Assembly (NCBI GenBank): GCA_963837955.1
Contig: CAWIPH010000002.1
Location: 3,069,175-3,133,174 of the forward strand
Reading direction: 5' to 3'
Source of the DNA: an uncultured Verrucomicrobiae bacterium
GTDB taxonomy: Bacteria > Verrucomicrobiota > Verrucomicrobiia > Chthoniobacterales > JAFAMB01
Length of the DNA stretch: 64,000 bases
How positions within the stretch are numbered: the stretch's first letter is position 1; each line of letters begins with the position of its first letter. The notes beneath the pieces were generated by a model. The model searched no databases. It saw only the letters and a list, made by a program, of their open reading frames with translations, and was not told the DNA's origin. A program made the translations under genes and the position numbers. Positions 1 to 64,000 of the stretch are shown one piece after another.

Positions 1-35
1 TCCTCTCGTATGCGGCTTCACCAGCGTAAGCAACC

Positions 36-212
36 GTCGATCGTCCCGTCCGGGACGGCCCGTTTTTTGAACTATTTCCCAGCACTTCGTACTGGGCTAC
101 TTTCACCCGGTCCCTGCGGGACCAATCCTTTTCGCATACCTCTAAGCGCTATGTTGGCGCACGCGCTGCCGCGGGACTGGGGTTACTTTCGCGATTCCCC
201 TGTCGGGACGGG
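36..212. repeat. REP/REPIN-like palindromic repeat, family A (GTCCC..GGGAC hairpins plus CCCAGCACTTCGTACTGGGCTACTTTC)
   Basis: Short hairpins and the TACTGGGCTACTTTC motif at 90-104; the same family recurs at 6226-6252/7868-8000, 23776-24000 and 53630-53972. Confidence 0.8.
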
Positions 213-225
213 ACCATCGTCGCCG

Positions 226-807
226 TCACCGACCGCGGCTTACGGTGATGTGCGGTTCCTTTAAATAAATCGGCTCGCCGAGCGGGGAATAGCAACTTTC
301 CCTACCTAAAAGAAATCGGGCTGCAGGAGCTTTCACTTCGATTTGCGGTAACTCGGCGATTGGTCCGACAGCAAAAAGCGGAGTTCCAAGCCCATCGCCG
401 AGCAGATTGGGTAGGCTGGCCTTTGGTAACAATTGCGGCCCCTCCGCGATCAACCCATTCGCAACCCGAGCGAAGAAAAACGACCCCCGTCGCGCATCGC
501 CTATTACTGCGTAGTCAGTTTCAGGAAATCCAAGGATCGAGGGACAGCCAAATCTCTTGCATCCGGTCGCGAGACTTAACCCAAACGCCGTCGCCACACT
601 TACGCGTAAACCGGTATACGAACCCGGTCCAATACCAACCACTACTTCGTCAAGTTGATCGATTAGATCGATCACGTTAGCCACTTCGGCCGCCAACTCC
701 CCGGCACCCTGAAATCTACTTTCGCGGACTATCGCGCCATCGATTGCTAGCACCAGACTGCCTGGAGCTGCCGAATTTTCGATCACTAATTTCGTGCACC
801 GTTTCAT
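226..807 (-). CDS. tsaB: tRNA t6A biosynthesis protein TsaB
   Basis: GIGPGSYTGLRV and DARRG motifs; adjacent to tsaE. Confidence 0.9.
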   Translation of the reverse strand: MKRCTKLVIENSAAPGSLVLAIDGAIVRESRFQGAGELAAEVANVIDLIDQLDEVVVGIGPGSYTGLRVSVATAFGLSLATGCKRFGCPSILGFPETDYAVIGDARRGSFFFARVANGLIAEGPQLLPKASLPNLLGDGLGTPLFAVGPIAELPQIEVKAPAARFLLGRESCYSPLGEPIYLKEPHITVSRGR

Positions 808-865
808 AAGAGTCTGCCAAGCGGTTGCCGGCGCCGTGGTAGATTCCTATGAAACGGCATACTAG

Positions 866-1273
866 TCACCAGACAATCACCCTCTCGTTTGCAGAACTTA
901 TTTGAATTTTTACCCAGACCGCATCGGCAGGCAGCCGACTTGGGAACTTGTCCGCCCACTCGATTGCGCAGATCCCGGGCTCCCGGAGATAGTCGTCAAA
1001 CCCGATCTCATCCAACTCTTTCTCGTTCTCCAACCGATAAAAGTCCATGTGGAACAATGGCAATCGAGCATTCCGATACTCATGCACCAAGCTGAACGTC
1101 GGGCTGGTCACTGAATCTGTAATGCCCAGGCCCTCGGCCATTCCTTTGACAAACTCGGTTTTGCCCGCGCCCAAATCTCCCGACAAGCCGACCACCGCGT
1201 TTTCGGGAAGTGCAAGACCGAGTTCCCGTCCAAGCGCTCGAGTCTCTTCTGGCCCATGGGCGAATCGCTTCAT
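866..1273 (-). CDS. tsaE: tRNA t6A ATPase TsaE
   Basis: GDLGAGKT P-loop, VTSPTF, HMDFYRL and IEWAD motifs; start placed at MKRFAHG, overlapping the thiL stop. Confidence 0.92.
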   Translation of the reverse strand: MKRFAHGPEETRALGRELGLALPENAVVGLSGDLGAGKTEFVKGMAEGLGITDSVTSPTFSLVHEYRNARLPLFHMDFYRLENEKELDEIGFDDYLREPGICAIEWADKFPSRLPADAVWVKIQISSANERVIVW

Positions 1274-2232
1274 TTTTTCTTCGCGGCTCGAAAATGATCG
1301 AACCCGGAAACGCTGAGTTGATCGGATCCGGAAACACCGAATTTCTGCGTGCTCAGCTCCGTGAGCCACCCGATCTGAGTCAACGGCAGCTCCGGAAACT
1401 TCTTGGTCCAGCGTTCCTCCAGTGCTGCGCCTGTTCCTTCAGACACGGCAAAGAGGAGCTCATAGTCTTCTCCGTCTGCGATCGCCTGCTCACTCGAACA
1501 TCCTTTGTTCAGAGGTAACCGTTCTCGATCAATCTCGAACCCGGCGCCACTTGCCTTCGCCAGTCTTGGCAAATCGCTCCCCAATCCGTCACTGAGATCT
1601 ATCATTGCATTGATCGGAAAATGGTCCGCCAACCACATGGCTTCGGTTAATCTTGGCTCAAAGCGGAGGTGCTTCCCGCGGATCGATCCCCCCAAGCGGC
1701 CGGTCACATAAAGCAGGTCGCCTGGTTTGCCGCCCGATCGTAGCAACGCACGACGCTTTTCGACGATCCCGGTCAACGCCACCGAAATGAATGCCGGCCC
1801 GGGTGAACGCGAGGTTTCACCACCTACGAGGTTCACCTCGTAGCGCGAAGCGGCTTTCCGCAGGCCTGAATAGACACCGAGCAGCCAGCGTACTCGCACC
1901 TGAGGATCAACGGCAATTGTTACCAGCGCATCCATCGGTTTACCGCCCATCGCAGCTACGTCGCTGATTGTCCGGCAAAGCGCTTTCCAACCAATCCAGA
2001 CCGCCGGCGACTCCTTCAGAAAATGAACACCTTCCACTAGGCAGTCAGTCTTCAATAGTTGCCACCGCTTCCCGAACTTCACCACAGCGCAGTCATCTCC
2101 GGGACCCATCTTAACCCGTGAGTTCAGCTTTAAATTTTTGGTCAGCTCAGCGACCAAAATATCCTCACCAATGGCAGCCAGCTCAGCATCTCGCATTCCG
2201 CGCGGTGGTCGTTGTCGGCTCGCCTCCTTCAT
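1270..2232 (-). CDS. thiL: thiamine-monophosphate kinase
   Basis: GDDCAV, EGVHF, SDVAAMGG, DLSDGL and GEDYELLF motifs. Confidence 0.93.
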   Translation of the reverse strand: MKEASRQRPPRGMRDAELAAIGEDILVAELTKNLKLNSRVKMGPGDDCAVVKFGKRWQLLKTDCLVEGVHFLKESPAVWIGWKALCRTISDVAAMGGKPMDALVTIAVDPQVRVRWLLGVYSGLRKAASRYEVNLVGGETSRSPGPAFISVALTGIVEKRRALLRSGGKPGDLLYVTGRLGGSIRGKHLRFEPRLTEAMWLADHFPINAMIDLSDGLGSDLPRLAKASGAGFEIDRERLPLNKGCSSEQAIADGEDYELLFAVSEGTGAALEERWTKKFPELPLTQIGWLTELSTQKFGVSGSDQLSVSGFDHFRAAKKK

Positions 2233-3029
2233 TTCGTTTGGAAGGCGATCGCTACCAGGTTCAGAGTGTTGAATAGCGCATGCATTGTCATGGGCACCAA
2301 TAGGCTACCTGTCGCCTCATACGATACCGTGAACAAGCAACTGAGGAGGAAGAGCGGAAACAAGGTCGGAATATTTAAATGCACAATGGCAAAAAGTACT
2401 CCGGTAAACACCAGGGCGGGCAGCGCCCCGAAGTAGCGTCGCATGACTCCGTAAAGATAGCCGCGAAAGGCCAGTTCTTCCGCAACCGGAGCAATCACCA
2501 CCGCCAGCAGAATAATGGGAAGGCGTTGACCGATACTGCTCGAGCGTTCGAACACCTTGATGATCTCCTGCACATCGGTCGTCGGGTCAGTGTGCAGAAA
2601 ATACGATGCCAAATAACTCGCCACGAGAATCAGAGGCAATGCACAAACAAGCAGAGAAATACCCCAGAGGATTGATTTCCGAAGAGGCAATTGATCTAAC
2701 CCGAACACCGCGGAGATCCGGAATCCACGGAGCCGGAGCGAAAGCAGGATAGTGCCAAGAATCAATCCCCAGAAATAAAGCGCGCTTAGGAGAAGGCTTC
2801 GCGTGTCGATTTCCGCCGGCAAAGATCCGCGACTCGACTCAACGTTAGCGAAGAGTTGGCTAATTACGATAACTATGAGTCCGCCAGCAAAAAGCGCGTC
2901 GAGCAACGAGTAGGCTCCAATAAACACTTTGCCTCCAGCATGGGCATAAACCCGCCAGAACAGGCGCCCATAGACTCCCAGCGCGACGGGAATCAACAAC
3001 AGCACCAGCACAGATAAAACAAGGTCCAT
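2229..3029 (-). CDS. CPBP (CAAX/Abi) family intramembrane metalloprotease
   Basis: EELAFRG, FAIVH and HALFN motifs; multiple hydrophobic segments. Confidence 0.88.
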   Translation of the reverse strand: MDLVLSVLVLLLIPVALGVYGRLFWRVYAHAGGKVFIGAYSLLDALFAGGLIVIVISQLFANVESSRGSLPAEIDTRSLLLSALYFWGLILGTILLSLRLRGFRISAVFGLDQLPLRKSILWGISLLVCALPLILVASYLASYFLHTDPTTDVQEIIKVFERSSSIGQRLPIILLAVVIAPVAEELAFRGYLYGVMRRYFGALPALVFTGVLFAIVHLNIPTLFPLFLLSCLFTVSYEATGSLLVPMTMHALFNTLNLVAIAFQTK

Positions 3030-3209
3030 TCGAAACTAGAAGAGTTGATACTACACTGGATTAGCCTTCGGTCTACCGATCGACCGGTCCTGGCGAAATC
3101 CAGTGGTAGCGGACTTGCAATCAAAGTATTCTGACCGCCCACGCTCAGGTGCCGTTGCTTCGGCGCCCGTTCTGCGTGATCTCCGAGCCCTTCTGTGTCA
3201 AACAATGGT

Positions 3210-3662
3210 ATGCGCGTACTCCTTCAGCGGGTCCTGAGTGCATTGGTCGAGATCGAGGGCCGATGTGTCAGCCAAATCGGTCAGGGTCTGCTACTGTTCG
3301 TAGGAATTGAAGCAACCGATACGACAGAAGACCTCAATTGGTTAACCGGCAAAGTTCTTCGTTTGCGGATATTTGCCGATGAAAACGGCGCAATGAATCG
3401 ATCGGTCCAGGATGTTGGCGGAGCGTTGCTGGTCGTTAGCCAATTTACTTTGTACGCCAGCACCAAAAAAGGAAATCGCCCCTCCTTCATCAAAGCCGCG
3501 CCTCCCAATACTGCAGAACAGATCTTTAACGAATTCTGCGCACGGCTCTCGATGGAAATGGATCGGCCGGTCGCGCGCGGCGTCTTTGGAGCACACATGA
3601 CCGTCAGTCTAGTCAACGATGGTCCGGTCACCATTTGGATCGATTCCAAGCAACGAGAGTGA
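3210..3662 (+). CDS. dtd: D-aminoacyl-tRNA deacylase
   Basis: MRVLLQRV start; SQFTL, KGNRPSF and NDGPVT motifs. Confidence 0.95.
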   Translation: MRVLLQRVLSALVEIEGRCVSQIGQGLLLFVGIEATDTTEDLNWLTGKVLRLRIFADENGAMNRSVQDVGGALLVVSQFTLYASTKKGNRPSFIKAAPPNTAEQIFNEFCARLSMEMDRPVARGVFGAHMTVSLVNDGPVTIWIDSKQRE

Positions 3663-3718
3663 CCGATTCACCCAGACGAGCGCTAAGAGGAAACTGCCAA
3701 TCACTACGCCGATCGGCT

Positions 3719-4056
3719 GTCTTCAGCGGCGAAGCCGCGACTCAGGATAGCCTAGCCTGCAGGGCTAGGAATAGGCATATTTAAGATGGGCCAGCGCTGA
3801 AAGCGCGGCTCAATTGAAATAGCAGCGATACCGGCCTTTTGACGATGGTCGTACAAAGATATGACGCTCGCGGATTCGGTGTTTGCCACGCGCCTTCAGC
3901 GCTAGGACCGCTCTTTTGATTTTGTTCCTAGGGCTTCGCCCTCTAGGCTATCTTGAAACGCGGCTTCGCCGCTGAAGACCCGCGCTCCTCAATTTTGATC
4001 AAGCGAAGTCCGAAACCCTACAGGCTAGGCTATCCTGAATCACGGCTTCGCCGCTC
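3719..4056. repeat. REPIN-like inverted repeat element, family B
   Basis: CTTCAGCGGCGAAGCCGCGACTCAGGATAGCCTAG at ~3721 is inverted against CTAGGCTATCTTGAAACGCGGCTTCGCCGCTGAAG at ~3943, with a further copy at ~4025-4056. Confidence 0.8.
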
Positions 4057-4142
4057 ATCGGAGCGCGCTATGGCGGGACAGGTTGGCGCTCCGATTGCTT
4101 ACCGACTAGCGATTAACGCCCAGTGCTCCTAGATTCTGCCCA

Positions 4143-4928
4143 ATGGACTCCGCCTCGGCTTTAGAAGAATTTCTGCGTCCGCCTCCGCCACTGCGCCATC
4201 TGAAGCGCGAGACAGAGGTTTTGGCGATGGCTAATCACGCCGAGGTCACCTTGCGACCGGGAACGGAAAACCCGGAAGAACGCATTACCTACTACCGTTG
4301 GGGATCGCCAGGTCGAAGGGTGCTCCTCGTTCATGGCTGGGGCGGGAAAGCCGCTCAGTTTTTCGCCCTCATTCCAGGGCTGGTCGACGCGGGCTTTGAG
4401 GTCGTCGCCTTTGACGCTCCGGCGCACGGCGCTTCTTCGGGTTCATTTGCGAGCGGTCCGGCATTCGCCCGAGCGGCCAGGATGATGGCGGAAGTGAACG
4501 GTCCGTTTCATGGAATCGTTGCTCATTCGCTGGGTGCGGCCGGAAGCGCGATAGCCCTGGCTCAGGGTCTCACCGCTGAGCGGGTCGTTTTCCTGGCTCC
4601 GGCTGCTCTTATCGAAGCTTTGCTAGAAGAATTCATCCGCTTGCGGGAAATCGCAGAACCGCTTGCCACTGAGCTGAGGCAGAAATTCGCGGCCCGGTAT
4701 TTGGCGGAAGTCGTTTCGGTTCCACTCATGGCCAAGAACTTTGATATCCCCCTCGTTGTCTATCACGATCCGGCGGACCGTGATCTTCCCTTCTCGCATG
4801 GAGAAGCGATTGGGGCGGCGTGGCCAGGTGCCGAATTAATAGCGACTCCTGGAGCCGGGCATTGGAGGATTATGCGAGATCGATCTGTGATTGAGCGAAC
4901 GATTGCCTTTCTAACAGCTTCCGATTAA
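4143..4928 (+). CDS. alpha/beta fold hydrolase
   Basis: HGWGG, FDAPAHG and AHSLG nucleophile elbow; C-terminal GH. Confidence 0.88.
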   Translation: MDSASALEEFLRPPPPLRHLKRETEVLAMANHAEVTLRPGTENPEERITYYRWGSPGRRVLLVHGWGGKAAQFFALIPGLVDAGFEVVAFDAPAHGASSGSFASGPAFARAARMMAEVNGPFHGIVAHSLGAAGSAIALAQGLTAERVVFLAPAALIEALLEEFIRLREIAEPLATELRQKFAARYLAEVVSVPLMAKNFDIPLVVYHDPADRDLPFSHGEAIGAAWPGAELIATPGAGHWRIMRDRSVIERTIAFLTASD

Positions 4929-5060
4929 CCGTTGCTGCTCTACCTTGACCAAGCATGGTACAAATACCGCCTGGTTCGTTCCATCGTGCAAAGTCCGATG
5001 CCCTGCTAGGCTATTCTGGCGCGCTTTCCTTCTTCGGCGAAACAGGTCGTCACTTCGTGA

Positions 5061-6095
5061 TTAGTGATCTTTGCCTACGGCTAGCTCCATTGTCCCTTTG
5101 AATTTGGGCGCTTCTTCCTCGACGCCAAAATTGGCAGTGTACAACGATTGGATCCGGTCCATCTCGTCCTTAGTCAGCGCCGGAGTATCGGGTGCCGAAG
5201 CAAATTCGACGAGCTGCTGTTCGTCGTAGATGTTGGGCAACGTAGAGGCAATCCTCTCGTCCTTCAGGAGCCACTGAAGCGCTGCTTGTCCCAGAGTTCG
5301 ATCCGGACCCTCCAAAAATCGCAGTTCCTCGACTTTCTTGACGCCATTCAGCAACCAACTTCGCGGACGGTGATTCCGATGATCGTTCGGTGGAAACTGA
5401 GTGTCCGCAGTGTAATGCCCTTCCAACATCCCAGACGAATGGGTTACGCGGATCAGGAACATAGTGTCGCGACTCGCTTCCGCGGCGGCTTCCTGGATCG
5501 CTTTTCCCGGGTGCTGTTCTAAAAGGTTATAGATATGTTGCAGGCTGGTCAGATTCCTCCGCTGGACACAATGCACGCCTTCGTATAGCCAGCCGATCGC
5601 GGGTCCAAGGGCCACGCCGAAATAACGGATCTTTCCCTCCGCCTGGAGTTCCGCCAACGTTTCCCAGACCGAGTCGTCGTCGACCTGGTCCATCCGAATA
5701 TTGTGCAGTTGCAGGAGGTCTATTCGATCGGTCCGCAGTCGGGTCAACGCCGCATCGGTCGCTCTTCGGATCGCCTCAGGCGAAAAGTCTTGCGGGATCT
5801 CGCGCTGACCCCTCCGCTCATTTCCATAATTTACAAAGTCGTACCCGATCTTGGTCGCCACCACGATTTGATCGCGTCGATCTCGGAACGCTTCGGCAAT
5901 CAGATCCTCGCTCAATCCGTTCCCGTAGGTATCAGCCGCATCGAATAACGTGATGCCGAGATCAAATGCCCGGTGCATAAGTGCCGTCGCCTCGGATTTG
6001 GAAAAATTGCCCCACCAACCGGTCGAGATAGTCCAGAGACCGAAACCGACTTCGCTAACGGTGAGATCGGTATTGCGATAAGTGCGATATTTCAT
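5061..6095 (-). CDS. aldo/keto reductase
   Basis: FDAADTYG, VATKIG, IDLLQLH and GKIRYFGV motifs. Confidence 0.92.
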   Translation of the reverse strand: MKYRTYRNTDLTVSEVGFGLWTISTGWWGNFSKSEATALMHRAFDLGITLFDAADTYGNGLSEDLIAEAFRDRRDQIVVATKIGYDFVNYGNERRGQREIPQDFSPEAIRRATDAALTRLRTDRIDLLQLHNIRMDQVDDDSVWETLAELQAEGKIRYFGVALGPAIGWLYEGVHCVQRRNLTSLQHIYNLLEQHPGKAIQEAAAEASRDTMFLIRVTHSSGMLEGHYTADTQFPPNDHRNHRPRSWLLNGVKKVEELRFLEGPDRTLGQAALQWLLKDERIASTLPNIYDEQQLVEFASAPDTPALTKDEMDRIQSLYTANFGVEEEAPKFKGTMELAVGKDH

Positions 6096-6302
6096 GACGC
6101 AAACGGCATTATTGTGTGGATCGACCCTTACTGCAACCGGGTGGATTTGCGGAGGTCACGGATTGGTAGCCTGCGGGCCGCGCATTTGCGTCAACACAAG
6201 AGGTTGGATATGCGCCGAGAAGACTCGTCCCGGAGGGACTCAATGAAAGTAGATGACATGAGCCGACAGCTAACAGCACCCGCTGCTAAACTGTCGGCTC
6301 TT

Positions 6303-7415
6303 ATGAATAAATATAACCAGAAAATATTGAGCAGTGGCGGCAACGAAGCAAGTGTGATGCAGCATGGCAATCGGGTCCTGAAGTTGGGACTGGATATGCA
6401 CTATCGGCAGGTGACGGTGGCGATGCAGGAGGATGGAGGCCGGATCAAGGCTGTGGGCAAGATGAGTCATCAGGCTTTTGGGAGTTGGGTGAACAAGAAG
6501 TTGGCTCAAGGCTGGCAGATTGAGAGCTGTTACGAAGCCGGAGCCAGCGGTTACTGGCTACATCGGCAGCTGGTAGAGCTGGGAGTCAAGAACCTGGTGG
6601 TTGTGCCCAAGGCGATGGGAAAGAGAGGCAAGCAGCAAAAGACCGATCGGCGCGATAGCGCAGAGTTGGTCGATTCGCTGGATCGTTATCTCAGAGGCCA
6701 GGATAAAGCCTTGAGTGTGGTGGCCGTACCCAGTGTTGAACAGGAACAGAAGCGAGCGCTGATCCGCTACCATCGCCAGATCATGGCCGATCGAGGACGC
6801 TCTGAGGCCCGAGGTAAAGGCTTACTGTGTGCCCAAGGGCTCGAAGTCGGAGGCCGCTGGTGGCAGGGCAAAGGGTGGAGAGAACTCAACTCTGATCCCC
6901 GGCTCAAAGAGTGGATCAAAGAGCAGCTAGAAGGCTGGCGCCAGAAGGTATTAAGCGCTGAGGAGCAGCAAAAAGGCTTGCGGCGACGGATCGAAGCGCT
7001 GGCTCCGGCGATCCTGCCCAAAGGAGTGGGCGCCTACAGCGCGGCGGTGTTGGAATACGAGATGAAGGGTTGGAGGCGATTTAACAATCGGCGCCAGGTG
7101 GCTAGCTATACGGGTTTATGTCCCGGCATCCATCTCAGTGATGGCCGAGGCAAAGAGGGGTCCATCAACCGTTGTGGCAATCGGATCGTGCGCTGGAGCT
7201 TGGTGGAGATGGTCTGGCGGCTGATGATCTGGCAGCCCCACTATGGGCCGGTGCGTCAGCTGGCGGCTGGCATAGTCAAAAGCAAGCGCGCCAAGAGACG
7301 CTTGGTAGTCAAAGCGGCCCGGCGTTTAGCCATTGATTTATGGCGTTTATCAAGCGGACAAACCACGGCCGAAAAACTGGGTTTAGTCCTGCAGACCAAT
7401 AGGCAGAGCCTCTGA
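6303..7415 (+). CDS. IS110-family DEDD recombinase/transposase
   Basis: LGLDMH, CYEAG and KTDRRDS (D-E-D-D) plus YTGLCPGIHLSDG with the conserved Ser; the start could be 6303 or 6357. Confidence 0.92.
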   Translation: MNKYNQKILSSGGNEASVMQHGNRVLKLGLDMHYRQVTVAMQEDGGRIKAVGKMSHQAFGSWVNKKLAQGWQIESCYEAGASGYWLHRQLVELGVKNLVVVPKAMGKRGKQQKTDRRDSAELVDSLDRYLRGQDKALSVVAVPSVEQEQKRALIRYHRQIMADRGRSEARGKGLLCAQGLEVGGRWWQGKGWRELNSDPRLKEWIKEQLEGWRQKVLSAEEQQKGLRRRIEALAPAILPKGVGAYSAAVLEYEMKGWRRFNNRRQVASYTGLCPGIHLSDGRGKEGSINRCGNRIVRWSLVEMVWRLMIWQPHYGPVRQLAAGIVKSKRAKRRLVVKAARRLAIDLWRLSSGQTTAEKLGLVLQTNRQSL

Positions 7416-7459
7416 GGAGGCTCTCCAGCATCAAATCTGTGACTCTCTAGAGTGACTCT

Positions 7460-7640
7460 TTTGGCAGCAACGGCGCGCGTCTGATACTGGGCTTGGGCTA
7501 AAACCCGAAACGTAGATGAGGCCGCTCGTTGCTGTCCTTTTTCTTTGCTTAATTGCATAAATCACCGTGTTAGGAAGCTCCCCTTCCAACCGATAGAAGC
7601 TTAAACCGAGCAATCAATAGAAGCTCGCGTTGGGACAGCA
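7460..7640 (+). ncRNA. putative bridge/seek RNA of the IS110 element (boundaries approximate)
   Basis: Stem 7464-7472/7527-7535 encloses TACTGGGCT (7485-7493) and GTAG (7512-7515), which match the target; ATAGAAG (7593-7599) matches the donor junction. Confidence 0.7.
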
Positions 7641-7867
7641 AACGTTGGTCAGAGGCCAAAAAGAGCAACAAGAGAGCCGCTAAAAACAGCAAGAGATCTA
7701 GCGCTAATCGAAAAAGTCTCAGCCTCCATGATCCGAGCCTGGTAGCGCCGGTTGCAAGCTCAAAGCCGGTCCACAGGTGGCTTGTTGTCCGATCCCGGCT
7801 AAAACTAATCCAAACCTTCAAGAAACCTTCTTTTGGCGCTGGGTCTTGACAAACTGGGCTTCATAGA

Positions 7868-8000
7868 AGCCCAGTACGAAGTGCTGGGAAATGGCCCAAA
7901 GAGGCGTCCGTCCCGGAGGGACGAACGAACCGTTGCCCTTCGCCTCCAACGCAACTTCGCGAGCGCAGACGGTGGATCGATCGTCCCTTCCGGGACGGAC
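7868..8000. repeat. remainder of the family-A REPIN interrupted by the IS110 element
   Basis: AGCCCAGTACGAAGTGCTGGG followed by GTCCCGGAGGGACG and GTCCCTTCCGGGACG hairpins. Confidence 0.75.
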
Positions 8001-8170
8001 ACGTCTTTTTAACCTTCCCCCGGGAAAGGCGTTCCAAACGTTGCGCCCTCAAAGCGGCGCTAGAATAGATGCTCGCATTGGATTCTCGGCTGCGACATCG
8101 GATCCTCGTGCCCCTCCAGGGCATACCGTGTTAATACTAAACCCGGGGTTAAAACCCCGGGCTGAGTCCT

Positions 8171-8675
8171 TGTGTGTTTCGAGTCTGGGTAACACATTTG
8201 TGTCACTATTGAGGTGACACTTTGTGTCATAATTTGGGTGACACTTGTGAGCAGAGAGAGCGCACTTTGGTGGGCAGGCGGAAATTCCCAAGAACAACGC
8301 TTAGACTGCTTTGTGCGGTGCTCAGGATGGAGCGTGCAACGTTTTGCGGTTCATTGGAGGGAGCGAGGAACGAGCGAACGAAGATCGAACGCAAAATGTG
8401 GTTAACTCCTGGCGCGAAGCGGCTCCAGATCAAGCTCGAAACGGAATAAATGGAGGGGACCTGCCGCAGGCAGGGAGGAGGCCGTTTATGCCGGATTTGA
8501 GCTTGATCTGGAGTGGCGCCGCGCCCGCCAGTGATAGCGTACCAAGAGCCTCCAAGCCCAGAAGCAGAACTCCAGGCTCTGTTACCTTTTCTCTGACACA
8601 CCCCGAGGCTTTTTTACCTTCCAAGTGTCACCCAATTAGTGACACAAAAGTGTCACCCAAATATGAAACCGGACC
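8171..8675 (-). mobile_element. non-autonomous (MITE-like) derivative of the IS481-family element at 59205-60665
   Basis: Both ends are near-identical, in inverted orientation, to the IS481 ends (GTGTCACC/GGTGACAC arrays); flanked by TCCT at 8167-8170 and 8676-8679; no transposase. Confidence 0.88.
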
Positions 8676-8878
8676 TCCTCTTCCCCCTTCGGGGGACTGT
8701 CGCAAAGGAGCGGGCATTCAAAATAGCGGGAAACGCCGCTACCAATCGTTGGCTCTCTTCCTGCTCATTTCCGCCTCGCAAATTTTCCGACTTGCTTGTT
8801 TAAGGATCAGTGAGTGATGTAGCCCATTCGAACGCCGTGTGTGGCGGGGAACCGGAGAAAACACTAGGAGACACAGCT

Positions 8879-11428
8879 ATGCAACCTGTTCGGACTTTTA
8901 ACGTATCGCCTCGGTTGCCCGAGGTGCTGGAACCGCTTAATGATCTGGCTCGGAACCTCTGGTGGACCTGGGAGCCCGACGCCCGCAAGCTTTTCCGGGA
9001 CGTGAACCCAACGCTTTGGGACCAGACTAACCACAATCCAATTCGGATGCTGCAACTGTCCAGGCAAGCCCGGCTGGTGGAACTCGCTTCGGACGAGAAC
9101 TATCTCCGCAGCCTCCGTCAGGTATCCGGTCAGTTCCGAGCTTACATGGGTCGAACTGACACCTATGGTAAGCAACGGCCCGGGCCGCAAATCGCCTACT
9201 TTTCGGCGGAATTCGGTTTCCACGAATCGGTGCCGAACTACTCAGGCGGTCTGGGAATTCTTTCCGGTGACCACTGCAAATCGGCCAGCGACCTAGATCT
9301 CAATTTTTCCGCTGTCACGCTGCTCTACCGACACGGGTATTTTAAGCAGCAAATCAACAAAGATGGTTGGCAAGAGGCGGTCAGTCTAAACCAAAACTTC
9401 CACCATTTGCCGATCCGCGACGCGCGCGTTGGGGATCAGACCGTGTTCGTGACGGTAGACATTTTGGGACGGAACGTCACCGCGAAAGTGTGGGAACTCC
9501 AGATCGGGCGCATCAAGCTGTTCTTTTTGGATACGGACATTCCACAGAATTCACCGGAAGACCGCTTAATTACTGAACAGCTTTACGGGGGCGATTTGGA
9601 GATGCGGATCCGGCAGGAAATCGTTCTCGGTATTGGCGGAGTGCGCGCTCTCAATGCGCTCGGCGTCAAGCCGGAAGTCTTCCACATGAACGAAGGACAC
9701 TCGGCCTTTCTCTCGCTGGAACGGATTCGGCAGTATGTGCAGGAAAAGGGAATGAATTACTATCCGGCACTGCAGATGGTAGCAGCGTCGAACATCTTCA
9801 CGACCCATACGCCGGTCCCCGCCGGTAACGACGCTTTTTCCCGCGATCTAATCGGCCGCTATCTGGGCAAATACGCACACGATTTTGGATTGGGCTTCGA
9901 TGAGTTCTTCGCATTGGGACAGCCAATGCTCAATCCGCCACCATTGTTCAGCATGACCATCCTCGCTTTGCGTACGAGCCGGCATGCGAACGGCGTCAGT
10001 AAGCTACACGGCGAAATCAGCAAGAGTTTGTGGCAAGACGTTTGGGCCGGGGTCCCTTTGCCAGAGGTGCCAATTACGAGTGTCACCAACGGAATTCACA
10101 CCAAGACTTGGGCCGCCCCCGAGTTTCATCGGATGTACCAAAAATATTTGGGCGCGGATTGGGAAGACCATCTTACAGACGGAGAATTTTGGCGCCGGGT
10201 GATCGACATTCCGGACGAGGTTCTCTGGCAGACTCACCAACTCCTTAAGCAACGCCTGATCGATTTTATTCGGGAGCGGCTGCGCATCCAACGCGCGCGC
10301 ATTGGCGAGTCTCCTCAACAGCTCCGCGACGTCAACAGTGTGCTCAATCCCGATGTACTTACGGTCGGTTTTGCTCGGCGATTTGCCACCTACAAACGAG
10401 GCACGCTCCTTTTTTCCAACAAAGAGCGTTTGCTCCGCCTAATCCAGAACACCGAACGACCCGTCCAGTTCATCTTCGCCGGCAAAGCGCATCCGAAAGA
10501 CGAGCCGGGCAAAAAGATGATCCAGGAAGTTTACACCGCTTCCCGGGAATCCGGTTTTGAACATTCGATTGTTTTTGTTGAGGATTACGACACGTACATC
10601 GGCCGGCGCTTGTACCAAGGCGTAGACGTCTGGCTTAATAATCCGCTTCGACCTCTCGAGGCCAGCGGCACCAGCGGAATGAAGCTTCCGCCAAACGGCG
10701 GCCTGAATTTTAGCGTTCTCGATGGTTGGTGGTGTGAAGGTTATAACGGCAAGAACGGCTGGCCGATTGGACCGGAGATAACGGGCGGCAGCGTCGAATT
10801 TCAAAGCGAGGTCGATTCGGACAGCCTGTATAACATTTTGGAAAACCAGATCATTCCCCTGTACTACGCGAAACCGGATGGTCGTTTGCCGATCGCCTGG
10901 TTGCAGCTGATGCGGGAATCTATTCGGAGCGTAACACCGGTATTTAATACGCACCGAATGGTGAAAGAATACAATGAACGGCTCTATGAGACTGCCGCGA
11001 AAGGGCTGCAGGCGCTTAGCGCAAATGGTTGCAGAGCCGCGATTGAGCTAGCCGATTGGAAACAAAAGACTCGCGCCGACTGGGGTCAGATTCGCATCGA
11101 GCAGGTGAATGCTTCCCCCTCTGACACCAGCGATCTATTCGTCGGAGACGTCTTGCAGGTGGAAGCGAAAGTGTTCCTGGGGCCAGTTGATCCGTCTCAT
11201 GTGCGCGTACAAGCCTACCTCGGGCACAGCGATGATGGGGCCCTCAGCGAACCGTTTACGATTGATCTCCAAGAGATAGAAAAAGGAACGGCGCCTGGGC
11301 AATTCACGTTTAAGGGAACGATCAAAGCGACCGAGAGCGGGAGCTATGGCTTCAACGTCCGCGTCATCCCGACCCATCCTTATCTGAGTCAGGACCATGA
11401 GCTGCGGTTGATTACCTGGGCGAAATGA
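8879..11428 (+). CDS. glgP: alpha-glucan (glycogen/maltodextrin) phosphorylase
   Basis: YSGGLGIL, HMNEGH, ARRFATYKR and EASGTSGMK PLP motif; AGGAG RBS at 8866-8870. Confidence 0.95.
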   Translation: MQPVRTFNVSPRLPEVLEPLNDLARNLWWTWEPDARKLFRDVNPTLWDQTNHNPIRMLQLSRQARLVELASDENYLRSLRQVSGQFRAYMGRTDTYGKQRPGPQIAYFSAEFGFHESVPNYSGGLGILSGDHCKSASDLDLNFSAVTLLYRHGYFKQQINKDGWQEAVSLNQNFHHLPIRDARVGDQTVFVTVDILGRNVTAKVWELQIGRIKLFFLDTDIPQNSPEDRLITEQLYGGDLEMRIRQEIVLGIGGVRALNALGVKPEVFHMNEGHSAFLSLERIRQYVQEKGMNYYPALQMVAASNIFTTHTPVPAGNDAFSRDLIGRYLGKYAHDFGLGFDEFFALGQPMLNPPPLFSMTILALRTSRHANGVSKLHGEISKSLWQDVWAGVPLPEVPITSVTNGIHTKTWAAPEFHRMYQKYLGADWEDHLTDGEFWRRVIDIPDEVLWQTHQLLKQRLIDFIRERLRIQRARIGESPQQLRDVNSVLNPDVLTVGFARRFATYKRGTLLFSNKERLLRLIQNTERPVQFIFAGKAHPKDEPGKKMIQEVYTASRESGFEHSIVFVEDYDTYIGRRLYQGVDVWLNNPLRPLEASGTSGMKLPPNGGLNFSVLDGWWCEGYNGKNGWPIGPEITGGSVEFQSEVDSDSLYNILENQIIPLYYAKPDGRLPIAWLQLMRESIRSVTPVFNTHRMVKEYNERLYETAAKGLQALSANGCRAAIELADWKQKTRADWGQIRIEQVNASPSDTSDLFVGDVLQVEAKVFLGPVDPSHVRVQAYLGHSDDGALSEPFTIDLQEIEKGTAPGQFTFKGTIKATESGSYGFNVRVIPTHPYLSQDHELRLITWAK

Positions 11429-11463
11429 GGGTGAGAGGTGATTGGTGAGAAGTGAGAGGTGGC

Positions 11464-11673
11464 ATGAGTGCGGCAAAATCATTCCGCGATTTGAGAGTTT
11501 ACGAACTTGCCAGGGCCTCGGCCGGTGAGATTTTCGAAGCGACTAAGAGTTTTCCCCTGGATGAGCGATATTCGCTGACCGACCAAATCCGCCGCTCATC
11601 GCGTGCAACTAAGGCGATGATTTCTGAGGCGTGGGCTCGGCGACGCTATAAAGCGGTTTTTGTCAGCTCATGA
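11464..11673 (+). pseudogene. truncated four-helix-bundle (23S rRNA IVP/bAvd-like) protein
   Basis: SFRDLRVY and FPLDERYSLTDQIRRSS..EAWARRRY motifs; stops after 69 aa, about half the usual family length; flanked by inverted 7-mer arrays. Confidence 0.75.
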
Positions 11674-11765
11674 AATACCATTCACCTCTCACCAATCACT
11701 TCTCACCAATCAGTTTGGTTCGCGCCCGCCGTTCCGTTTCCTTCTCCTAGATTCTGGACCCCGCC

Positions 11766-12701
11766 ATGAAGCTCGCCTTCTCGACCTGCTGGAACTCTGC
11801 TCGGCATCGGCGAGGCGACGAAATGCTGCAGGAAATCGTCGATCTAGGCTTTAACGCAGTCGAGTTGAGTCACGGGATTCGTCTCCCCTTGGTCGAAGGT
11901 ATACGGCGCTTCGTTGCCAATGGCGCTGTCGAAGTCACCAGCCTGCACAACTTTTGTCCATTACCAATTGATGTCAGCCAGGCCGCACCAGATTGCTTCC
12001 AATGCACCTCACATCGCTCCAATGAGCGTGAGCGAGCTCTGCGACATACGCTCCAAACGATCGATTTGGCGGCTGCACTCGGCGTGAAACGTGTGGTCTT
12101 GCATCTCGGATCGGTACCGATGTCGAAAGCATCGAAGCGGTTACTTGATTATCTTCGGACCGGGAAGACATCAGATCGAAAGTTTGTGAATTGGAAAGAG
12201 CGAGCCGTCCGAAAACGGGTCAAGCTCGACTACTATTCACGCGTTAGGCACTGGCTGGCCGAGATTGCGGAACACGCAAAACAAGCTGGCATCCTGCTCG
12301 GCGTGGAGAACCGCATTGGGATTGAGACTTTTCCATCGGAAAAAGAATTTAGACAATTGTTCAAGGATTTTGGGGCCGACGTGGTCGGTTACTGGCACGA
12401 TTTTGGACACGCTCAGGTTCGTCAGTATCTTACACTCTTGGACCACCAAGAATGGCTGACCGAAATGCTCCCGCGCTTAATCGGGTGTCACGTACACGAT
12501 GTAATATTCCCGGATCACGATCACCAGGTTCCGTTCACCGGTGAGCTAGCAATGGAAAACTTGATTCCGCTTGTCCCCGCCTCTGTACCTTTGGTTTGGG
12601 AGCTTAGTGCGAGCGTAACGCCTGCAGAAATAGGCGTCGCTCTGCAGCGTTGGAACGCAGTATTCAAAAACGATGACGAATCTCTCGTCGATTCAGGGTG
12701 A
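11766..12701 (+). CDS. sugar phosphate isomerase/epimerase (xylose isomerase-like TIM barrel)
   Basis: SLHNFCP, GVEN, YWHDFGHA and HVHD metal ligands. Confidence 0.8.
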   Translation: MKLAFSTCWNSARHRRGDEMLQEIVDLGFNAVELSHGIRLPLVEGIRRFVANGAVEVTSLHNFCPLPIDVSQAAPDCFQCTSHRSNERERALRHTLQTIDLAAALGVKRVVLHLGSVPMSKASKRLLDYLRTGKTSDRKFVNWKERAVRKRVKLDYYSRVRHWLAEIAEHAKQAGILLGVENRIGIETFPSEKEFRQLFKDFGADVVGYWHDFGHAQVRQYLTLLDHQEWLTEMLPRLIGCHVHDVIFPDHDHQVPFTGELAMENLIPLVPASVPLVWELSASVTPAEIGVALQRWNAVFKNDDESLVDSG

Positions 12702-13392
12702 TGCTCAGTCGCGTCCGCGACCTCTAGTTATCCTGCATTTCGCTGTCACCGCGGATGGTAAAGTAGCCACCGTCAACCACACACCTGCTCAATTTACCTC
12801 TGCTCGCGATAAGCGGCGATTGTTGGAGATCAGGGCACTCGGTGACGCCGTGCTGGTGGGTCGCGGCACGCTGGAGAAAGACAAGATGTCGATGGATTTG
12901 CCCGATCAACAATTACGAGAACGCCGCCTCAGAGAAGGCAAATCCGAGTACCCGCTCCGCGTTATTCTTTCCCAATCCGGGAATATCTCGGCATCGCTTG
13001 CGGTCTTTCAGAAGGGAAACGCCCCGATCGTGATCTACTCGACAAAAACAATGCCGGAGTCCCAACGACGCTTGCTCAGCGAGCTTGCGACGCTCCATTT
13101 CTCAGAAAGTGACGAGCTCGATATTTTCTGGATACTGTGCCACCTGTATGAGAATTACCACGCGCGATCTTTGGTTTGCGAGGGCGGACCGACCCTCGTA
13201 AAAGCTTTGGCCAACGCCGACGTAATTGACGAAATATATTTGACGATAGCCGCAAAGATTTTCGGCGGATCGGTTGCACCTGGCTTAACCGGGCCGCCGG
13301 GCCAATTTCTTCCGGCCAGCCGTCAGTTTCAATTGATCGATATCGATCGCGGAGACAATGAATGTTATCTCCGGTACCGACGAATCCTCTAA
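12673..13392 (+). CDS. RibD C-terminal-like reductase
   Basis: AVTADGK, DAVLVGRGT, CEGGPTL and DEIYLTI motifs. Confidence 0.85.
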   Translation: MTNLSSIQGDAQSRPRPLVILHFAVTADGKVATVNHTPAQFTSARDKRRLLEIRALGDAVLVGRGTLEKDKMSMDLPDQQLRERRLREGKSEYPLRVILSQSGNISASLAVFQKGNAPIVIYSTKTMPESQRRLLSELATLHFSESDELDIFWILCHLYENYHARSLVCEGGPTLVKALANADVIDEIYLTIAAKIFGGSVAPGLTGPPGQFLPASRQFQLIDIDRGDNECYLRYRRIL

Positions 13393-13396
13393 CTGC

Positions 13397-13834
13397 ATGC
13401 ATCAAATCAACTCGATCGTTATGCGCGCACCGAAAGAGCGCATCTTTGAAACCGCAGCCGATCTCGAGAAGTGGCCGACGTTTCTACCCCATTACCGATT
13501 TATTCACTATTACGAGCGAGGTGCGGAACGGAATGTGGTGAGGATGGCGGCACGCCGCGACTTCATCCCCATCTCATGGGTATCAGAAGAAATTATCGAT
13601 CGAAGCAAGCTGGAAGTACGCTTTAAGCACCTGAAGGCCTGGACCAAAGGCATGGAAGTCGTCTGGACCTTCGCAGAAACCGAGGAAGGCGTCCGCGTGT
13701 CCATCATCCATGACCTTCGCTTCCGGTACCCGAACCTGGCGCCTCTGGCCGAGCCGATAATTGGCAATTTCTTTATCGGCCACATCGCCAACCAAACACT
13801 CAAGCACATGAAAGCCCATTTGGAGCGCGCATGA
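13397..13834 (+). CDS. SRPBCC/START-family polyketide cyclase-like protein
   Basis: DLEKWPTFLPH and GMEVVWTF pattern; overlaps the start of the KAS gene. Confidence 0.78.
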   Translation: MHQINSIVMRAPKERIFETAADLEKWPTFLPHYRFIHYYERGAERNVVRMAARRDFIPISWVSEEIIDRSKLEVRFKHLKAWTKGMEVVWTFAETEEGVRVSIIHDLRFRYPNLAPLAEPIIGNFFIGHIANQTLKHMKAHLERA

Positions 13835-15060
13835 GACGGGTCGTCATTACCGGATTAGGACCCATCACAGCAATTGGCGTCGGGAAAAAAGCTTTTTGGG
13901 AAGGACTAAACAGCGGCAAATCTGGCATTGGACCGGTTACTCGATTTGATCCCAGCCTGTTCAACGCTCGTAGTGCAGCCGAAATCAGTGACTGGGAACC
14001 TGAAAAATTCTTCCCATCTCAGCGTCTAAAACGTTTGGATCGCTACGCTCAATTCGCTGTCGGTTCGGCAAAACTTGCTCTGGAAGATAGCGGCCTTTCC
14101 TTTTCTCCGGAAAATCCCCAGTCGCGGGTTGGGGTCAGCTTTGGTACTGCTTTGGGAGGCGTTTCCAACGCGGAAAAGCAGCATGTCTCCTTCGTTCACG
14201 GTGGCCCAAAATCGGTCCATCAAACTATTGCGCTACAGGTTTTCGGCGGCTCCGCTCATTGCAATATCGCGATTGAATTCGGGCTACGCGGCGTCGGCAC
14301 TACAAACTCAAACAGTTGTGCGAGTGGCAATGTCGCAATCGGTGAAGGCTACCGGTACATTCGCGATGGCTGGGTAGATGTGGTTGTCGCTGGCGGTGCG
14401 GAAGCGCCTTTGAGCCCTCTTTCATTCGGAGCGTTCGCCTTTATTCGAACCATGAGCCGATCCGATCCAGCAGTCGCGTGCCGGCCCTTCGATCGAAATC
14501 GGGATGGATTCGTCATGGGGGAAGGTGCGGCCAGCCTGATCCTCGAGGAGTTTGAACATGCTAAAGCCCGCGGTGCTCACATTTATGGGGAAGTCGTAGG
14601 CTACAGCCTCAACAACGACGCCTTCCACATGACCGCGCCTTTACCATCCGGTGACTCCTGTATCCGGGCTATGACAGACGCGTTGAACTCCGCGCAGATT
14701 AATCCGGAGCAAATCGATTATATCAGCGGGCATGCCAGTTCCACCCAACTCAATGACGCGAATGAATGCACCTGTGTGAAAAAGGTATTTGGGAACGGAG
14801 CAACGAAAGTTCCGGTGAGCGGCACGAAAGCCTTCTACGGTCATCCGCTTGGAGCCAGTGCGGCGATTGAAGCCATCGTCTGCCTACTGGCGATGCAAAA
14901 CGATTTCCTCCCCCCTACGCTGAACTACGAGACACCGGATCCAGCCTGCGATCTGGATGTCGTACCCAACCAACCCAGGGAAAAGCAGATTACCTATGCC
15001 TTGAGTAACGCCTTTGGATTTGGCGGTATCAACTCATGTGTGGTGTTTCGTAAGATTTGA
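13831..15060 (+). CDS. beta-ketoacyl-ACP synthase II family
   Basis: RRVVITGLG, NSCASG (Cys), GHASST, YGHPLGA and NAFGFGG. Confidence 0.9.
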   Translation: MRRVVITGLGPITAIGVGKKAFWEGLNSGKSGIGPVTRFDPSLFNARSAAEISDWEPEKFFPSQRLKRLDRYAQFAVGSAKLALEDSGLSFSPENPQSRVGVSFGTALGGVSNAEKQHVSFVHGGPKSVHQTIALQVFGGSAHCNIAIEFGLRGVGTTNSNSCASGNVAIGEGYRYIRDGWVDVVVAGGAEAPLSPLSFGAFAFIRTMSRSDPAVACRPFDRNRDGFVMGEGAASLILEEFEHAKARGAHIYGEVVGYSLNNDAFHMTAPLPSGDSCIRAMTDALNSAQINPEQIDYISGHASSTQLNDANECTCVKKVFGNGATKVPVSGTKAFYGHPLGASAAIEAIVCLLAMQNDFLPPTLNYETPDPACDLDVVPNQPREKQITYALSNAFGFGGINSCVVFRKI

Positions 15061-15203
15061 TCGCAATGGCCGCCCGGCAAAGCGGGATCGCGGCAGTGAC
15101 GAGATCAGATACGCCTCTCGACCGGTTTTCCGGTCGCGCGGAGTTAGAAACTTGTAGGACAGCCTTTCTCCAACTCCTGACGCCCACCCCTCAAGTGAAT
15201 TAA

Positions 15204-17000
15204 CTAAAATTCGCCCTCTGCAAGCACAGCCTCGCTCTCGCCCCCATGAATCACGGTATGGGCTAAACCTGCCGCAGCGGCTAATACGTGATCTCCAAAG
15301 AACTGCGCAGTGGCAATCTTAGCTGTGTAGAAAGCGCGATCTCCCCTTCCCTCCGCCAATCGATTTTTCGCCACCAGCGCTGCCCGGGCAAGTTGCCAAC
15401 CACCGGCGACGATCCCGAAGAGTTTCAGGAAAGGCACCGCACCAGCCATTACCTGTCTTGGACGGGCAGCATAACTAGTGAGGATGTACTCCGCGGCACT
15501 TGATAGTGCATCCACACCCCGAGCCAGTTCGCTGCGGATACTCGCCAGAGATGGGTCGGAAGCTTCTGTCTCCAACTCGGCGCCAAATCGCCGCATTTCG
15601 GCCAGGAGAGCGTGAATCGCCATACCTTGGTCTCGCACGATCTTCCGCCCGATTAGGTCGTTTGCCTGAATCCCGGTTGTTCCTTCATAGATCGTCGTGA
15701 TTCTAGCATCGCGCCAATGCTGAGCAGCGCCGGTCTCTTCGATATATCCCATGCCTCCATGAACCTGTATTCCCAGGGATGCAATCTCGATACCGGTTTC
15801 CGTGCTCCACCCCTTTACCACCGGAGTCAGCAGATCGACGAAAGCTCGGCTGCGCTGGCGGTACGATTCGTCGGGATGGCGGATGGCCAGATCGCGTGCA
15901 CCGGCAACCACATACGCAAGGGCCCGAGTCGCCTCGGTCTGCGATTTCATAAGCAACAACATGCGGCGCACATCAGGATGTCGGATGATGGGTACTGGGT
16001 CACCCCCTCCAGATAGATCGCGCCCTTGCATACGCGTTTTGGCGTAAGCTAAGGCTTGCTGGTAGGCGCGCTCGCCAATGGCGACTCCCTCCAAACCAAC
16101 GGACAAGCGGGCCACGTTCATCATGATGAACATGTATTCCAGTCCCCGATTCTCTTCTCCTATCAGATAACCGACAGCGCCTCCCTCATCGCCATACGAC
16201 ATCACGCAAGTCGGACTTCCGTGTATGCCCAACTTATGTTCAACCGAAAGACAGACTGCATCGTTTCGTTGCCCCAGACTGCCATCGGCGTTGACCAGAA
16301 ATTTGGGCACGATGAACAGCGAAATCCCTTTGACTCCGGGTGGAGCATCGGGCGTGCGCGCCAGCACCAGGTGAATGATATTTTCCGACAAATCATGCTC
16401 GCCGTACGTGATAAAAATCTTCTGGCCGAAAATCCGGTAAGTACCGTCGGGCTGCCGAACGGCTCGGGTTCTCACTGCGGCAAGGTCTGAGCCGGCCTGA
16501 GGTTCAGTGAGATTCATCGTGCCGGTCCAACGACCTTCTACCATCTTAGGCAAATAATGTCGCTTCTGTTCTTCGCTACCGCGCAGCAACAAAGCCTCGA
16601 TCGCTCCTTGAGTAAGCTGGAAGCAGGCAGAAAACGCCAGGTTAGCCGATTTCCACATTTCCTGCACGGCTGCACCAACCAAGCTGGGAACCGCCTGACC
16701 GCCATACTCCGGATCTAATCCTAAGCGGTTCCAACCAGTTTCGATGTAGTTCCGATAAGCCTCCCGAAACCCAGGTGCCGTGATCACGTTGCGATCCTTC
16801 CAAATCACACCCTTCTGATCTCCTACCTGATTAAGCGGCGCTAGAACTTCACTGGCAAAATGGCTTGCTTCCTGCAGGATCGCGCTGACTACTTCCGCGT
16901 CATTATCCTGCCAACCTGGCAGGGCAATCAACTGTTCGAGTCCCGCAAGTTCGCAGATAACGAACTGCATGTCCTTGAGTGGTGCTTCGTAAGTACTCAT
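15204..17000 (-). CDS. acyl-CoA dehydrogenase (long form)
   Basis: GTMNLTEPQAGSD, GQKIFIT, QVHGGMGY and IYEGTTGIQ. Confidence 0.92.
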   Translation of the reverse strand: MSTYEAPLKDMQFVICELAGLEQLIALPGWQDNDAEVVSAILQEASHFASEVLAPLNQVGDQKGVIWKDRNVITAPGFREAYRNYIETGWNRLGLDPEYGGQAVPSLVGAAVQEMWKSANLAFSACFQLTQGAIEALLLRGSEEQKRHYLPKMVEGRWTGTMNLTEPQAGSDLAAVRTRAVRQPDGTYRIFGQKIFITYGEHDLSENIIHLVLARTPDAPPGVKGISLFIVPKFLVNADGSLGQRNDAVCLSVEHKLGIHGSPTCVMSYGDEGGAVGYLIGEENRGLEYMFIMMNVARLSVGLEGVAIGERAYQQALAYAKTRMQGRDLSGGGDPVPIIRHPDVRRMLLLMKSQTEATRALAYVVAGARDLAIRHPDESYRQRSRAFVDLLTPVVKGWSTETGIEIASLGIQVHGGMGYIEETGAAQHWRDARITTIYEGTTGIQANDLIGRKIVRDQGMAIHALLAEMRRFGAELETEASDPSLASIRSELARGVDALSSAAEYILTSYAARPRQVMAGAVPFLKLFGIVAGGWQLARAALVAKNRLAEGRGDRAFYTAKIATAQFFGDHVLAAAAGLAHTVIHGGESEAVLAEGEF

Positions 17001-17036
17001 AGGCTTGATTCAGGTTACGTGATTTGTTGGTAAAAT

Positions 17037-17222
17037 CGTCCTGGTGCTCGTGGTCGTCCTCGTTTCTCGAAACTGCTTGTTCCTGACGCGCCCTAGGCAC
17101 CGCTCAGGGTCGAAGCGTTCGACCAAAGCCAGAGACGAGTTTAACAGGGTTTAAGCTACGTTTCGATAGCTCTTTTTGCATCAAGGTCGCGTCTCGAGCA
17201 CGACGACGACCAAGAGGACGAG
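17037..17222. repeat. palindromic intergenic repeat, family C (CTCGTCGTCCTCG/CGAGCACGACGACGA)
   Basis: Inverted CTCGT/ACGAG-rich arms; similar element at 57935-58165. Confidence 0.65.
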
Positions 17223-17270
17223 TGGGCTTTCCAGCGTTGCCGGTTTGATATTGGATCACCCGAAGGGCAG

Positions 17271-19373
17271 TCAAGACAGTCCTAGTTTCGCCTTGGCCCG
17301 TCGTAAATTTTCTGCGACCAATTCGGCGATGTCAAGAACCTGGGGCGCGCCGGGTTGACCTGCGCTTTCGCTGCTGGAGAGCATCGATTTGCAAAATGGA
17401 CAACCGACAGCAACAATTTGGGCGCCGGTTTTTTCGGCTTCTCGAAAGCGGTTTTCCGCAACCCTCATCGTCCCTGGTTCTTCTTCTTTCCAGAACTGGG
17501 CCCCTCCCGCACCACAACAAAAACTATTGTTCCGGCTTCGAGGCATCTCGGTCAATCGATTCGAATCGCCACCGGAAAGAACATTGCGAGGAGCATCGTA
17601 AATGCCGTTGTGACGTCCAAGGTAACAGGGATCATGATAAGTGGTCTTTTCGCCGAGAATCATCTCTGGCAGCCTTCCTTCCCTAATCAATTCTTCGATC
17701 AATTGGCTATGATGCATGACGCGGTAATTTCCGCCCAGCTGAGGGTAGTCGTTGGCTAAGGCGTTAAAGCAATGGGGACAGGTCGTTACCACCCGTTTGG
17801 CGTTACGCTCATTCAGACTCCGCCCATCGTTAGGCCCGAGTGCGGCGTTCAGCGTCTCTACATTTTCGGTCGCCAGGTTGAAGTATAGATACTCATTCCC
17901 TGCCCGCCGAGCCGGATCGCCGGTGCACTTCTCCTTCTTGCCGAGAATGGCGAAACTCACTTTTGCGTGGGTCAGGATCTCGGCTAAAGAACGTGCCACT
18001 TTCTGCGCAGAGGGATCATAAGCACCTGCGCATCCCACCCAGTACAGGACCTCAAAATCGGGATTATCGGCCACGGTAGGCACTTTCAATTCGCGTCCTG
18101 GCCAATCCGACCGAGCGTCCTCGGCTACACCCCAGGGATTTCCGGAACGCTCCATGTTACGGAACGCGCCATTGAGCTCTTGGGGAAACCGGCCATTGGT
18201 CATCACCGCATCTCGTCTTAGATCCACAATATCGGTCAATTGTTCGCAGCCAACGGGACACGCCTCCACACAAGCCCCACAAGCCGTACAGGCCCAAAGC
18301 GCGCTTTCACTGAGCGCAAATTCCATCACCGGCCTGGGACTTGGATCACCCGCCGCAAGGCCGGCCCGGACCGCGTTGAGTTCGTATCGTTTATTGATCT
18401 CGATCGCCGACGGAGCCAGAGCCTTACCTGTGACGTGAGCCGGGCATACGTTTGTACAGCGGTTACATTGAATACACGCGTAAGGATCGAATAACTGGGT
18501 GAAGCGAAACTGTTCCAGCTTTGCTACCCCAAATTGTTCAAGCGTTTCATCCTCGAAATTGAGCGGATCAAGGGCTCCACTCCCCACCTTCTTACCGGCG
18601 GCATCGCGCCGCCCTAACCCCAGACGGATAGGCGCTGCAAAAATATGGATATGCTTCGAACGCACAAAGTAAGGGAGAAAAGCGAGAATCAACCCAAGCG
18701 ACGTCCACCATCCGATGTGCCATCCGATCATCCGATTCGCACCGAATCCTAAAGAGTGCGCGATCGCACTTGCTACCGGCTGCCACTGATCGACGTGACC
18801 TTCAGCGGCTAATAAGGATCCGGCTCCAAAAAGACGAAATCCAACGTGCAAAAATATAAACGTCGCGACAATCAAACTGTCCCATCGAACGCCCCCACCT
18901 TGGACGGCTGGATGAAGGAGGACCGAATCGTTGAATCTTTCCAGTTTGGTGTCTTTCCGGATAAAACGGCGCCAAACAAAGAAGATCACCCCAACCAGAA
19001 CTAAAAATCCAAAGATATCTGCGCCCAGGCGAAACAAATCTCCAACCAGCGAGTTACCCAGCCAAACCAGCCAGTTGGTCGGAAGAAAGCCTTCTGCTAG
19101 ATCGACTAGGTTAACTAGCACGTAAAAGCTGAATCCGTAGAATATGAAACTGTGAAAGAATCCTACGATCGGACGATTTCGAAAGACGGTGACCTGGGTG
19201 ATAGTCCGAAACAGCGCCTCCCGAATTCGCTCCAGGACTCGATTCGTTCTCGAATAGTATTCCGGCTGCCCTCGGTGAATGACAGAAATAATCTGTCTGA
19301 AGCCAAGATAAGTATAATAGATCGAGAGCGCTGCTAACAGTACGAACAGTATCTTTTCCGGAACAGTCAGCAT
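17271..19373 (-). CDS. membrane-bound Fe-S oxidoreductase (FadF/HdrD-like, CCG domains), probable ETF:quinone oxidoreductase
   Basis: N-terminal TM helices; CIQCNRCTNVCP and CTACGACVEACP; YHDPCYLGRHN and CCGAGG; next to etfAB. Confidence 0.88.
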   Translation of the reverse strand: MLTVPEKILFVLLAALSIYYTYLGFRQIISVIHRGQPEYYSRTNRVLERIREALFRTITQVTVFRNRPIVGFFHSFIFYGFSFYVLVNLVDLAEGFLPTNWLVWLGNSLVGDLFRLGADIFGFLVLVGVIFFVWRRFIRKDTKLERFNDSVLLHPAVQGGGVRWDSLIVATFIFLHVGFRLFGAGSLLAAEGHVDQWQPVASAIAHSLGFGANRMIGWHIGWWTSLGLILAFLPYFVRSKHIHIFAAPIRLGLGRRDAAGKKVGSGALDPLNFEDETLEQFGVAKLEQFRFTQLFDPYACIQCNRCTNVCPAHVTGKALAPSAIEINKRYELNAVRAGLAAGDPSPRPVMEFALSESALWACTACGACVEACPVGCEQLTDIVDLRRDAVMTNGRFPQELNGAFRNMERSGNPWGVAEDARSDWPGRELKVPTVADNPDFEVLYWVGCAGAYDPSAQKVARSLAEILTHAKVSFAILGKKEKCTGDPARRAGNEYLYFNLATENVETLNAALGPNDGRSLNERNAKRVVTTCPHCFNALANDYPQLGGNYRVMHHSQLIEELIREGRLPEMILGEKTTYHDPCYLGRHNGIYDAPRNVLSGGDSNRLTEMPRSRNNSFCCGAGGAQFWKEEEPGTMRVAENRFREAEKTGAQIVAVGCPFCKSMLSSSESAGQPGAPQVLDIAELVAENLRRAKAKLGLS

Positions 19374-19448
19374 AGGGGGAAACAAATCAAAGGAGTGTTG
19401 GAACTGGGAAGCACTCCATTACTCCATCACTCCATCACATCATTCCTC

Positions 19449-20405
19449 TCAAAGCTGCGCCGTTAGTTGAGGGACGATCTCAAGGGCATCCCCCACTAAA
19501 CCATAGTCGGCGACCTGGAAGATTGGCGCATCGGGATCTTTATTTATCGCTACGATCACCTTGGAATCTCGCATTCCCGCCAGATGCTGAATGGCTCCTG
19601 AAATCCCAATCGCGATATATAGGTCCGGCGCTACAATCTTACCGGTTTGACCGACCTGGTAGTCGTTGGGAACATAACCAGCATCCACAGCAGCGCGGGA
19701 GGCTCCAACTGCTGCGTTGAGCTTCGCTGCTAGCGCTTCGAGCAATTTGAAGTTCTCAGCCTTTTGCAGACCGCGTCCGCCGGAAACAACTACCTTGGCT
19801 GCGGTCAACTCAACCTTCTCACCGCCCGAAACCTGGCGGCCAACTAGTCGGGTGCCGCTCGTGTCTTTGACAATCTCCTTTACCGGCTCAACCGGAGCGC
19901 TCGCTTCTGTCGTTGCCGCAGCATCAAATCCGGTGGAAAGAACGGTAAGGACAACAATCGTGTCCGATGCTGACCGGACCGTCGCCAGGGCATTACCGGC
20001 ATAAATCGGTCGAACAAACGTATCAACGCCAATTACCTCGATGACGCCCGAGATTTGTTGAACATCGAGGTGCGCCGCAACCCGGGGAAGCACATTCTTT
20101 CCAAACGTGGTTGCCGGCGCCAATACATGCGAATACTCACCGCTTTGAACGTGCTGCAACACCTGGGCGGAAACAACCTCTGCCGTCTGAGCTCCCAGAT
20201 GTGACGCATCGGCCAGGAAAACCTTGTTTACCGCCTCTATGCGAGCACTCGCATCAGCCACCCCCTGCAAATTCTCTCCCACAACCAAAACGTGGACCTC
20301 CAGGCCTCCACCCGCTTCGCTGATCTTCTTAGCAGCGGTTACGGCATGCCTGGTAGCAGGCTTCAGGGAGACATTGTCGTGTTCAGCAAGAACTAAGATC
20401 GCCAT
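19449..20405 (-). CDS. etfA: electron transfer flavoprotein alpha subunit
   Basis: RPIYAGN, SGGRG, QVGQTGK and GISGAIQH. Confidence 0.95.
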   Translation of the reverse strand: MAILVLAEHDNVSLKPATRHAVTAAKKISEAGGGLEVHVLVVGENLQGVADASARIEAVNKVFLADASHLGAQTAEVVSAQVLQHVQSGEYSHVLAPATTFGKNVLPRVAAHLDVQQISGVIEVIGVDTFVRPIYAGNALATVRSASDTIVVLTVLSTGFDAAATTEASAPVEPVKEIVKDTSGTRLVGRQVSGGEKVELTAAKVVVSGGRGLQKAENFKLLEALAAKLNAAVGASRAAVDAGYVPNDYQVGQTGKIVAPDLYIAIGISGAIQHLAGMRDSKVIVAINKDPDAPIFQVADYGLVGDALEIVPQLTAQL

Positions 20406-20428
20406 AACAAATCAGGGAAAGCGAGGAA

Positions 20429-20639
20429 TGGAGCAGTGGAGTGTTGGAGTAATGGAGTAATGGAGTAATGGAGTAATGGAGTAATGGAGTAATGGAGTAA
20501 TGGAGTGTTGGAGTAATGGAGTGTTGGAGTATTGGAGTGTTGGAGTGTTGGGATGCAGCTGTGGGCCCCAAAAGGATCTGCGCGCTGATATCTTTCTCGT
20601 TATCATTACTCCAGTACTCCATCGCTCCATTACTCCATC
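20429..20639. repeat. octamer tandem array (TGGAGTAA/TGGAGTGT x15) with a downstream inverted array
   Basis: 15 units at 20429-20548, seven of them consecutive perfect TGGAGTAA (20445-20500); reverse-complement units at ~20604-20639. Confidence 0.92.
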
Positions 20640-20642
20640 GTC

Positions 20643-21392
20643 TCATATGACCTTCGCTTCGTTTCGGAGTTTGGAAACGAGTTCCTCTACGCTCGCCACT
20701 CGAATGCCTGCTTTCCGGGGACGGGGCGCTTCGACTTTCAAAGTCGTGAGTCGGGGAGTTACGTCGACCTGCAGATCTGCTACTTTGAGGATATCCAATG
20801 GCCGTTTCTTCGCCTTAATGATATTCGGCAGAGTAGTGTAACGGGGCTCGTTGAGACGCAGATCGGTCGTGATCACCGCAGGCAACGGAAGTTCTAATGT
20901 TTCCAATCCCCCATCGATCTCTCGCGTCACCACAGCTTTTCCGTTTGCCACTTCTAGTTTCGAAGCAAACGTCGCTTGTGGCCAATCTAGTAAAGCAGCC
21001 AGCAGTTGACCCGTCTGATTGGCATCGTCATCGATCGCCTGTTTCCCGAGAATGACCATTTGAGGCTGCTCTTTCAGCACCAAAGTCTTGAGCAACTTGG
21101 CGACAGCCAGCGGTTGTATTTCAGTCTCGGTTTCGACCAAGATAGCGCGGTCCGCACCCATCGCTAGCGCGGTTCGGAGAGTTTCCTGACAAGCCCCTGA
21201 ACCTATAGAAATCACGACCGCCTCAGTCGCAACGCCGCGTTCTTTCAGACGAATCGCCTCCTCCACCGCAATTTCGTCAAACGGGTTCATTGACATCTTG
21301 ACGTTGTCGAGATCTACGCCCGAACCATCAGGCTTAACCCGCACCTTTACCGTGAAATCAACGACTCGCTTGATCGGTACTAATACTTTCAT
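20643..21392 (-). CDS. etfB: electron transfer flavoprotein beta subunit
   Basis: [20 protein letters not shown] and LNEPRY. Confidence 0.95.
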
Positions 21393-21647
21393 CGAAGGAG
21401 GAACAATGGAGTGATGAGACGGTGGAGTGTGCCACAGCCCACTTCATTTCGAAAGGACACAACTTGCCCAATCAACAGGTCGCGAACGTAGCCCAATCTC
21501 GCTAAACCCGCACTTGTTGAAACCGCCATTCGTCTTCCTTTCATTAATACTCCTCTCCTCCGGTGTGGCCTTGTCTTTTGTTGGCCGGCACCGTACTCTT
21601 CCAATCTGCTTTTGAGGGCTCGGATCCCCTGCTCCAACCATTCGGCG

Positions 21648-22829
21648 ATGTCCACAGTAACGAAGAATAGCTATCCAACTCTCGATTTCGATCTCGGCTT
21701 TGAGATCCACCAATTGCGCGAAACCGTTCGTGCTTTTAGCGACAATGAAATTGCACCGCGAGCCGAGCAGATCGACCGGGAAGATAAGTTCCCTCGCGAC
21801 CTCTGGACGAAAATGGGGGCTCTCGGACTCCATGGGATCACGGTGGGAGAGGAGTATGGCGGCGCTGGTATGGGGTATTTGGCCCATGTCGTGGCCATGG
21901 AAGAGGTAAGCCGCGCCTCAGCATCGGTCGGCCTGTCTTACGGCGCACATTCCAACCTGTGCATCAATCAAATTAGCCGTAACGGCACTCCGGAACAAAA
22001 ACAGAGGTACTTGCCGGGACTGATCAGTGGCGAGCATTTGGGCGCTCTGGCGATGAGCGAGGCCGGCGCGGGCTCCGACGTGGTGAGCATGCGCACTCGA
22101 GCGGACCGCAAAGGTGATGACTACGTGCTCAATGGTACCAAGATGTGGATCACCAATGGATCGGAAGCCGATACCATCGTGGTCTACGCCAAAACTGATC
22201 CTGATGCCGGTCCCCGTGGGATCACTGCTTTCATCGTCGAAAAGGGTATGAAGGGCTTTGCTGTGGCCCAAAAGCTCGACAAACTCGGTATGCGTGGTTC
22301 GCCAACCTGCGAGTTAGTATTCACTGACTGCAAACTGCCGAATGAAAATGTGCTTGGTACCGAAGGGCGCGGAGTCAACGTGCTGATGAGTGGCCTTGAC
22401 TATGAGCGTGTGGTGTTGGCCGCGGGGCCACTTGGCATTATGCAGGCCTGTTTGGATGTGGTGGTTCCGTATGTTCATGAGCGCAAACAATTCGGCCAAC
22501 CCATTGGCGAATTTCAGCTGATACAGGCCAAACTCGCCGACATGTATACGACTCTCAACGCCTGCCGCGCCTACGTCTACGCGGTGGCCAAAGCATGCGA
22601 CCGCGGCCAGACGACGCGAAAAGATGCCGCCGGAGCAATCCTCTACGCGGCAGAGAGGGCGACTTGGATGGCTCTTGAAGCGATCCAGGCGCTAGGCGGT
22701 AACGGTTATATTAATGATTACCCGACCGGTCGCCTCTTGCGTGATGCCAAACTATACGAGATCGGGGCCGGCACATCTGAGATCCGTCGCATACTCATCG
22801 GTCGCGAGATTTTTAACGAGACAGTTTGA
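21648..22829 (+). CDS. isovaleryl-CoA dehydrogenase
   Basis: [26 protein letters not shown] and YEIGAGTSE. Confidence 0.9.
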
Positions 22830-22837
22830 GGAACTCT

Positions 22838-23623
22838 TCACGGCAGTCTCCAGCTCGGTTTGAGATCGCGGTAAATCGGCTGCGGTAGCTGGACAAGTAA
22901 CGGATGTTTTTCTGCATCCAGCCACCGAATCAGGAACGTGAGATTGTTCAGGTCCATGGCCGTGCATCCAACGGTGGGAACTCCTTCGCCCTGCCAAAGG
23001 TGCAAGAATATGCAAGACCCAAAGCCCGGATTAGGCTTCCAATTATGCTCGACCACCACGATCCATTGATACAACCCATCCGATCGGAACATCTTTTCTG
23101 CGCTGGACCAATCTGGTCGATTCGTTTTGTTCCGATCGACCACTCGGTTGTAGTAGCGGGACCTTGTATCGTCGACTCCCTCCGTCGTCGCGATGATTTG
23201 CCTATAAGGAAAACAGAGAATTCTCGCGTCCCGTCGCGACGCAATCCCCATACAAGTATTCAATCGAAAAACGCCCGCTGGTGCTCGCCCATCACCTTCC
23301 TGTTTGCGCGGCTCTCCGAGCACGCCCGTGCCGTGCAACCCTATTCCCCAAGCCAACCCATTTTTTCCCACAACGCAGGGGAAACTCGAACGCACCACGA
23401 TCCACTTTCCGGCCTGATTGCGTTCGAATAGCTGAATAACGCCGCTGACCGCGTTCCAGCTAGGCACTTTGACCAGGATCATTTGATCGCATTCGGATAA
23501 CTCCTTTGTAGGCCTGACCAGCTGGTAAGACACGTGTTGCGGTAAAACACATCCAGCCAAAAGAAGAAACAGCGAGACAGCTCCGATGAAAACCCTGGAG
23601 AAAGGATCGAGTTTTTCCGTCAT
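22838..23623 (-). CDS. L,D-transpeptidase (YkuD) family lipoprotein
   Basis: LAGC lipobox; KQEGDGRAPAG and GSCIFLH..PTVGC. Confidence 0.85.
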   Translation of the reverse strand: MTEKLDPFSRVFIGAVSLFLLLAGCVLPQHVSYQLVRPTKELSECDQMILVKVPSWNAVSGVIQLFERNQAGKWIVVRSSFPCVVGKNGLAWGIGLHGTGVLGEPRKQEGDGRAPAGVFRLNTCMGIASRRDARILCFPYRQIIATTEGVDDTRSRYYNRVVDRNKTNRPDWSSAEKMFRSDGLYQWIVVVEHNWKPNPGFGSCIFLHLWQGEGVPTVGCTAMDLNNLTFLIRWLDAEKHPLLVQLPQPIYRDLKPSWRLP

Positions 23624-23775
23624 TGATTTGTCGGTCGGAAGACGGACCCAGAGAAACGCGACCTAACTGCAACCACAAGCGAAAACCCCCAATCAATGGC
23701 GGTTCGGCCGCGCATGGGCGCAAACGGAAGGACGCAATGAGCCGCGTATCGATGTCCGAAGGGCCGAAGCCACCG

Positions 23776-24000
23776 ATCCCGCAGGGATACCATGAAAGTA
23801 GCCCAGCAATTTATTGCTGGGAATTGATGCAAAAACCGGTCCCGTCCCGACAGGGACGATCGAAACGTTCAGTTATTGGCCTCCAATGTGACTTTACGAA
23901 CGCAAGCCGTGGTCGATCATCCCATCCGGGACGGACGTGTTTTTTCAATCTTTACCCAGCAATAAATTGCTGGGCTACTTTCGTGGCATCCCTTCGGGAT
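23776..24000. repeat. family-A REPIN (complete inverted pair)
   Basis: GAAAGTAGCCCAGCAATTTATTGCTGGG inverted against CCCAGCAATAAATTGCTGGGCTACTTTC. Confidence 0.85.
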
Positions 24001-24183
24001 CCAGGGCTACATCTTTTCTTCATCTCTCGGCGGGACAAAACCAATCGAAATCGCGAGCCTTATGTCACTGTTCGTCGGCGTGCTTTCTAGATTCCGCCTT
24101 CGAAATTCTGAATTCAACTTTTGGGTTCATCGCTTGTTGCAAACCCTTCCCGACCTAATACGGTTCAGCGGACTTCGAATCCC

Positions 24184-24384
24184 ATGAAGAATCTTTCGCT
24201 TTGGCTCCCCTCCATCGGCTGCCTCGCTCTGCTGGCGACAAGTAGCGGCTGTGCGCGAAGCAGTTCCGCCACCAATGACAACTCCGCGGCTCTGCACTCG
24301 ATCGGGTCGACTCCCGATGAAAGCCCAGATTATCAGCCACCGCGCAGTCCTTCCTATGAAGACCCCTTCAAAGGTTCGCGCTAG
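24184..24384 (+). CDS. small putative lipoprotein
   Basis: MKNLSLWL hydrophobic leader ending in SSGC, then a polar tail. Confidence 0.6.
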   Translation: MKNLSLWLPSIGCLALLATSSGCARSSSATNDNSAALHSIGSTPDESPDYQPPRSPSYEDPFKGSR

Positions 24385-24960
24385 CCAAGCCGGAAATTAG
24401 CGTTCGAAAATGACCGCAACCGGGATGGTCCAACCCGGCGAACGCGGTGTGCTGAGCTCATCCTCTTCGATCAAGGACCTCTTCGTTGCCCTCCTTAGCA
24501 AATCCGAGCACAGCTAAGCCGGCAATGATCTGGCTCGATGATCCACAATCCGGCTCGAGCCTGCTCCTCGGGATAAGTACCAGAAAGGGAACGATCAAAT
24601 TTTGTCCCTATGAACGCCCCGCACGCTTTGGCCGTCGGGACTAAAATATAGAAGGCCATGGTTCATCTGAAAAATTCCCATTTCAGATCCACTTATTTTC
24701 ATGTTTTTACGCCGCGATTCCGAATCCTGATCTCGTGACGAAAATGTAACATGTTCGTCATTACATTGAGGTGGTCGAAAGGGTTAAACAGACACTGTTT
24801 ATAAAACTCGGTCGCCTCAAGTAGCCCTCTGCACTCTTGGCATCGACGATGACCGCCTCCTTGTTCGCAAAGGCGGTGTCTTCGATCCCAGGAATCGCCA
24901 GTCAAGCGGCCGATGAGCTGCCTCACGAGCTCCATTAACAAAAGAAAGACAAAGAAATAT

Positions 24961-26439
24961 ATGCGCTCGACTCCAAGAATCTGCGCAGTCGCTCTATTGG
25001 CGGCTGCAACGACAATCCTCCCCAGCGTAGCTGCGGATAAGAATGACGAAACCGCTTATCCTGTCAGCCATGTGGTGGTGATCTTTCAGGAAAATGTTTC
25101 CTTTGACCATTATTTTGCGACGTACCCCTTTGCTGTGAACCCGCCAGGCGAACCGGTTTTCCATCCCAAACCCGGCACTCCGACGGTCAACGGCCTGAAT
25201 GAGAACTTGTTGACGAACAATCCAAATACGCTGCAGCCGGTGCGGCTGGATCGTTCGCATGTGAATACTGCCGACCAGGACCATAACTACATGGCTGAGC
25301 AACAAGCTTTTGACGCCGGCCTCATGGATAAATTCGTACAATTTACCGGCGTGCCCGAAGGAACCGGACCCAGCAAGGTCATGGACTATTTCGACGGTAA
25401 CACAACCACCGCACTATGGAATTATGCTCAGGCTTTCGCCATGAGCGACAATTCTTACGGCACGGAATTCGGCCCGTCGACAGTTGGTGCCTTGAACCTC
25501 ATCTCCGGCAACACCAATGGATCAATCCCCGCAGACTTGGTAACCCCGTTTGGACCCGATTCAGTGAAGGGATCGGTAATTGGTGATCCGCAGCCCACCC
25601 TGGATAACGCGACGACTCGGGACAATGTTAAGATGTCCGGCCTAAACGTGGGCGACTTGTTGAATAATGCCAATCTTACCTGGGGTTGGTTCCAGGGTGG
25701 ATTTGACAATCCGGCTATTACTCATACCGGGAGCAACGGTCTGCCGAAAGCTGATTACATTCCGCACCACGAGCCATTCCAATATTATCCGCAGACCGCT
25801 AACCCAACCCACCTACCGCCGACCTCCGTGGCAATGATTGGTAAAACAGATCAGGCCAATCACCAATACGATATCACCCGTTTTTGGATGGCGTTGCGTG
25901 CCCACAAATTGCCTGCTGTTTCTTTCTTAAAAGCGCCGGCGTATCAAGATGGTCACGCCGGTTATTCTGATCCGTTACTGGAACAGCAATTTTTGGTCGC
26001 TACGATTAACGAGCTCATGAAGTCACCTGAATGGAGCAATATGGCGATCATAATTGCCTGGGATGATTCCGACGGCTGGTACGATCACGTGATGTCCCCG
26101 ATCGTGAATCAATCTCAAACGATTTACGACGCTCTGACCGGCCCAGGTACCGCCGGCACAAACCCTCCGCTGAATGGATTCCAAGGCCGAGCCGGATACG
26201 GCCCACGGCTTCCGCTCTTGGTCATCTCTCCATTTGCCAAGAAAAACTTTGTTGATCACACCATTACCGATCAATCCTCGATCTTGCGATTCATCGAAGA
26301 CAATTGGGGCTTAGGGACAATTGGGAACGGCTCTTTCGATGCGTTGGCTGGATCGCTGGTAAACATGTTCGACTTCAAGAACGGCAATCAGCCCAGCCTT
26401 TTTTTGGATCCGATCACAGGCGAGCCCGACGGTTTCTAA
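24961..26439 (+). CDS. phosphoesterase family protein (phospholipase C/acid phosphatase AcpA-like), secreted
   Basis: Signal peptide; HVVVIFQENVSFDHYF, GPSTVGA, DGHAGYS and WDDSDGWYDHV. Confidence 0.9.
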   Translation: MRSTPRICAVALLAAATTILPSVAADKNDETAYPVSHVVVIFQENVSFDHYFATYPFAVNPPGEPVFHPKPGTPTVNGLNENLLTNNPNTLQPVRLDRSHVNTADQDHNYMAEQQAFDAGLMDKFVQFTGVPEGTGPSKVMDYFDGNTTTALWNYAQAFAMSDNSYGTEFGPSTVGALNLISGNTNGSIPADLVTPFGPDSVKGSVIGDPQPTLDNATTRDNVKMSGLNVGDLLNNANLTWGWFQGGFDNPAITHTGSNGLPKADYIPHHEPFQYYPQTANPTHLPPTSVAMIGKTDQANHQYDITRFWMALRAHKLPAVSFLKAPAYQDGHAGYSDPLLEQQFLVATINELMKSPEWSNMAIIIAWDDSDGWYDHVMSPIVNQSQTIYDALTGPGTAGTNPPLNGFQGRAGYGPRLPLLVISPFAKKNFVDHTITDQSSILRFIEDNWGLGTIGNGSFDALAGSLVNMFDFKNGNQPSLFLDPITGEPDGF

Positions 26440-26508
26440 GCAGCTAGCTTTACAACCTCGCGCTTTGTAGGGCGGCACCATTGCTGCATCCGCCGCCCTA
26501 CATCTCTA

Positions 26509-26542
26509 AGCGGGACCCGATTGGGTCCCGCTCGTATTTTTG
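26509..26542 (+). terminator. putative intrinsic terminator after the phosphoesterase gene
   Basis: AGCGGGACCC-GATT-GGGTCCCGCT hairpin followed shortly by TATTTTT. Confidence 0.6.
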
Positions 26543-26779
26543 ACGTTGCCAAGCGCTTGGGGAACGGCAACCCTCCCGCTGCCGGGATTTGCTGTCCCGA
26601 TGCCGACATCAAGTGACGCCTTGTTTCAAAAACCACCTTCGATGTCACTTCAACACAACATCCTAATTGTAAGCGATTTACAATTATTGACTCACAGTGG
26701 CACAAAACCTGTTCTATCGACATGGACCGAATAAACGGTGATTAACGAACGTCTAAAAGAGCTCGAGAGGAGTCTCATC

Positions 26780-26914
26780 ATGAAAACTTCAAGAATTCCC
26801 AGAGAACAGAACCCGTACTTCCTCAGTGGACGCCGAAGGACGAGCTTTTTTAACTGGTTTATGCCACGGCGCAGTTCAGTGCGCAGCTCAGGAATCCTGG
26901 TAAAGGTCTCCTGA
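26780..26914 (+). CDS. possible 44-aa basic small protein (MKTSRIPREQNPYF...)
   Basis: GAGGAG RBS upstream of the ATG; no homology recognised. Confidence 0.35.
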   Translation: MKTSRIPREQNPYFLSGRRRTSFFNWFMPRRSSVRSSGILVKVS

Positions 26915-26932
26915 CTATGAACCCTCCGCGCT

Positions 26933-27174
26933 TGTCGCGAGAAACGGCGTGACCAAGTCGCGAACCATTCCTCCTATCGAGGGCCAGGGGTTAATACTCC
27001 TGGCCTTCTCATTTTTTAATCGTCCTCTCGTCCTCGAAATACTGTGCGATTGCAACGAACGATTGTTTGACGAATTTTTTCGGCGCGCTGCGGCCGGTTT
27101 ATTCCAGCTGGATCGATTCGGTTAGCGGACCAGATTTGAAATAGACGCCGTCAAAATATGAGCGGGCTCCGCGC
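26933..27174. repeat. diverged direct duplicate of 27621-27856 (3' end of the LprI-domain gene plus its downstream region)
   Basis: Encodes RGARSYFDGVYFKSGPLTESIQLE* on the minus strand, versus RGARAYFDGVYFKSGPLTKPIELE* in the gene. Confidence 0.85.
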
Positions 27175-27286
27175 CGTTCGACAATGGAGTGAGCCGACTT
27201 TAGTTTTTTTCGTTCCATAAATTTGCGGAAAGTGGATAGCGCGAGCAGCAACTTATTGGCTAGGGTCCTTCCCTTAACTCAGCAGC

Positions 27287-27514
27287 ATGAGTTCAGGCGA
27301 CCAACTGCGTACACGGATCGGAGCGAAACCTTTTCACTCCTTCGCCATTGTGATACGGGATGGTCTACGCTTCGAAATTTCTAGCCCCGATGCCGCTCGG
27401 CTTACTCCATCGGGAGAGACCGTTTACTTGCTCACCAAGAATGGTCGGCGGCTTTTATTGGATGTGACCTTTATTGAGCGGGTGGAAATTGGCGACGCCG
27501 ATGTCGTCCGTTAG
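27287..27514 (+). CDS. small hypothetical protein
   Basis: 75-aa ORF with a PF..F.I...DG pattern resembling small PVC-superphylum hypotheticals. Confidence 0.6.
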   Translation: MSSGDQLRTRIGAKPFHSFAIVIRDGLRFEISSPDAARLTPSGETVYLLTKNGRRLLLDVTFIERVEIGDADVVR

Positions 27515-27780
27515 TCTCATTAACAATGGCGCTCACTCCGGCCGAAACGAGCGTGCCTTCCGATGGTATAGAACGCATAGACTCGCACTTCCTGCGGAAG
27601 AATAAATCGTGCATCGCGATTGTCGCCGAGAAGCGGCGTTAACAAGTCGCGAATCATTCCTCCTATCGAGGGCCAGGGTTATACTCCTGGCCTTCTCATT
27701 TTTAAATCGTCCTCGAATACTGTGCGGTCTGCCACGAACGATTGTTTAACGAATTTTCTCAGCGCGATACGCCAGCCAGT

Positions 27781-28881
27781 TTATTCCAGCTCGATCGGTT
27801 TGGTCAGCGGGCCGGATTTGAAATAGACGCCGTCAAAATATGCGCGGGCCCCGCGCAGATAGGTGTCATTGCGAGCTTTGATTTCGACGCGCCGATCATC
27901 CAAGAAGCTAAAACTGATTTCTGCCGGCGGCTGGCCTTCTAAGGGGTCGGGATCCCGATAACTGCCGCTTCTACCCTTCAAAATGATGCGCCCGCTTACG
28001 TCGCCAACATGGAGGGTCGGGCCGCGAACCACGTTCAAACTGAATTTGATGCCTTTGCTGTCTTTTTCCAAATCCAACTCCCCTCCATACTCGTCATTGT
28101 ACACAGCGCTAATACCCGCGGGTAAACTATCGTCGAGCAAGCTTCGGATAAACTTGATTCGGGACATGGTCAGGTCTCGAAGGCTCTCCAGCCGAGCGAC
28201 CTCTTTTGGCCGAGACTCAGTGTTCTCGGCAATTTCGCCGCTGTGGTCGGCAAAATCGTCCCGATACTGGATCCAAGCTCCCTCACGCTTCTTCAGATCA
28301 GCAAAAGAGCCGGCCGTTAGCTTTTTCTTGGCTTGCCCATAGATCTCGTTCAGCCAGCTGTCTGCCTCGTCGTAACGCCGTTGCGCTCGTTGCTGCAGTT
28401 CTTCATTGGACAGCTTTCGATAAGTACCGCTGAGGTCATAGCTTTTCTTTCGCTGGTCGGTCAGTCCAGACGCTTTCACTTCCAGTTGCTGACTGTCGAG
28501 ATCGCCTTCAATCGCGATTTTGGTATTGCTCTTCTGATCCGGCTGTTCTTCCATTCGATAAACGCTCCCATCCAACTTCAGCGTACCGCCGAAGTAAAAA
28601 TCTTCGTCGGGCGACGCATCGGCATAACGGGTAAAGCTAAAATCAGAGCTCGCGCCGGCGGAACCAGGCGGATCAATCGTGAGCTCCGTCTGAGAGTCGC
28701 GCGCAAAGGTAGCTGCCTCCAACTTATCGACCAAACAAGTGGCGAGAAGCAGCGGCGTGAGGATGAAGGTGCAGACGGAGAACAATCTGAACAATGGGCT
28801 CAGTTTCCGGAGCCGGGCATGAAACACAGGACTTAAACAAATAAGCACTGCGCCAGTATAGCGATCTGATCGACTGACCAA
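27781..28881 (-). CDS. LprI/DUF1311 (lysozyme inhibitor) domain secreted protein; start uncertain
   Basis: ADSWLNEIY...LKKREGAWIQYRD segment. Confidence 0.75.
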   Translation of the reverse strand: MVSRSDRYTGAVLICLSPVFHARLRKLSPLFRLFSVCTFILTPLLLATCLVDKLEAATFARDSQTELTIDPPGSAGASSDFSFTRYADASPDEDFYFGGTLKLDGSVYRMEEQPDQKSNTKIAIEGDLDSQQLEVKASGLTDQRKKSYDLSGTYRKLSNEELQQRAQRRYDEADSWLNEIYGQAKKKLTAGSFADLKKREGAWIQYRDDFADHSGEIAENTESRPKEVARLESLRDLTMSRIKFIRSLLDDSLPAGISAVYNDEYGGELDLEKDSKGIKFSLNVVRGPTLHVGDVSGRIILKGRSGSYRDPDPLEGQPPAEISFSFLDDRRVEIKARNDTYLRGARAYFDGVYFKSGPLTKPIELE

Positions 28882-28933
28882 AAGCTCACATTCTCAGTCC
28901 TCGCCAGTGGATTTTAGCGGATCAGCTCTGAAG

Positions 28934-29071
28934 AATAGCCGCAAAAGAACGCAAAAGAACGCAGAGAGAATTTGACCTGTCACCCGTCGTTTACTCGCAG
29001 CCGTGGTCAATGTTCTCTGCGCCATCTTTTCGTCTTTCTTTGCGATCTCTGCGTTCTTTTGCGGCTATTCA
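28934..29071. repeat. palindromic repeat, family D
   Basis: AATAGCCGCAAAAGAACGCA inverted against TGCGTTCTTTTGCGGCTATT. Confidence 0.75.
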
Positions 29072-29375
29072 TTCGCGATTCACAATTGCGGCCGCCGCAG
29101 ATTCAGAATGGCAACTGCGGCTTATGTCAAAAGCACCTAATCTAGCGCCGCTTTCAAGGCGCAACGTTTGGAACACGTTTCCCGGGGTTTAAACCCCGGG
29201 CGGGAGGGCGCACGTCCTCGTGCGCCGCGGATCGCGAGGACGCGATCCCTCCCCCTTCCGGGGCAGAGAACCAGAAAATCGGCTATGTTGAGGCATTGGG
29301 CGGCGGAGGACCCGCCCGAGTTCCTAAAGACGCCCCACGCCGATACGCTATCGTCCTTGCGTTAATCTGTGCGCC

Positions 29376-30107
29376 TCACTTCACCGCCGCCCAGACCCGA
29401 TGGACATCGTCGTGATCTTCCAGCGCCTGCAGGAATTCACCTACTTCCGCGCGTTGGGAATCGGAAAGCGACGGAAACTGTTTCGCCAGATAACCGGTCT
29501 CGCTCGTTACGACGGTCCAACCCTCCTTCGTTAAAGCTTGAGACACGGCGTGGGTGGATGGTCGATCGGTGATGAAACGGGCGCCGGTGACTCCTTCAGG
29601 TATGCTGTCGTTCTCCAGATGTGAAAGCGTTTCCAGTTCGTTGGCCCCGGCTTCAATCGCCGCGGCTTCCGCGTCGACGTTGGTCCCAGCGTGATAAGCC
29701 TCGACCAGTCCAACATGATCAAAGAGAAATTTATTGCTGCTAGGGGCTCCGAGCTGACCGGATTTGAAAAGTTTTCGAATCTCCGGCGCCGTACGGTTCT
29801 GGTTGTCGGTTAAGACGTCGACGATCACTGGGACTTTATGCGGCGCGTAACCTTCGAAAACGATGGAATGGAGCACAAGTTTCTCATCACCGACTCCAGC
29901 CCCTTTCTTGATGGCCCGTTCGATCACATCGCGGGTAACACTGGCTTTTCGCGCCTTTTCCATGACTGCCGCGAGGCGGGCATTTCCACCAGGATCAGGG
30001 CCGCCCGACTTGGCAGCCACCATGATTTCTTTGACGAGTTTACCGACAGCCTGACCCTTTTTCAGGTGCGCAACTTCCCGTTTTGCTTGGAGCCATTGGC
30101 GTCCCAT
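29376..30107 (-). CDS. YebC/PmpR family protein
   Basis: MGRQW start; NARL, IERAIKKG, EGYAPH, TDNQNRT and LEDHDDV. Confidence 0.9.
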   Translation of the reverse strand: MGRQWLQAKREVAHLKKGQAVGKLVKEIMVAAKSGGPDPGGNARLAAVMEKARKASVTRDVIERAIKKGAGVGDEKLVLHSIVFEGYAPHKVPVIVDVLTDNQNRTAPEIRKLFKSGQLGAPSSNKFLFDHVGLVEAYHAGTNVDAEAAAIEAGANELETLSHLENDSIPEGVTGARFITDRPSTHAVSQALTKEGWTVVTSETGYLAKQFPSLSDSQRAEVGEFLQALEDHDDVHRVWAAVK

Positions 30108-30167
30108 AGAATTGCGAAACTATCGCGGCGAAAAGCCCGGTTTCAACGCCAATCGAGCCTCCGTCAC

Positions 30168-30196
30168 TTGCATATATCGATGAATGGCGATATATA
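30168..30196 (+). promoter_or_regulatory. sigma70 promoter overlapped by a putative ArsR operator
   Basis: TTGCAT(30168)-N17-TATATA(30191); palindrome ATATATCG-N8-CGATATAT at 30172-30195; the GTG start is 6 nt after the -10, so the mRNA is probably leaderless. Confidence 0.75.
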
Positions 30197-30202
30197 AGAC
30201 CT

Positions 30203-30583
30203 GTGATCGAGCTTCTCGGCATTGCTAAAGTGCTTGGCGATCCAACTCGCGTTCGCGTTGTAGCCGTCTTGCGGCACGGAGAGCTTTGCGTGTGCGAGCT
30301 CGTGGACGCTTTAGGCATTAGCCAGTCTTCGCTGTCCAGTCATTTACAAATTTGTCGTCAGGCAGGAGTGCTGACCACGCGAAAGGAAAGTCGTTGGATT
30401 TACTACTCGCTCTCGACCCGCTACTCACAGCTGATTAAGTGCATCTTCACCGAGTTACAGCTTGGCAGCGACGAACAATTACGCCGAGACGCAAAGCGGC
30501 TCAAAAAGAGGCTGCAGCTGCGGGAAGGAGGCCGATGCGTCGTAGGATTCGGTCAACCGGAACTGGCAGATGTCCTCGACTAA
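30203..30583 (+). CDS. ArsR/SmtB metalloregulator with alpha3 ELCVCEL site
   Basis: LGDPTR, ELCVCEL, SQSSLSSHL and WIYYSL. Confidence 0.92.
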   Translation: MIELLGIAKVLGDPTRVRVVAVLRHGELCVCELVDALGISQSSLSSHLQICRQAGVLTTRKESRWIYYSLSTRYSQLIKCIFTELQLGSDEQLRRDAKRLKKRLQLREGGRCVVGFGQPELADVLD

Positions 30584-31808
30584 GATAGTTGTGCCAGAGC
30601 GTGCGGCTCCCGCTCTCCATGAAATCGAGCGGGGAATGCTGCTTCCTAAGTGTCGCAAGTGCGGTTGCATGAAGGAAGCCTTGGACGCCGCCAGGCGCAC
30701 CTTTCGGAACGCAGAGGAACCGGAAATCCGCGGTCTTCTTCCAACGATCGAAGGGCATGAGACCGCGATGGAGCCGATCGCTTATGATTGCATTGGCTGC
30801 AAAAAGTGTTGGGGTGCTGATGCAATTATTCAGCTGGCCAATCGTTTTGAGCAAGTCGCACTGAGCGAATGTTCTAACGATGGCAGCGACGGTGGTACCA
30901 AGCGTGAGCACATATCCACTACCACCAATGGGCCGCATGAGTGTTCTTGGCCACCTCATCCAGGTGAGTACATCGTTGGCAATCCCGCAGGCTCAATTGC
31001 GATCTGCACCCTCTCTAATAGGGAGCTGCCACAGAAGCTTATTGCTGTGGCAGGACCCGACCTAGCTATTGCTGGCCGATGCGACACGGAAAACATAGGT
31101 ATTGAGAAAGTGGTACTCAATGTGTTGGCAAACTCTCGGATTCGTTGGCTCATTCTTTGTGGAGTCGAGGCACCGGGACATCGGGCCGCAGATGCTTTCC
31201 TACGATTGAAGGAGCGAGGCGTTGATCCGAACATGCGAGTCCTGGAATCGGCTTCGTGGCGACCGATACTGAAAAACTTGACTTTGTTCGACGTGGCCAG
31301 ATTTCGGGAACAGATCGAACTGGTAAATTTGATTGGAGTAACAGCTGTCAGCAAAATCATCGAAGCTGCCAGCGAAGTTGCCAAGAAGCCCGCCCCGACA
31401 CTCAGTCTCCAGACACCGGACAGCTCCAATCAAATTGCATCTCGGGTTAAACGGTTAAAGGCTGCTGCCCCGAAAACCTTGCATCTCGACAAGGCCGGAT
31501 TTTTTGTTCTTCTCCCCCAAGCTGCGACCGGTGTGATTGTGTGTGAGCACTACGAGAATAGTGGCCGCCTGGCGCACGTGATCGAAGGATCTCAGGCCGC
31601 GCTAATCGCCGCGACGGTAATAGAGCGCGGACTGTTAACGCAGCTCGATCACGCAGCTTATCTCGGCCGTGAGTTGGCGAAAGCAGAAATTGCACTGAAG
31701 ACTGGCTCGCATTACGAACAAGATGCAGCCTTGGGCCTCCTGCCTTCGAAAAACAGTCAGCGTACTGAACGGTGCGAGGATTTGGACTGTTCTTGCCAAG
31801 AACCATAG
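30570..31808 (+). CDS. Cys-rich N-terminus + MtrA-like (corrinoid-binding) domain + DUF4346-like domain protein
   Basis: WPPHPGEYIVGNP and CDTENIGIEKVVLNVLANSRIRWLILCGVEAPGH match the MtrA signature; LDKAGFF...DHAAYLGRELAKAE..YEQD matches DUF4346; CRKCGC, CIGCKKC and C-terminal CSC. Confidence 0.8.
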   Translation: MSSTKIVVPERAAPALHEIERGMLLPKCRKCGCMKEALDAARRTFRNAEEPEIRGLLPTIEGHETAMEPIAYDCIGCKKCWGADAIIQLANRFEQVALSECSNDGSDGGTKREHISTTTNGPHECSWPPHPGEYIVGNPAGSIAICTLSNRELPQKLIAVAGPDLAIAGRCDTENIGIEKVVLNVLANSRIRWLILCGVEAPGHRAADAFLRLKERGVDPNMRVLESASWRPILKNLTLFDVARFREQIELVNLIGVTAVSKIIEAASEVAKKPAPTLSLQTPDSSNQIASRVKRLKAAAPKTLHLDKAGFFVLLPQAATGVIVCEHYENSGRLAHVIEGSQAALIAATVIERGLLTQLDHAAYLGRELAKAEIALKTGSHYEQDAALGLLPSKNSQRTERCEDLDCSCQEP

Positions 31809-31823
31809 CCTCCACCCCACGCC

Positions 31824-32225
31824 ATGAAGAAAGCAATCATCACACTGGTTACGACCGCAGCGAGCTTTCTGGCTCCCTGCGTTTATTCTCAACAAGCGAA
31901 CGACTCAACGGCTGGAGTTGGTCGTCATCCGACGACAGTTAATGATCTAGCGTCTGATCCATCCACTTATTTAGGGCAAGTTTCGGTAGTTGGCGTCGTG
32001 GCGGCCATTAATAGTGGTCAAGGCTTTACTATCGTTGATAAGCGTGAATATGCAGCTTGTGGTCTTTCTTGTTTTAGCGAACCTGATACTCGAAAGATCC
32101 CGGTACGTTGGAACGGAGCTCCTCCGAAACTTGAGCAAACGGTTCGTATAACCGGAGTCCTCGAAAAATCGGATCGCGGGCTGGTCTTTTCTGCCCAGAA
32201 CGTCTCGGAGGCTGCTAAGGAGTGA
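31824..32225 (+). CDS. secreted hypothetical protein, possible OB fold, with CxxxC
   Basis: Signal peptide; YLGQVSVVGVV..VRITGVL pattern; CGLSC. Confidence 0.65.
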   Translation: MKKAIITLVTTAASFLAPCVYSQQANDSTAGVGRHPTTVNDLASDPSTYLGQVSVVGVVAAINSGQGFTIVDKREYAACGLSCFSEPDTRKIPVRWNGAPPKLEQTVRITGVLEKSDRGLVFSAQNVSEAAKE

Positions 32226-32728
32226 AAAGCCAGCAACAAGAAAGCATTCCGCATCTCAACCGGCTATTGGGGACAGCAGCCTTCGTCGCGGTCTTCGTTG
32301 GTCACGTACTTTATCTACGCTACCTGACGAGCCCTTCGCAAAAGGATTGGGCGGACAATTTCAATCCTTGGGCCAATTTCTGGCAAAGCTATCTGTTCAG
32401 CCAAGACTATTTCGTAAGTTTTTCTTATGCGCTGAGTGCCAGCTTTGCTGTGTGGGCTACCGCACGTTTTTTGTACTTCCGCCGACAGGCAGCGGCCGTC
32501 GGAGCGCTTGGTGGGGTTAGCCTCGTCGCGTTGCTTCCGGCAGCAGGATGCTTTCTGGTCGGTTGCTGCGGCTCGCCGATGCTACCGATCTATATTAGTC
32601 TTTTCGGCTCGAAAGCTGCTGGAATAGGCAAGCCGCTCATGGCCTTACTAACTCTAGCCTCGATTGGCGTGGGTTACCTTTACCTCCGGAGACGATCAGC
32701 GTGCAACTGCACTAATCCGGCCGGTTAG
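32222..32728 (+). CDS. membrane protein with a vicinal Cys pair
   Basis: About four hydrophobic segments; GCFLVGCCGSP and C-terminal CNC; GTGA overlap with the upstream gene. Confidence 0.7.
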   Translation: MKSQQQESIPHLNRLLGTAAFVAVFVGHVLYLRYLTSPSQKDWADNFNPWANFWQSYLFSQDYFVSFSYALSASFAVWATARFLYFRRQAAAVGALGGVSLVALLPAAGCFLVGCCGSPMLPIYISLFGSKAAGIGKPLMALLTLASIGVGYLYLRRRSACNCTNPAG

Positions 32729-32772
32729 TAGTGCATGTCTCACGGGACTCTGATTCAAACGGTGGGAGCAAA

Positions 32773-32994
32773 TCACTCAGCTGCGCAGCATGTGCGATTC
32801 TCTCCCTGCATTGGTGGACACTTCACCGAACCGTAGGAGCAGAAGACGCAGCAATCACCCGGTTTGGGGCGTAGTAGCGTCTTACAACTGTTGCATTCGT
32901 AGAAGAATTGGCACGCGTCAGTCGGCATCGTTTCGCGTTTAGCGAAACCGCAGACCGGGCACACGAGCACGGATTCAAGAAGAACGTTGCTCAT
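32773..32994 (-). CDS. GDCCVxC domain protein
   Basis: CPVCG, MPTDACQFFYEC and PGDCCVFCSYGSVKCPP. Confidence 0.9.
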   Translation of the reverse strand: MSNVLLESVLVCPVCGFAKRETMPTDACQFFYECNSCKTLLRPKPGDCCVFCSYGSVKCPPMQGENRTCCAAE

Positions 32995-33002
32995 TACCGA
33001 AT

Positions 33003-33296
33003 TCAGTTGTGCAGAGTGGAAGGATAACCTGCATCGGAAGTCGCTTTGCTAAGTGCAGCCGGGCTGGCTTTCTCCGGGTCAAAGGTAACACTGGCAGTTT
33101 TTTGGTCGAAATCCACCCTGGCGGTGGTCACGCCCGGCACTTTCTCGAGTGCTTTCTTAACAGTGATCGGACAAACCGCGCAGGTCATATTGTGCACGTC
33201 CAGAGTAATGGTTTGTAAGGTTCCAGCGAATAGGCTGAAAGGGAGGGCGACGCCGGCGGCGCTCAGCAGGACGAAACGGTTCATAAGCAATTTCAT
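33003..33296 (-). CDS. merP: periplasmic mercury-binding protein MerP
   Basis: Signal peptide; MTCAVCPITVKKAL and DAGYPS. Confidence 0.92.
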   Translation of the reverse strand: MKLLMNRFVLLSAAGVALPFSLFAGTLQTITLDVHNMTCAVCPITVKKALEKVPGVTTARVDFDQKTASVTFDPEKASPAALSKATSDAGYPSTLHN

Positions 33297-33676
33297 AGCG
33301 AATAAAATAGAGGGGCGATCCAGGGTACGGCGATCAGACCAAAAACTAGAACCGTAACGATCCAGAACGCTAAGCGCTGGCGTTTCAACGTGCGCGGATT
33401 GGCACAGGCCGATCCGGGTAGACAGATTCGAGGTGCCAAATAGAGACTATAAAACGCGAAGGCAACAAACAGCAGCGTTAGTCCGATGAAAATTGGCCGA
33501 TAAGGTTCGAGCGCAGTTAGAGAGCTGATCCAGGCCCCGCTTACCCCGAGCGTAAGCAAAACCAGCGGACCGAGGCAGCATAGTGATGCTCCAAGTGCCG
33601 CAAATATCCCAGCCACCAGGAAGGCGTAACCGCTTCGGGTAGCAGACTTCTTCAGTTCAGAAACTGATGGTTTCAT
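33293..33676 (-). CDS. merT: mercuric transport protein MerT
   Basis: ASLCCLGPLVLLTLGVSGAWI, LEPYRP and CLPGSAC loop. Confidence 0.92.
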   Translation of the reverse strand: MKPSVSELKKSATRSGYAFLVAGIFAALGASLCCLGPLVLLTLGVSGAWISSLTALEPYRPIFIGLTLLFVAFAFYSLYLAPRICLPGSACANPRTLKRQRLAFWIVTVLVFGLIAVPWIAPLFYSL

Positions 33677-34432
33677 TCAGCTTTGAGCAGGAGATTTTAT
33701 CGCGCAGCAGTCTGGCGTAGCTGTTTTAGTTTTCGCTCCATCGTCGTCGTCGACTTGCGGGCGAATACCCTTTGCGAAGGCTTCCTGCAAGGCAACGACC
33801 CCCCTTTCGTCGAGACTCTCATGTGCGACTACCGACAGCTCTTCGGCGATCTGCTCTTTCTTACATCCTGGATCTGAATCGTTAAGGTTGCCAATGAATC
33901 GGCGCTCGAAAACGTTCGCCAAGCCGGTCTCCAAGGCTTTGGCTTTTTCTTCCGGCAACGCGATCTTCGTCTGAATCCGGCGAACCAGTCTTGCGGCAAT
34001 AGTCCGGGCCTCCAGCTTACTGAGGCTGTCTACTTCAGCGCCGCGGTACCAGGCATTGCGGGAAACGAAACTCTGTAGTTCGGTCTCACGACCTTCGCCG
34101 TCCAATTCCCGAGCCGTTGCCCCATTCTTTTCCACGACGGATTGAACAGCTTTGTTCCGCGACTCTCGACTGGATCCCTCACTCCCGACAACGGCTAACA
34201 CTGTTCCCGAGCCGTTCAGCCAGGCCTCCATGATGATGGGCTCACCCTCCAATTCCAGCAAAATTGGCTTGGAACGGCTGCCGCAACCGATCGCCGGCGC
34301 TGCCTCACATCTCAACGGCACTTCGAATAGACTGATGCGGTCTGCCTCGACCGCGATTTTGGTCCCTTCGCCGAAAACCGACGAGACGCCCAGCAAACTT
34401 ACCAGCGCCGTTGTTACTATCGTTTGTTTCAT
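33677..34432 (-). CDS. secreted hypothetical protein with CxxxxxxxC and C-terminal CC; first gene of the mer operon
   Basis: Start reassigned to MKQTIV, downstream of the MerR promoter; CEAAPAIGCGS and PDCC. Confidence 0.7.
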   Translation of the reverse strand: MKQTIVTTALVSLLGVSSVFGEGTKIAVEADRISLFEVPLRCEAAPAIGCGSRSKPILLELEGEPIIMEAWLNGSGTVLAVVGSEGSSRESRNKAVQSVVEKNGATARELDGEGRETELQSFVSRNAWYRGAEVDSLSKLEARTIAARLVRRIQTKIALPEEKAKALETGLANVFERRFIGNLNDSDPGCKKEQIAEELSVVAHESLDERGVVALQEAFAKGIRPQVDDDDGAKTKTATPDCCAIKSPAQS

Positions 34433-34454
34433 AGGATGAATTTGTCGATGACCC

Positions 34455-34486
34455 ATGCTACGCTCCGTACTCGGGTACGGTGTCAA
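34455..34486 (-). promoter_or_regulatory. MerR-type promoter/operator
   Basis: TTGACA-CCGTACCCGAGTACGGAGCG-TAGCAT: 20-bp spacer carrying the classical CCGTAC-N4-GTACGG mer dyad. Confidence 0.92.
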
Positions 34487-34875
34487 CGGCTATTTGATTC
34501 AGTGAGCGATTCGATGACCGGACACGGCTGATAGCCTTTACGTTTTGCGCATTGTTCGAGAGTCTTAGTCAGGACTGACTCGATCCGTTGAAGCTGGCCG
34601 AGTTTTTCCTGAACCAAGTTCAGCTTTTCCGCCGCAAGTTTTTGAACCTGCTCGCAATCGGCACTCGAGAGCTCCAGCAGCGCGCGGATATCGTCAAGCG
34701 AGAATCCTAGCTGCTGAGCACGACGGATGAAACGCACTCTTTGCAAATCTTCAGCGCCGTAGGAGCGTGTCCCTCCATAAGGCTTCTGCGGAAGCTCGAG
34801 CAGCCCGATCCGCTGATAGTATCGGATAGTCTCGACGCTCACGCCGACCGATCTCGCAAGTTGGCCAATTCGCAT
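34483..34875 (-). CDS. merR: Hg(II)-responsive regulator MerR
   Basis: VETIRYYQRIGL and LGFSLDDI; three Cys in the MerR positions (DC..., QC, PCPVIESL). Confidence 0.88.
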   Translation of the reverse strand: MRIGQLARSVGVSVETIRYYQRIGLLELPQKPYGGTRSYGAEDLQRVRFIRRAQQLGFSLDDIRALLELSSADCEQVQKLAAEKLNLVQEKLGQLQRIESVLTKTLEQCAKRKGYQPCPVIESLTESNSR

Positions 34876-34957
34876 ACTTCAGTGATGCAGGTTCTCAATA
34901 TCTTACTCGTTTCATATCGTCGGGAAGCATCTTTTCCGCGACGATCGCAAAGAATCT

Positions 34958-35569
34958 TCAATACGTTGGGAGCCGAAAGGCGCCGGTTTTCATTAAGATG
35001 AGGACCCCTAGCCCAATCAGTACGAAAGGGACCACGCGGTGGGCATGATGGCGAATGGGTGCGCCCAGAGCCCGATGACTCACGAGCCAGTGAGCAGCGA
35101 GACACCAGAGACCGGTCATAACCGCGAACACGATCACCATTGCGGACACCTCATGACCGTTCCGGGTGGCAAAAAGAGCGGTATAGACTGCCAGGTTATC
35201 TCCGCCGTTCGCCATCGTCACCGCCGCTACTGCCAAGCTTTTGCCGAATGCTCCGGTGCCGGAAACGGGTTGCAAATCCTCTTTCTTGTTCTCCTTTCCG
35301 CGCCATAGGTTGGACAGTTTTTTGGCTCCAATCGCAATCGGAATAAGGCCAAGCAGACCGATGTATGCCGGGGGAATTACTAGCGAAATCAGCGCTGCGA
35401 TGGCACTCACTGCACAAAGCGCGCTAACACCGGCATACTGGCCGATAACGACATCGCGTACGCGGAAGCTTTTATCGGCCAAGAAGCCAACCAGAACGAA
35501 CGCGTCGTCGATATTTGTCGACGCGAAGACGACGATAGCAAGGCCGATGAGGCTAAGAGCTGATTCCAT
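34958..35569 (-). CDS. cadmium resistance transporter CadD family
   Basis: STNIDD, VIGQY and ANGGDNLAVY. Confidence 0.88.
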   Translation of the reverse strand: MESALSLIGLAIVVFASTNIDDAFVLVGFLADKSFRVRDVVIGQYAGVSALCAVSAIAALISLVIPPAYIGLLGLIPIAIGAKKLSNLWRGKENKKEDLQPVSGTGAFGKSLAVAAVTMANGGDNLAVYTALFATRNGHEVSAMVIVFAVMTGLWCLAAHWLVSHRALGAPIRHHAHRVVPFVLIGLGVLILMKTGAFRLPTY

Positions 35570-35902
35570 TTGCTATGGGACTAGCACTCCGATCACGCGA
35601 GAGGCTGCTTCCGTCATCGATCTCGTCGCTCCGTAGTGAAGGTGCCGAGTCGCCAAGAACTTCTTGGTGCCACAATCGCAGTTGGCACTGAATTTTAGAA
35701 CTCTTCTTGTGACGCGAGGTTTAATTTTGTCGTCCGAGATTAAGATCCCTACCCCACTCAGCACTAAAGACTGGCGCGATCTAAAGCCCAGTAAAGAATT
35801 GCTAAATTTTAAGAATGCGAGTGGAATTAACCCGTGCCTTATGTAACAAACTTTGCGCAGCTTTTGTGCGACCCTATCGACACGGTGTAAATCGGGGGCA
35901 TC

Positions 35903-37048
35903 ATGAATCATGAGACCGCGCTTTCGAAAGCAAAAGAGATAGCTGATGGTGTGCTGGCCCCGGACGCCAGGCAGAACGATAAGGAGGGCCGGTTCTCGAC
36001 CGAGGCTATTGATGCGCTCGGGCGAGCCGGGTTTCTTGGGCTCACGCTGCCGAGAGAGTTCGGCGGTGCGGGTCTCGGGCCACGCACATTCGCGGCCGTC
36101 ACCGCGACACTTGCCGAGGCGGACGCATCAGTCGCGATGGTCTATCTGATGCATATCTGCGCCACCGCGATGATCGCCTCGGCTCGACCGGACGCCGCCG
36201 TTGCGCAGATGCTGAAAGAGATTGCCACCGGCGGGCATCTATCCACCCTCGCCTTCAGTGAGTCCGGCTCACGCAGTCACTTTTGGGCGCCTGTCTCCCG
36301 CGCCCGCCGGAATGGCACGAGCGTGCATATTACGGCCAAGAAGTCGTGGGTGACGAGCGCTGGCTGCGCACAGAGTTATGTGGTCTCTTCGCTCGCGCCC
36401 GAAGGGAAAGGTCCTCTCGATTCGACGCTCTATCTTGTTCCAGCAGGCGTTCGCGGGCTGTCAGTAGAAGGCTCCTGGGACGGCCTGGGGCTGCGGGCCA
36501 ACGCCTCCGCTCCAATGATGCTCGATGATTGCGAGGTGCCATCCGGGCTCCAGCTCACGGACGACGGCGCAGGTTTCCAGGCCATGCTGGACGTGGTGCT
36601 CCCGCAGTTCAATTTGGGCGCGGCAGCCGTGGCGCTAGGGCTCTGTCGCGCCGTGGTCGCAGCAACAGCTAGGCATCTCAAGAGCGCTCGGTTCGAGCAT
36701 CTGGGCCAGAGCCTCGGAGAGAGCTTGCCGACATTGCGTGCGCAGCTCGCAACGATACAGATCGACACCGATGGCCTCTCGGCGCGCGTCGACGACCTGG
36801 TGGAGCACCTCGAGCGGCCTCGGGATACGACACTGCTACGTGTGCTCGAGACCAAAGCCGCCGCAGGCGAAATCGCCATCAGCGTCACCTCAACTGCGAT
36901 GCGGATGTGCGGGGGTGCGGCGTTCTCGAAGCGCATGATTATCGAGCGACTGTTCCGCGATGCCCATGCCGGTGCCGTGATGGCGCCGACGGGCGACGTC
37001 CTGCGAGAATTCATCGCCAGGGCGGTCCTGGGGATGCCGCTCTTCTGA
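35903..37048 (+). CDS. acyl-CoA dehydrogenase-family flavoprotein (Rv1679/FadE16-like)
   Basis: LAFSESGSRSHFWAP, KSWVTSAG, GLRANAS and ERLFRDAHAGAVMAPT; subfamily recalled from memory. Confidence 0.8.
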   Translation: MNHETALSKAKEIADGVLAPDARQNDKEGRFSTEAIDALGRAGFLGLTLPREFGGAGLGPRTFAAVTATLAEADASVAMVYLMHICATAMIASARPDAAVAQMLKEIATGGHLSTLAFSESGSRSHFWAPVSRARRNGTSVHITAKKSWVTSAGCAQSYVVSSLAPEGKGPLDSTLYLVPAGVRGLSVEGSWDGLGLRANASAPMMLDDCEVPSGLQLTDDGAGFQAMLDVVLPQFNLGAAAVALGLCRAVVAATARHLKSARFEHLGQSLGESLPTLRAQLATIQIDTDGLSARVDDLVEHLERPRDTTLLRVLETKAAAGEIAISVTSTAMRMCGGAAFSKRMIIERLFRDAHAGAVMAPTGDVLREFIARAVLGMPLF

Positions 37049-37148
37049 CCGCATACGCATAAGAGTAACCGGACCACATGGGCTGATAAACCACTTATCG
37101 ACCGGATGATCGTATTCGGTCGCAACGCATTCTAACGAGAAAGCAATC

Positions 37149-38003
37149 ATGAGCCGAACAATCTGGCTAGGCGCCGTCGCGTACGATCCGAAGGTGGTCA
37201 CGATCTGGGAAGGCATGCGACGCTACTTTCACGAAGAGGCGCGCCTGTCAGTAGAGGTCGTGCTGTTTCAGAGTTACGAGGCGCAGGTAAGCGCCCTGCT
37301 GGCCGCGCCGAGCGATCCCAGCCCGCGAATTGACATCGCCTGGAATACAAACCTTGCGTATCTACAGGCCGACGCGTGGAGCGACCATCGCTGCCGGGCG
37401 ATCGCGATGCGTGATACCGATATTGCCTGGACGACCAAGATCGTCGCGGTCAACGGAGGTCCAGTCGCTGCGCTTGCCGATCTTGGAAATCGAACCTTGG
37501 CGCTCGGCAGCCGCGACAGTGGCCACGCCGCGATCCTCCCGGTTCATTTTCTGGAGCGCGAAGGCTTGGTCGAGGGGCAGCACTACCGCGCGTTGCGTTT
37601 CGATAGCGACGTCGGCAAGCATGGAGACACTGGTACGAGCGAGGTCGAGGTCGTCCGCGCGGTCCTCGACGGCCGCGCCGATGCCGGCGCAATCGGCAGT
37701 CCGTTCTGGAGGAGAGTGCGCAGCGAGCGCTTGGTGCCGGAGGGCGCACTAACCGAGATCTGGACGTCGCCGCCCTACAATCACTGCATGTTCACTGCTC
37801 GACCCGATCTAGACCCTTCATTGGAGCAACGGTTCGCCGAAGCCCTGTCCGGAATGAGCTACGACAACCCGAGCCACCGCGCCGTGCTCGATGCTGAGGG
37901 GCTCCGGCGCTGGGAGCCGCCGCACCTCGATGGGTACGACTCTCTGCGGCAGGCGTCCGCACAACAGGGTTTCTTCAAGCGCCCGATGCCGACAGAGGCG
38001 TGA
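37149..38003 (+). CDS. PhnD-like solute-binding-fold protein without signal peptide (Rv1680-like)
   Basis: GAVAYDPKVVTIW, DIAWN, AMRDTD, VGKHGDTG and HCMFT. Confidence 0.75.
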   Translation: MSRTIWLGAVAYDPKVVTIWEGMRRYFHEEARLSVEVVLFQSYEAQVSALLAAPSDPSPRIDIAWNTNLAYLQADAWSDHRCRAIAMRDTDIAWTTKIVAVNGGPVAALADLGNRTLALGSRDSGHAAILPVHFLEREGLVEGQHYRALRFDSDVGKHGDTGTSEVEVVRAVLDGRADAGAIGSPFWRRVRSERLVPEGALTEIWTSPPYNHCMFTARPDLDPSLEQRFAEALSGMSYDNPSHRAVLDAEGLRRWEPPHLDGYDSLRQASAQQGFFKRPMPTEA

Positions 38004-38036
38004 ATTCACGTTTGAGCCTCCTTCTCTCGTCAGCTG

Positions 38037-39071
38037 TCACGCGCAATTGAAGATCGTTGCCAATCGGCGCCGATGCTCGCTTTCGCGCTCGAAGGCGCGA
38101 CGTATCGCAGCGAAGGACTCGGCGAGCGGAAAGATGTTGGGGGTGATCAGCAGATCGGCGTCCTCGGCTCCTACTGGATGCCAGTAGACGCCCTGCGCTG
38201 TTATAGTGACCTCAGGCACCAAATCAGCGCGTGCAAGTGCGACGCCCTCCGTGGCAGAACCCCGCAGTGCAACGCGGCGGATCACCCGGTCCTCCTCGCT
38301 AATCCGCTTTTCATCGAGAAAGCGACTGAACTCCTCGGCCTCGTGGTCAGTGGAGACGGTCGCTGCCAATCGCACCCGGAACCCTTCCGCGCGAGCGTGC
38401 TCAATACCTTTCCATGCACGCACCCATGTGCCCTTTCCACGATGGCGGTCGTGCCGTTCGGGCGTCGGACTGTCGAGGCTGATCTGCAACGTCAAGCGAT
38501 CGCTCGGCAATGAACGGAGCGTTTGAAGCCGCCGCCCCTCGAGCAGCATACCGTTGGTGAGGACCGTCGTCGGCGCGGTGGCGGCGCACGCAGCCAGGAT
38601 GTCGCCGATGTCCGCAAGCAGAAAGGGTTCGCCGCCGGTCACGAAGATTTCGCTGACGCCGAGTTCGGCCGCTTCGCTGGCGATTCGTTGCACACGCACG
38701 AGGCCAAGCTCCCGCCGCGGTACTTTGGGCGAGGAGCGCACGCAACAATAGTCGCAATGCAGGTTGCAGTCGAAATTCGTGTAGAGCCAAAGGCGCGAGC
38801 CGACAGGGCGATCGGCGTCGGCATTCGCTGGAGCCTCCCCGCACCGGATCACCCACCGCGTGCGGCCCGCCTCGACAGTCCTTTCGACCAAGGTGTTGCG
38901 CGTAAAGCGGCACCAAGCCTCAAGGTCGGCCCCGAGACCCCCTTCGCTGCTAATGACGGCCAGGAGATCGCCCGGGCTACATCGGCGCAGTGCAGCAATT
39001 AGTTCGGGCAGCAGGCCGGTGGCAAACGATTTAACGCCGGCGTCGAGCTCAATGTTCGCTTTGATTCGCAT
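38037..39071 (-). CDS. radical SAM enzyme with an N-terminal TusA/SirA-like domain (Rv1681-like)
   Basis: CNLHCDYC, TGGEPF, LTNG and QISLD; N-terminal LDA..GDLL..DLEAWC pattern. Confidence 0.85.
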   Translation of the reverse strand: MRIKANIELDAGVKSFATGLLPELIAALRRCSPGDLLAVISSEGGLGADLEAWCRFTRNTLVERTVEAGRTRWVIRCGEAPANADADRPVGSRLWLYTNFDCNLHCDYCCVRSSPKVPRRELGLVRVQRIASEAAELGVSEIFVTGGEPFLLADIGDILAACAATAPTTVLTNGMLLEGRRLQTLRSLPSDRLTLQISLDSPTPERHDRHRGKGTWVRAWKGIEHARAEGFRVRLAATVSTDHEAEEFSRFLDEKRISEEDRVIRRVALRGSATEGVALARADLVPEVTITAQGVYWHPVGAEDADLLITPNIFPLAESFAAIRRAFERESEHRRRLATIFNCA

Positions 39072-39074
39072 ACG

Positions 39075-39914
39075 CTATTGGCTCACGATCCGCCAAGCTT
39101 TCGACCGGCCTTGGTTCATCCACGCGCTTAAACGCATAAGCCTAAGGCGGCTTCCATCGAAATCAAATCCCGGCGCCTGCTGTTCCGTAGCGGTCAGCGA
39201 AGGTCCGAAGATAAGAAAGTAGTCAGCGCCGTCAGGCTTCACGAAATTGTAGTCCGCGGCCAGCACAAAGCCCGCCCTTTCGACCTCCCCGATTACCACA
39301 TCGCGATTCACTCCGTGATCATCACCCTGGCCGTTGCGATCGATGATTCCCAGGCGGGCCCCAGGACGCATGGCAGCACGGACGTGCCGCAACAGCACGA
39401 TGGGCTGCGCTACTTCATGGTAGGTTTTCATGAGGAGCACTGCGTCGACGCTATTGGGAGGGAGCAGAGGGTCATCGCTCTTGCCCAAGATGGTGCGGAT
39501 ATTGGGCAGCTTCTCCTTTTGGGCGCGATCACGGATGTAATCGAGATAGGACCGGTTGATGTCGACGGCATAGACCCGACCGCTGCTTCCGACCCGGCGT
39601 GCTGCACGCACGCTGAACCAACCCGAACCGGCACCGATGTCGGCAACCGAGGACCCGGTGTGTATCCGCAGCAAGTCCATGACCCTGTTGACCTGCAGAT
39701 TCTTATCTCGTTTGGGGTCCTCAAAAACCGACAGGTCCCCTGTGTAAGGCTGGCTGGTGGGTCGGTGGATGATATCGGTGCTTCGCAGCTGGACAGCCTG
39801 TGACGGAATGGATTCGACTGGCGACTTTGTGAATCCAGCCGATGGGACGGCAAGAAGAACGAATAATAAAGCAACCCGGCGAATGCGAGAGAATGGTTGA
39901 GCCGAACTTAGCAT
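39075..39914 (-). CDS. class I SAM-dependent methyltransferase, probably exported
   Basis: VADIGAGSG, VYAVDI and YHE..PGARLGII; N-terminal signal-like segment. Confidence 0.88.
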   Translation of the reverse strand: MLSSAQPFSRIRRVALLFVLLAVPSAGFTKSPVESIPSQAVQLRSTDIIHRPTSQPYTGDLSVFEDPKRDKNLQVNRVMDLLRIHTGSSVADIGAGSGWFSVRAARRVGSSGRVYAVDINRSYLDYIRDRAQKEKLPNIRTILGKSDDPLLPPNSVDAVLLMKTYHEVAQPIVLLRHVRAAMRPGARLGIIDRNGQGDDHGVNRDVVIGEVERAGFVLAADYNFVKPDGADYFLIFGPSLTATEQQAPGFDFDGSRLRLMRLSAWMNQGRSKAWRIVSQ

Positions 39915-39918
39915 GGAA

Positions 39919-40557
39919 TTACGACAAGAGTCGCACTAGGCGGCCCCATAAACCGCGGTCGGAAGACTCCTGCTCGTGTCGCAGCAGGATAGCATCCAAG
40001 CCCAAACTGCGTCCCGGTCGTTGAACCAGGAGCATGATCTGGACAACAATAAGGAAGAAGTATGTCCAAGGCCACTCCGCGGGAGAACGATAAAGGCCCA
40101 GCCAAAGATTGATGGCCATCAGTGCTCCTAAGAAAGCTCCCAACCGGCTGAATAGTCCAAGGATCAGAGTGACGGCTATCAACACCTCTGAGAAGTAGAC
40201 TTGTGGTGCGAAGAAGTAGAAATGCGGCAGCACTACGTCCTTCACAAAGTGCCGCTGCAGCCCAGTACTGGCCCATTTCGCCATTTCGTCCATCCAGTAG
40301 CGCAGACCGCCGGAGCCGTCAGGGTTATCAGTGTAAGTCGGGGGGAGCTTCCACAAGGACTGCTGCCACCACAACGCCCCGATAAAGAATCGGGCCAGCC
40401 AATTCCACAGGTGTAGAACCGAGCGCTGGCTTGAGTCGCGGAGAAGATTGACTCCTGCAATCACTATGCAAGCAATCACCAGCACCCAAAAAACATAGCT
40501 CGTCCACTCACCCTGAGTAAGGAACTCCAGCGCGTCGGAAAATGGATTTGTTCTCAT
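39919..40557 (-). CDS. DoxX/DoxD-like membrane protein
   Basis: RFFIGALWW..WK, E..I..LILGLFSR, EWPWTY and LGLD. Confidence 0.75.
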   Translation of the reverse strand: MRTNPFSDALEFLTQGEWTSYVFWVLVIACIVIAGVNLLRDSSQRSVLHLWNWLARFFIGALWWQQSLWKLPPTYTDNPDGSGGLRYWMDEMAKWASTGLQRHFVKDVVLPHFYFFAPQVYFSEVLIAVTLILGLFSRLGAFLGALMAINLWLGLYRSPAEWPWTYFFLIVVQIMLLVQRPGRSLGLDAILLRHEQESSDRGLWGRLVRLLS

Positions 40558-40796
40558 ATCCTTGCACCCCTAGCAAACGTCATCTCTCGTGGTTACGCGA
40601 AACAATAATGCGATGCTCGGCGCACCCGATCTCTTGGAGAGTTCTCGGACGATCAGCCGGCTCGCGTTGAGGTCTGTCCGCCCTTGTCGCTTGGGGCCAG
40701 GAATCATTGGAACCGGTAAGGACGGCTGGTTGCCTTCATGTAGTTAAGATGCGGCTGCCGATTTGGTTATTCCCGTGATCGGTGAAAAACCCATGG

Positions 40797-41048
40797 CCGG
40801 TAGGGCGAAACAGTCCGGCTAACGGCGCAGTTTTCAAACGTAATTCAATTGCCGGACTGTGAGCTTGGCCCAGCGCGTTGTTTTTCCCCGGACGACGTTC
40901 GTAGCACCACACAAGATTCTTGCCGGGAAAAGCAGCGCAAAGATACGTGAACCGCCAAAGAAAAACAACCCGCTGGTCCAGGCTCACAGTCCGGCATTCT
41001 GCCAAAATGGAAAAGCGCGCGCTTAGCCGGACTGTTTCGCCCTACCGG
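40797..41048. repeat. long palindromic (REPIN/MITE-like) element
   Basis: CCGGTAGGGCGAAACAGTCCGGCTAA inverted against TTAGCCGGACTGTTTCGCCCTACCGG, plus an inner inverted pair. Confidence 0.82.
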
Positions 41049-41189
41049 TCTTCGATTGCGCCTCCCTTTAATCATGAACCACGTTTTAGCGATCACCGAT
41101 TACTTCTCAGGAAACGCCGGCCCATCCGACGAAGCTTGCCGGAGTTTCAAACGACGGAACGAAGTCGGAGCGCGCCGCTGCATTGCTCC

Positions 41190-41903
41190 CTAATCTTCCG
41201 CCCGGGCGGATAAGCGATGCGGACTAAAGGCGACGCGAAAGAAAGTCGCGGCGATACGGAATGTCGCGAGAATCGTTCCTTTGAAAGTGCCGGAAACTTT
41301 GGAGACGCCACCGCGGCGTCTGCGATGATTCACAGGAATTTCCAAGATGCGGGCCCGCTTCTGTGCCAGCAACATCTGCATCTCCAGATTCCAGCCGTAA
41401 GTCTCCTCTCGCATGGGCAACGACTGCAACAGCTCCGATCGGATCGCGCGAAAAGGAGACATATCGGTAAAATTCACGCCATAACGCAGGCGCAGTAACC
41501 AGCCGGCCAAGCGAGCCGCGAAAATTTGCTGCGTATTGAGACTTCCTGGTTCTCGTATCCCGCGGGTACGCGAGCCGATCACAAAGTCAAAGCGGTTCTC
41601 CTGGATTGGCCGGACCAATTCGTTCATAAATTCCGGACAGTCGCTGCCGTCGCCGTCGATGAACACGACGATATCGGCGCCTGCATTAACTGCTGCGTTC
41701 ATGCCGGCTCGACAGGCTCTGCCGTAGCCACGAGTCGGCTGCCTGACTACCGTTGCGCCTGCGTCATTCGCGGCTTGAGCAGTGGCATCGGTACTTCCAT
41801 TGTCAACGACTATGATCTGATTCACGACGGTACGCGGAACCGAGCGAACGACTTCGCCAATAACTTCCGCTTCGTTCAACGCGGGAATGACTAGGCAGAC
41901 CAT
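41190..41903 (-). CDS. glycosyltransferase family 2 (DPM-synthase-like)
   Basis: VIPALNE, VVDNGSTD, FIDGDGS, FVIGSR and GVSKVSG. Confidence 0.9.
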   Translation of the reverse strand: MVCLVIPALNEAEVIGEVVRSVPRTVVNQIIVVDNGSTDATAQAANDAGATVVRQPTRGYGRACRAGMNAAVNAGADIVVFIDGDGSDCPEFMNELVRPIQENRFDFVIGSRTRGIREPGSLNTQQIFAARLAGWLLRLRYGVNFTDMSPFRAIRSELLQSLPMREETYGWNLEMQMLLAQKRARILEIPVNHRRRRGGVSKVSGTFKGTILATFRIAATFFRVAFSPHRLSARAED

Positions 41904-41919
41904 GATTGATGCAACGTGC

Positions 41920-43068
41920 TCAGCTGTCGACCTTCTGGAGAATGCCCTTTTTCCGGAGAATGAGTTCGGCAGCGGCGAAATAATCTTTGACGCTGCCCTG
42001 TTGGCCAATCCACTCGAGATAGCGTTCGATCCCTTCTTCCAGGCTCACTGCTGGCACGTAACCAGCGTTCCGAATCAGGGTAGTATCGGATATCAGATGC
42101 CGCATTTCACCAGGCCGAAACTCGCGATTCATGATCGGCGCGAGCCGTATTTGCAGTGCATCGGAAACCATTTCGGCAATCTGTTTAATTGTGACCGCTC
42201 GACCGCTTCCGACGTTCACAGCCTTTCCGTCTAACAGGTCCGAAGTTGCGGCGAGAAAATTGGCCCGAGCGATGTCCTCTACAAAGCTGAAATCACGAGT
42301 TTGCTCTCCATCTTCGTAAATCACGGGTGGTAGATGGTTGAGTAGCCGCGTGCAGAAAATAGCGATGACGCCAGTGTACGGATTAAATATCGATTGGCGC
42401 GGACCGAAAGTGCAAGAGTAGCGTAATGCTACGGTTGGGATGCCAACCTGCCTTCCCCAAGTGAGCACGAGTTTTTCCTGATCCACCTTTGTGATTGCGT
42501 AGACCGTTTCTCCTCCGATGGGCGCAAACTCCGGTGTCGGCACGGATTTCGTCGGACTCTGACATGCCGGGCAACGGACTGAAAAGTCGCCGCGCCGAAG
42601 CTGTTCGACCGGTCTCAACCCAGGAAAGACCAGTCCATGTTGGGGGCATTCTCCCGCCCCTTCCGGATAAACCACCTGGGAAGAAGCTACCACGATCTTT
42701 CGGACGCCGAGATTTTTCTCTCGAATAATTTCGAGAAGCTGGGCCGTTCCGAAACTATTTACCGCCACATACTTTGAGATTTCGGGCATATAACCACCGT
42801 ATGCTGCTTCGTGAAATACCACGTCGATTCCATCCAGCACCGACTCGACGACTTCTCTATCGCGTATATCGCCCTCCACGAATTCTGCTCCGTTCTGGAT
42901 AGCTGCTTGCAGCCAGGGCGGCTTGCCATCCCGGTGAGTTTGCGGTTCGAGGTTGTCGAGAACACGGACAGACCAACCTTGCGCCTGCAACAGATCGACG
43001 ATGTGCGAACCGATGAGTCCGGCACCCCCGGTGACGAGCGCCCGTTTTTTTTGAGAGGAGAATGACAT
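41920..43068 (-). CDS. NAD-dependent epimerase/dehydratase
   Basis: TGGAGLIG, YAITK and DGEQTRDF. Confidence 0.9.
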   Translation of the reverse strand: MSFSSQKKRALVTGGAGLIGSHIVDLLQAQGWSVRVLDNLEPQTHRDGKPPWLQAAIQNGAEFVEGDIRDREVVESVLDGIDVVFHEAAYGGYMPEISKYVAVNSFGTAQLLEIIREKNLGVRKIVVASSQVVYPEGAGECPQHGLVFPGLRPVEQLRRGDFSVRCPACQSPTKSVPTPEFAPIGGETVYAITKVDQEKLVLTWGRQVGIPTVALRYSCTFGPRQSIFNPYTGVIAIFCTRLLNHLPPVIYEDGEQTRDFSFVEDIARANFLAATSDLLDGKAVNVGSGRAVTIKQIAEMVSDALQIRLAPIMNREFRPGEMRHLISDTTLIRNAGYVPAVSLEEGIERYLEWIGQQGSVKDYFAAAELILRKKGILQKVDS

Positions 43069-43078
43069 GAATTGTTCG

Positions 43079-44476
43079 TTAACTCTTCGTCGCTGTTCTT
43101 GAACTGCGTTTGCGCATTATCCACATCAGAATGAGGAGGGCAAAAAACGGAAGAAAAACCCGAGACTCGAATCGAAAGAGGTCGTCCGCCGATTGGTCAA
43201 CAAGAGAGCGGTAAAGAGGCCAAGTGATCAAGGTCAGGGCAAGCGCGGCGGAATTGGGAACGAAACAGAGGAAAAGAGCTAACCAGCTATAGTACCAAGG
43301 ATAATACGAAGAGAGCAGGATCGAAAACGTGAGCGCGAGGACGAACGCAGAAAAGATCCATCGCCCTCGAGTTTCGCCGTTTTCTCTGCCCAAAGGTGGC
43401 TCTCGATACCAAGCCCAAATGGCGATCGCTCCAAGAACGGCCAACGCCATCGACGTGAAGATGGCCGGCGGCAAATCGTGCACGACTCCGCACCAACCTA
43501 ATATGTAATCGATGAGGACAAGTGGATAGTAGCGCCCACCGTCCTGTAGCCCTTCTTCTTTGGCGTATTGCGGCAGGAACCCAAGAACTCCGGCGCCCGC
43601 ACCGAGCACATAAGGAAGATAACAAACGACCAGAGTGATCGTGAAAGCGATTGGCAATTTCTTATCCCATCTTTTGTAGATAGCTGGTAGCAGAATGACC
43701 GGAATAAATTTGACTAACGTTGCGGCTCCTAGCGCAAATCCGGCGATCCCAAATTTCTGATGCGCGCGCGCGAATAGAGCAAGGGCGATTAGGCAGATCA
43801 TGAGCGCATCGATATGCCCCGAACCACCAAATTCGAAGATTGGTAGAGGATGCCATGCATAGACGATCACTCGCTCCGCTGGCTGACCGATCGCTCTCAG
43901 AGTGGCCGCCACCAATCCCACCGTCACAAGATCTACCAGAACGAGCACGCCTTTAAATCCGGGAACGCTCTGGGTCACGCGCGTCACTGCGAAAAAGAAG
44001 ATTTGCGCTACAGGTGGGTAGATCGTGTGTGCATATTCTTTGCGGTTAATGTTTGGATAAATGGAATCGTCGCGCAGTCCCGCGAGCCGGGGATCGACCG
44101 GCAAATAGAGGTACGGATTGATCCCGGCTCCCTGGAGCCGCCCATCCCAGATGTAGCGATAAACATCGGTTGAGAGCCGGGGAGGATCGAGTGGCACCAG
44201 GATCAATCGAAACAGCGCACCCCCAATCAGAATGATCAAGAGAGTGTTTGCTGGAAATTTCTTGCGCTGGAACGTCCACCAAACCGCAAAAACAAAAGGA
44301 ATCCCGGAAATCGACAGCAATAAGAGCACCAAATAGAACCGGTCGTGGCGATGTGCCCCAAACGTATAAAGCTCGATAATCAATAGCAGGGCCCCGACGC
44401 CGATAAGTGTCACTAGCCATTGCTTCTCGGTCGACTGCCGGATTGGTTGATTGCGAGAGATCAACTCTTCACTCAT
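43079..44476 (-). CDS. GT-C membrane glycosyltransferase (GT87/DUF2029-like)
   Basis: STDVYRYIWDG, INPY, TIYPP, YAWHPL, GHID and PWYY. Confidence 0.82.
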   Translation of the reverse strand: MSEELISRNQPIRQSTEKQWLVTLIGVGALLLIIELYTFGAHRHDRFYLVLLLLSISGIPFVFAVWWTFQRKKFPANTLLIILIGGALFRLILVPLDPPRLSTDVYRYIWDGRLQGAGINPYLYLPVDPRLAGLRDDSIYPNINRKEYAHTIYPPVAQIFFFAVTRVTQSVPGFKGVLVLVDLVTVGLVAATLRAIGQPAERVIVYAWHPLPIFEFGGSGHIDALMICLIALALFARAHQKFGIAGFALGAATLVKFIPVILLPAIYKRWDKKLPIAFTITLVVCYLPYVLGAGAGVLGFLPQYAKEEGLQDGGRYYPLVLIDYILGWCGVVHDLPPAIFTSMALAVLGAIAIWAWYREPPLGRENGETRGRWIFSAFVLALTFSILLSSYYPWYYSWLALFLCFVPNSAALALTLITWPLYRSLVDQSADDLFRFESRVFLPFFALLILMWIMRKRSSRTATKS

Positions 44477-45276
44477 ACCGTTCGCATCGAGGCGGACGTT
44501 TGAGGCCAGATTCGGGCGGTACCTTCTTTTACCAAAATTTGGCGCAGGAATTCTTTGGTGTATGGAGCGGGTGAGCCTTGTGGTACCGCCTCATTTGCGC
44601 GTTCTGGGAATAGCTCAGATAACAGGCGATTCAGCGAGGGCTGGTCATCCACGTCGTACCAAGCAGGCAGTGTGATGGCCGGCCGGCTGATCTCCTTCGA
44701 TCTTTCGACGGTCTCGCCATAAACCCGGTCCGTGTTCCAGGTAATGTCTTCAAAAAGCCTTGCGTGCGCGTGCCGCAGCCCTAAGGCGTAATAGCCTCCA
44801 TCCAAGCTGGGTCCGATGACTATTCGATCCTTGGGCTCTTTGAGAAAAGTTGCCAAGTCTTGCAAGTAATGAAACGGAAGGGTGGGACTATCGGAGTTCA
44901 CCAAGCAGACCGCGGAAAATCCGACGGAAAATAGATCTTCGGTTGCGCCTAATAGCCGAGTGCCAAAATCGGCTTCACGCTGAGCGATCATTTTGAATCC
45001 TGGTGGCAAAAGCTCCCCAAGATCACCCTCGGACCCAACCGGCGTGTAAATCGCGACACCCACCACGAAAGGATCTGCGTGGCTCAAGGCCTCGATCCCC
45101 GCGCTTGTATCTTTTAGAAAACGACGACTGATACTTGCCGCTTCCTCTAGTGAAAACGGTGGAGAAAGGCGGGTTTTCGAAAAGCCGTTTCGGGGCGTCT
45201 TGATCATAACGCCCATCGCGCATTTGTCCGTTACAGCGGGATTTCGGCGGGCAGAAGTCAATACCTCAGGTTTCAT
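44473..45276 (-). CDS. TIGR04282/DUF2064 family glycosyltransferase-like protein
   Basis: KTP..GFSKTRL, DFGTRL, NSDSPTLP, GPSLDGGYY and WYDVDD. Confidence 0.85.
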   Translation of the reverse strand: MKPEVLTSARRNPAVTDKCAMGVMIKTPRNGFSKTRLSPPFSLEEAASISRRFLKDTSAGIEALSHADPFVVGVAIYTPVGSEGDLGELLPPGFKMIAQREADFGTRLLGATEDLFSVGFSAVCLVNSDSPTLPFHYLQDLATFLKEPKDRIVIGPSLDGGYYALGLRHAHARLFEDITWNTDRVYGETVERSKEISRPAITLPAWYDVDDQPSLNRLLSELFPERANEAVPQGSPAPYTKEFLRQILVKEGTARIWPQTSASMRTV

Positions 45277-45854
45277 CGTGTGGGTAGATGTAAAACGTGT
45301 CTCGGTGTACTTGCGACGCCGCTGCCCAGTATTTTCTTTGAGAGCGACTTTGAGGGTTCGCTATTCCGGAATCCTCATTCTTTCGGAAAAAACGTCGACA
45401 TGATGGCGGGTCCCTTCGTCGATTGCAAGAGGTCCATCTCGAGCATCTTCAATTCATCCGGCACTGCCTCTCGCTGGATATGAGGTTGGAGGAAATTTGG
45501 AACATGCTCAGATTCCGCGATGCGCCAAACAAAAATTGCAGCAATGTGAAGCTTTGCTTGATGAGCAGATGAAGCACCTGGCTAATCGAATCAAAGAGTG
45601 GAGATCGTCACAGAAGAACTTGAGAGGATTGCGGAATCTATTTCAGCAAACGCGAACAACAAAAGATAGTAGGGTTATGCAATCGGTCGGAATCCTCGCA
45701 AAGAGTTCCTTCGGATCGTTCCATTTTGGGCGCCGCAATTGTCGGTTATACAGCAACGAGCGGCTGCTGCCGACGAGCCATTAGTCGTTCAGAATCCGAT
45801 CCTCTCCATTCTTCAGGCGAAGCATCAACTCTGCATCCGGATCGGCTTCCATCC

Positions 45855-48800
45855 CTACTGTTTCACGCTCACCGGAATCTCAACCTGCCCTTCGCCGGCC
45901 GGACCTTTCCACGAAAGTTTCACCACCCAGTCACCTCCCATCTGAGGTTGAAGCTTCACTCGATAAACTCCCGGCGTACTGGTTTTGGTCACGTCACTTC
46001 CCGAATTCATGACCATGCCCGGCATATTCATCATGAGATCGGTCTTCACCTCACCGACATCTTTGGGTTGACCCTTAGCATCAGTGAACCGAACTAACAC
46101 TTCGCTTTGTCCATTGTGCAGGTCGCCATAGATGCTGATCGTTAGGTCGCCGACTGTACGGGTGGCGATCGGTTCGCCCTGGACTTGAGCGGTAGTCGGG
46201 GAACGAGAGCTCCACCAGTTCCAAGCAGCGAATCCGCCAGCCATCAGAGCGGCCGCGACTAACGCGACGATCAGAAAGCGAAGCAGCCCTTTGAATGTCG
46301 TTGCTCGTCTTTGGCCGGTACTAATCAGCGGCCCACTCTCGACCTGGCCACCCGATGGTAGCTCACGTTTCCGCCAAATAACATAGATGACCGGGTAGAG
46401 CACGAGGTTCAGGATTGCTGAAGTGATCACGCCGCCGATCATCGGTGTGGCGATGCGTTTCATCACATCCGCTCCCGCCTGTAGCGCTGGAGACCACATA
46501 ATCGGCAGAAGGCCGAAGAGGATGGCGCAGACCGTCATCATCTTGGGTCGAATACGCTGGACCGCGCCCTCTTTCACGGCTTCGTAAAGATCGCCGATAT
46601 GGTTCATTCGCCCCGCGAGACGGTATTTGTCCCATGCCTGATCAAGATAAAGCAACATCACCACACCGGTTTCAGCGTCTAGACCAGCCAAAGCAATGAG
46701 CCCGACCCAAACCGCGACGCTCATGTTGTAACCAAGTAGGTAAAGCAACCAGAATGCTCCGACCAAAGAGAAAGGGACGGACAGTAGAACAATGAATGTT
46801 CGGGTGACCGAACTCGTGTTCATGTAAATGAGCACAAATATAATGAGCAAAGTGAACGGGATGAGGATCGACAAACGTTTCTCCGCTTCTTGCAGGTACT
46901 GAAACTGGCCTGCCCATTGGAGGTAATAGCCGGGTGGAAACTTTACTTCCTGATCGATCTTTTGGCTCGCCGCGTTGACATATCCATTGATGTCGCTGCT
47001 GGTGATATCGACGAAGACAAATCCAACTAATTGGCCGTTCTCGGTACGCACTTCGGGCGCGCCGGTGCGAAAATGGATATCGGCGAGGAGCGAGATCGGC
47101 ACCTGATCTCCCGTCGGCGTGGCGACCAGCACCCGCTTCAATTGATTGATGTCGTCGCGGAAATCACGAGCGTATCGAACACTGATCGGGTAACGTTCCC
47201 GTCCCTCGACGGTCATGCCAATGGTGTTTCCGCCGATGGCTGTTTCAACGATCTGGTTGACATCGTCGATACGTAGTCCGTATCGGGCCGCGGCTTGACG
47301 GTTTGGCGTAAAATCGAGGAAGTAACCGCCGGTGGTACGCTCGGCGAATGCGCTGCGAGTGTTCGGAAAATTCGAGAGAGCTTTCTCAATGGCTATCGCG
47401 ACGTTCTGAATCCCCTTCAAATCCGGACCAAAAACCTTGATCCCCAGAACCGAACGGAATCCAGTGGTCAACATTTCCGTTCGCGTTTGGATTGGCATCC
47501 AGAAGATCTGAGCCATCCCCGGTGTCTTACTGACCTCATTCATCTGGGCGATCAGTTTCTCCCAGGTCATTCCAGGTCGCCATTGGTCCGGCGGCTTTAG
47601 TTGCAAGACCGTCTCGAACATGGACAAGGGTGCCGGGTCGGTCGGAGTGTCTGCTTCGCCGGCTTTGCCGAAAACGCTTTCTACCTCAGGAAATTTCCGA
47701 AGAATGCGATCCTGGATCTGCAAGATTTTGGTGGCCTCCGTAACTGACATTCCAGGGATCGCAGTTGGCATGTAGAGGAGCGTTCCTTCGTTCAATGGAG
47801 GCATGAACTCCTTCCCCAGCCGACTGAAAGGAATATAAGTCAGGGCGAGCACCACGAGCGCCAGCAAGAGCGTCAACCAGCGGAATCGGAGAGCAAAGTT
47901 GACGAATGGCTGGTACGCCCAGATTAAGAAGCGATTAATCGGGTTTTTAGTTTCGGGTGTGATCTTTCCCCGGATGAGCCAGGCCATTAGCACCGGCACC
48001 AGGACTATTCCTAGAGATGGAGGCAAAGAACATCGAAAATGTTTTCGTGAACGCCAACGGGCGAAACAATCGTCCTTCCTGCGCCCCTAGCGAGAAAACC
48101 GGTACGAAACTAACGGTGATTACCAGAAGAGAATAGAACAGCGGCCGCCCGACGCTCTTGGCCGCCGACAGAATGACTTCGAAGCGTTCCCGGCCACGGG
48201 CATCGTGTCCCTTCTCGTCACGAAAATGTTCCAGTGCCTTGTGCGCGTTCTCGACCATAATGATCGCCGCATCAATCATTGCACCAATCGCAATGGCGAT
48301 TCCGCCGAGCGACATGATGTTGGAAGTTTGCCCCAACCAGAGCATCGGTACGAACGACAGAATGATTGCTATCGGGAGCGTGATAATGGCCACCAAAGCG
48401 GAACGGATGTGCCAAAGGAAGAGAATCGATACCAGGGCTACGACAATGCTTTCTTCGAGCAGCTTTTCTCGCAGCGTGTCGATGGCGTTGTGAATCAGGG
48501 TGCTGCGATCGTAAACCGGAACGATCTGAACACCTTCCGGGAGCGCCTTCTTGATCTCCTCGAACTTCTTTTTTACCCCATCAATGACCTTGAGAGCATT
48601 CTCGCCGTAGCGCATCACCACGATGCCGCCAACGGTTTCCCCCTCCCCATTCAGTTCCGCAACTCCTCGCCGAAGGTCCGGTCCAAGATGCACGTTGCCC
48701 ACCTGCTTCAGATAGACCGGAGTGCCATTCTGAACCTTCAGGACGATGTTGTCGAAATCGTCCAAACTTTTGATGTAACCGCGACCTCGGACAAAGAATT

Positions 48801-49521
48801 CGGTCGTCGAGACTTCGAACGTTTTGCCGCCGACATCCTGATTGCTCATCCGAATCGCATTGACGACGTCGCCGATTGGGATGTTGTAAGCGAGAAGCTT
48901 ATTCGGATCGAGGTCGACCTGGTATTGTTTGACAAAGCCGCCGACCGGCGCAACCTCGGCAACACCTTCCACCGATTCCAGCGCGTACCGGATATTCCAA
49001 TCTTGGAGCGAACGTAACTGCGCCAGATCATGTTTGCCGCTCTTGTCGATGAGCGCGTACTCGTAGACCCAACCAACTCCGGTGGCATCCGGTCCGATAA
49101 CCGGATTGACGCCCTCCGGTAAAGATCCGCGAACCGAGTTTAGATATTCAATCACTCGGGACCTGGCCCAGTAAATATCCGTGCCATCCTGAAAGATGAC
49201 GTAAACAAAGGACTTACCGAACATCGATTCGCCCCGGACAAACTTGACCTTCGGCGCCGCGATAAATTTGGTCGAGATGGGATAGGTAATCTGATCTTCA
49301 ACCAGGTCAGGCGAACGACCTTCCCAATCGGCGTAGACAATGACCTGAACGTCACTCAGGTCGGGGATCGCATCGAGCGGTGTCTGGTATAAAGCATAAA
49401 TCCCACCGGCAATCCCGAGTATCACGAACACAACGACCAAGAATGGATTGCGTGCGCTCGCATCGATAATCCGCTCGATGATGGTTTCCGGGCGCTTTCC
49501 CGGCGCTAAAGGTTCGGCCAT
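45855..49521 (-). pseudogene. cusA: CusA/CzcA heavy-metal RND permease with C-terminal YtkA/FixH-like extension, split by a 1-bp frameshift near 48015
   Basis: LDAIPDLSDVQVIV..RPLAFTKTFSM (47947-49521) continues in another frame as LGIVLVPVLM..RIRPKMMT (45855-48026). Confidence 0.85.
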
Positions 49522-49526
49522 GGCAT

Positions 49527-52500
49527 CTACCTTTCGGCCCGGAGCGTCTCCTGCACCGTGCCGCAGGTCGGCATGTCAGGTCCCAGAAAAGGATTCTTTA
49601 CCTGAGTCGAATCTTGCAACCACATCGCAGGCGATTTTTTCCACATTGGACACCTGATGGTGTAAAGCGGATCATCCAGCTGCGGCATGAAATCCTTTAG
49701 AAAAGCAATCAGATCCGCACTGAATTGGCCGAATTCGATGCGAGCCTGATCGATGTCGTTGGGAGTGAACTGGTCGGCGCTGCCATGGAGCTTATCGACC
49801 AAATCCTTGTAGCGCTCGGGCTTAGACGGAGGATCGATATCCAGCAGCGGGTGGACCTGTTTTCGCAGCGTCTCGGCCTCAGCGGCAACCTGCAAAAACT
49901 TGTTTTCGGCCAGGAGTTCATGAAGTCTCTTGTAGGAATCCAGCACCGGTTTGATTGCGGCCTTGAAGTTCGAGTTTGAAGATTGATTGGGTGGCTTTTC
50001 GGTCATCGCGGGAGTGCCGGACGGCTCCTCTCCTTCCCAATCTTTGAGCGCCCCTTGCACTTGAGATTCCGCGTCGATCAGGAAGTTTGCGCTCGCGACT
50101 ATACGGTCACCTTCCTGCAGTCCATTAACTACCTGGTAATAACTCTCCTGTTGTTGACCATCGAAGGTGGTAAACGAGCGGCCGACTTGAACATAGCGCG
50201 GCAGCAATTTTCCCTGACCCCGATCCAGAAAGACCAGCATCCGCTCGCCCGTCGGCAACGCCGCTTGCACCGGAATCGTTAACCCTTCTCCCCCATTGAT
50301 CTTCACCTGAACGTTTGCGTACATGCCTGGACGCAACTGAGCCTTGGCATTCGGTATATCGATTCGGACGCGAGCTGTCCGCTTGGCGGCGTCAATAACC
50401 GGATTGATGACCGCAATCTGACCCTGGAAGGTCTGGTTAGGAAAGGCGGGCAAACTCACATCGATCTGCTGCCCTTGCTTTAAGAGGCCAATCTCGTTTT
50501 CGTAAAACTCAGCCCAAACCCAGAGATTGGAAAGATCGAGGACACTTACCAGTTTGTCACCCATCTTCAGATTCATTCCCGGACGGCTCATCACTTCACC
50601 TACCACTCCGTCGAACGGCGACCGGAGGATCAGTTGGTCGGACGGCTTTCGGCTTTTTTCGAGTTCAGCAATTTCCTGATCACTCACATTCCAAAGCTTG
50701 AGCCGCCGCTTGGCAGCCTCGATCAGTTGATCATTGGAAACCCGGCTGGTACCGCTGCGATCGCGATCATTTAAGAGATTGACTAACTCCTGCTCCGTAC
50801 TGCGCAGGTCAGGGCTATAGATCGTTATCAAGGGCTGGCCTTGCGATACGAGTTCCCCCGGTGAGCTGACTTTCAATTCCTGTACGTAACCATCGACGCG
50901 GGATACATAGTCAAACATCTTTGATGTATCCGATTCCAGCATGCCAACGGAACGGATCGACAGCTGGATCGGTCGCTTGGTTACCGTGGCATACGTCACC
51001 CCAATCTGCTGTTGCCGTTCGACGGGAACGGAAAACTCGCTTGATTTGCCGGCCTCCTGATTCGGAGAGGGCATCGGCATCGAGCCCATGGAACTCGAGC
51101 CGCTATCGGTCATCCCGCCGGAATTCTCTTTTACTTTGGTTTCATTCGCGCCCTTCTTTTTCACCGGTACCAGATCCATGGAGCAAATTGGACATTTGCC
51201 CGGATCCTTGGAATGGACCGACGGATGCATCGTACAGGTGTAGTAATCGACGTCAGTATCTGCAGCCGTTTTGTCAGCTGGTTTGGAGCAACTGCTCAAT
51301 ACCAAGGGTACGAGCAAGCCGATGCTCAGGAGCATTAGTATTGAGTAAAAACGGATTTTCATTTTCTGCCGCGGTTTTGAGCTATGCGAGCTCTGATCTC
51401 TCACGTTCAAATCTGTGCCGACCAGTGATTCTAACTCGGCAATTGCGACCCGATAATCGGTCAGATCCTGGTTATACATGGTTTCCAGTTCTCGCAGGTT
51501 GTTCTCGGAAGTAAGCACCTGAATCAGAGTGGCCTTATCCGTCTCGTAATCGGCTTGGTACGAAGACACGGTCTGACGCGCGCGCGGCAGTAACTGATCC
51601 CGGTAGAGTTCGATGTGATGATGAAGGGTTACGATTTTTTCCAACTGATCTCGAAGCATGCCGAGCGCTTCGGTCTGTGCTCCCTCCAAAGTCTGTCGGG
51701 CCGCCAGAAAGTCGCTCTGAGCCTCGCCTTCACCCGCTCGATATTTCTTGCGGTTAAACCAGGGAAGATCGATCGACACTCCCGCATTAAGTTCGCTAAT
51801 GGCCTGCCGGCCGGCGTTGTAATGCTGCGCCTGTAAACTTATAGAAGGGTCGGGAATCCATTCTCGCTTCGCCAACTCAACCTTGGCCGAAGCTCCTATC
51901 ACCATAGACTGCGCCTGGCGAATCTCGGGGCGGTTTTCCAGGGTGAGCTGGCGTAAACGCTCTTGTGAAAGATCTTGTGGCAACGCCTCACCCAAAATCG
52001 GCCGACCCAACGGAGAAAATGGGTCTTGGTGCATCAGCACCTTCAATTTCGTTTGTTCATCTGAGAGTTTCTGTTCCAGGTCGCGGCGAGTTTCGATGAT
52101 TTTCTGTCGCTCAACGTCGGCGGTTAAATAGTCTGCTTGTGATTGAGTACCGACCTCGAATTTCGCCTTGCTCGCATCCAAGGTCTGGGAAAGCGCGGCT
52201 TCTTCCTGTTCGTTGAGATTCAGAAGCAAATAAAAATTGGCCAGACGGAAATAGCTCGCCTTTGTCTTCGAGACCACGTCGAGCTGTTGACGCCGGAAAT
52301 CCTCAAAGCTCGCGACAGCCTCCGCTGCAGCAATTCGCTCCTTGCTCCGGTTCTTGCCGGAGAAGGGAATCATCTGTTCGACCGTTATCATTTGATCGGC
52401 AAAACCGTTTCGCGAAATATCAACAAAACGGCCAAGCAGCGAATTCACACTCAGTTTCGGATCTTCCCAAGCAGCCGCCTGAGGTATCCTTTGTTTGGAA

Positions 52501-52676
52501 GATTCCCATTTGGCGCGGGCAGCCTTAATGGTTGGATTGTCCTGCAGGGCGGCCGTCACGGCATCGTTCAAAGTTAGTTGACCCGTTTTGGTCTGCCTGG
52601 CCTTGCTTATCGGCTCCTGAGCCAGGACCGCTGCTGCAGGAGTAAGGACGCAAATCATAAGTACTCCAAGCTTCAT
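49527..52676 (-). CDS. TolC/CusC-like outer membrane protein in frame with a CusB-like adaptor (own Met at 51362; YTCTMHP; C-terminal DUF3347-like domain)
   Basis: Residues 1-438 look like an outer-membrane efflux protein; then MKIRFYS..LSSC, YYTCTMHP..GKCPICSMDL, LRPGMY and CPM..NPFLG..CG. Confidence 0.85.
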   Translation of the reverse strand: MKLGVLMICVLTPAAAVLAQEPISKARQTKTGQLTLNDAVTAALQDNPTIKAARAKWESSKQRIPQAAAWEDPKLSVNSLLGRFVDISRNGFADQMITVEQMIPFSGKNRSKERIAAAEAVASFEDFRRQQLDVVSKTKASYFRLANFYLLLNLNEQEEAALSQTLDASKAKFEVGTQSQADYLTADVERQKIIETRRDLEQKLSDEQTKLKVLMHQDPFSPLGRPILGEALPQDLSQERLRQLTLENRPEIRQAQSMVIGASAKVELAKREWIPDPSISLQAQHYNAGRQAISELNAGVSIDLPWFNRKKYRAGEGEAQSDFLAARQTLEGAQTEALGMLRDQLEKIVTLHHHIELYRDQLLPRARQTVSSYQADYETDKATLIQVLTSENNLRELETMYNQDLTDYRVAIAELESLVGTDLNVRDQSSHSSKPRQKMKIRFYSILMLLSIGLLVPLVLSSCSKPADKTAADTDVDYYTCTMHPSVHSKDPGKCPICSMDLVPVKKKGANETKVKENSGGMTDSGSSSMGSMPMPSPNQEAGKSSEFSVPVERQQQIGVTYATVTKRPIQLSIRSVGMLESDTSKMFDYVSRVDGYVQELKVSSPGELVSQGQPLITIYSPDLRSTEQELVNLLNDRDRSGTSRVSNDQLIEAAKRRLKLWNVSDQEIAELEKSRKPSDQLILRSPFDGVVGEVMSRPGMNLKMGDKLVSVLDLSNLWVWAEFYENEIGLLKQGQQIDVSLPAFPNQTFQGQIAVINPVIDAAKRTARVRIDIPNAKAQLRPGMYANVQVKINGGEGLTIPVQAALPTGERMLVFLDRGQGKLLPRYVQVGRSFTTFDGQQQESYYQVVNGLQEGDRIVASANFLIDAESQVQGALKDWEGEEPSGTPAMTEKPPNQSSNSNFKAAIKPVLDSYKRLHELLAENKFLQVAAEAETLRKQVHPLLDIDPPSKPERYKDLVDKLHGSADQFTPNDIDQARIEFGQFSADLIAFLKDFMPQLDDPLYTIRCPMWKKSPAMWLQDSTQVKNPFLGPDMPTCGTVQETLRAER

Positions 52677-52707
52677 GGACTTAAGTTTGAGAAGGTCGCT
52701 TGCTTCC

Positions 52708-53232
52708 CTATTCCGTTGCAGCCCTAATTGCGGTATCGCTGGATAACGCCGGTTGGATTACTCGTGATTTCATCAAACGGAGATAACGCTGACCATCAGC
52801 GGGATTCATTTGTGCACTTACCCGGTAAATATGTGCCAACATCTGTTGATGACAGTCTTCCTGAACCAAACCTGCCTCCTTGATTGCTGCTTGCACGTCT
52901 GGAGTCAGCTCACTGTTTTCTGATACAAGCCGATCGAGCTTCGAGTTAGCTTCCATGATCCGACGACACATTTCGTTGCAGACTGGCGCATACTCTGACT
53001 GCAGGGTTTCAATCTTTTGGAATTGCGCGTCACTCAGATGAAATTCCCGCCGTAACCACTCCAACCCTCCATCGGGAGCTTTCGCGATTTCACGAAGATC
53101 GCGGGTGCCAAAGAAGTTAACCCCACAAAAAGCAATCACACCTGCGGCAAGCGCCCCGATCAGGGTGAAAAGCAGCCAATAGCTGATGCTAGTACGTTCG
53201 GAGATGCTCGTAGGGATCGACGGATTGGACAT
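52708..53232 (-). CDS. periplasmic heavy-metal sensor (Spy/CpxP-fold, CnrX/ZraP-like)
   Basis: N-terminal TM helix; WLRREFHLSDAQF, CNEMC and CH..ML.H..M. Confidence 0.72.
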   Translation of the reverse strand: MSNPSIPTSISERTSISYWLLFTLIGALAAGVIAFCGVNFFGTRDLREIAKAPDGGLEWLRREFHLSDAQFQKIETLQSEYAPVCNEMCRRIMEANSKLDRLVSENSELTPDVQAAIKEAGLVQEDCHQQMLAHIYRVSAQMNPADGQRYLRLMKSRVIQPALSSDTAIRAATE

Positions 53233-53503
53233 ATTTTGCTTCTAAGTTTTTCCAATTTCTTGAGTTCGCCTGAGATGACTCGATGAGTCCGAACCCGGTA
53301 CCTGCCAAACCTCCTAAAATAATGGCGCAGGTCGCAAGCTGCGGGGCCCGTAGCCACGAAATGTTCCAATTGCCGAACAACGGCAATCTCGGCTTTGATT
53401 CGCGAACCGCTATCTTCTGCCAAACATTACGCTGAAAATCGGGGGGGATTTCTGGTCGAACCTCCCACGAGGCCAGCTTCTGCCTGAGCTGATCATCATC
53501 CAT
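53189..53503 (-). CDS. small single-TM protein, putative anti-sigma factor
   Basis: DDQLRQKLASW..PPDFQRNVWQKI, one TM helix, YVQSVDP. Confidence 0.65.
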   Translation of the reverse strand: MDDDQLRQKLASWEVRPEIPPDFQRNVWQKIAVRESKPRLPLFGNWNISWLRAPQLATCAIILGGLAGTGFGLIESSQANSRNWKNLEAKYVQSVDPYEHLRTY

Positions 53504-53509
53504 ACGTTG

Positions 53510-53539
53510 GGTAAAACACAGAGTTCAGAGAAAACCCTC
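53510..53539 (-). promoter_or_regulatory. putative ECF sigma promoter GAGGGTTTT-N13-GTTTTACC
   Basis: Same bipartite motif and spacing as 55117-55146; lies 6 nt before the ATG at 53503. Confidence 0.6.
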
Positions 53540-53629
53540 TGCCTTTTTTTGGTCGAGATGCAGCTGCTGCGGAAACCTTATCAGTAAGACAGGACGCCCA
53601 GGGTTGATGTCCGTTACTTCAAGAGCATC

Positions 53630-53972
53630 GTCCCGACTTGTCCGCCGTAGCCCGGAGGCCGCGCCACAGCAAAGTGAAGGAGAGGCGAAGGAGGAAGGTG
53701 CCCAATGAAAGTAGCCCGGTACGAAGTGCCGGGTAAGCTTCTTTTAAAAGTGATACGTCCCGCGAGGGACGATCGATGACCGCTAGGGATCGCGAAATCA
53801 CTATCGGGGCGAAGAGCCGAACGTTTTCGATCGTCCCTCGCGGGACGGGCGCGTTTACCATCCATCTCCCGGCACTTCGTACCGGGCTACTATCGAATGT
53901 CCCTTCCTCCTTCGCCTCGCCGTCGCTTTGCTATAGCGCAGCCTGCAGGCTACGGCGGACAAGGCGGGACTA
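53630..53972. repeat. family-A REPIN with nested palindromes
   Basis: GAAAGTAGCCCGGTACGAAGTGCCGGG inverted against CCCGGCACTTCGTACCGGGCTAC. Confidence 0.82.
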
Positions 53973-54070
53973 GCTCTAGGGCCCGAACAAATCTCCTAGA
54001 GGCTGCTCAAGCTCAAGCGACCGCTAGTTAGGGCACCGTTGCTTCTTCCGAGATCCTTCGACCCGAGCCT

Positions 54071-54922
54071 TTATTTCGAATTCTCGAGGATAACCCTATC
54101 CCCAGGGCCGTCGATCGTTAAACGAAATTTTGAGAGTAGACTATTACCGAGCAAACCACCTTCGCCCGAAAAAATCGGTTCCTCATGAATAACCGCTGGA
54201 ATTGTGAAGTGCTGTTTTCCAATCTGCACCGCGGTCGGAATGGATTTCCTATAGGTACGTGATAGACCAATAGAGGTAGGCGCAATCGCCCGTTTTCCTG
54301 ACCCACTAACGACCCACTCCAAAGCTGAATCGGAGCCCGTGTCGAGCCTCATCCATTGGGCCGGATTTCCGGCAACTCGCACTGGGACACAGACCGCGTC
54401 GTTGCACATTTTGATCGGTAATACTTCGCAATTTGCGAGGTTCACGTCGCAATTGTCGAGCACCCGGACTCTGCCCGCCTTGAAATCGATTTGCACCACA
54501 CGGTTCCGGAAAAAGTCGGCGCCCAAAATTCCGTCAACGGGCTGCCGACAGCATTCACTAATAGTTCGAAGGTCGATTGCCAGAACCGACGTTGGCAGAT
54601 CGATACCGTCGGATACAGCATGCAAATCGTCCACCCGATAACCAAAGCCTTGCCCACTTACTCCTTGCACTGTCTGCCGTTGTCCCAGCTTTAGACGCAG
54701 AGAGCATGCCGTCTGGAGGTCCACGGCGCTAACACCAGCGCCCGAATCCAATAGAAAGTTTAATGCCTTACTCTTCCCGGCGACTTCTACTTTCAGCCAA
54801 ATTAAGCCGTCGTGAAACTGGAAAGGAATTTCGCGCAAAACCTTGGATTGAGCAGATAGCGGCAAGGATAGTGCCGCAACCAGAACACAGACGAGCAAGC
54901 GCATCTGGTATCCCGTAAGCAA
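54071..54922 (-). CDS. secreted retropepsin-like aspartyl protease (two domains)
   Basis: FLLDSGA..DGILGAD and RLDTGS..GLLGN. Confidence 0.85.
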   Translation of the reverse strand: MLTGYQMRLLVCVLVAALSLPLSAQSKVLREIPFQFHDGLIWLKVEVAGKSKALNFLLDSGAGVSAVDLQTACSLRLKLGQRQTVQGVSGQGFGYRVDDLHAVSDGIDLPTSVLAIDLRTISECCRQPVDGILGADFFRNRVVQIDFKAGRVRVLDNCDVNLANCEVLPIKMCNDAVCVPVRVAGNPAQWMRLDTGSDSALEWVVSGSGKRAIAPTSIGLSRTYRKSIPTAVQIGKQHFTIPAVIHEEPIFSGEGGLLGNSLLSKFRLTIDGPGDRVILENSK

Positions 54923-55116
54923 GATCCATGCGATAACCGAAAACCGGGAGTTCTCCTCCCACGCGGTTTGATTTAGCAGAGCGAGAAGACCGCCGGCTGT
55001 TCACTATTTGCCACTGTCCATGGCTCAAAATAACCAACCCTAGGGAATTCGGTGTCAGGACAGGAACAAAAGTCCATGGGAACACCGCAGCCAAAGAGCT
55101 GACGCTGATTTTTTTT

Positions 55117-55146
55117 GAGGGTTTTGGCCGTTATCGAGGTTTTACC
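55117..55146 (+). promoter_or_regulatory. putative ECF sigma promoter GAGGGTTTT-N13-GTTTTACC
   Basis: Second copy of the motif, upstream of the gene at 55185. Confidence 0.6.
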
Positions 55147-55184
55147 TGTGAGCGCAAGCCGCGCTTAAATCACAAAACACACAA

Positions 55185-55451
55185 ATGAAAACCATTGGTA
55201 AATTCGGACTGGCGACACTTGTCGCGGGAGCATTTTGGGCAGCCACCTTGCCTGGCAAGGCTGAAACGCCAGACATTTTCACGAGACACGGACTTCCGAT
55301 CCCAGGAGCTTACTTCAAAAGTAAAGAAAGCCAGAAACCGGCGACCATCGCTGTCAGTAAGTCGGGACAGGGCGTTGGAGAACAGAAGCAAACAACTAAG
55401 ACTGGGAAAAAGAACGCCCACCTCGTTCACTCGACGAAAAAGAACTCCTGA
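55185..55451 (+). CDS. small secreted basic hypothetical protein
   Basis: Signal peptide MKTIGKFGLATLVAGAFWAA..AE. Confidence 0.65.
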   Translation: MKTIGKFGLATLVAGAFWAATLPGKAETPDIFTRHGLPIPGAYFKSKESQKPATIAVSKSGQGVGEQKQTTKTGKKNAHLVHSTKKNS

Positions 55452-55494
55452 GACAACGGTTCACATTGAAGCGCCGCTGCAAAGACAGTGGCGC

Positions 55495-56118
55495 TCAAGA
55501 CTGCTGTTCTAGTCGCGCGTCTTGATCACCGAGATCGACGCGCGATAGCAGCTCTTTTAACAACTTTCTCGCGCGGTAAAGTTTCATCTCGACCGCTTTG
55601 ATACTGCATCCAAGCACGGACGAAATCTCTTCATACGACAGGTCCTCGTACTCATAAAGTAGGATGACCGTCTTTAATTCGTGCGGAAGCTTACTGAGTG
55701 CCTTTTTGATGCTCGAAATGAGCTCTGACTTGATCACGGCTTGATCAGGAGAATCATCCGAGGTCACGATCCATTCAGAGGTATTGGTAGAATCTGCGTC
55801 CAAAGATTCCAGAGCGGTGCCGCCCGCTCGCTCCCATTGCCGCACATAGTTTCGACAAAGATTCGCCGCAATAGTGAAGAGCCAACTAGCAAACTTCGCG
55901 CGCGCCGTGTAGCGGGAGCGCGCCTGGTAAACACGCACAAATGTTTCCTGAGCAAGGTCCAGCGCGTCAGACTGGTGACCTATGTACCGATAGATGAAGG
56001 CTACAAGCGGCTGCTGCCAACGAGTCATTAGCTCGTTTAGCATGAGGTCTTCGCCGTTTTTGAGGCGGAGCATTAGCTCAGCATCAGGATCGGCGCCAAA
56101 GGGCACAAAATTTTTCAT
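55495..56118 (-). CDS. ECF sigma-70 factor
   Basis: DLAQETFVRVY, FASWLFTIAANLC, LSYEEIS and LYRARKLL. Confidence 0.92.
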   Translation of the reverse strand: MKNFVPFGADPDAELMLRLKNGEDLMLNELMTRWQQPLVAFIYRYIGHQSDALDLAQETFVRVYQARSRYTARAKFASWLFTIAANLCRNYVRQWERAGGTALESLDADSTNTSEWIVTSDDSPDQAVIKSELISSIKKALSKLPHELKTVILLYEYEDLSYEEISSVLGCSIKAVEMKLYRARKLLKELLSRVDLGDQDARLEQQS

Positions 56119-56231
56119 GTACTGAAAGCTGATAAAAGCGAAGCAGAGCGACGATGAATCGTCGCGACAGCGCCAAAAAATCGGCTACCTCATTGGCTGA
56201 GACGCCAACAGGGCTGACCGAGGATCAGGTC

Positions 56232-56603
56232 TCAGAGCAGAAGGACACAGTCGTGAGCTAATAGGTCGCGCGGTGGCGGCCCAAGATCGCGATTGCGTTC
56301 AAACGCCGGCAAAGAATCCGGCAAAGTCACCAGAGGCTGCACCGCCGCAGGTGATGCTAACAACGATAAATTCGCCTGCGCATCTAACAGGCTTGATACG
56401 CCGGCTGTAACCGGAAGTGCGGTTGAGGAAGTCAATTGGCAGCTCGGTTTATCTGTACAACAGGAGTGACAAGCCTTGGCTCCCTTCGCGCAGGCCATGT
56501 GACAGGTAGAACGGATTTCGACAGCGCGACTGCCCAACGGCAAAGCGATCGTCAAGCACAACGCCAACCAGATCCTTACGCTGGAGCCAATTTTTCGCAT
56601 CAA
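56232..56603 (-). CDS. Cys-rich exported small protein with C-terminal GPPP (DUF2946/CruR-like layout)
   Basis: Signal peptide; CHMAC..CHSCC..C; RDLGPPP..CVLLL. Confidence 0.6.
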   Translation of the reverse strand: MMRKIGSSVRIWLALCLTIALPLGSRAVEIRSTCHMACAKGAKACHSCCTDKPSCQLTSSTALPVTAGVSSLLDAQANLSLLASPAAVQPLVTLPDSLPAFERNRDLGPPPRDLLAHDCVLLL

Positions 56604-56631
56604 AACGCGCCGAAACTATAGCGCAGAAGTT

Positions 56632-57855
56632 CTAAGATACAATTGGCGTCGTCGCGGTTGGGCGTACTCGCAGCACTAACAGTGCGCCGAGAAGGAACAT
56701 CACAGCGCTATAGCTAAACGCTATAGTTGGACTGACGGCCGACCAGAGCAATCCCACCACTGCGCTCGATAAAAAGTCACCAATTCCGTTGACGGTTGCC
56801 AACACTCCGAAGGCCATTCCGTGATGGGCGGGATTAACCAACTCCGCACAAAATGAATCTTCGAGTGTCTCCTCGATCGCGACCTGGATTCCGCCCAGAA
56901 CAAATATCAAAGCCAGCGGTCCTATACCTACTGGTAAGAGCACAATTCCTGCGGCCATCAAGACAGCCAGTGCATATCCGCCACTAAGCAATAGTTTCTT
57001 CGGAAAACGATCCGCCAACCAACCGCCTAGATACGAGAACCCCGCGTAAAAAACATTGTGCAGCACGTAAAGCGCTACGGCTACACTCGCAGCGCCCGCT
57101 GCCCCCAGGCTTTCCGTTAACCGTTGGGTGGCCAAAAGAATGAGCAGTGTGTGAGCGAACGCACCAGCGCCGAAAATCCCTGCTGCCAACAGGAATTGCC
57201 GGTATGCTTTTGGCAACAAGCGGAACCGTTCCCCAAATGATGCATGCGGTACCGGTGCCCGCTGCGTTTCCTCAACAACGAAACCGATCAAACCAGCTGC
57301 GATTAATCCTGGCAAAAGTGTGATCGCAAAAACGAGGCGGTAATTTCCAGGCAACGCAGCCAGTAGCCAGAGTGCGGTTAGCGGGCCGACAATTGCGCCA
57401 ACTGTGTCCATGGCTCGCTCAAAACCGAAAGCGCGCCCATATTCGGAGGGGTCGATCGCGGCAGCCAGAAGCGCCTTGCGCACCGGGGTACGGACGCCTC
57501 GACCCAACCAGGCGGTAGCGCGGGCGATGAGGACGTGCCACGCAGAAGTCGCCAGACTAAAAGCCGCGGTGGCAAGAGTCGTGACCAGATAGCCCACAAC
57601 CGCGATAGGCTTGCGACGAGGGAGCCCGTCCGTATAGAAGCCGCTTCCCAATTTGGCAAAGCTGGACAATCCGTCGGAGACACCTTCGATCATCCCCAAC
57701 CAAGCTGCTGCAACGCCCAGTGAACCGAGAAAAGCCGGCAATACTGCAGTTGCAATCTCGTGACTCCAATCACTGAAAAGCGATGCCAACGCTATTCCGA
57801 GCACCGTGCGATTCAGCCAGGGTTCAACAGATGACTTGGAGTGTGGTCCCTTCAT
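56632..57855 (-). CDS. MFS transporter
   Basis: SLFSDWSHE, GRGVRTPVR, GRAFGFERAMDTVGA and GWLADRF. Confidence 0.9.
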   Translation of the reverse strand: MKGPHSKSSVEPWLNRTVLGIALASLFSDWSHEIATAVLPAFLGSLGVAAAWLGMIEGVSDGLSSFAKLGSGFYTDGLPRRKPIAVVGYLVTTLATAAFSLATSAWHVLIARATAWLGRGVRTPVRKALLAAAIDPSEYGRAFGFERAMDTVGAIVGPLTALWLLAALPGNYRLVFAITLLPGLIAAGLIGFVVEETQRAPVPHASFGERFRLLPKAYRQFLLAAGIFGAGAFAHTLLILLATQRLTESLGAAGAASVAVALYVLHNVFYAGFSYLGGWLADRFPKKLLLSGGYALAVLMAAGIVLLPVGIGPLALIFVLGGIQVAIEETLEDSFCAELVNPAHHGMAFGVLATVNGIGDFLSSAVVGLLWSAVSPTIAFSYSAVMFLLGALLVLRVRPTATTPIVS

Positions 57856-57934
57856 TTAAACAAAAAACGGGTCTCGGTTGCTAACTAGTCTCTTGTATCA
57901 CAGCCTGAGAATTTCACGCGTTTCCGCAAAGCTC

Positions 57935-58165
57935 TTCGTCCTCGTCCTCGTGCTCGTCGTCGTCCTCGATTCCCAGGGCGATCCAACGAGTAAACACCGG
58001 GAGGGATTGCGTCCCCGCAATCCGCTGCCTAACCCACGATGCTGACATCTGCGTTCCATCGTCTGGTTTCGTCCCTGGGTGAAACAACGACGGCGCGCGA
58101 GGACGCGTGCCCTCCCCGTCAGGGGTAATTCGACGCTTCGAGGACGACGACGAGCACGAGGACGA
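57935..58165. repeat. family-C palindromic repeat
   Basis: CGTCCTCGTGCTCGTCGTCGTCCTCGA inverted against TCGAGGACGACGACGAGCACGAGGACG. Confidence 0.8.
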
Positions 58166-58338
58166 TTGCGATTGTAGCTTCACCGTGCTGTTTTTTGTGC
58201 GTGCAGACTTGACGATGATTCGTGTTAAATTGTTCCGCGTTGACCTCAGGACGGGCATTCGCTCTACTCCAATTGATCGTTTCGTGCTTTGCATCCGCGC
58301 AAACTGAAACTCGATTTGCGAGACACTCATCCCTTGTT

Positions 58339-59022
58339 ATGAGCGAACCTTCCTTTAGCGGTTTCTCGGGCCAGGCTATTCAGTTCCTTCGGGATCTGGC
58401 TGTGCACAACGAGCGCGATTGGTTCAATCCACGCAAGGAAGCTTTTCGGCAAGATCTGCAGGAACCGTTAGCCCAGCTAATCCTGACGACTACTGATCTG
58501 CTCAGGAACGCAAAAATCCCTCTGCGGGCCGATCCCAAGCGTTCCGTTTTTCGCGTTTATCGCGACACCCGATTCTCGCCCGACAAGAGCCCGTACAAAA
58601 CCCATGTAAGCGCGGTCTTCGATCGAACTGCTCAAAGAAAAACAGATGGCATACTCTATGTGCACATCGTCCCGGACGAAAGTTTTGCGGTAATTGGATT
58701 TCATCAGCCGGCCGCACCCGACCTGACAAAGATTCGGGAAGCGATCGTCGATCGGCAGAAAGTCTTTCTCAAGCTTCTTGCTCAGCTAGAAAGCTCGGGA
58801 TTCGAAGTGACCAGCGGTGAAATGCTCAAACGCGTTCCCCGCGGTTTCGAAGAATTCGCCGATTCACCAGCCGCCCAGTATCTGAAATACAAGTCGTTCT
58901 ATATCACGCGGCCCCTCCCCAACAAGATGGTGCAATCCAAGGCGTTGCCCAAGGAATTGGTTCAGTTCGCTCGGATCGGTCTGCCGTTCCTTAAATTCGG
59001 CTGGGATGCGATGGCCCGTTAA
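58339..59022 (+). CDS. DUF2461 (TIGR02453) family protein
   Basis: FLRDLAVHNERDWF, FRVYRDTRFSPDKSPYK and LKRVPRGF. Confidence 0.9.
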   Translation: MSEPSFSGFSGQAIQFLRDLAVHNERDWFNPRKEAFRQDLQEPLAQLILTTTDLLRNAKIPLRADPKRSVFRVYRDTRFSPDKSPYKTHVSAVFDRTAQRKTDGILYVHIVPDESFAVIGFHQPAAPDLTKIREAIVDRQKVFLKLLAQLESSGFEVTSGEMLKRVPRGFEEFADSPAAQYLKYKSFYITRPLPNKMVQSKALPKELVQFARIGLPFLKFGWDAMAR

Positions 59023-59204
59023 AACGCCTGGCGCGCGACGGGACCGAAGAGAAACTCACGCAAAGACGCAAAGGCGCAAAGGGGAGAAGGCTCGAACGGT
59101 TTTCCCGCGTTAGTCTCAGAGCGTTGTGGGGTCAAGCGGCCGCGCGCAGGCATTCCCCCGGGGTCTTTCGAGGGATGGTTCTCTACCCCGAAGGGGCAGG
59201 AGGA

Positions 59205-60665
59205 GGTCCGGTTTCACATTTGGGTGACACTTTTGTGTCACTAATTGGGTGACACTTGGAAGGCGAAATGGCCACGGGGTGTGTCAGAGAAAAGGTAACA
59301 CTTTGGCGGAAAACGGATGGATTGAAAAGGGTGGTGAAAAGAGGGCCAAACTCCGAGGCTTATGCCTTGGAAAGAGACGAATAGTCGGAGGGAGCGAGGA
59401 AGATTTCTAGCAACGGTTCAAAGCGCCAATGAGACTTTTAAGCTCATCTGCCAAAGTTTTGGAATCAGTCGCAAGACCGGTTACAAATGGCGAAAGAGGG
59501 TCGAAGAGGAAGGAAATAAAAGTTTAGGAGACCGCCCAAAGGGTCCCAAGCAAGGAGCGAGAGAGCCCGAGATCGAAGCCTTGATCTTGAAGCTTAAGAA
59601 GAGGCATCCGTTTTGGGGATCCAAGAAGATTCAGGCGCTCTTAAGTCGGCAATTGTCCGAAGCAGAGCAGCCCTCGCGCTCGAGAGTTCATCGAGTGCTT
59701 GCCAGAGCCGGGTTGGTCAAGGGCAAGAAGCGCCGACGAAAAGGGCCGGTGGTCGTTATTGAACGCTGGAGCAAAGACCAAGACTGTAACGAAATTTGGG
59801 GAGTCGATTTCAAGGGATGGTTTCGGACCGGGGATCAGACCAAGTGCTTTCCCCTGACGGTCAGCGATTATTATAGCCGCTTCATCCTGTGCTTTGAGCT
59901 CTTGAGCTCCGAAAGGATGAACCTAGTCCAGGAGCGGCTTCTGAAGGTGTTTGCTCGCTATGGCCGACCCAAGGCGATTCGAGTCGACAACGGCCGGCCC
60001 TTTGGCGGTGGCAACGTGCTGGGGCTCACTCAGCTCAGCCTCCAATGGCGTTTGGCCGGAATCGAGGTGCAATTTATCGACCCGGCAAGTCCCTATCAAA
60101 ATGGGCGTCATGAGCGCCTGCACCTGAGCTACCAGAGTGAACTTTGCCAGCCACCAGGCTGGGATTTTGGCAACCAGGCAATTCGGACCCGTCGCTGGGT
60201 CAAAGAATTTAACTGTCAACGCCCCCATGAGGCTTTGAAAATGCGTTGCCCGGCCGAGATCTACAGCAAATCTTCGCTCCAATATCTTCCGCCCAAGAAG
60301 CCGTTTTCTTATGCTGGCTTGCCCCAAAGAAGAGTGGATAAAAAAGGCGACCTTTGGTGGGGCAATCAACGCTATTTCATCAGTGAGGCCTTCAGTGGAT
60401 ATGACGTTGGCCTCAAGTTCATCACCTCCGGAGTCTACGAGATCTATTTGACCCATTTGCTCCTGGGCACTTTGCACGAGGCTGAATTTTTCGAATTCCG
60501 TCCGACGGTCGAAATTCGAAAAACTCAGCCTGCACTCCCCACCAAAATGTCACCCAATCGTGAAACACGTAGCGGCACTGATAAGCTAAAAGTGTCACCC
60601 AAATTATGACACACAGTGTCACCTCAATAGTGACACAAATGTGTTACCCAGACTCGAAACACACA
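59205..60665 (+). mobile_element. IS481-family insertion sequence inserted in a REP, flanked by AGGA
   Basis: AGGA at 59201-59204 and 60666-60669; the flanks rejoin to CCCCGAAGGGGCAGG-AGGA-CTCAGCCCGGGG; ends carry arrays of GTGTCACC/GGTGACAC. Confidence 0.88.
59362..60609 (+). CDS. IS481-family DDE transposase
   Basis: MPWKE start; HTH (GISRKTGYKW); WGVDFKG, RVDNG, NGRHERLH and RPHEAL. Confidence 0.92.
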   Translation: MPWKETNSRRERGRFLATVQSANETFKLICQSFGISRKTGYKWRKRVEEEGNKSLGDRPKGPKQGAREPEIEALILKLKKRHPFWGSKKIQALLSRQLSEAEQPSRSRVHRVLARAGLVKGKKRRRKGPVVVIERWSKDQDCNEIWGVDFKGWFRTGDQTKCFPLTVSDYYSRFILCFELLSSERMNLVQERLLKVFARYGRPKAIRVDNGRPFGGGNVLGLTQLSLQWRLAGIEVQFIDPASPYQNGRHERLHLSYQSELCQPPGWDFGNQAIRTRRWVKEFNCQRPHEALKMRCPAEIYSKSSLQYLPPKKPFSYAGLPQRRVDKKGDLWWGNQRYFISEAFSGYDVGLKFITSGVYEIYLTHLLLGTLHEAEFFEFRPTVEIRKTQPALPTKMSPNRETRSGTDKLKVSPKL

Positions 60666-60978
60666 AGGACTCAGCCCGGGGTTTTAACCCGGTTTTAACC
60701 CCGGGGAACCGTCCGTCACGATCGCGCCCTCATAAGGGCGCAAGGTTCAGATGGATTACGCCGATCCCGACTGCGCGGCTAATCCAGACAGAAATTTTGT
60801 CGTTATCGGGAATAAAAAAGGCCCAGAAACGATCTTATTAGTAGACGGCTTCTACATTTTTCGCGGCGATTGCTGGCGATACGAAAGTCGTGCTGTACAA
60901 AACTTAAAGAGCGGACCGAACCGGGTCCCTCCAACGTGGACTCCGGAGCTCGGAGCGCTAGACGTTTCTTCGAATTTT

Positions 60979-61695
60979 ATGACATCATTACACGTTTTTC
61001 GCGGGTTTATGGTAGCGGCTCTCGCCGCGCTATTGCCGGGCACGATACAAACCGCGGCCGGCGGCAACATGGGAGGAGGACACAGTGGCATGGGAGGAGG
61101 ACACAGCAGCATGGGAGGACACAGCAGCATGGGAGGACACAGCAGCATGGGAGGGCGCAGCGCCATGGGAGGACGCAGCAGCATCGGAGGACGCAGCGGC
61201 ATGGGGATGGTGCCGCATTCTGCTAGCAGTCGGGGATCTAGTCGCGCATTTGGACATTGGGACCATCGCGATGATTCGTTCCGGCATCACGAATTTAACG
61301 ATTTCCATGATCGTGAGTTCGATCACGATGACCGATTCTTCCACGACCGCTTCTTCTTCGTTTTTGATTTCCCCGCGTTTGGCTACCCTGGGTGGTATCC
61401 CGACTACCCCTATTATCCCTATTACCCGTATTATGGGTATCCGTACGATTATTCCTACTATGACTACGGACGGACTTACGATTACCAGTATTGGAGTAAT
61501 CTGGCCGTGTCCGTGCAATCGAGACTTGCCCAGCGCGGCTATTACCACGGTGCGATAGACGGGGCGATTGGCTCCGGCAGCCGTCAAGCGATCCGATCCT
61601 TCCAGACGGCGCAAGGATTGCCTGTTACCGGAAAGATCGACCCCAAGTTGTTGAAGGCCTTGAGGATCAATTACAAGACTCGCAAAGTAGCCTGA
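60979..61695 (+). CDS. secreted Gly/His/Tyr-rich protein with C-terminal peptidoglycan-binding domain
   Basis: Signal peptide; MGGHSS repeats (18-bp units ~61069-61200); VQSRLAQRGYY.G.IDG..G..AIRSFQ..GLPVTG. Confidence 0.85.
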   Translation: MTSLHVFRGFMVAALAALLPGTIQTAAGGNMGGGHSGMGGGHSSMGGHSSMGGHSSMGGRSAMGGRSSIGGRSGMGMVPHSASSRGSSRAFGHWDHRDDSFRHHEFNDFHDREFDHDDRFFHDRFFFVFDFPAFGYPGWYPDYPYYPYYPYYGYPYDYSYYDYGRTYDYQYWSNLAVSVQSRLAQRGYYHGAIDGAIGSGSRQAIRSFQTAQGLPVTGKIDPKLLKALRINYKTRKVA

Positions 61696-61884
61696 TGCTC
61701 CTCCCTTCGTTCCCCCAAAACCCAAAACTCCGGCGGAGGGAGTCGGCTGTGATTAGTGATTAGGTTAGTGAGAGGGCGGTGGGAGAGTTCTGCCGAGGGC
61801 TGCCGATAGGCACCGCCATCCACCAATCATTTTTCACTTATCACAATCGCTGCTGCCTTGGGTTCCTGAGCCGGGAGGATCAGG

Positions 61885-62883
61885 CTACTTGGCAACGGTA
61901 TAAACCAAGACCTTGGCCGCCTGCGACCCACGGTGGGGTACAGCGACATAGAGGCGACCGGAGGTTGGCTGAAAGAACCCAGTCCTTGCTCCTGGCGCTG
62001 TTGGTATTCTTTCAACGCGCTCGTAATGATCCGGGTCACGTTGCCGGAGAACCTCCACGGCACCCTCGCCACCTATGACGTAGAGAAATTTCCTGTCGAC
62101 ATCGTAGAAAACATCGTCGGTGTCACCAACAGTGGGTAACGTAACAACGATCCGCCCCGAACTCGTATCCAGAACAACCAGGCGCGCAGGTAATCTGCAT
62201 CCGATGAATAGCCTTTTGTTACTGTCATCCAAAGCCATCGGATAATTTGCCAACACACCTCCCAGTCCCCATTTGGCAACAGTTCCGCGTGTTTTCCGAT
62301 CAATCACAGCAACGCCAAACTGCTTCGGGACATTTGCGTAAACGCGACCTCCGTTCTCCTCGAACTGGAAGGATTCGGGATGCGATCCGAGTTCGACCGA
62401 ACCGGCTTTTTGACCAGTCGAGTTTACAATGCCGATTCCCCCGTTTCCGTAGCCTACCCAGATGTCTCCGGTCTGACGGTCATACCGGACATTGTCGGCG
62501 TCATCACCAAACTCCAGCGTTTCTTGCAGAGCTAGAGATTTGCCATCGTAGACCCGCAGCTTACCGTCTCCTCCGCTGGCGACATGGAGTCTCCCACTTT
62601 TCGAATCGTAGTAAACGCCCTGCGGCTCTTTGAGTCCCTTTATCTCGGCGATGCGCTCCCCTTTCCGCGTATCGAGGATTTCGACGGAGCCATTTTCGAG
62701 AGCGGCTACGAACAAACGTTGTCCAGCGACGTCCGCAGAGAAGTGGTCGATCCGACCCTCTACGCCAGGTAATGGGAATTCCTTTTCTAAATGTAGCACC
62801 TCAGCGGCTTTCCCATTGGCTGAGACAGCGGTCGTAAGCCCAACCAGGAACACGACGTGGCAAAATAGCGACCCGATTCGCAT
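61885..62883 (-). CDS. YncE-family beta-propeller protein
   Basis: GRIDHF, PQGV, DADNVRYD, HPESFQ and TAPGARTG; start uncertain. Confidence 0.8.
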   Translation of the reverse strand: MRIGSLFCHVVFLVGLTTAVSANGKAAEVLHLEKEFPLPGVEGRIDHFSADVAGQRLFVAALENGSVEILDTRKGERIAEIKGLKEPQGVYYDSKSGRLHVASGGDGKLRVYDGKSLALQETLEFGDDADNVRYDRQTGDIWVGYGNGGIGIVNSTGQKAGSVELGSHPESFQFEENGGRVYANVPKQFGVAVIDRKTRGTVAKWGLGGVLANYPMALDDSNKRLFIGCRLPARLVVLDTSSGRIVVTLPTVGDTDDVFYDVDRKFLYVIGGEGAVEVLRQRDPDHYERVERIPTAPGARTGFFQPTSGRLYVAVPHRGSQAAKVLVYTVAK

Positions 62884-62902
62884 ATCGAAAAATAACGACG
62901 AC

Positions 62903-63382
62903 TCAACCGGCGGCAGCCGGCTTCGGTATACTTGACGGGAACCAGAGATGCTTTTCGCCACGGCAGAATTTCAACCATCGATACAGGCCATCATAAACGA
63001 CAAACCCGTCCCGAAGCATCGCGTGATCATCATCACCGTGCAGGTTAGAGAGACCCAAGGAAATCGCAAATAAACCGGCGCTCTCCGGCGTTAGAGTGTG
63101 CCGATCCGTATCCGCGCCACGCACAATCAATGCTAGATAGTGTAGTTCTAGCTCGTCCAGATTGTACTTTTTGAGAAACGCATCAAAACTGCAAAGCTCT
63201 CCATCATGGGTGAGTTCTACTCCGTGCACATCATAAGGGATCGCATCCAGCTCTTGAGCTTTTCCGATGACCTGATCCGGCGGTACGAAAATAAACTCCG
63301 CTTTGGTATCGATAAAGCGAGAGATTAACCATGGACATGCCACGCGGTCGATTTTCGGGCGTTCGCGAGTAATCCAACGCAT
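62903..63382 (-). CDS. chromate resistance ChrB C-terminal domain protein
   Basis: MRWITRERPKIDRVACPWLI.RFID, CSFD and IVRGAD. Confidence 0.9.
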   Translation of the reverse strand: MRWITRERPKIDRVACPWLISRFIDTKAEFIFVPPDQVIGKAQELDAIPYDVHGVELTHDGELCSFDAFLKKYNLDELELHYLALIVRGADTDRHTLTPESAGLFAISLGLSNLHGDDDHAMLRDGFVVYDGLYRWLKFCRGEKHLWFPSSIPKPAAAG

Positions 63383-63417
63383 AGTTAGAGTTGGTCAGAG
63401 TTGGTTGTGCGGACTCG

Positions 63418-64000
63418 TTATTGGTTGGCAGCCATTGACTCCGTGCTGATGGCGGACTTGACGCCTTCAGCTAAAGCTATTGCTTTGCCCCGGCCGTAGT
63501 AGTGCAAGAAGATCATCCGCGGGTTTTCTCCAATCATGTGCTGGTGGATAGCAACGATGTTAATCCCGTTGCGGCGAAGCGTTTTGAGGACCGTCTGAAG
63601 CTCGTTTTCAAGTATGACAAAATCGCCAACGACGAGCGCGTCGTCAGGTGTACCAGCGAATGCCGCCCAGGTGTTGACTCCCATCGTATTTCCGACGGTG
63701 CATCCGCACGCCATTTTTGTCTCGCGCCCGATCGTCACCTTATACATGCCATCCTTCGCATCGCCCTTTTGGGCAAAAACCTGGCTAATGGCTTCGCCCT
63801 CAATCGAGTTCTTCTCGGGCAGCTGGCTCAAGCCGAAAGATTTTGCCGGCTGAGGATTCGCCGTGCGGATCTCCTTCACTTTATCAAAGATTGCCCGCAC
63901 GCCTTCCGCCAATTTATCCACGGAGCCTTCACCGCCGATGTGCATGAAATAAACCTTCGGTTCGTCGAAGAAGAAGTGGTTATGGAGGGCGGTGACTTCC
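63418..64000 (-). CDS. DUF1259 (LppY/LpqO) family protein; 5' end lies beyond the window
   Basis: MGVNTWAAF, GDF and IVAIHQHM..PRMIFLHY; the frame stays open to the window edge (LHNHFF). Confidence 0.85.
   Translation of the reverse strand, partial: EVTALHNHFFFDEPKVYFMHIGGEGSVDKLAEGVRAIFDKVKEIRTANPQPAKSFGLSQLPEKNSIEGEAISQVFAQKGDAKDGMYKVTIGRETKMACGCTVGNTMGVNTWAAFAGTPDDALVVGDFVILENELQTVLKTLRRNGINIVAIHQHMIGENPRMIFLHYYGRGKAIALAEGVKSAISTESMAANQ

Follow-up and report, generated by a model that had tools for sequence, protein, structure and literature searches.

Positions 6253-7867 on the forward strand of the 64-kb stretch of DNA analysed here (the window) constitute an insertion sequence (IS) of 1615 bp (1617 bp if one AG core is counted), lodged in a REP. 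The preliminary description had placed an IS110 element at 6226-7890; an element is present there, but the element proper is confined to 6253-7867 and the remainder represents REP flanks (Table 1). We set the ends from intact REPs and from an alignment of eight close-family copies. The dinucleotide AG is common to both junctions (cores at 6251-6252 and 7868-7869), and the IS1111 convention sets the element as 6251-7867.

Deletion of 6253-7867 together with one AG yielded GAAAGTAG/CCCAGTA, an intact REP, just as had been claimed for the repeat named REP-A, and the intact form was found at all ten genomic sites listed (eight exact 15-mers and two one-base variants). The genome contains 83 exact copies of the intact 15-mer, and 166 when up to one mismatch is allowed. 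Within the window, REP-A had been described as intact at 90-104 and variant near 23795, 23970, 53707 and 53880; we found the exact copy at 90-104, one mismatch each at 23794, 23968 and 53707, and two mismatches at 53880, while the REP pattern with up to three mismatches gave seven matches versus 0.92 expected. Insertion was site and orientation specific, with no target duplication apart from the AG present in both junctions.

The target is composed of GTAG and CCCAG-TACGAAGTG-CTGGG and is a high-copy GTAG-tagged REP, a type defined as a GTAG tetranucleotide adjoining a short palindrome in high copy (PMC3733652). GTAGCCCAGTA alone has 87 copies in the genome. In passages of PMC3733652 and PMC13604230, no explicit link was found between the GTAG head and the insertion point of IS110/IS1111 elements. 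Such a link is implicit in print, the target given for ISPa11 in a review table starting with GTAG (PMC13604230).

The left terminus (6253-6264) comprises the spacer ATGAC (6253-6257) and the subterminal inverted repeat ATGAGCC (6258-6264), which pairs with the right subterminal inverted repeat GGCTTCAT (7857-7864) at 7/8 positions with one indel. Outside the inverted repeats lie 7 nt on the left (AG plus ATGAC) and 3 nt on the right (AGA, 7865-7867), and the left-end layout of AG, 5 nt and ATG also occurs in distant relatives. Subterminal inverted repeats of IS1111 elements are reported to measure 7 to 17 bp (PMC11208160), which places the present ones at the short end; those of L043 are longer (ATGGGAG/CTCCCAT). 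The non-coding sequence amounts to 452 nt downstream of the transposase gene (7416-7867) versus 50 nt upstream of ATG 6303, and a longer non-coding region 3' of the gene is the reported IS1111 criterion (PMC11187229, PMC11208160). The name IS110 element was thus right as to the type of transposase, and membership in the IS1111 group is the more precise assignment. Altogether, the locus very probably holds an intact IS1111-group IS (IS110 family) of a soil verrucomicrobium, made up of a DEDD transposase gene and a predicted guide RNA in the 3' non-coding region.

The transposase matched PF01548 (DEDD_Tnp_IS110; E 1e-06, 29.1 bits at a cut-off of 29) and PF02371 (Transposase_20; E 3.7e-14). Against the NCBIfam model of IS110 family RNA-guided transposases, NF033542, it scored 135.7 bits over nearly the full length (E 2e-39), just under the cut-off of 140. 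A single-sequence search of the PDB with the transposase gave no match, while a profile of ten family members matched the transposases of ISCro4 (1.1e-09) and IS621 (2.2e-07). The gene retains an open reading frame with all of the motifs D, E, DxxD and GLxPxxxxS. LGLD, CYEAG and KTDRRD are conserved in 13 family members, and we take their acidic residues to be the DEDD set. The last motif reads GLCPGIHLSD, in which the serine is retained and the next residue is D, where relatives carry G, N or A; the serine motif reported for family transposases is GL-P----S(G) (PMC11187229). The same source gives a family length of 330-350 amino acids, versus 352-370 here, and the N-terminal extension is kept in L031 and L033. 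The best plasmid-borne IS110-family proteins were at most 34% identical, and no named relative was found in Verrucomicrobiota.

Two further features flank the gene. Hairpins comparable to the left-end hairpin, but of other sequence, occur in L041, L042 and L058. At the right end, a pattern search of 22 related copies recovered a TTGAC[AG] hexamer in 18, separated from the core by 14 or 16 nt; the spacing is 14 nt in 10 of these 18 and 16 nt in the present lineage, which makes a junction promoter less obvious here. The promoter role of TTGACA is itself inferred from ISEc11 and ISEc21 (PMC11187229).

Table 1. Coordinates of the element, its REP flanks and the predicted RNA features in the window
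Feature	Position	Strand	Remarks
Left REP half	6226-6252	+	Ends in GTAG head 6249-6252; matches intact genomic REP copies
Insertion sequence	6253-7867	+	Boundaries from intact REPs and 8-copy alignment
Left-end hairpin	6260-6300	+	Perfect 10-bp stem 6260-6269/6291-6300; ends 2 nt before likely start codon
Transposase gene	6303-7415	+	370 aa from ATG 6303, 352 aa from ATG 6357
Predicted target-binding module (seekRNA core)	7459-7538	+	Match to model R1; most conserved segment of the element
Outer stem, 5' strand (X)	7463-7472	+	Pairs with 7527-7536; stem of the preliminary description
Inner stem, 5' strand	7475-7482	+	Pairs with 7519-7525
Predicted 5' loop guide UACUGGGCU	7485-7493	+	9 nt; complementary to + strand AG-CCCAGTA
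Apical hairpin of target loop	7494-7507	+	U·G closing pair
Predicted 3' loop guide GUAG	7512-7515	+	Identical to + strand left flank (GT plus core AG)
Outer stem, 3' strand (Y)	7527-7537	+	Also complementary to 7633-7643
Candidate left-end guide AUCAC	7561-7565	+	Weak; UCA alone pairs with TGA of ATGAC
Hairpin between donor-side strands	7569-7591	+	One compensatory pair, UA to GC
Putative right-end guide AUAGAAG	7593-7599	+	Identical to right end plus core (ATAGA-AG)
Duplicate of 7587-7601 with second ATAGAAG	7611-7625	+	Private to this copy
Strand Z	7633-7661	+	Complementary to Y in its 5' part and to X (7457-7472) in its 3' part
-35-like hexamer TTGACA	7846-7851	+	Outward-facing at the right end; 16 nt upstream of the core
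Right junction	7868-7922	+	Second AG core 7868-7869, right REP half, hairpin CCCAG...CTGGG 7870-7888

A predicted target-binding module

The segment 7459-7538 is predicted to fold into a long stem that leads through an internal loop to an apical hairpin. The coordinates given earlier for TACTGGGCT (7485-7493), GTAG (7512-7515) and the stem (7464-7472/7527-7535) were all verified. The two loop strands, of 9 and 4 nt, both cover the AG/CU core and match opposite strands of the target, the top-strand match (7485-7493) lying 5' of the bottom-strand match (7512-7515), which is the order reported for IS1111-type seekRNAs (PMC11187229). The 3' strand is followed by AUGA (7516-7519), which equals the element's initial 4 nt. 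Relatives from a Verrucomicrobiae MAG carry AAAGUAGAUGA, with 11-nt identity to the left junction; here, a C at 7511 stands where relatives carry the matching A, leaving a left-flank guide of 4 contiguous nt. In a repeat search, these relations appeared as a perfect 10-nt complement (7485-7494/7867-7876) and as 10/11 identity between 6246-6256 and 7509-7519.

Such matches between tail and flank could have arisen by chance or from a captured REP fragment, and would then imply no RNA function. REPs are found everywhere in the genome, and the same 1.7 kb contains 23 inverted pairs of at least 9 nt, some of them perfect and unrelated to the junctions, so that the matches taken alone are not beyond chance; it is the comparative data that make them significant. 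No REP-like hairpin occurs in 7459-7538, and three comparisons, of stems, of guides with flanks and of module with gene, render coincidence or capture very improbable.

The preliminary description had proposed a covariance model across homologues and an analysis of guide-target covariation as checks; both were run and both were positive. The model, R1, was built from ten distant relatives (31-47% protein identity), none of them from the present lineage. Its sole match on both strands of the window was 7459-7538 (+), full length, with 25.8 bits and an E value of 9.8e-05. Among 16 R1 matches, 79.5% of the cells pair versus 61.8% in shuffles and 18 of the 21 pairs change on both sides, counts that refer to an alignment fitted to model R1 and to lineages that are kin. 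The covariation score was 0.56 versus 0.23 in shuffles, none of the 500 shuffles reaching 0.56, and slid partners scored 0.16-0.24. With RNAalifold on 13 sequences, compensatory changes were seen in 7/7 pairs of the inner stem, the only stem recovered from a sequence-based alignment of the 13 tails. The apical hairpin forms in 13/13 sequences, with different stem sequences.

For the right-flank guide, we compared 11 related loci with at least 10 nt of right flank. The Watson-Crick run from the core into the element's own flank was 8-11 nt in nine of them, and L033 and L032 reach 9 and 11 nt only with G·U pairs. The 195 non-own guide-flank pairs averaged 3.41 nt, and non-own runs of at least 8 nt came from sister elements with the same or a nearly identical target. 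The left-flank guide matched its own flank over 4-7 nt versus 2.9 nt for non-own flanks. In the MAG relatives, the loop contains UGCUGGGCU and the flank reads CCCAGCA, CCCGGCA or CCCGGTA; the loci of G054, compared by pairwise BLAST, have unrelated flanks. The same loop position matches the flank in lineages with unrelated targets, while in six of ten lineages with a known left flank the GUAG strand keeps to the GTAG head of REPs.

The module is also the best-conserved part of the element, with 92-98% identity versus 84-92% for the CDS. For 7455-7540, identity is 97.7% to L031 and 91.9% to L033, whereas the corresponding CDS values are 92.2% and 85.5%. A scan of 5800-8400 against Rfam 15 (E of at most 10), a collection that may have no IS1111 bridge-RNA model, returned no relevant match, and the search for a sigma-70 promoter inside the tail gave one site (7461-7488) versus 0.8 expected, which is chance level. 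Taken together, R1, the covariation of the stem and the covariation of guide and flank support, on sequence grounds, a target-binding loop at 7459-7538 and the earlier reading of its strands as a guide to the target.

Donor side and a predicted long RNA form

Downstream of the module, GAUAG[A/C]AG is invariant in 13 aligned non-coding regions. Its variable letter equals the right-end letter in 18/18 copies in which both were pattern-found (22 examined), and the right ends of L058 and L042, read by eye, also agree; L041 and L047 are without a right end. The letter A occurs in two separate lineages. These data support the first AUAGAAG (7593-7599) as a putative right-end (donor) guide. The preliminary description had matched ATAGAAG at two positions to the circle junction; the assignment stood for 7593-7599, which covaries with the right end, but not for 7617-7623, which is private to this copy. 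The second AUAGAAG was rejected as a family guide, being absent from all relatives: at its position, L031 and L032 carry ATCCAGCAAGCT and the MAG copies ATGATCAAGCT. Segment 7611-7625 is a 15-nt duplication that rearranges the donor domain.

The left donor guide had been called not clearly identifiable, and the candidate found here is weak. In the family, xx[U/G]CAxx changes with the fourth letter of the left end, U accompanying A and G accompanying C, in all 22 listed copies, L032 being counted by identity with its sister L031, and the motif is mismatched at position 3 in L048 and L050. In the present copy, the candidate pairing is at best 3 nt and its role is uncertain. UCAUC-like motifs 3' of the right-end guide were also considered for this function and rejected, as they form part of the X:Z helix in L048 and L050. 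The donor domain was too variable for alignment with MAFFT.

The lack of a clear left-end guide would fit a seekRNA that serves the target only, in which 7459-7538 guides the element to its target and flanks, the transposase reads the ends through the inverted repeats, and the AUAGAAG domain acts as a scaffold or in processing. Inverted repeats are indeed present at both ends, GAUAG[A/C]AGGUU is nearly invariant, like a protein-binding motif, and the 82-nt seekRNA alone is reported to have supported movement of ISEc11, whose donor needed target-flanked ends (PMC11187229). We consider this division of labour unlikely, since the variable letter of AUAGAAG tracks the right end in all 18 copies, including two separate lineages with A, and the helices closing the donor domain differ in sequence among lineages. 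Moreover, donor-binding nucleotides are reported in the multi-loops of IS1111 RNAs by Durrant et al. (PMC11208160).

We favor a guide RNA that serves both target and donor, which would operate as follows. A non-coding RNA, read from the non-coding region 3' of the gene and in the gene's own direction, would work with the DEDD transposase. The long stem of 7459-7538 would hold the internal loop open, the 5' strand UACUGGGCU pairing with the + strand over the core AG and the first arm of the REP hairpin, and the 3' strand GUAG pairing with the strand opposite the GTAG head. Because the loop strands would pair with these sequences, the point of entry would be fixed precisely at the border of GTAG head and REP hairpin, with a single orientation of the element and no target duplication other than the shared AG. 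The donor domain (about 7540-7661) would show AUAGAAG in a multi-branch loop and, because this strand matches the right end plus core, would read the joined ends of the excised circle. The left end could be read by 3-5 nt of pairing at 7561-7565 or by protein recognition of the subterminal inverted repeats. The RNA-protein complex, the circle and strand exchange at the AG/CT core are proposed by analogy with ISEc11, ISPa11 and IS621.

A longer RNA form is also predicted. X (7457-7472) and Y (7527-7537) are each complementary to adjacent halves of Z, whose pairing closes a three-way junction in a modelled RNA of about 205 nt (7457-7661), and this three-strand relation recurs with other letters in most of the roughly nine lineages compared. 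We tentatively suggest that the long RNA is a three-way junction able to switch form, a possibility to which we give less than even weight. With Z present, X:Z and Y:Z may display the target loop beside the donor multi-loop (a bridge form); with Z removed by processing, X:Y may close a target-only hairpin (a seek form). If true, the switch would unite the short and long seekRNAs with the bridge-RNA picture for IS1111 elements and offer a way into how excision is distinguished from insertion.

Among the public sequencing runs searched, none contained half of the element's words. One RNA library from soil contains a contig of 207 nt, from a relative, that covers 7468-7648 at a depth of 68 versus 19 for the transposase contig, a hint of transcription at most, as variants sharing the conserved part could explain the depth and the data, contigs of four runs, do not disclose transcription, ends or strand.

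Known systems, copy number and activity

The element is clearly a further IS1111-group member of the seekRNA/bridge-RNA kind and not a new kind. The preliminary description had announced a new programmable recombinase orthologue with a downstream-encoded guide; the orthologue is new, but such guide RNAs have already been predicted for 93% of IS1111 elements (PMC11208160).

Among its closest counterparts is ISPa11, an IS1111-family element of Pseudomonas aeruginosa with a 96-nt seekRNA and a 172-nt long form. Both elements have a non-coding RNA 3' of the transposase gene and subterminal inverted repeats, and both lie in a REP adjoining its GTAG head, with the top-strand match 5' of the bottom-strand match. 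The target listed for ISPa11 begins GTAGGGCG (PMC13604230; Siddiquee et al., PMC11187229). Unlike ISPa11, the present element has a host in Verrucomicrobiota, a REP stem beginning CCCAGTA and an RNA that is predicted rather than purified. ISEc11, also of the IS1111 family and with seekRNAs of 82 and 154 nt (PMC11187229), likewise has a short left end, the transposase gene, a long 3' non-coding region, an outward-facing -35 at the right end and a 7-nt left extension including the shared bases. As here, its guide consists of two short matches overlapping at the insertion point, and its relatives have been retargeted naturally (PMC11187229). The target of ISEc11, however, is a linear sequence and not a REP, and the long form predicted here measures about 205 nt.

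IS621, of the IS110 group, has a second loop that reads the joined ends, as the donor domain proposed here may do, and likewise combines a DEDD recombinase with a CT/AG core and a REP target, in line with the CT core and REP targets noted in the preliminary description, both of which recur here. Its guides are reported as a nine-base LTG and a four-base RTG, core included (PMC11208160), the same lengths as the 9 plus 4 nt found here. In contrast, the RNA of IS621 is encoded upstream, in the left end, with the order of the strand matches reversed, the element has no long subterminal inverted repeats, and the donor loop takes the form of a simple internal loop, where a multi-branch loop is predicted here. 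ISPpu9 and ISPpu10 of Pseudomonas putida are IS110-family elements in REPs, and ISPpu9 carries a small RNA gene 3' of the transposase gene; this RNA, Ssr9, is reported to be dispensable for transposition of ISPpu9 and to be a separately mobile module (PMC12288879, PMC8450116). Unlike Ssr9, the downstream RNA predicted here contains a loop that matches the target, and RNA and gene are conserved together.

The locus adds a readable IS1111-type guide RNA together with its target, from Verrucomicrobiota, while leaving the known picture unchanged. The small family around it forms a natural retargeting series, in which GUAG stays fixed and the 8-11-nt strand is rewritten for each host REP stem. For the design of IS1111-type recombinases, in which recognition of the donor is less well understood than in IS621, this series provides useful data.

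The close family numbers eight full-length copies, the present one and L031-L037 from three other assemblies. The visible junctions of L031-L037 read GA[AT][AG]GTAG/ATGACATG... and ...CATAGA AG CCC[AG]G[TC]A; the left flank GA[AT][AG]GTAG is found in all seven close-family copies in which it is visible, L032 offering the right junction only. The preliminary description had raised insertion of other copies at unrelated sites as an argument against its reading. All seven further copies occupy the same position in the same REP family, in the same orientation where this is visible.

In the genome itself (5.62 Mb), we found a single full copy besides a left-end remnant of 221 bp. As this is the only full copy among 83 exact target sites, the element may be inactive or tightly repressed. 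A relic that retains the architecture of an RNA-guided IS and no longer moves would be compatible with our preferred explanation, and the low number of copies against 83 exact and 166 near-exact targets speaks in its favor. The private 15-nt duplication in the donor domain, the mismatch in the left-flank guide and the spacing of 16 nt between hexamer and core, versus 14 nt in 10 of 18 pattern-found copies, point the same way. On the other hand, the reading frame is open with every motif in place, and both ends are intact, as is the 9-nt guide. L031 and L032, found in other assemblies, show 91% DNA identity, and five full copies occur in a related MAG, indicating that the family moved recently. 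We regard loss of mobility in this copy as possible but less likely than not. Low copy number may also be a host trait, since the genome's other IS1111-type element is likewise single-copy; its target, GGTAG/GGCGAA, is nearly the same as that of ISPa11.

The element and the repeat that it interrupts

In the window, the left flank (...GTCCCGGAGGGACTCAATGAAAGTAG) stops at 6252, where the element opens with ATGACATGAGCC; its last bases (...GGGCTTCATAGA) are followed by AG and then by CCCAGTACGAAGTGCTGGG (see the table). When the region 6200-7920 was searched against the host's own 5.62-Mb genome, 99 matches were obtained. The only full-length one was the window itself, one was a 221-bp match of 95% identity, and the remaining ones comprised the first 53 or last 56 bases of the query, i.e., the two halves of a repeat. 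Since these halves abut without an insert at other genomic sites, reading ...GA[AT]AGTAG joined to CCCAGTACGAAGTGCTGGG... at 10/10 printed sites (the exact 15-mer in eight, a one-base variant in two), the element is delimited as 6253-7867, inserted at an AG present on both sides. Exact copies of the 15-mer GAAAGTAGCCCAGTA number 83, rising to 166 when one mismatch is allowed and to 208 with two. The element interrupts a REP in which an unpaired GTAG head precedes a hairpin, of the kind defined by Di Nocera et al. (PMC3733652), and the site reads TACTGGG-CT-ACTTTC on the opposite strand. These junctions, together with the REP restored at intact genomic sites, bear out the reading of this region in the preliminary description, and the REP copies that it placed in the window (90-104 and near 23795, 23970, 53707 and 53880) were found there.

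Features of the element and its surroundings, in window coordinates
Feature	Position	Remark
Left-end hairpin	6260-6300	perfect 10 bp; ends 2 nt upstream of the likely start
Transposase frame	6303-7415	possible starts ATG 6303 (370 aa) and ATG 6357 (352 aa)
Sequence directly 5' of the RNA module	7446-7456	CTCTAGAGTGAC
Outer stem, 5' strand (X)	7457-7472	includes a U-run
Target module	7459-7538	match of the covariance model
5' loop strand	7485-7493	
3' loop strand	7512-7515	GUAG
Outer stem, 3' strand (Y)	7527-7537	
15-nt segment and its duplicate	7587-7601; 7611-7625	13/15 identical
Complement of Y	7633-7641	perfect
Complement of X	7643-7661	
Right-end palindrome	7853-7875	perfect 10 bp, ACTGGGCTTC ATA GAAGCCCAGT
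Core AG	7868-7869	
Spacer	7900-8800	
Palindrome in the spacer	8142-8161	CCCGGGGTTAAAACCCCGGG
Glycogen-phosphorylase-like gene	8810-11428	

The open frame carries the Pfam domains DEDD_Tnp_IS110 and Transposase_20, and its N-terminal stretch from the upstream ATG is kept in two close relatives, L031 and L033. It scored 135.7 bits with the NCBIfam model "IS110 family RNA-guided transposase" against a cut-off of 140. A PDB search with the single transposase sequence gave no match; a ten-member family profile matched the ISCro4 (E 1.1e-09) and IS621 (2.2e-07) transposases. Conserved residues include the acidic motifs and the serine of GL-P----S. The left-end hairpin may act as a block to read-through or hide the start codon, a comparable role being described, in part of a report on ISPpu9, for its leader (PMC8450116). 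Hairpins with other letters occupy the equivalent place in three distant relatives (L041, L042 and L058).

Nine loci with 84-93% protein identity were found in genome contigs: L031 and L032 in separate MAGs, and five full and two partial copies in one Verrucomicrobiae MAG. All close copies with visible ends carry ATGACATGAGCCGACAG immediately 3' of GA[AT][AG]GTAG at the left junction, and the right junction of every one reads GGCTTCATAGA-AG-CCC[AG]G[TC]A; the close copies therefore occupy the identical point of one REP family, in different hosts. None lies at an unrelated site, all visible junctions being in the same REP position. The mapping of other genomic copies to the REP, proposed in the preliminary description, gave no second full copy in the host genome; the other own-genome matches are REP halves and the 221-bp remnant.

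L031 (91% DNA identity, same REP type) lies on a 5.2-kb contig binned to an Acidobacteriota-type MAG, while L032-L037 are from Verrucomicrobiota. Either the contig was mis-binned or the element was transferred recently; the REP flank favours the first. Directly 5' of the RNA module (about 2596-2606 in L031), L031 and L032 read CTCTAGATGAC, an 8-nt repeat of the left junction's TAG-ATGAC; other sequences stand here in the window and in the MAG copies, and the echo is probably due to chance. The right-end palindrome, formed by right end and flank, repeats most of the 9-nt guide in its inner arm; it is kept in L031, weakened in L032 by a flank G and weaker in the MAG copies. The spacer leading to the glycogen-phosphorylase-like gene contains more GTCCC...GGGAC hairpins and other palindromes, and looks like a cluster of repeat elements.

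The target module and its guide strands

Compared with relatives of 84-91% identity, the best conserved stretch is 7455-7540 (97.7% and 91.9%, versus 92.2% and 85.5% in the coding region). The tails of distant relatives share a common plan, from the 5' side a GC-rich stem, a strand with CU at its end, a small U·G-closed hairpin, a strand with AG at its end, AUUG or AUGA, and the stem's return strand. With the loop strands constrained to be unpaired, 13/13 sequences folded to this plan, each with its own stem letters, and RNAalifold on a plain MAFFT alignment recovered the inner stem with compensatory changes at 7/7 pairs. Ten distant relatives outside the window's lineage served to build a covariance model, which gave a single match on both strands of the whole window, full length (25.8 bits, E 9.8e-05), at the module read there in the preliminary description. 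The model yielded 16 modules over 26 sources, in which 79.5% of cells paired (61.8% in shuffles), 18/21 pairs changed on both sides and the covariation score was 0.56, versus 0.23 in shuffles (reached by 0/500) and 0.16-0.24 with slid partners; these figures are somewhat generous, because the model itself guided the alignment and the sequences are related.

We then compared by script the 5' loop strand, taken from the model alignment, with the right flank of each locus. In the 11 loci with at least 10 nt of flank, the Watson-Crick run from the core extended over 11 nt in L048, 10 nt in L043, L046 and L050, 9 nt in the window, L031 and L034, 8 nt in L045 and L057, and 5 nt in L033 (9 with G·U) and L032 (11 with G·U). 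Two further loci matched fully over flanks of only 4 and 3 nt; in three the flank was not found by pattern, that of L058 being read by eye. The 195 non-own pairs averaged 3.41 nt, and every one that reached 8 nt or more joined sister elements whose targets are identical or nearly so. The 5' loop strands thus follow their targets across lineages, which is the guide-target covariation that the preliminary description proposed to test. Between L048 and L050, a change at one guide position is mirrored at the corresponding flank position, and the MAG copies carry UGCUGGGCU in place of the window's UACUGGGCU, adjoining CCCAGCA, CCCGGCA or CCCGGTA. At this arm the host genome has two main REP variants, CCCAGTA (83 copies of the 15-mer), matched by the window's guide, and CCCAGCA (64 copies), which the MAG copies' guide would match, tolerating CCCAGTA by G·U.

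In hand-copied strings, the 3' strand equals the left flank over 4-7 nt (2.9 in non-own pairs). The window's match is limited to its four letters, C7511 replacing the extending A; in the MAG copies, AAAGUAGAUGA is identical to the left junction over 11 nt. Guides of 9 nt plus 4 nt including the core, equal in length to those here, are given for IS621 in part of its report (PMC11208160). Along the RNA, the top-strand-pairing guide precedes the other, the order that Siddiquee et al. (PMC11187229) assign to IS1111-type seekRNAs, and opposite to the IS110 type.

The donor side and a possible three-way junction

In 13 aligned tails, GAUAG[A/C]AG varies at one letter only, and this letter (A in the window's lineage and in L048/L050, C in others) equals that of the right end (CATAG[A/C]-AG) in 18/18 copies where both were found by pattern; the 22 copies examined also include two in which the letters agree when read by eye and two with no right end. 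Since its variable letter tracks the right end, the first ATAGAAG is a credible right-end guide, as the preliminary description proposed for both copies of the motif. The second, private to the window, was rejected as a family guide: it lies within the duplicate, which replaces sequence present at this place in all relatives and creates both this motif and a local hairpin, AGCUU...AAGCU.

A guide for the left end would be expected to match (A)UGUCAUCU. A conserved motif on the 5' side of the donor hairpin, AAUCACC in the window, is the best candidate for it; its second variable letter tracks left-end position 4 in 22/22 listed copies, U with ATGAC and G with ATGCC and ATACT, L032 (left end missing) being counted by identity with L031. 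The candidate pairs by UCA only in the window, and L048/L050 mismatch at the next position. In most lineages, folding 3' of the target module gave a closing helix around a multi-branch loop displaying two donor-side strands that flank a hairpin.

Both strands of the outer stem also have complements downstream (Z). RNAalifold on four close-family sequences preferred X:Z plus Y:Z over X:Y, with only two compensatory pairs. Across 13 sequences (about nine lineages), the Y:Z duplex outscored all but 0-44 of 200 shuffles and the X:Z duplex all but 0-177, the latter being weak in L041, L042 and L047, and the X-binding part invariably lies just 3' of the Y-binding part. Such an arrangement would fit two RNA forms, one about 205 nt long and the other about 80 nt; long and short seekRNA forms were purified for ISEc11 and ISPa11, according to part of one report (PMC11187229). 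The multi-loop or junction may already have been illustrated in the two 2024 papers or their supplements.

Classification, expression and activity of this copy

The defining IS1111-group features compared here, those of the element's sequence and of its insertion site, are all present. The closest described case is ISPa11, whose target, as listed in PMC13604230, also begins with GTAG; 93% of IS1111 elements have been predicted to carry such a guide RNA (PMC11208160). The element adds a new IS1111-group case to an already known RNA-guided type. The covariance model and the guide-flank match agree with the new recombinase orthologue with a downstream guide put forward in the preliminary description, the guide itself being predicted, and the surrounding family forms a natural retargeting series of unusual clarity.

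A match at E 1e-20 or better was present in 17/401 sampled genomes of the phylum, whose elements include some of 31-47% identity and L058 of the window's own genome (G000:C2:1172790-1174390), a second, single-copy IS1111-type element with 36% protein identity. L058 is inserted between GATCGGTAG and GGCGAACGC in another GTAG-headed repeat, intact copies of which lie just downstream; its loop strands, UUCGCCCU and GGUAG, match its own flanks, and its target is similar to that listed for ISPa11.

None of the public sequencing runs contained half of the element. Contigs of relatives from one soil RNA library span it, and a 207-nt contig over 7468-7648 had a depth of 68, versus 19 for the transposase contig, a weak hint of RNA, as contig depth is unfit to rank gene parts, the library may hold DNA and several variants share this segment. 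The window copy has kept its reading frame, both ends and the 9-nt guide intact. Counting against activity are the single full copy versus 83 perfect targets in the genome, the private duplication in the donor domain, and an outward TTGACA 16 nt from the core, versus 14 nt in 10/18 copies found by pattern.

The 221-bp match is a solo left-end remnant (G000:C2:1542088-1542308, minus strand), 95% identical to 6229-6449. Its left junction is normal (GAAAGTAG joined to ATGACATG); beyond it, the sequence breaks off within the transposase gene at ...GGATCAAG and continues with the REP right half, ...GGCCGGATCAAG (window 6437-6448) running directly into CCCAATACGAAGTGCTGGGG. Judged from this break, the stretch between an internal AG and the right-end AG was deleted; aberrant RNA-guided excision at the internal AG or a 3-nt microhomology deletion could account for the loss.

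Follow-up and report, generated by a model that had tools for sequence, protein, structure and literature searches.

Four genes lie on the + strand at positions 30203-32728 of the window, by which we mean the whole stretch of 64,000 nucleotides that was analysed, from an uncultured Verrucomicrobiae bacterium. The carrier of the operon is a soil bacterium. The features discussed here are listed below with the evidence for each.

30172-30195, no strand: operator-like dyad ATATATCG-N8-CGATATAT (window search, comparison with relatives)
30203-30583, + strand: arsR, ArsR/SmtB-family repressor of 126 aa (ORF translation, profile matches)
30570-31808, + strand: 412-aa ORF, corrinoid-type protein (14-nt overlap with arsR)
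30570-30866, + strand: N-terminal helical six-Cys domain, aa 1-99 (alignment, AF2 model)
30945-31391, + strand: predicted MtrA-type Rossmann corrinoid-binding domain, aa 126-274 (PF04208, phmmer, Foldseek)
31485-31724, + strand: DUF4346 domain, aa 306-385 (PF14251)
31773-31796, + strand: C-terminal Cys tail with C402, C407 and C409 (read from the sequence)
31824-32225, + strand: 133-aa ORF, secreted or lipoprotein-like Cys-pair protein (15-nt gap after the 412-aa ORF)
32222-32728, + strand: 168-aa ORF, membrane protein (GTGA overlap with the 133-aa ORF)
32773-32994, - strand: GDCCVxC protein (NF041374, 107.7 bits, cut-off 40)
33003-33296, - strand: MerP (TIGR02052, 100.9 bits, cut-off 92.55)
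33293-33676, - strand: MerT (PF02411, 118.5 bits)
33677-34486, - strand: orf269, part of the mer-type operon
34483-34875, - strand: MerR (TIGR02051, 149.7 bits, just under the cut-off of 150.85)
34958-35569, - strand: CadD-family cadmium resistance transporter (PF03596, 82.3 bits, cut-off 26.2)

The initial annotation had described a tightly coupled four-gene operon behind a promoter covered by a dyad, and every structural detail of that description is confirmed, including the two overlaps and the gap between the genes. No second copy of the dyad occurs in the window when up to two mismatches are allowed, and none of 100 shuffled sequences matched. It is found exactly upstream of arsR in two related Verrucomicrobiae (L003 and L009), is extended to TATATCGGTA-AA-TACCGATATA in L010 and is degraded in L004 and L007. 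The dyad overlaps a -35-like hexamer, TTGCAT (30168-30173), and an A/T-rich -10 region, and the TTGCAT/TTGATA at its left arm is kept among the relatives as judged by eye. A strict sigma-70 scan did not call a + strand promoter at the dyad. The arsR start is only 8 nt 3' of the dyad, therefore the mRNA may be leaderless. An inverted repeat over the gene's own promoter that is unique in the window and conserved in relatives is a candidate operator of the kind used by ArsR/SmtB proteins.

The regulator has a winged-helix domain (PF01022, HTH_5, 52.3 bits, cut-off 22) and matches NF033788 with 89.4 bits (cut-off 55). Its nearest solved structures are SmtB, HlyU, BigR and CadC, and NmtR is also among its solved relatives. 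The translation contains the predicted Cys sensing site, a C-V-C motif in the alpha3 helix (ELCVCEL), as initially annotated, and another cysteine is present in a C-terminal GGRC. The initial annotation had noted that alpha3 ArsRs sense As(III)/Sb(III). However, CadC-type Cd/Pb/Zn sensors carry the same ELCVCEL motif, so the motif is not specific for As(III). The third Cys of the R773 ArsR site is absent in the window's regulator (CVCELV). Regulators of this subtype (CVC plus a C-terminal G(R/K)C) adjoin the corrinoid-type gene in 10 other loci. Of 36 regulators encoded next to members of the gene family, at least 90% keep the first Cys of the alpha3 site, and three distinct Cys-rich ArsR subtypes control the gene in different lineages.

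Directly downstream of the module is a convergent mer-type operon, merR-orf269-merT-merP-GDCCVxC (32773-34875), which lacks merA. This operon and cadD had been missed in the initial annotation. No MerA above the cut-off was found in the genome. Could the module replace MerA? It is not a general stand-in, because seven MerT-positive relatives lack the module and two cultured strains have both; in these two strains the module adjoins complete mer operons with a true MerA. A CadD homologue adjoins the second module copy in a genome of the same genus (L007). The genome encodes four B12-binding domains, one of them in a 1245-aa open frame, a size typical of methionine synthase. CobS could not be detected in the genome, so the corrinoid would need to be imported.

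The corrinoid-type protein and its partners

The core of the 412-aa protein has a Rossmann-type MtrA fold according to its AF2 model (pLDDT 87.5). The PF04208 (MtrA) profile matches residues 126-274 (E 1e-35, 123.4 bits, cut-off 25), and phmmer finds 5L8X/5LAA at E 2.5e-27. Foldseek matched the model to 5LAA, 5L8X and 9QTR (E 4e-14 to 2e-12, target TM 0.62-0.89), with TM 0.83-0.89, rmsd 1.6-2.7 A and 35-39% identity for 5LAA/5L8X. The motifs WPPHPGEYIVG, CDTENIGIEK and IRWLILCGVEAPGH are present; thus the MtrA signature initially reported stands, except that its first pattern, WP..GEY, was written one position short. E174 and H204 align to Glu54 and His84 of MtrA with a spacing of 30 residues, and neither varies among the 38 aligned homologues, which bears out the earlier remark that the corrinoid-ligand His is retained. 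According to PMC4915002, His84 of MtrA is the lower ligand of cobalt and Glu54 is its hydrogen-bond partner. We infer from these sequence features that the 412-aa protein binds a corrinoid. The meander of MtrA has the consensus GAIPF-Y/F-x-EN compared with S-W-R-P-I-L-K-N in the 412-aa protein, and P232 and N236 are the only residues in this segment kept at 90% or more in its family. The DUF4346-like C-terminus is also confirmed (PF14251, E 4.2e-21, 75.9 bits, cut-off 29.6, residues 306-385), with D307, E326, H361, Y364, E368 and Q384 invariant. A Cys-rich tail is found in 15 of the 38 aligned homologues, as counted from the alignment blocks.

Databases label the family tetrahydromethanopterin S-methyltransferase subunit A, and it is routinely mislabelled in this way as a methanogenesis subunit. 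The scores for the Mtr subunit profiles are far below their cut-offs (TIGR01111, 116.5 bits against 249.15; NF002128, 304.8 against 568), and the MtrA domain is followed by DUF4346, not by a C-terminal membrane helix. The initial annotation had noted that other mtr subunits are lacking in the window; MtrH is absent even from the whole genome, in a search whose control was positive in two methanogens. An identity with HgcA was likewise rejected, as there is no PF03599 (CdhD) match in the protein or the genome, in agreement with the unrelated fold that had been noted.

The N-terminal helical domain with six cysteines is a new domain. The cysteines are arranged as C28-x2-C31-x-C33 and C74-x2-C77-x2-C80 and are invariant in all 68 sequences. 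The domain is modelled by AF2 with a pLDDT of 91.7 and a pTM of 0.84, and it has no match among PDB folds at E <= 0.001. Matches to ferredoxin motifs are weak (E 0.06-0.3). In five Firmicutes loci (L017, L036, L039, L049 and L081) the Cys74 column is an in-frame TGA. SelB is above its cut-off in all five genomes, and a 5-bp stem with a GGUC loop can be drawn after the TGA in all five and appears in the MFE fold in three. The TGA therefore probably encodes selenocysteine in these Firmicutes members, which have the Sec machinery and hairpin expected of selenoproteins; the window's protein has a Cys at this position. The combination of TGA, SelB and the hairpin points to position 74 being a reactive thiol or selenol group. 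We know of no natural Fe-S cluster that has selenocysteine as a ligand.

The two small partners belong to two unnamed families of Cys proteins, with no Pfam family (E <= 5) and no NCBIfam family. The Cys motifs initially reported for them are present. The 133-aa protein has the pair C79-x3-C83 within ACGLSC and a hydrophobic N-terminus, relatives having a lipobox-like Cys. Across 14 sequences of this type, the conservation of C79 is 90% or higher. Sub-threshold matches to OB folds (E 0.05-0.07 in both of the two members scanned) suggest that it is possibly an OB-fold protein. The 168-aa protein has H28 and C110-x4-C115-C116-G-S-P, invariant in 17 of 17 sequences, with the cysteines in the motif GCFLVGCC and a C-terminal C-N-C cluster; its nearest Atlas clusters are unnamed. 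Homology to MerP (HMA) and MerT (PF02411) was considered and rejected for both proteins on the basis of the Pfam and NCBIfam searches. The window does encode a true MerT and a true MerP, in the neighbouring operon.

Distribution and gene neighbourhoods

The family comprises 1303 representative clusters at E <= 0.001. A relative is encoded in at least 583 stretches of species-level genomes (583 of 600 among the matches listed), and more than 1000 near relatives are found in metagenomes. The module recurs across many bacterial phyla, including in heavy-metal resistance islands of bacteria from soil, groundwater and sediment. Chryseobacterium aquaticum and Dechloromonas hortensis are cultured carriers. 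A literature search found no paper on the system. The distribution is patchy and transfer-like: a search of 41 related genomes gave a match in 6, and Verrucomicrobiota appear at three places in the tree. All five full-length loci found in relatives keep the four-gene order, even where identity falls to 47-62%, and the order is also kept in many phyla.

Neighbourhoods were counted in 80 species-level loci. ArsR is encoded within 7 kb in 45 of these; in 31 it immediately precedes the gene in the same orientation. A Cys-containing membrane or periplasmic partner is present in 41 loci, and the partners are of two types, type A being the 133-aa/168-aa pair (25 loci) and type B a CcdA-like/thioredoxin-like pair (16 loci); no locus has both. 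Individually, the 133-aa type was found in 21 loci and the 168-aa type in 23. The CcdA-like partner matches PF02683 (DsbD_TM) at E 4e-16, and the thioredoxin-like assignment is based on sub-threshold matches in three of three proteins scanned. Eleven of 18 long representatives are fused to a partner domain, namely the 168-aa membrane type (five), the 133-aa type (three), the thioredoxin-like type (two) or ArsR (one).

At least one metal-resistance gene is nearby in 31 of the 80 loci, the recurring neighbours being ZntA-type P1B ATPases (13 loci), CDF proteins (10), CzcA (9) and mer genes (6). Arsenic genes are rare, with one ArsP-type and one Acr3-type (SBF) protein in the best 25 of 77 families among 85 further operon members of the related loci. 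The initial emphasis on As and Sb is therefore weak. MtrH, MT1, MT2 and a reductive activase were found neither in the recurrent neighbour clusters nor in the best 25 of the 77 families, and a three-component corrinoid methyltransferase system was rejected because no methyltransferase partner or activase is present among the neighbours listed. Twenty loci have no ArsR, partner or metal gene, and these include a Nitrospirota clade in which the gene heads parA-parB.

Possible functions of the module

The interpretation in the initial annotation is partly supported. We tentatively favour, as a good possibility rather than a probability, that a corrinoid enzyme in the cytoplasm receives a thiophilic metal through thiol exchange and that the module is an accessory of heavy-metal resistance islands. 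The module would be switched on under metal stress, when the ArsR/SmtB repressor on the dyad over the promoter is freed by a thiophilic metal(loid). The 133-aa protein would capture the metal species outside the cytoplasmic membrane and pass it to the 168-aa protein, with its intramembrane C-x4-CC and cytoplasmic Cys tail, by thiol ligand exchange, following the logic of MerP and MerT by analogy. The 168-aa protein would then deliver the metal to the cytoplasmic 412-aa protein, where the cysteines of the N-domain (selenocysteine in some species) and the Cys tail may hold it beside the corrinoid in the MtrA-type domain. The last step may be redox chemistry at Co(I) or Co-C chemistry of the corrinoid, in which a methyl group is transferred to the metal or removed from it. 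The metal is likely of the Hg/Cd/Pb/Zn class, possibly an organometal. The relay, the metal and the role of cobalt are what we infer alongside the observed gene order, domains, ligand residues, candidate operator, ArsR and metal linkage, fusions and Cys/TGA pair. Methyl transfer, which had been proposed for the system, is conjectural because no methyl-donor or -acceptor transferase or activase recurs beside the gene. The recurrence in metal islands hints at an undescribed B12-based handling of toxic metals. Several findings count against this reading: the type B partners belong to CcdA/DsbD-like and thioredoxin-like families, which normally carry electrons and not metals, C74-x2-C77-x2-C80 resembles a ferredoxin cluster motif, 20 of the 80 loci have no ArsR, partner or metal gene, the module is no general substitute for MerA, and the partners have no detectable homology to MerT or MerP.

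An alternative that we consider unlikely is a thiol-redox relay across the envelope in which no metal is transported. Electrons would pass from the 412-aa protein to the membrane protein and on to the periplasmic Cys protein, with a CxxC/UxxC site, perhaps an Fe-S cluster, and the corrinoid as redox centre, and envelope thiols would be reduced or repaired under metal stress. The mutually exclusive partner types (25 and 16 loci, overlap 0), with PF02683 and thioredoxin-like proteins in type B, fit such a relay, as does a Cys/Sec pair in the C-x2-C motif typical of redox proteins. However, the thioredoxin-like partner has one Cys or C-G-C instead of CxxC, and the CcdA-like partner has vicinal NPCC and GCC pairs whereas CcdA has a single Cys per half. 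The Cys-rich tails on both cytoplasmic ends resemble metal-binding tails, and no thiol relay known to us uses a corrinoid.

It is quite unlikely that the Cys-rich protein is a chaperone that buffers a thiophilic metal in the cytoplasm without catalysis, the MtrA/DUF4346 part being a scaffold or the corrinoid a sensor or structural ligand. The many Cys clusters and tails, the co-located efflux pumps that could take over bound metal and the lack of transferase partners among the neighbours listed are in line with sequestration. However, H204, E174 and the polar residues of DUF4346 are strictly invariant across phyla, as would be expected of a catalytic or cofactor site more than of a scaffold, and selenocysteine would be costly for a mere buffer.

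A bolder reading, distinctly improbable in our view, sees the module as a second corrinoid pathway, separate from HgcAB and MerB, by which aerobic bacteria of soil and water form or cleave metal-carbon bonds. For example, Co(I) could accept the methyl group of methylmercury and pass it on to C1 metabolism; if true, this would be the 'oxidative' demethylation outside the mer system that has long been sought. Another option is the methylation of Hg, Pb, Cd or As in the presence of oxygen. For both reactions, the Cys/Sec N-domain would position the metal above the cobalt.

A role in cobalt or corrinoid homeostasis, in which an ArsR-type Co/Ni/Zn sensor would control a protein for B12 storage, protection or remodelling while competing metals are abundant, is very unlikely. 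The corrinoid-type domain, the Co/Ni sensors such as NmtR in the ArsR/SmtB family, the ability of CDF proteins and CzcA to export Co and the need for corrinoid import in a genome without CobS would agree with it. However, no B12 transport or biosynthesis gene recurs among the neighbours listed, and a search of the window for cobalamin riboswitches gave none. In addition, all three regulator subtypes are Cys-rich, which points to soft metals rather than Co/Ni, and the gene is linked to mer genes. That an ordinary C1 or housekeeping corrinoid protein lies beside metal genes by chance is scarcely credible: the 20 of 80 loci without metal context, the clade heading parAB operons and the database name would suit it, but only 6 of 41 relatives carry the gene, ArsR (45/80), Cys partners (41/80) and metal genes (31/80) accompany it, it is fused to ArsR and the partners, MtrH was not found in the genome and the NCBIfam MtrA equivalogs score far under their cut-offs (116.5 against 249, 304.8 against 568).

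Through this family, which is large and unstudied, metal resistance gains a B12-type domain, variants with probable selenocysteine and two families of Cys proteins that lack a name. If the module acts on metals, it would be a new enzyme class for the mercury, cadmium or lead cycles, and it would become testable who methylates or demethylates mercury without hgcAB and merB. Should it prove to be a redox relay, it would be the first of its kind to be based on a corrinoid protein.

Comparison with known systems

CFeSP AcsC, QueG and the reductive dehalogenases are corrinoid iron-sulfur proteins or B12/Fe-S reductases. By comparison, the Cys cluster that adjoins the corrinoid domain in the 412-aa protein could have a part in electron supply or in reductive activation; its C-x2-C-x2-C is weakly ferredoxin-like, with no significant sequence or fold match. 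HgcAB resembles the module in having a corrinoid protein, a membrane component and Cys-rich parts that are possibly of the Fe-S type, and HgcB, like the 412-aa protein, ends in a Cys tail. According to bioRxiv 10.1101/2022.10.17.512643, hgcAB is often preceded by an ArsR-like regulator. In contrast to HgcAB, the 412-aa protein is of an unrelated fold and family, and the module sits in resistance islands and is found in aerobes, for example Chryseobacterium, and in soil Verrucomicrobiae.

MtrA (PF04208; PDB 5LAA, 5L8X, 8Q3V, 9QTQ) shares the predicted Rossmann-type fold and the His84/Glu54 equivalents with the 412-aa protein, and cytoplasmic MtrA homologues also lack the membrane anchor. The 412-aa protein adds the six-Cys N-domain, DUF4346 and the Cys tail, and the meander is kept only in part. 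Unlike the methanogen Mtr complex, the module lacks MtrB-H, with no MtrH in the whole genome, and unlike methanogen MtrA, the family is ArsR-regulated and occurs in bacteria of many phyla.

The mer relay (MerP to MerT to MerA) differs from the module in that the partners have no detectable MerP/MerT homology, the regulator is of the ArsR and not the MerR type, and the enzyme is of the corrinoid type whereas MerA is a flavin disulfide reductase. The two systems nevertheless share their logic and layout: a regulator that responds to metal, a protein with a Cys pair in the periplasm, a small membrane protein carrying a vicinal CC inside the membrane as well as cytoplasmic Cys, and an enzyme of the cytoplasm extended at both termini by Cys-rich segments. 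In addition, mer genes adjoin the module both in the window and in 6 of the 80 loci.

Operon layout and operator-like dyad

The operon consists of four tightly coupled genes, and the overlaps and the gap reported in the initial annotation are all as claimed. The motifs quoted there were also found in the translations, with one slip (the protein has WP...GEY where WP..GEY was quoted).

Features of the operon
30172-30195: dyad ATATATCG-N8-CGATATAT, 8 nt 5' of the arsR GTG start
30203-30583, + strand: arsR, GTG start, from the ORF call
30570-31808, + strand: core gene (412 aa), 14-nt overlap with arsR
31824-32225, + strand: 133-aa ORF, 15-nt gap after the core gene
32222-32728, + strand: 168-aa ORF, 4-base GTGA overlap with the 133-aa ORF

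The dyad lies before arsR, as had been proposed, and is unique in the window (64 kb) even when 2 mismatches are allowed (0 of 100 shuffles contained a match). It is kept next to arsR in Verrucomicrobiae with an ArsR identity of only 55-80%, and at L010, one of the loci carrying a core-gene relative in other genomes, it has an extended form. At the dyad, a strict scan for sigma-70 promoters was negative. There is no in-frame start upstream of the arsR GTG codon, which is located ~8 nt past the dyad and an A/T-rich -10-like region (30195-30205); the layout is the same at loci L003 and L009. The operon mRNA may be leaderless. A box, TGCAACTATGCA, or near variants of it occur 20-60 nt 5' of the module arsR at five loci from several non-verrucomicrobial phyla (L021, L024, L048, L057 and L071), and may be the operator for the ArsR subtype of those loci. 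No riboswitch was found near the operon in an Rfam search of the window.

The core protein and its partners

The assignment of the 412-aa protein to the MtrA and DUF4346 families, first made from sequence motifs, holds in Pfam (PF04208, E 1e-35; PF14251, E 4.2e-21), where the regulator matches HTH_5. NCBIfam concurs, with the MtrA equivalogs scoring well under their cut-offs for the 412-aa protein. Residues 126-274 align to solved MtrA chains (phmmer, E 2.5e-27), and the AlphaFold model (pLDDT 87.5) has a predicted MtrA fold with TM scores of 0.83-0.89 to 5LAA and 5L8X. Excerpts of Wagner et al. (2016, PMC4915002) describe His84 of MtrA as the cobalt ligand, Glu54 as hydrogen-bonded to His84, and bacterial MtrA homologues in which His84 is mostly conserved. 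In the alignment, H204 and E174 of the 412-aa protein are the counterparts of His84 and Glu54; both are invariant across 38 sequences with identity down to 29%. The MtrA meander motif is retained in part only. The invariant polar residues of the DUF4346 region are D307, E326, H361, Y364, E368 and Q384, and a Cys-rich C-terminal tail was counted in 15 of the 38 aligned sequences.

The N-domain (residues 1-99) is helical and its six Cys residues are invariant in 68/68 sequences. Modelled as an isolated domain, it is predicted with high confidence (pLDDT 91.7, pTM 0.84); no fold match was found in the PDB and no usable match in the ESM Atlas. Sequence comparison with solved structures gave weak ferredoxin-motif and designed-helix matches only, those of the second motif, C-x-G-C-x2-C-x-P, being ferredoxin-like at E 0.06-0.3.

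At five Firmicutes loci an in-frame TGA falls precisely at the column of Cys74, one of the invariant residues. SelB is over the curated cut-off in all five genomes, and a hairpin (5-bp stem, GGUC loop) can be drawn 17-31 nt 3' of the TGA in 5/5 loci (it is part of the MFE fold in 3/5). The putative Cys/Sec pair is the mark of a reactive thiol, either metal-binding or redox-cycling, which argues against a purely structural role for Cys74. The family has another candidate selenocysteine position, an in-frame TGA in the Cys-rich linker that joins the N-domain to the MtrA domain (C-D-C-G-G-T-TGA-G-T), observed in one Dethiobacter MAG and one Chloroflexota MAG (L058, ~7301, and L083, ~508).

Neither the 133-aa nor the 168-aa protein has a match in Pfam or NCBIfam, and the 168-aa membrane protein matches only unnamed clusters in the ESM Atlas. 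Complex prediction for the 412-aa and 168-aa proteins (score 0.00, mark 0.32) speaks neither for nor against pairing. Among the 150 listed representatives 18 are at least 440 aa long, and in 11 of these the MtrA-like protein is naturally fused to a partner domain. Four begin and one ends with the 168-aa membrane protein, three end with the 133-aa type, two end with the thioredoxin-like type, and one begins with ArsR. The membrane protein is thus fused in both orientations, which implies that its N- and C-termini are both cytoplasmic. This would place the invariant C110-x4-C115-C116-G-S-P within the bilayer, with the terminal Cys cluster on the cytoplasmic side.

Distribution and genomic context

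The nearest genome records are those of uncultured Verrucomicrobiae. The core gene is accessory, with a match in 6 of 41 related genomes (5 of 6 full length), and the four-gene order, whose conservation had been put forward as a check, is kept in all five full-length loci. The family is large. The 90% library gave 1076 matches among scored candidates (the best 120 at 68-97% identity, with the JGI label MtrA), the 50% library gave 1303 representatives at E <= 0.001 (152 at E <= 1e-30), and at least 583 stretches encoding a relative were found among 600 candidates from species-representative genomes. Among the cultured carriers are Chryseobacterium aquaticum subsp. greenlandense, Dechloromonas hortensis, Dechloromonas sp. 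ARDL1 and Sedimentibacter saalensis. Four records of a plasmid collection match; their surroundings are uninformative. In a quick ML tree the Firmicutes TGA type and the parAB type each form one clade, Verrucomicrobiota appear at three places, and at least 8 changes are needed for partner type A (the 133-aa and 168-aa proteins) and at least 8 for type B (DsbD_TM/CcdA-like and thioredoxin-like proteins). The pattern fits repeated transfer, with associations maintained instead of inherited once.

For the best 80 loci, ORFs up to 5 kb from the core gene were called by a crude greedy longest-ORF method and clustered; the clusters were named by Pfam and NCBIfam, followed by a rescan with cluster HMMs and tblastn.

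Features near the core gene, number of the best 80 loci
ArsR-family gene within 7 kb: 45
ArsR immediately upstream, same strand: 31 (30 of the 72 loci with upstream room)
168-aa membrane protein: 23
133-aa protein: 21
DsbD_TM/CcdA-like membrane protein: 12
138-aa signal-anchored thioredoxin-like protein: 11
Type A partner pair: 25
Type B partner pair: 16
Types A and B together: 0
ZntA/CadA-type P1B ATPase: 13
CDF: 10
CzcA/CusA RND pump: 9
DUF302: 4
At least one metal-resistance gene: 31
mer-specific genes: 6
None of these features: 20

Of the ars and mer linkage that the initial annotation proposed to survey, a link to metal-resistance genes, mer included, is seen, and the link to arsenic is weak; heavy-metal genes outnumber arsenic genes in the 80 loci. 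The Pfam families listed for 85 further operon members are scattered (MerC 2, CusB/HlyD 2, SAM methyltransferases 2, and the few arsenic genes, ArsP 1 and SBF/Acr3 1); MtrH, MT1, MT2 and activase are not among them. In Chryseobacterium, arsR2-merTP-merP-merA comes next after the module (MerA 514.7 bits vs a cut-off of 454), and in D. hortensis the module and a classical merR-TPCA operon are divergent (MerA scoring 1091 bits on PRK13748). The featureless loci include a Nitrospirota/Deferribacterota clade with the core gene 5' of parA-parB, a context that is at odds with the metal model. In this clade (L019, L028, L032, L033, L037, L042 and L052) the three-domain gene is directly 5' of parA-parB, with no ArsR or metal genes nearby.

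Immediately 3' of the module, on the opposite strand, is a mer-type operon that the initial annotation did not mention, encoding merR, a 269-aa secreted Cys protein, merT, merP and a GDCCVxC protein, and then cadD.

Further features of the window
32773-34875, - strand: merR-orf269-merT-merP-GDCCVxC, without merA
33677-34486, - strand: orf269, between merR and merT; secreted 269 aa, C-x7-C pair, C-terminal DCC; no Pfam or NCBIfam family
3725-3769, - strand: Acido-Lenti-1 sRNA, RF01687 (38.4 bits vs gathering score 37)
37149-40557: four-gene cluster, as follows
37149-38003, + strand: Rv1680-family SBP-like protein
38037-39071, - strand: Rv1681-family radical SAM protein (476.8 bits vs cut-off 380)
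39075-39914, - strand: SAM methyltransferase
39919-40557, - strand: DoxX/DoxD-like membrane protein

The source genome (95% complete, 2 contigs) has one MerT, the window copy, and no MerA above cut-off. MerA ends in a vicinal Cys pair, and 0/6 of the best candidates end in one. MerT was found in 11 of the 41 related genomes and true MerA in 1, so the usual mercury-transport operon of this verrucomicrobial family appears to be one without merA. The module as a stand-in for the missing MerA was rejected as a general explanation: seven MerT-positive relatives are without the module and two cultured strains have both the module and MerA. The genome encodes four B12-binding domains, one in a 1245-aa open frame of methionine-synthase size, and CobS, MtrH and CdhD/HgcA were not found in it.

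Inducer, function and comparison with mer systems

The ArsR proteins adjoining the core gene in other loci (35 ORFs) fall into several Cys-rich subtypes. Ten have C-V-C and a C-terminal G(R/K)C like the window regulator, 12 have an N-terminal C-x3-C plus C-V-C, which is the CadC arrangement, nine are without C-V-C and have a C-terminal DPCV...G(L/W)CL, and four are of other types. Of 36 regulators scanned with NCBIfam, none matched a metal-specific equivalog, all matches being to generic ArsR/SmtB models; with these subtypes, the inducer is probably thiophilic. As, Hg or Sb had been proposed, and the genomic context points more to the Hg/Cd/Pb/Zn class than to As/Sb.

The best-supported model, which is put forward tentatively, is a metal-stress module that follows mer-like logic with new parts. 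ArsR would act as the switch, the outer Cys-pair protein (133 aa) and the Cys-lined membrane protein (168 aa) would relay metal inward, and the Cys/Sec site of the cytoplasmic, predicted corrinoid protein would receive it. Both the step from metal linkage to metal relay and the step from metal relay to cobalt acting on the metal are inferred.

The main rival is a thiol-redox relay. The CcdA-like and thioredoxin-like alternative partners would suit it; however, these proteins have metal-type vicinal Cys pairs and are without CxxC, and a redox relay is considered unlikely. That the module sequesters metal is rather improbable, and a part in corrinoid or cobalt homeostasis is very doubtful. Adjacency to metal genes by mere chance is the least credible explanation.

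The search of the literature (main texts) found no paper on the MtrA-like/DUF4346 family, and Wagner et al. go no further than noting the existence of bacterial MtrA homologues. The operon would be of the metal-responsive detoxification type, with a new candidate enzyme and new candidate relay proteins. A demonstration that cobalt chemistry takes place on a metal would make it categorically new.
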